Source: Macrostomum lignano
Taxonomy: Eukaryota
Assembly: GCA_002269645.1 (NCBI GenBank)
Contig: NIVC01005105.1
Coordinates: 1 to 26,227, forward strand
Direction of reading: 5' to 3'
DNA length: 26,227 bases
Shown: one piece after another, positions 1-26,227 of the stretch
Numbering within the stretch: position 1 is the first letter of the stretch
How the letters are laid out: the number at the start of each line of letters is the position of its first letter
The notes under the pieces: model-generated
What the model was told of the DNA's origin: nothing
Databases searched by the model: none
Seen by the model: the letters and a program-made list of their open reading frames with translations, nothing else
Program-made: the position numbers and the translations under genes

Positions 1-34
1 ATTGAATACATATAGAGGTCATTGTTTCAGGAAT

Positions 35-668
35 GAGATCAGAATGGGTTGGTGCGAGCTAGAGCCACTGTTCTAAGAATCTGGAAGGGAGATCAGTATG
101 GTTGGTGCGAGCTAGAGCCACTGTTCTAAGATCTGGAAGCGAGATTAGTATGGGTTGGTGCGAGCTAGAGCCACTGTTCTAAGAATCTGGAAGGGAGATC
201 AGTATGGGTTGGTACGAGCTAGAGCCACTGTTCTAAGAATCTGGAAGGGAGATCAGTATGGGTTGGTGTGAGCTAGAGCCACTGTTCTAAGAATCTGGAA
301 GGGAGATCAGTATGGGTTGGTGTGAGCTAGAGCCACTGTTCTAAGAATCTGGAAGCGAGATTAGTATGGGTTGGTGCGAGCTAGAGCCACTGTTCTAAGA
401 ATCTGGAAGGGAGATCAGTATGGGTTGGTACGAGCTAGAGCCACTGTTCTAAGAATCTGGAAGGGAGATCAGTATGGGTTGGTGTGAGCTAGAGCCACTG
501 TTCTAAGAATCTGGAAGGGAGATTAGTATGGGTTGGTGCGAACTAGAGCCACTGTTCTAAGAATCTGGAAGGGATATCAGTATGGTCTCCCGACGATGAG
601 AGTTAGGGACTCTTGCTCGTACTCTACGAACAATACGAGCTAGAGCCACTGTTCTAAGAATCTGGAAG
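35..668. repeat. 54-bp minisatellite (GAGATCAGTATGGGTTGGTGCGAGCTAGAGCCACTGTTCTAAGAATCTGGAAGG), ~10 copies plus a partial copy at ~636-668; probably intronic in the glycosyltransferase gene
   Basis: Unit read directly; GAGATC recurs at 195 and 249 (period 54). Confidence 0.95.
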
Positions 669-708
669 GAGTTCGTTTCGCACAAATGTACAGAAGTGTC
701 CTTTCCAG

Positions 709-1458
709 GCATCTACATCGACATGGACGTCGAGTGCGTGAAGCCGTTCTTCCCGAGCCTTGAAAACCTCACGGCCTTCGTGGATCAGGAGGCCAAGGAG
801 CACGCTGTGATTCTCTACGGCAAGGACTTCAGCGCCATGAACAGCGCCATGGGATCCGTGCCCGGACATCCGTTCTTCCTGCGTCTCGTGTTCGCCATGA
901 TGGAAGTGGACGACAGTCAACATCGGGGAGACGCTTTAGCGACCACCGGTCCCCGTTTGCTCACCAGCCAGCTGCAGAGCTGGTGGGCTGACAATGCCAC
1001 TAATCGGCACCAGGTGACGCTGCTGATCCGCAGGTGTTCAGCCCAATTATTGACGACGAGGCGCATGACTTCAAGACCATGTGCAGGCTGCTGCATGCTT
1101 GTAAGTGTTTTCGAAGTTTTAACTTTCTCTAGAATAAACAAGTGCAGTAGCCGTAAATGATAAATGGTTCGCTATTCAAAATATTTTAGCCACACCGAAT
1201 CCAAAAGATGCAACTGCTCGGCGGGTTAAGGAGATGCAGTTGCAGCTGTGCAGGCGGTACGCGGAGCGCAACTGGAGTCGCGACCTGACGGGCCCGGAAA
1301 CAGTGGGCCGCCACCTCTTCCTGCACCTCGGCTACAGGTGGAATAATTGGTTGAAGTGGAAACAAAAGCACCTTCACGCCTACTTCAGCTTTTTCGACAT
1401 TCAAGACGTCGCTAAGAATGTGAATTTCTACACACAGAAAAGGAATTCTACGCTTTAA
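709..1458 (+). CDS. Host glycosyltransferase family 32 (DxD sugar-binding; Gb3 synthase/SUR1/OCH1-like), last two exons 709-1100 and 1208-1458; 5' exons lie outside the window
   Basis: GIYIDMDVECVKPF DxD motif, then AMGSVPGHPFF and TTGPRLLT, typical of GT32. Acceptor TTTCCAG at 708, donor GTAAGT at 1101, acceptor AG at 1207. Phases match (T|AT = Tyr) if one C is added at CC 1028-1029 (ATC CCG CAG, ...LLIPQVFSPIID...). Confidence 0.8.
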
Positions 1459-1494
1459 TAGGATTCTTTTTCTTTTAAAAAGTAAATTTTGGCT

Positions 1495-1500
1495 AATAAA
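1495..1500 (+). promoter_or_regulatory. Likely polyadenylation signal of the glycosyltransferase gene
   Basis: AATAAA 36 nt after the TAA stop at 1458. Confidence 0.5.
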
Positions 1501-1618
1501 GACAGCTAGCTGGTACTTTCACTTTAAAAAAACTGGATGCTCATTTCTCTATATCGATCGAAGAAAGAGAATACATATTTTAGGTCGCGCATGAGATACG
1601 CAGTTTTGTGCGCTATTA

Positions 1619-1624
1619 ATGACT
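1619..1624 (+). repeat. Left 6-bp target-site duplication ATGACT
   Basis: Identical ATGACT directly flanks both TIR ends (1619-1624 and 17998-18003); 6-bp TSDs are characteristic of Polintons. Confidence 0.95.
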
Positions 1625-2054
1625 AGTAGAAGGCATGAGGGGGCTTTTGGGACAAAATTTTTCACGTCCTCCATAATCCCATTAAATCCATCCATATTAT
1701 CCCTGACAGAATCAGAAAAAAAGGGGGGTCGCACTCGCTCCGAAAACGTCCTCCATAATCCACCTAAATCCATCCATATTATCCCCGACAGAATCAGAAA
1801 AAAGGGGGGTCGCACTCGCTCACAAAACATCCTCCATAATCCTATTAAATCCATCCATATTATCCCTGACAGAATCAGAGCATTATCCCTGACAGAATCA
1901 GAGCATAACAGTAGGACACCTGTTATGCTCACTGACACAGACATAATCCACTAACATCCACCCATAGCATCTTCGAAACAATCTGAAAATAATCTGTATT
2001 CTTCTCCCCACATTCAATCCGCAACGTGCTACCACATCCCTAAAACTTTAAATC
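1625..2054 (+). repeat. Left terminal inverted repeat (~430 bp near-perfect; degenerate extension to ~2089)
   Basis: Reverse complement of 17570-17997; the differences I found are all in homopolymer runs. Confidence 0.96.
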
Positions 2055-2214
2055 CCCTAACCCAGGGTCCTTACCCATTGAAAAAAAATAAATAATTTTA
2101 TTATTCATTAGTAAGAATTATATATTTATTAACGGTTGCACAGCTGATAGGATATGTATTAACTATTACAAGAGTATCAAAAATGGTAGAAAAAACAGAC
2201 ACTATGTAGGATCT

Positions 2215-2491
2215 GCGTTAGAATTCTTCAACAACATACAGAGCCAGCCTAGCGTTCCTTTGAGCCAGCAGCTAGATTCTCTAACGCGTTAGAATTTTCT
2301 ATGTGAAAATTTGGTGTGCCCAAGCTTATCATGCGGGAAGCTTTTCACATAGAAAATTCTAACGGCGTTAGAATTTAAAACCCACCGACTGAGTTGCACA
2401 CAGTACTGAGAAAATTGCTACCCTCCTCTACTTAACCAATCGGCTGTCTCCAGTTGTTGAATCTTCTCTTTGAAATTCTAACGCGTTAGAA
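2215..2491. promoter_or_regulatory. Cluster of palindromic TCTAACGCGTTAGA motifs and a ~28-bp-arm inverted repeat just inside the left TIR
   Basis: Half site 2215-2225; palindromes at 2280-2293, 2354-2376 (one extra central G) and 2476-2491. Arms 2282-2309 and 2342-2370 are inverted copies. Regulatory function is inferred. Confidence 0.6.
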
Positions 2492-2554
2492 AAATTCTAA
2501 ATGAACTGAATTTAAAAATTACACAACTTTCCACGCAGGATCACTGGCCAAAAT

Positions 2555-3031
2555 TTATTCTAGAAACTTCATCTTAGAGTTTAGTTCCCTAATTGGCATT
2601 GACACCTGTCTCAAGCCTGGGTAGGTAACAGACAGTTTGTACAGACGAATGTACAAATAGCCAGTTGATTCCTGGATGTTTACATTTTTACACAAATGGG
2701 CGAACCGCACTTTAACATCTTGTCCAAAGTTCTCGGTGCGATAAGTTTTTAGCAGCCGCCCAACTTCGAGAATCCAATGTAGACCTCCAATTTGAGTCTT
2801 CTTGTATTTTGCTAGAGCCGCCTTCACCCTAGTGATGATGTTCTGCTCGCCAGATGGAAGCTGGTGATCAACAGCGTCCATCAGCTGATCAGCTAGTGTT
2901 ACGCGGGATGCGTACAACTTCTCCCTGAATATCTGCAGATCCGCCATCTTCTTCTGCAGAGCCGCCGCCTTCTTCTCTTCGCTACTCACATTTTGCGCTT
3001 CATTCGCTGCGGCGATATCATCAGGGGCCAT
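2555..3031 (-). CDS. Hypothetical element protein, possible helical DNA-binding protein; may extend to ATG 3197 if the T6 run near 3072-3077 carries an indel
   Basis: 158-aa ORF with GCCATGG start and protein-like composition. LEVGRLLK...F..LC..VNI..STGYLYIRLY loosely recalls DUF3102-type helical domains (unverified). Confidence 0.6.
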   Translation of the reverse strand: MAPDDIAAANEAQNVSSEEKKAAALQKKMADLQIFREKLYASRVTLADQLMDAVDHQLPSGEQNIITRVKAALAKYKKTQIGGLHWILEVGRLLKTYRTENFGQDVKVRFAHLCKNVNIQESTGYLYIRLYKLSVTYPGLRQVSMPIRELNSKMKFLE

Positions 3032-3749
3032 GGCGAAAAACTCGATTGGTAGGTCGCCAGTTTCTAGACCGAAAAAAGGTGGTTAGTTCCTCTCTTCTTC
3101 TTGCTTGTAGATGTGACGGAATATCCTGTAAAACTCTTTGTAGCATGGCACAAAGGCCTTGCTTATCTGTCAAATGAAGATTCCACTCGACTTCCATTTT
3201 CTAAATTTTCTTGTCTTCTAATCTTCTAGTTTGGCGGACAATTTCTTAGATCACTTTCAGCGTGCTTAAGTTCCTGCAGTCGTCGTTTCTCAGTCGCAGT
3301 TGATGGCATATGCGGGGAGAATCAACCCGAGTGTTTCTGCATTTGCTTAAATACAGCTATACAGCTAGAAAATTCCAGAAAATTCTTAGACTGTACAATC
3401 TTGGAGTCAAGCAGGGAAAAAATAATTGATATAGCTCAGTGAACGATAGAACATGAGGCGTGTGAATGTGAGGGTGAGCGATCGATTCCCTCCACCCGCT
3501 TGAAGTCCCCATACATTTCCTTGGTTGAATGGGTTTGTCAAAACGGAAAGGAAAGCACGCGTGGAACTTGTACATTCGCAAAATCGATTAGAGGGCTGCG
3601 CTCCCTCAGCAAATAGCAGTTACCCCACCCCCTTCTGCTTCTACTTTTCAAAATGCAGCTGTTGCGCTTGGTTAGGGCTGAGAATAACAGTTAACCCTTC
3701 CCGACTCAAGCGCCTCTCTCTACCCCGCCCCATATCTTCATACCGTAGA

Positions 3750-4160
3750 GACCAACTAGGCGGGCCACATTCCGAGGCCAAATCGGCGGGCCGAGGCCAA
3801 CTCGGCGGGCCAACTGGCCTCGCAATTTGGCCAATAATCAATATCAATCAAGGAGGGAATCTCAACATACACAGTCCATGCATGCTAATGGCGGCGAAGC
3901 GGTTGACTTTTTATTTTCTGCTCTTAGCTCTCTGGAGAATGAGAATCTCTCTTGTGCGCAACTCTTTAGGGAATAAAAAACTGTACTTACTCAAATCCAC
4001 ACTTGCTCATGCCCTTCCCGATTCAAGCGCCCCTTTCTACCCCCAGCTCTTTCAGCAGTCTTCCCAATTCATTGTTAGGAGCGCACAAAATAAACTCTGC
4101 TCCCGTGCGTTCGCCCTCTCTCCCCGTGCACTCGCCCTCTCTCCCCAAACACCCGCCCTC
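3750..4160 (+). promoter_or_regulatory. GC-rich putative promoter block upstream of integrase (GGCGGGCC x3, GAGGCCAA x2, then CGCCCTCTCTCCCC x2)
   Basis: Motifs are visible at 3759-3835 and ~4112-4146 within an otherwise AT-rich element; function inferred. Confidence 0.4.
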
Positions 4161-4549
4161 GGCGTACACCCCCAACCCCAGTTTTGTCTTACTAAAAATA
4201 ACAGCTTTAACTAGCTTCCGAGCGATCGACTCACGAAATCCGCTTGAAATCCCCATATTGTCGAGTCTCCTGAGCATTTCTTTGTCCCACGATTCTTCTC
4301 CTCAGGAAAATCTCTATACTTATGTCATGCCACATGCAGACAGAGTCTAGCTCGTTCACAGGCTCATGCCCAGGATTTGGATTATCGTTTGTATCTAACT
4401 GATTTCAAGTGGATTCAAAGGCCCGCAATATTTATAGCCGGGAATGTCCAGCCTTTGTTTGGATGAGGAAGCTTTTCTATCAGTCCATGTGAATCTATTT
4501 TACCACCAGAGCGTTGCATTATTTTATTTAAAATTTTCTTTTTAAATAA

Positions 4550-5586
4550 ATGACAGATCAGAAACTTAAAAAACTCTACTACAGCGACAAAGGATTCTTT
4601 GTAGGCAAAAATGCCGTTAGTAAACTCATGGAGCTGAGTAAGGAGCCAAAAGCTACAGTAGAAAAATGGCTCTCTAAGCAGGCTGTCTTTCAAGTCTATT
4701 TCCCACCAGTAAAATTTGAAAGGCCCCATTTCAGTATTTATAAACCTAATGAAGCGCACCAAGCAGATCTTTTGTTTCTCCCCAACGACTCAGGCTACAA
4801 GTATGCTCTTACAATTATTGACATTGCTTCCAGATATAAGGAAGCTCGCCCACTCAAGACGAAGAAGTCAGAGGTTGTTGCCAGCGCACTGCAAGATATT
4901 TATAAAAACTCTCCGCTCACATACCCCCAAATCTTTATGACCGACCCGGGTAAGGAATTCATGGGTGTAGTGAAATCCCTTATGGAAAAGAAAAACACAG
5001 AGATTCGCTATGGCAGAACAAACTTGCACAGAGACCAGGCTTTTGTGGAAAGATTCAATCTAACTCTAGCCAAGAGACTATTCACTAAGCAGACAGCGCA
5101 AGAACTCAAACTGAGTGCGGGCAGTACTATACCAAGTGGACAGAAAGACTCCCCACTGTTATAGAGCAACTGAACAATGAAGTCACACGCATGACTGGAT
5201 TGAAACCATCCCATGCAATTAAACAAGACACTGTCGAACTTAAGGCATCTCATAGAACAGACAACAACACGACAACCCCACACAACACACACAACACAAA
5301 ACACACCTCGAACTACCCTAAGCTTCCAGGAGTTGAATCACCATACATACTGACAAACTCTGAGTTTCTACGCTTTTTATATCTACCTGGAGAGCTAGAG
5401 AAAGACACCAAAAGAAGAGCTACAGATCCATACTTCAGCCTTGATGTGCATAAAATAGACAGACATTTTACCTCCGACTCCGGTGACTATTACTTTTTAT
5501 CTCAAGCCTTTAACCCTAAATCCCCCACGCGGTCATTCACTAGAGCTGAACTCCTAGTGATACCAGCTGACACAGAAATTAATTAA
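4550..5586 (+). CDS. Polinton retroviral-type DDE integrase (one frameshift near 5108-5110)
   Basis: HQADLL (D), MTDPGKEFMG (D) and VERFN (E). Adding one A at AAA 5108-5110 joins the ORF to ...YTKWTERLPTVIEQLNNEVTRMTGLKP and the Polinton-type C-terminus RFLYLPGELE..KRRATDPYFS. Confidence 0.93.
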
Positions 5587-5602
5587 AATATTAAAATAAA
5601 AA

Positions 5603-6045
5603 ATGACAAAGATTGAAACCAGAACCATCAATAAACTCAATAAAATCATTGAATCAAAGAAACCAGGTATTATATCAATTAAAGGTGCCAAAGTAAAAAT
5701 CGATCCCACGCAGCAAATAGTTCAGTGTAATGAGCAAAGACACAGCATCACAGATGAAAAGTCAGGAGGAATCCTACCATTAGCAGCTCTTATCCGATCA
5801 TTGCAGGCGCTGTAAGTGCCGCAGGTGGTGTAGCTGGAGGTGTAGCAACTGCTGTTAAAGCTGGAATGATAGAGCCCACCAGCTGAATTGCAAAAGATTG
5901 CAAGAGACAAAGGTATAACAATTAAGGCAGGAGAGGGCTGCCCCGATCGTGATGATTGTGAGAATGAAAATTCTGTAAGCAAGTCTGACATTGTCAAAGC
6001 ATCATGACACTGCACAATGCTGGGTTTACAATAATGCGCATGTGA
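5603..6045 (+). CDS. Small protease-processed virion protein with an adenovirus pX (pre-mu)-like C-terminal half (four single-base frameshifts)
   Basis: Reconstructed as ...KSGGILPLAALIPIIAGAVSAAGGVAGGVATAVKAGNDRAHQAELQKIARDKGITIKAGEGC...KAIMTLHNAGFTIMRM* by adding C at 5794-5795 and A at 5865-5866, 5881 and 6001. Confidence 0.7.
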
Positions 6046-6169
6046 TGAGGTTTAAAACCCCACTTTATCCAGCTTCATAAACCTAACGCTACTGATAGGA
6101 TGTAGAAACAGTTCAACTTTTCTATCAGGGTGGTCACCCTCAAATTTTTTTTATATTTTAGAGAAAAAA

Positions 6170-9100
6170 ATGCCAAAAGCTAATCCAGCAAAAGATTTAG
6201 TCAACAAATATTTTTCATTTAAAGGCGTCTCATTTCAAGACAAAAGTAATTTACTAAGAGAAGCATGTAAACAAAAGTTTAACACCGACCCTGGTCACCT
6301 GGGAAGCTATGAAAAACAGTTGGAAATCATCAATCAATTAGAATCCAACCAGTATGCGCCTATAAAAATCCTGCAAAGGAACACCAAGAGAGGAGTCGCA
6401 ACTTAGTTAACAAATACGAAACTCTCACTGGTGAAAAAGCAAAGTACCCACAAAATAAGCAGGAACAAGAGAAATTAGAGCAATTAATCCATTTAAAAGA
6501 GTCGGAGCTTGCCACTGAAGAGATTAATTTTGCACAGAGGAAGTTTACAGAACATTACATAGAGTACACAATCCCAATTAACGGCACCAACGGCACCACC
6601 GCAAACATCTACGACTATAAAGACAGCATCCAATCAGTTGTTGATCACACACTCAAAACACGCAAGACCTTTAAACTACAGATATCATTCAAGATTGCGT
6701 TTTATATGCCTGCAAAACCCACTGAGCATCTCGAGTATTACATGACAACAAAGGCAAAGCCATTCACCCCAACAGACACACTGGATCCTTTCCTTCAAGA
6801 TGTCACTAAGAAAATTGAAGCGTTTACATCCAGAGGTTCCGGATGGGTCGTGGGAGGGATTCAAAGAGCGACTGTCATGGTCATGAAATATGACCCACTT
6901 AAAGCCTCCTCTTATATAGAGCTCCCACATAAGCTAGCCGGCAAAAAAGCTTGCATAAATGTTAAAAATAAAGACAATTGCTGTGCTCTATGGGCAGTTC
7001 TTTCTGCACTTCTTTATGATAGTGTCCCTCACCACCCCGAAAGAACCTCAAATTATCAAAATTATTTCAACTACTATCTCATCGAATGCGAAAAGAAGGG
7101 AATCAGGTTTGACAAAGGAGGCTTGGCATCTCTCAGATCCCAAAGCTAGAAGAAGTGTTTAATAACAAAATTAGAATCACAGTCTTTGAGTGGAGTGAAA
7201 AACTGAAAAGTTCAACCGGTCAGATGTAGCAAAGACGTTTTAGATCCTGAGGGAAAAGGCGGACTGAAGTGGATCTTCTAGTGATTGGTAATTTACTAGA
7301 GGAGGCTCACTATGTTTGGATTAAAGATCTTTCAAGACTCATTCACAAGCAGTTGAATAATCATCACGAGGCTGTTGCCATCTGCCGCTTGTGCCTTAAG
7401 CATTACAGTGGACCTGAACGCTTTGAAAAGCTAACAGAGCATGAATTATCATGCGAGGATCACCCGACAAACTGCTCTCTTCCTTCAGCTGAAGAGAAGT
7501 ATCTCCGGTTTAAGAACTATCACAAGATGGAGAAGCTCCCATTTGTTGTATATGCTGATTTCGAATGCTCAATCGTGCCAGAAACTCAAAAACAAACTCA
7601 AACTCAAAAACATATCCCCAATTCAGTAGCATATGCCTTTATTAATACAAAAGGACTTGTTGAGTATAATTATTTCTTTGGAGAGCAGTGTGTGGAGCAG
7701 TTTATTGCCAGAATGTTAGAGTTGCAAAAAGTGATTAGCACCCTTCAACCTGTTCCAATAATGATGACTGAGGAGGATGAAAGCAATTTCCTATCAGCAA
7801 CTCATTGCCACATCTGCAGGAAACATTTAACTTGCACTAATATTAAAAACCCACCGTTAGGGACCACTGCCACTATACTGGGAAATTTAGAGGTGCAGCG
7901 CATAACACCTGTAATCTAAAGCTAAAATCGAACATTCATGATCTAACGATATTTTGTCACAACGCAAAGAACTATGACATGCATTTAATAGTTGAAAAAA
8001 TCGGCATGATTCCAGACATACACCTTGATTGCATCGCAGAGAACAAGGAGAAGTTTAAGTGTGTTGATATTAAACAGGATAATTCGGGTACAGGTAAAAT
8101 AAGACTGAAGGATTCATATCAATTTCTAGCTGCCAGTCTAGACGAACTAAGCAAGAATCTAAAAGATGAACAATGTACATATACAAAGATGTTTGCAAGT
8201 AAAATTAACAACACTGATGAATCATTTAAACTTTTAAGAAAGAAAGGCTTCTACCCCTATGAAAATATTACTGGGTATCACGTATTTGAAGAAGGTTTAC
8301 CACCACAGGAGAAGTTCTTTTCAAAGCTAACAGACTCTGGAATCTCTGACAAAGACTATGAGCACGCGAAGCATGTCTATAATTACTTTAATTGTCAAAA
8401 CTTCTTCCAGTATCACCTGCTTTACCTCTACACAGATGTGTTTCTGCTGGCCGATGTGTTTGAAACCTTCAGATACACCTGGTACACAGCATATGGCCTC
8501 GATCCAGCACATTATGTGTCTCTGCCTGCCACTAGCTGGGAATCTTTGCTTAAAATGAAATGGGATCAAGATCCAGATTGGTACATTGAACTTCTTACAG
8601 ACATTGACATGTACAATTTTGTCGAATCGTCAAAGCGAGGGGGAATCTCAATTTGCGTTAACAGGTATGCAAAAGCAAACAATCCCTACATTGAATCTTA
8701 CAATAAGGAGCAGCCCTCAAACTACATTACTTACTTGGACGCTAATAATCTCTACGGTGGGCGATGAGTCAAGATCTTCCAGTTAGAGATTTTCGATGGC
8801 TACCCTCATCAGAACTAAAGTGGGACTTTTCATTGGCTGCCATTTATGAGTTGATGTTTACATTCCACCAGAGCTTCACGACTATTTCTCTGACTTTCCA
8901 CCCTTCCCAGAGAACATCAAGTGCCCGAAAATAATCGAAACTCCCAATGATAATAATGGAACTTGGCACCTGTCAGGAACAGAAAAAGAACATACAGAGA
9001 AACTAACACAGAATCTAAACAACAAGACACGTTACAAAATCCATTACAAACTGCTTCAGTATTTTATCTCACTTGGTTGCAGGGTCACCAAAGTTCACAG

Positions 9101-10010
9101 GGCTCTTACATTTACAGAGGAAGCGTGGATGAAACCCTACATTGATAAGAACACCCAGTTTAGGACCAAAGCAACCAACGACTTTGACAAGAACCTCTTT
9201 AAGTTGGCCAACAACTCTGTCTATGGCAAGACTCTTGAGAATGAGCGGAAAAGAACAAACCTGAAACTTGTTACCTCATCAGAGCCTGCTGTTATTCAGG
9301 CAAATATGTCAAAGCCAACATTCAAAGAACTCCATATCTTTAATAGCTACTTAGGTGTGATCATATTTTACAAAACCAAGGTGACGCTGCGCAAGCCGAT
9401 CTATACAGGTGTCACTGTTCTCGACGAATCAAAACGTCTGATGTACCAGTTCTTCTATGGCATGAAGCAGCAGTACAAGGATAAAATGAAACTCTTGTAC
9501 ACTGACACAGACAGTTTTATTATGGACATTCAAACAGAAGACATTTATCAGGACATGCTGCAGCAAAAAGATTTGTTTGACTTGTCTGAGTATGATGAAT
9601 CTTGCAGGACACAGAATGGCGATCAAGTGTTTGACGCCACTAACAAGAAAGTGATTGGGAAAATGAAGGACGAGATTGCTGGTGACATAATCACTGAATT
9701 CATTGGGTTGAGAGCAAAGTCCTATTTTGTAAAATGTGAGTCGTCAGACCCAATTAAAAAATCAAAGGGAATTCCGAAACGTGTGGTTAGGAAGGAAATT
9801 AATGAAGCTGAATACAGAGACGCCTTGAATTGCAACAAAAAGACATCACATGAGTTCTCAAAGCTACAATCTAAAAACCATATTATTCACACAATTCAGC
9901 AAAAGAAGATTGGACTGTCAGGTGCAGATAACAAGAGATTCATTTTTGATGACAATATCAACAGTCTACCGTTCGGGCATTGGAGATTAGGTTTAGGAGG
10001 TTGGGTTTAG
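6170..10010 (+). CDS. polB: Protein-primed family B DNA polymerase (pPolB), ~1280 aa, fragmented by about eight frameshifts
   Basis: GSGW; YDPLKASSYIELP; INVKNKDNC; HYVWIKDLSRL; ExoI VYADFE; RDHCHYTGKFRGAAHNTCNL; ExoII HNAKNYDMH; KKGFYPYE; ExoIII YLYTDVFLLADVFE; motif A YLDANNLYG; motif B KLANNSVYGK; motif C YTDTDS. Confidence 0.96.
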
Positions 10011-10063
10011 GAGGTGGAGGTTGGGTTTAGGTTTAAGAGAAAGTTTAATAAACCTCATAAAAA

Positions 10064-10465
10064 ATGACAACAAATAACTTTCTTGAAGATTTGGCTAACG
10101 AACTGGAAATCCCAAACTTTAGAGGAATATTTATGAGGGACACTCTGCCTGATTTTCCTCTAAGAAAGGAATGCGGCATCATGAACTTTGACACCACCGA
10201 TAAGCCAGGATCTCATTGGGTTTGCTGGGTGATTGATCCCGATCGCAAGCACAAGTGTTATTACTTCGATAGCTATGGGACGGCAGTACCAGAAGAGCTA
10301 AGAAATTATATGAAGGGAAAAAATAATAAAAAAATTTATCGCTCAGACTTTATTCTCCAAGGTCTTAGCAGTGATATTTGCGGTGAGCTGTGCATGACTG
10401 TTTTGTATGCAATGACCAAAACACGAAAGACCTACAAGGAAATTATTCTTGGCTGTGTTTCATAG
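10064..10465 (+). CDS. Adenain-like (Ulp1/CE clan) cysteine maturation protease
   Basis: Catalytic residues in order: GSHW (His), YYFDSYG (Asp), LQ (oxyanion Gln), ICGELC (Cys); 133 aa, intact. Confidence 0.93.
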   Translation: MTTNNFLEDLANELEIPNFRGIFMRDTLPDFPLRKECGIMNFDTTDKPGSHWVCWVIDPDRKHKCYYFDSYGTAVPEELRNYMKGKNNKKIYRSDFILQGLSSDICGELCMTVLYAMTKTRKTYKEIILGCVS

Positions 10466-10494
10466 GGTTCATTGTGCATTTCTCGTCGTCCTTC

Positions 10495-18882: not shown

Positions 18883-20013
18883 ATGACTCAGACAGAGGGT
18901 TCGTCTCTGCCTCAGTTGCACACGAGCAGCTGCCTCAACCATTCGACGCTGTCGGTGAGCAACGACAGCTTTGTGCCAATCCGGCCCAGCCTCCAGGAGT
19001 TCTGGCTGGTCACCAGCTACTGCCTCAGCCTGCTGGTGGTGCTGACGAACTCGGCGGTGCTGGTGGTGGTGTCCCGCAGCCCCAGCCTCCACCGAGCCGC
19101 CTACGCCTTCATCTGCAACCTGGCCGCCTGCGACCTCATCTACGGTCTCTGCTACGCCTTCTTCGCCTCGGCCGCGCATTTCCGCCAGCTGGGCGGCAGC
19201 TTCACCGTCTGCCGCCTCGCCCTGGCCAGCTTCTACGCCTCCATCGGCTGTTCAACCGTCGGCATCACCCTCATCGCGAGCGAGCGCTTTGTTGCCATCC
19301 GCTACCCCATCGCTTACGGTCGGCTGGCCACCCGTTCGGCCGTGTCCGCCAGCATCGCCGTCGCCTTGGCGCTCGTCGTCGGCCCGGTGACAGCTGCCGT
19401 GTTCCTCTCGGCCAGGCAACCGCCGTATTACCCTCACCTGGTTGGCTGCGTCACCCAGCATCTGCTGCCCACCTGGGCTCTGGTGCTTGCCTCCGCGCAC
19501 ATTGCCCTGGCGCAGACCGTGGCCACCTGCTGCTACCTGTCCGTGTTCCGCATCGCCAGGCTGCAGCGGCTCAGCGCCAAGCGCCAGATGGGCCAGCGGG
19601 CGGGCCGCGTCGCTCGCAGCTGGCAGCTGACCGTCTCCATCGGGCTGCTCATCGTTCTGTTCTACTTCTTCTGGATTCCCACCTGGGCGCTGCAGCTCTA
19701 CCGACTGACCGTGCCGGATACCTCGGCCTCGCTGACCCTCGCCTACTTCAGCGCCTGCTTCTCCACGCTGAACAGCATAGTGAACATCTTCGTCTACTGG
19801 CTGCGCACCAGAGAGTTCCAGCTGGCCGTGAAGCGACTGCTGCTGGGTGGCGAGGCCCGGAGGCGCCGCTCCACTGCTCAGCGGCAGCCGCAGTTGGGCG
19901 GCTCCGCCAGGGCCAGCGTTGCTACAGTCGCCTCCATGATGGAGTCCTCCGCGGATGCCGCTGCTGCCGCTGCCGAATCAGTGAAGGGAAATTTTGTTGC
20001 TACTAAACTCTGA
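18883..20013 (+). CDS. Host intronless rhodopsin-like (class A) GPCR, ~376 aa; frame is open from an upstream ATG at 18607
   Basis: Seven hydrophobic segments; N-terminal NHS/NDS glycosylation sites; TM1 Asn; TM2 NLAACD; TM3 ERF; TM6 FWIP; TM7 NSIVNIFVY. Confidence 0.9.
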   Translation: MTQTEGSSLPQLHTSSCLNHSTLSVSNDSFVPIRPSLQEFWLVTSYCLSLLVVLTNSAVLVVVSRSPSLHRAAYAFICNLAACDLIYGLCYAFFASAAHFRQLGGSFTVCRLALASFYASIGCSTVGITLIASERFVAIRYPIAYGRLATRSAVSASIAVALALVVGPVTAAVFLSARQPPYYPHLVGCVTQHLLPTWALVLASAHIALAQTVATCCYLSVFRIARLQRLSAKRQMGQRAGRVARSWQLTVSIGLLIVLFYFFWIPTWALQLYRLTVPDTSASLTLAYFSACFSTLNSIVNIFVYWLRTREFQLAVKRLLLGGEARRRRSTAQRQPQLGGSARASVATVASMMESSADAAAAAAESVKGNFVATKL

Positions 20014-20422
20014 CAGATGCTCCGTAGTTTATGCAGAGGATGGCTGAAAGCCGCACAATCATGAAAATTTATTTGAAGAGATGAGCTCAGTGGTCCTTGC
20101 ATTCCCATAACTCGTTGTACTGTGCAAGTCCATTACAAAATCCAAATAGCCCCGACTAGCTACTTGCTAAAAGTACGCTCGTAGTACGAATAGCACCCGC
20201 AGTTCCTAAAACTGCCTGTCCGCCACTGTTAAACATGAACTGCAACTGCAGACCTGATTCGCCAGGTCGCTCTCAATGCATTTCCACACTAATTAAAATG
20301 CCCAGCGGGGGAAATTGCGCAAAACTTTCTTGATTTTGCTGCGATCGATGCGTTTTTGAGTTGTATTTCCTGACACGGAAGCCTCGGATTTTCTGGCAGG
20401 TTTAACACGGCCGCCATGTTGG

Positions 20423-20632
20423 TTACTGCAGCCTGACTAGTAGCTAACTGCAGCCTGACTAGTAGCTTACTGCAGCCTGACTAGTTGCTTACTGCAGCCT
20501 GACTAGTAGCTTACTGCAGCCTGACTAGTAGCTTACTGCAGCCTGACTAGTAGCTTACTGCAGCCTGACTAGTAGCTTACTGCAGCCAGACTAGTAGCTT
20601 ACTGCAGCCTGACTAGTAGCTTACTGCAGCCT
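20423..20632. repeat. 22-bp minisatellite (ACTGCAGCCTGACTAGTAGCTT), ~9.5 copies
   Basis: Read directly. Confidence 0.95.
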
Positions 20633-20801
20633 GCAGTACTAGGATCCAAGGAGCGTTTACAGTGTAGTCCTAGATGTGGCAGGGGAAATTTCAATCTAGG
20701 AGCAGTTCTAACATCTTTGTATCAATTGTGACACTGCGCTATCACAGCACGACAGCATGACTCGATAGGGGGTCCTGGTTTAATCTCAATTTTTAGCTCA
20801 C

Positions 20802-21105
20802 CACTCTTGCATAGCTTACAGATCCTCAGCACTCTTGCATAGCTTACAGATCCTCAGCACTCTTGCATAGTTTACAGATCCTCAGCACTCTTGCATAGTT
20901 TACAGATCCTCAGCACTCTTGCATAGCTTACAGATCCTCAGCACTCTTGCATAGCTTACAGATCCTCAGCACTCTTGCATAGCTTACAGATCCTCATCAC
21001 TCTTGCATAGCTTACAGATCCTCAGCACTCTTGCATAGCTCACAGATCCTCAGCACTCTTGCATAGCTCACAGACCCTCAGCACTCTTGCATAGCTCACA
21101 GACCC
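20802..21105. repeat. 28-bp minisatellite (CACTCTTGCATAGCTTACAGATCCTCAG), ~11 copies
   Basis: Period 28 (20830, 20858). Confidence 0.95.
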
Positions 21106-21476
21106 AACACACTGATCAACTGGCATTTAGATATAAAAGTAGCATAATGAACTTATCTAACAAGCATCTATTCTGCTGACACATTCTAGAAGCGCTAGCT
21201 ATAGGAGAGCGCCTTCGATTTCCCCCTGGTCTCGCCTCCACCCTGTGCACCGGTCTGAAAACTGCGGCTCCTCTGCCCCCCCGCGCACAGCTCAGATAAG
21301 CTCAGCAGAGCCCGCAGCACTTCCTGCCAGCTCAGGCGCAGGCCCACTGGGTTCGCACGCAGCCCCAGGTGATAAGCTGCGCAAGGCACCCTTTTTCTGC
21401 CCGCAGCTTAGCAGTCCAGCGGCAGAGCCAGGCAGAGCTTCAGATCCGAAAGCGAGCAAGGCGCGCCTCAGCAACC

Positions 21477-23072
21477 ATGACTGACCCCTTTTTGTTGGAC
21501 CAGAGGGAGGTGGAGTTGACCCTGCACCGGCTGGAGGAGGCCGTCTCGGTGTGGAGGACTATGCAGAAGGAGAGGCGGACCGACTTCAGCGACTCGCTTG
21601 AGTACGAGCTGCAGGGGTCGAGAGTGAGTCCTGACTGGGTCAAAGTGGGTTGAGGGAGGGTAATAGGGATTGGGGCGAGAGTGAATCATGGGGATTGGGG
21701 CGAGAGTGAATCATGGGATTGGGGCGAGAGTGAGTCATGGGGATTGGGGCGAGAGTGAATCATGGGGATTGGGGCGAGAGTGAATCATGGGATTGGGGCG
21801 AGAGTGAATCATGGGATTGGGGCGAGAGTGAGTTATGGGAATTGGGGCGAGAGTGAGTTATGGGAATTGGGACGAGAGTGAGTCATGGGGATTGGGGCGA
21901 GAGTGACGAGTCATGGGGATTGTGTTGAGGGTGGGTCATTGGAACTGGGTGGAGGGTGGGTCATTGGGATTGGGTTAAGGGTGGGTCATTGGAACTGGGT
22001 GGAGGGTGGATCATTGGGATTGGGTTAAGGGTGGGTCATTGGAACTGGGTGGAGGGTGGGTCATTGGAACTGGGTGGAGGGTGGGTCATTGGGATTGGGT
22101 TAAGGGTGGGTCATTGGAACTGGGTGGAGGGTGGGTCATTGGGATTGGGTTAAGGGTGGGTCATTGGAACTGGGTGGAGGGTGGGTCATTGGGATTGGGT
22201 TAAGGGTGGGTCATTGGAACTGGGTGGAGGGTGGATCATTGGGATTGGGTTAAGGGTGGGTCATTGGAACTGGGTGGAGGGTGGGTCATTGGGATTGGGT
22301 GGAGGGTGGGTCATTGGAACTGGGTGGAGGGTGGGTCATTGGAACTGGGTGGAGGGTGGGTCATTGGGATTGGGTGGAGGGTGGGTCATAGGGATTGGGG
22401 GGGGGGGCAGGTGCTCAAAATCAAACGGAATTCCTGTTCACCCCAGGCAGCATCAGGAACGGGATCCGGGACGTGAAGTGGAGCCTGGAGGACCTGGAGG
22501 AGACGCTGAAGCTGATGTCGCAGAACAACGGCCGCTTCGTGACCTCCGAGGACCTTGCCGCTCGGCGCAAATTCCTGGAGGAGTCTCGAAAGACTCTCGC
22601 CGATGTGGAGTTCGAGGTCAGCAGCCCCTCGCTGGACGCGGTGATCAGCGGGAAGCTGCAGCAGCAGCAGGAGGTGGCAGAGGCACCCGCGGACATCAGC
22701 TCAGCTGAGCCCGAGCAGGTGTCGCTGCTCAGGGCCGACTCCGAAGAGCAGGTGGTGTTCAGCAAAACCGAGTTTGCTTCCAGACTGCAGCCGAGTCAGC
22801 AGCGAAAGCCGGTGGACACCATGGTGTCTGTGAACCTGGACACCGTCAGGGACCTCGTGGAGCCGCCAAGAGGCCACCGGGGCTTCGGGGCCGCGGCTCG
22901 TTGGCTGTCCCGGTACCGCTGCTGGCTGCTCCTCCTGCTGCTGGTGGCCTTCTTCCTCTTGCTGGTGCTGATGAAGGCGCTGTCCAGGCGGGCCAGTGTG
23001 GATGGCTTGGCCAGCACCGAGACGCCAGCGACCACCACCGAGTGCCCGATCGACAGCTTTGACTGCCTGTAG
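21477..23072 (+). CDS. Host syntaxin-6/10 N-terminal (Habc)-domain protein with a transmembrane helix; exons 21477-21623 and 22447-23072
   Basis: MTDPFLLDQREV and IRDVKWSLEDLEETL...DLAARRKFLEESR match the Syntaxin-6_N pattern (DPF; WDLEDL; RKAFI). Donor GTGAGT at 21624, acceptor CCCCAG at 22446. Phases fit if GGGG 21614-21617 is G5 (ELQGVES|SIRN). Confidence 0.8.
21666..21922 (+). repeat. 25-26-bp G-rich intronic minisatellite (GGGATTGGGGCGAGAGTGAATCATG), ~10 copies
   Basis: Read directly. Confidence 0.93.
21927..22407 (+). repeat. 25-bp G-rich intronic minisatellite with two unit types (GAGGGTGGGTCATTGGAACTGGGTG / AAGGGTGGGTCATTGGGATTGGGTT), ~19 copies, ending in a poly-G run
   Basis: Read directly. 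Confidence 0.93.
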
Positions 23073-23118
23073 CTGCCTGCCGGCACCGCTGCGCCTGTCG
23101 CTCTGTAGCCTGGTGGCA

Positions 23119-23781
23119 TCTGGTGTGACAGAGCGTGTTGTCTGGAGTGACAGAACTGATGGTGTCGGAGTGAAAGAGTTGGTTGTGTCTGGAGTGACAG
23201 AGCTGATGGTGTCGGAGTGACAGAGTTGGTTGTGTCTGGAGTGACAAAGCTTATGGTGTCGGAGTGACAGAGTTGGTTGTGTCTGGAGTGACAGAGCTGG
23301 TGGTGTCTGGAGTGACAGAGCGTGTTGTCTGGAGTGACAGAACTGATGGTGTCGGAGTGAAAGAGTTGGTTGTGTCTGGAGTGACAGAGCTGATGGTGTC
23401 GGAGTGACAGAGTTGGTTGTGTCTGGAGTGACAAAGCTTATGGTGTCGGAGTGACAGAGTTGGTTGTGTCTGGAGTGACAGAGCTGGTGGTGTCTGGAGT
23501 GACAGAGCTGGTGGTGTCTGGAGTGACAGAGTTGGTTGTGTCTGGAGTGACAGAGTTGGTTGTGTCTGGAGTGACAGAGCTGGTGGTGTCGGAGTGACGG
23601 AGTTGGTGGTGTCGGAGTGACAGAGCTGGTGGTGTCGGAGTGACGGAGTTGGTGGTGTCGGAGTGACGGAGTTGGTGGTGTCGGAGTGACAGAGCTGATG
23701 GTGTCTGAAGTGACAGAGCTGATGGTGTCTGGAGTGACAGAGCTGATGGTGTCTGGAGTGACAGAGCTGGTGGTGTCTGGA
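23119..23781. repeat. 23-24-bp minisatellite (GTCTGGAGTGACAGAGYTGGTKGT) with a 187-bp higher-order duplication
   Basis: The diagnostic variant GACAGAGCGTGTTG recurs at 23127 and 23314, followed by the same order of variants. Confidence 0.92.
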
Positions 23782-24199
23782 ATGTTGCATTGGCTGCCGT
23801 TAGGAGTGAAAGATTCGAGGACATCTTAGTTGATGGACTCAAACTTTTACTCATGAGCTACAAGTTACAATTTACTCTGAAAGCGTGATCTGAGTCGGCA
23901 TAATTTCATGCACCTGTGATTTGTAAAGCTTTGCATTTTAACCCCCTGCCTATTGCCAACGCTACTCGTAGTTCAAAGTAGTTCCGAACTCAACAAGCCC
24001 TCCCAATAAAATTTTGCACCTGTCAGCACGTGTCACCTTTGTCTGGGTCTGACTCACTTCCTTCAAAACTAAACTTCAGCGTCATTTTTAGTTCAAAATC
24101 AAAATAAAACTACTATGAGTAGTAGGCATGTAGTGTGATAAAAAAATGCTAGTATTGTCGAATTCTTAGGTTGCGATTTACTTTTTCTGGCGCCAGAGT

Positions 24200-24880
24200 T
24201 GGCGCAAACCGAGTAGTCAATCTGGCGCAAACCGAGTAGTCAATCTGGCGCCAACCGAGTAGTCAATCTGGCGCCAACCGAGTAGTCAATCTGGCGCCAA
24301 CCGAGTAGTCAATCTGGCGCCAACCGAGTAGTCAATCTGGCGCAAACCGAGTAGTCAACCTGGCGCCAACCGAGTAGTCAATCTGGCGCAAACCGAGTAG
24401 TCAACCTGGCGCCAACCGAGTAGTCAACCTAGCGCCAATCGAGTAGTCAATATGGCGCCAATCGAGTAGTCAATATGGCGCCAATCGAGTAGTCAATATG
24501 GCGCCAATCGAGTAGTCAATATGGCGCCAATCGAGTAGTCAATATGGCGCCAATCGAGTAGTCAATATGGCGCCAATCGAGTAGTCAATATGGCGCCAAT
24601 CGAGTAGTCAATATGGCGCCAACCGAGTAGTCAACCTGGCGCCAGTCTAGTAGTAAATCTGGCGCCAACCGAGTAGTCAATATGGCGCCAACCGAGTAGT
24701 CAATATGGCGCCAACCGAGTAGTAAATCTGGCGCCAACCGAGTAGTAAATCTGGCGCCAATCGAGTAGTCAATCTGGCGCCAGTCGAGTAGTCAATCTGG
24801 CGCCAGTCGAGTAGTCAATCTGGCGCCAGTCGAGTAGTCAATCTGGCGCCAGTCGAGTAGTCAATCTGACGCCAATCGAG
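24200..24880. repeat. 23-bp minisatellite (CTGGCGCCAACCGAGTAGTCAAT), ~30 copies in blocks of variants
   Basis: Read directly. Confidence 0.95.
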
Positions 24881-25522
24881 TTAGTGTAGTGAACGCTGAC
24901 CGGCTAACCTGAGTCAGCGCTATCAGTGCTTAATTAAAGTTTGCAAGCAATCTACTTTACAAGCAGAGGCCTGCGACCCTCAGCTGTGCCTGGAAACGCT
25001 GGAAGGAATGCGACTGGCATCGAGTCCTATGAATACTGATCAGCATTGGTAAATTAACTCACGGCTATAAATAGTACCGAGCAGGTGCAGGCAAATTAAG
25101 ATAGCATATTTTTGTAAAGAGCAGCCCAATCAAACTCCATAATTTAAGCTCGCAGGCAATGATAAGTTGAGTCAACATGAGCACGGCCGGTCCCTGAGAG
25201 GTGAGCAGATTAGAATTCATTTTAGCTACTGTTGAGGCTCTTAACTGAGAAATGCATTCCACTGCTCAGCTCTGCTAAAGGCTATGCGCGACTAAAAAAT
25301 AGTCTCAGTTGAGGCAAATTATGCTTTTAATGAAACAGAATTTTTAGTTGGACTGCAGCAGCAGAGTTGACGCTGCCTCATGACAGCTGGATGCGACAGA
25401 TGACTTATTGAGTTGCGAGAAGCGTTGTGAGAGACGCGCCAGCTGCCATGCAGGGAGCAACTATTGCTGTCAGATGGTCAGAGCACTGCTCACCTGCTTG
25501 TCTGCCTAGCAGCTCACGAGTG

Positions 25523-26003
25523 CACATCTCACATCTCACATCTCACAGCTCACAGCTCACATCTCACAGCTCACATCTCACGGCTGACATCCACAGCTCA
25601 CATCTCACAGCTGACATCCCACATCTCACATCTCACAGCTGAAATCTCACAGCTCACATCTCACAGCTCACATCTCACAGCTCACATCTCACAGCTCACA
25701 TCTCACAGCTCACATCTCACAGCTCACATCTCACAGCTCACATCTCACAGCTCACATCTCACAGCTCACATCTCACAGCTCACATCTCACAGCTCACCTC
25801 ACAGCTCACATCTCACAGCTCACATCTCACAGCTCACATCTCACAGCTCACATCTCACAGCTCACATAACACAGCTGACATCTCACAGCTCACATCTCAC
25901 AGCTCACATCTCACAGCTCACATCTCACAGCTCACATCTCACAGCTCACATCTCACAGCTCACATCTCACAGCTCACAGCTGACATCTCACAGCTGACAT
26001 CTC
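25523..26003. repeat. 14-bp repeat built from alternating 7-mers CACATCT/CACAGCT
   Basis: Read directly. Confidence 0.95.
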
Positions 26004-26227
26004 ATAGCCCAAAGTTTACAAGCTGGCTGCCAGCTGCCTACAGGGATTATTGATCACATGAAAGGCAGCATTCGTGATTTCGCACTGTTGATCAGCCCCC
26101 GGCAGCCCAGTTGATTGCGGAGTTCGGGCGCCCCGGACACGCCGGAAAGTGAGTTGACGGCGGAAGACATCAGAAAATGCAGTTTATGCAGCAGATCCGC
26201 TCGCATCGTGTGTCTTCTAGCTGTGCA

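Follow-up and report, generated by a model that had tools for sequence, protein, structure and literature searches.

A stand-alone gene in a Polinton of Macrostomum lignano encodes a hydrophobic segment related to the C-terminal piece of adenovirus protein X

Introduction

Adenovirus pre-mu (protein X, pX) is cut at two sites, which yields an N-terminal piece, the 19-residue basic mu peptide and a last piece comprising residues 51-79 (PMC7998265). The C-terminal region is kept in all adenovirus genera, and ichtadenovirus pre-mu is reduced to that region; the adenoviral protease cuts [MIL]xGG/x and [MIL]xGx/G, the slash marking the cut (PMC12517501). Cleavage by the related mavirus protease occurs after GG or within GX/G (PMC6048507).

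Likeness to pX has been reported outside the adenoviruses as well. The adintovirus (Polinton/Maverick) proteins PLA2X and GasderminX carry pX-like domains, the latter fused to a gasdermin C-terminal-like region, and a map figure of the same source also labels a 'ColicinX' (Starrett et al. 2021, PMC8502044). With HHpred, pX/mu-like proteins were found in four PLVs that possess an adenovirus-type protease (PMC11296320). The adomavirus protein LO6 contains a 37-residue hydrophobic pX-like segment (HHpred 95%) and is seen in virions as smaller fragments, suggesting cleavage (bioRxiv 10.1101/341131).

Here, we describe a pX-like gene in Macrostomum lignano contig NIVC01005105.1 (GCA_002269645.1). 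The whole stretch analysed, 26,227 nt of the forward strand, is referred to as the window. An earlier note, made from the window sequence, had drawn attention to the gene, and its proposals are taken up where the pertinent results are given.

Results

The host element

The segment between 1625 and 17997 is best explained as a young Polinton (adintovirus) of 16.4 kb. Terminal inverted repeats (TIRs), AGT-type ends and a 6-bp target duplication are all present. In the TIR alignment (466 columns) there are 7 substitutions and 3 single-base gaps, and the ends begin with AGTAG. The Polinton context is directly supported by Pfam matches over the cut-off for all four of rve integrase, protein-primed DNA polymerase B (pPolB), A32 ATPase and adenain-like protease. 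The main features are:

1625..2093, + strand: left TIR, beginning with AGTAG; target duplication ATGACT at 1619-1624
4550..5586, + strand: rve integrase, in pieces, directly upstream of the pX-like gene (PF00665, E 1.1e-8)
5603..6045, + strand: pX-like gene of about 147 codons, interrupted by four breaks in assembly GCA_002269645.1
6170..10010, + strand: protein-primed DNA polymerase B, in several pieces, directly downstream of the pX-like gene (PF03175, E 3.6e-9 on 7979-8764; the pieces beyond were assigned from position and motifs)
10064..10465, + strand: adenain-like (C5-type) cysteine protease (PF00770, E 1.6e-4, 21.9 bits at a cut-off of 21.3; E 5e-20 to the protease of metagenome locus L063)
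12034..12834, - strand: A32-type packaging ATPase (PF04665, E 3.5e-6)
13194..13580, - strand: 128-aa ORF, candidate second protease substrate with K-R-G-S-G and R-S-G-N-G before an amphipathic-looking stretch
14782..16067, + strand: probable major capsid protein, in pieces (size, position and a weak likeness, tblastn E 0.027, to the double-jelly-roll protein of L063)
16090..16953, + strand: probable minor capsid (penton) protein (position and tblastn E 2e-4 to a 271-aa protein of L063)
17532..17997, - strand: right TIR; target duplication ATGACT at 17998-18003

The capsid pieces (14782-16953) gave no Pfam match, and the 128-aa ORF matched neither Pfam nor PHROGs. Position and pattern suggest that the latter might be cupiennin/pVI-like; it is placed like the small genes beside the capsid genes in loci L063 and L086.

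Several further observations concern the remainder of the window. The TIRs contain 81-bp direct repeats in three copies, 68-100% alike (1635-1906 and 17718-17987), and a 158-aa ORF near the left TIR (2555-3031, - strand) has no family match above chance. A 166-aa ORF (10495-10995, - strand) exhibits two hydrophobic stretches, weak Pfam 2-TM matches and a match to a PHROG of unknown function (E 2.6e-4); it may be the SLATT-type gene that is mapped in adintoviruses according to a label in PMC8502044. The 255-aa coiled-coil ORF at 11250-12017 (- strand), fibre-like by pattern, carries an 84-bp internal duplication (11486-11653). Between the ATPase gene and the 128-aa ORF, a 21-bp tandem repeat of about 15 units (12831-13209) can itself be read on the minus strand as an ORF of 7-residue repeats. 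To the right of the element, an unbroken intronless rhodopsin-type receptor ORF (18607-20013, + strand) points to an animal host, and many minisatellite arrays with 14-54-bp units occupy 20374-26100.

A gene hidden by frame breaks

An ATG at 5603 opens frame 1, which leads into E-K-S-G-G-I-L-P-L with the GG at 5765-5770. The Gly/Ala-rich hydrophobic stretch (5797-5859) lies in another frame than this start, the remainder is distributed over further frame pieces and the stop codon is found at 6043-6045. A continuous frame is restored only by mending breaks at about 5795, 5862, 5884 and 6000. The restored protein is composed of the following parts:

5603..5758, + strand: mildly basic N-terminal domain, not mu-like (composition; low-confidence prediction of a helix and a beta-hairpin in the relative P0003)
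5759..5770, + strand: K-S-G-G, putative protease site with Lys at P4, presumably cut after the second Gly
5771..5859, + strand: hydrophobic Gly/Ala-rich helix, homologous to the adenovirus pX C-terminal piece (PF05829), interrupted by the first break
5865..6045, + strand: C-terminal tail with a charged helix, a linker and a short conserved end common to P0003 and P0004; contains the other breaks

The stretch is present, whole or in part, in 20 of 24 listed public runs stemming from 9 studies. Among the gaps listed, contigs of all four runs examined differ from the window by single-base lengths at all four breaks. Again among the gaps listed, the difference is present in the entire depth at each break in runs X6 and X14 (the latter, at a guess, RNA) and in a minority of the depth in X1 and X3, e.g. 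62 of 357 at the first break. An 864-nt contig from X6 that covers 5179-6038 shows 4 gaps and 4 substituted letters relative to the window, and a second spanning contig shows 3 gaps and no substitution in 191 nt. Length differences of the same type relative to contigs occur in the integrase and polymerase genes. These contig figures do not identify the content of the single insertion at 1625-17997.

Gaps being about as frequent as substitutions suggests consensus error in a high-copy repeat, and the same parity bears on the reading that the gene family is real and the copy in the window is a decayed pseudogene with four true lesions. Decay would agree with the divergence between the TIRs, with the position of the breaks outside long homopolymers (runs of 1-2), with the unbroken state of the adjoining 468-codon host gene and, among the gaps listed, with the mixed depth in X1 and X3. 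However, parity of gaps and substitutions is unlike neutral decay; the pattern resembles long-read consensus error in a repeat, it recurs in integrase and polymerase, and the target duplication is perfect. We consider a pseudogene unlikely and regard assembly errors in a multi-copy repeat, rather than the state of the gene family, as the more likely origin of the four breaks.

The run contigs and the intact relatives described below thus bear out the earlier proposal of a hidden gene that reads through KSGG after four single-base repairs. The statement that it is invisible in the ORF track applies to the rest of the gene, the first 70 codons being listed as ORF 5603-5815. Frame errors in assemblies cause short virion genes of high-copy elements to drop out of ORF lists.

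Intact relatives and a wider family

A search with the first 64 residues against 1.84 billion representatives returned six matches, three of which (P0001, P0002 and P0005) were dropped as artefacts, being long repeat proteins. The true relatives P0003, P0004 and P0006 comprise 124-146 aa (139, 146 and 124, respectively), share 65-73% identity and are each a singleton from a short ENA contig. P0003 and P0004 align with 5609-6042 across the window's frames including the short conserved end (tblastn E 3e-26 for either), and P0006 aligns up to 5865 (E 2e-22). These matches across frames up to 6042 directly support the gene and lead us to conclude that a stand-alone protein of about 147 aa is encoded.

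Scanning metagenome contigs for the motif gave 64 loci, of which we retained 51 that were distinct and had 30 or more residues upstream. L108 was left out as a chance motif match in a 517-aa protein resembling membrane proteins. In the longer loci, which are Polintons, the pX-like ORF is a gene of its own encoding about 150-300 aa; a double-jelly-roll capsid protein and an rve integrase were found in 4/4 loci scanned for both. Polintons thus commonly carry a stand-alone pX-like gene. In the ESM Atlas, P0003 and L086 adjoin clusters of 61-352 members (scores 0.89-0.96); in two of these clusters Adeno_PX makes up about 20%, and the few members with a label belong mostly to Preplasmiviricota.

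The gene's neighbours differ among loci, and its position is therefore mobile. In the window (4550-6045), it is flanked by integrase and polymerase genes of the same strand and is distant from the capsid genes; in L063, L086 and L091 it adjoins protease or ATPase, and in L103, L104 and L112 a capsid gene. L083 and L090 share an identical 146-aa pX-like ORF, surrounded by ankyrin-like host genes or others; of capsid and zinc-ribbon genes only fragments lie nearby, and both loci are decayed Polinton insertions in another genome.

Other searches were less productive. When longer proteins were searched by words of the first 64 residues, 18 candidates emerged and none scored; locus searches with alignment A1 (199 viral and 559 metagenome pattern matches) and with a capsid piece (11 matches) led to no confirmed locus, viral contigs contained no match to the Polinton-type DNA motif, and none of the three relatives matched PHROGs.

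Homology to the C-terminal segment of adenovirus pX

The earlier note had compared the hydrophobic helix with the C-terminus of human adenovirus pX. The C-terminus it gave was correct, locus L006 encoding that 80-aa protein, and the likeness of the helix holds. Adeno_PX (PF05829) is the top Pfam match for 3/3 relatives (E 5.2e-3, 6.4e-4 and 2.5e-4), with scores of 17.1-21.3 bits that all lie below the Pfam gathering cut-off of 25 bits. Of 24,736 families, the broken 34-aa frame-3 piece, which is devoid of the GG-I-L-P part, matches Adeno_PX alone (15.9 bits, E 0.012); scanning 22 further window proteins gave no match to this family. Ten of 12 distant family members match as well, one of them above the cut-off (28.5 bits), and two do not match; matches at E<=0.01 exist for 25 of 38 aligned members, the best reaching 4.5e-9. 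When the family profile was run against PDB sequences, the adenoviral pX chain 9lr9_E ranked first (E 0.021).

For a direct comparison of profiles, a motif from 9lr9_E led to 53 adenoviral loci, labelled as such from motif and contig sizes rather than names; 48 were parsed by an ORF pattern and 44 were distinct. The three relatives aligned with this set at 93.8% in hhalign (pairwise E 1.7e-7, 28 columns, 50% identity); a further figure in the same analysis was 96.2%. With X placed at the breaks, the window gene obtained 12.4 bits on the adenoviral C-terminal profile, a score reached by 0/1000 shuffles. Adenoviral and Polinton sequences are alike in the 28 residues after the GG, which are uncharged in both groups and have a mean hydropathy of 1.72 (adenoviral 1.66). 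The GG is invariant in the alignments, in family alignment A2 by selection.

The match is short, of low complexity, below the curated cut-off and weak without the motif. The middle piece alone is matched by 41/1000 shuffles on the adenoviral profile, and removal of the searched motif leaves the downstream residues at 13.6% probability; the likeness accordingly rests on about a dozen low-complexity positions. Moreover, GG-[FIL]-L-P patterns were used to gather the family as well as the adenoviral set, and this inflates profile-profile scores between them. All this might speak for convergence, i.e. for a di-glycine and a Leu/Ile/Ala/Gly helix that resemble pX by composition only. Against this stand the shuffles of the relatives' 40-residue core, which attain the score in 1, 1 and 0 of 1000 cases, the chance-level performance of three other hydrophobic window proteins (421/1000, 171/1000 and 80/200) and the result for the frame-3 piece. 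In addition, protease, polymerase and capsid types are common to both virus groups, and three papers independently arrived at the same pX link. Convergence is largely refuted, and we deem it very improbable. The homology of the helix segment is short but credible and is limited to the GG and about 28 hydrophobic residues.

A basic residue at P4 of the putative cleavage site

The note had also equated the GG cleavage site with that of adenovirus. This applies to the GG itself; the P4 residue deviates from the adenoviral [MIL]xGG. P4 lies outside both search patterns and is M, L or I in 44/44 adenoviral pX proteins (L 25, M 17, I 2). In the window it is Lys, the three relatives have R, K and K, and among the 64 motif loci there are 58 with K, 3 with R, one each with H and F (the latter a chance match) and one that is cut off. 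In the literature search, which did not extend to most subscription papers, no statement on Lys at P4 was found. Cleavage at the GG stays likely, by another or a looser rule, given the behaviour of the mavirus protease.

In the window, other motifs with a basic P4 are confined to two in the 128-aa ORF and two in polymerase pieces. The small proteins of L063 and L086 also carry [MIL]xGxG motifs, which rules out basic P4 as a rule for all GxG motifs in Polintons and implies that it may be specific to the pX-like site. The contrast between Polintons (58/64 Lys) and adenoviruses (44/44 M/L/I) is a testable addition to what has been described.

The N-terminal domain does not resemble mu

A further proposal, a Lys-rich DNA-condensing N-terminus, did not hold. 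Residues 1-56 contain 9 Lys, 2 Arg and 6 acidic residues, amounting to +0.09 per residue, as compared with a median of 31% Arg and +0.35 per residue (lowest +0.17) in adenoviral pX. Of 2512 overlapping segments of this length taken from the element's other ORFs, 6.7% reach its number of Lys and 11.9% its net charge. Likeness to the adenoviral N-termini was not detected (803/1000 shuffles score as well), and the protein lacks a second, upstream protease site from which a mu-like peptide could be excised.

In the wider family, the N-terminus is predicted to fold into a beta-alpha-beta domain with an internal repeat (pLDDT about 90; 89% and E 2.3e-6 for the repeat), e.g. over the N-terminal 76 residues in the model for L054 (410-943). 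Foldseek found nothing at E<=0.001 for this model in PDB or BFVD, the best VIA Z score being 3.0, which does not prove a new fold. Such a domain is not described in the literature within reach of the search, most subscription papers lying outside it. The shorter N-terminus of the window protein may possibly correspond to one repeat; comparison with the family domain yielded no clear homology (30/1000 shuffles, less than 1% in hhalign), though L068 looks intermediate. An AlphaFold model of P0003 built from three sequences was discarded (mean pLDDT 42).

These data bear on whether the gene is a full pre-mu equivalent, with an N-terminal core peptide that the protease would set free and that would condense DNA. 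The N-terminus is net basic in the window protein and the three relatives (+3 to +5), the family median is 15% Lys, and chromatin condensation has been suggested for the mu-like proteins of PLVs (PMC11296320). Nevertheless, the shortage of Arg, the low charge, the dissimilar sequence and the single site are at odds with such a peptide, and the family domain is predicted to be folded rather than a short Arg tract. A full pre-mu equivalent is in our opinion quite unlikely.

Discussion

The gene probably encodes an internal virion precursor from which the element's protease frees a hydrophobic helix that serves in assembly and later in uncoating or membrane contact. We infer this virion location, the cleavage and the role of the freed helix from three points: only the C-terminal region of pre-mu is shared, the helix is uncharged and hydrophobic, and LO6 fragments occur in adomavirus virions. 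The precursor of about 147 aa would be packed inside the capsid with the genome, where its mildly basic N-terminal domain, not a condenser of the mu type, may hold it on the DNA. The C5-type cysteine protease of the element (10064..10465), presumably the enzyme acting at the GG site, would cut after K-x-G-G and create a new N-terminus at which the 28-residue uncharged Gly/Ala-rich helix begins, the piece conserved with adenovirus pX. The helix would most likely act first in assembly, as a hydrophobic handle linking core and shell, and may then loosen the particle or touch membranes during entry.

The last step overlaps with a reading in which the freed helix is mainly membrane-lytic and mediates endosome escape together with a phospholipase or a second small protein, in a role like that of pVI. 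The two are not mutually exclusive, and we rate a mainly lytic function as doubtful. PMC8502044 groups pX-bearing adintovirus proteins with membrane-active ones and reports an HHpred likeness between melittin and pX, a 19-residue hydropathy of about 2.0 is sufficient for entering a bilayer, and L063 encodes a separate PLA2 gene. Yet the post-GG helix is hydrophobic rather than amphipathic, its low moment (0.22-0.45) weakens the case for lysis, and the 28-mer has no basic residues. Neither a PLA2 nor a gasdermin domain was detected in the window protein or 38 family members, and the 23 window proteins scanned gave no PLA2 match elsewhere.

Returning to the internal precursor, we tentatively propose that protein X of Polintons and adenoviruses began as a hydrophobic helix released by the protease, and not as mu. 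Polintons would have combined it with an unclassified folded beta-alpha-beta domain and a K-x-G-G cut, hence with an S4 pocket for basic residues, and adenoviruses would have switched to a hydrophobic pocket and added the Arg-rich mu. If true, this would provide Polinton proteases with a first concrete substrate and a prediction of their specificity. The gene supports the view that Polintons form particles matured as in adenoviruses, a point already in print, and gives a Polinton from an invertebrate-like host a further virion component of intact type.

The notion of a component shared by Polintons and adenoviruses is upheld by the homology of the C-terminal segment and by the C5-type protease of the element. 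The implied novelty is not, as the link is in print in PMC8502044 (adintovirus PLA2X/GasderminX), PMC11296320 (mu-core-like proteins of PLVs) and bioRxiv 341131. A term search did not encounter "protein X" in the available text of PMC8097293, PMC11161782, PMC10748475 and bioRxiv 2026.10.13.758929.

Compared by description with adintovirus PLA2X and GasderminX, the gene resembles them in that its pX-like domain occurs in a Polinton that also encodes rve integrase, pPolB, A32 ATPase and adenain, and differs in being short (124-147 aa), stand-alone and situated between integrase and polymerase. A PLA2 domain was absent from the window pieces, as also from the relatives, with a library that does find PLA2 in the separate gene of L063. 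Gasdermin likewise gave no match in Pfam, PDB sequence or fold searches of the family, GasderminX itself having been defined by HHpred (PMC8502044). In L063 (5983-6519) and L086 (7678-8235), a DUF5679 zinc-ribbon-like N-terminus is joined to a parvovirus-type PLA2 apart from the pX-like gene; fusion of PLA2 and pX is therefore not universal. The PLVs of PMC11296320, again compared by description and not by sequence, are without an rve integrase, unlike the Polinton in the window. Adomavirus LO6 belongs to another virus family and has [MIL]xGxG or L[LR]GG sites as well as a pVI-like part.

The closest counterpart is adenovirus pX/pre-mu (PF05829, 9lr9_E). Common to both are the GG, [FI]-L-P and an uncharged Ala/Gly/Ile helix of similar length and hydropathy, which make up the hydrophobic C-terminal piece of the adenoviral protein. 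The Polinton protein differs in having Lys instead of M/L/I at P4, in lacking an Arg-rich mu and in two extra residues between L-P and the second Pro. Its helix is internal and followed by a tail of 60-120 residues, for which (5865..6045 in the window) adenoviral pX, ending 29-49 residues after the GG, has no counterpart. The gene product probably acts like the C-terminal piece of adenovirus pX and stands outside the adenoviral pX family by cut-off, site consensus and mu peptide.
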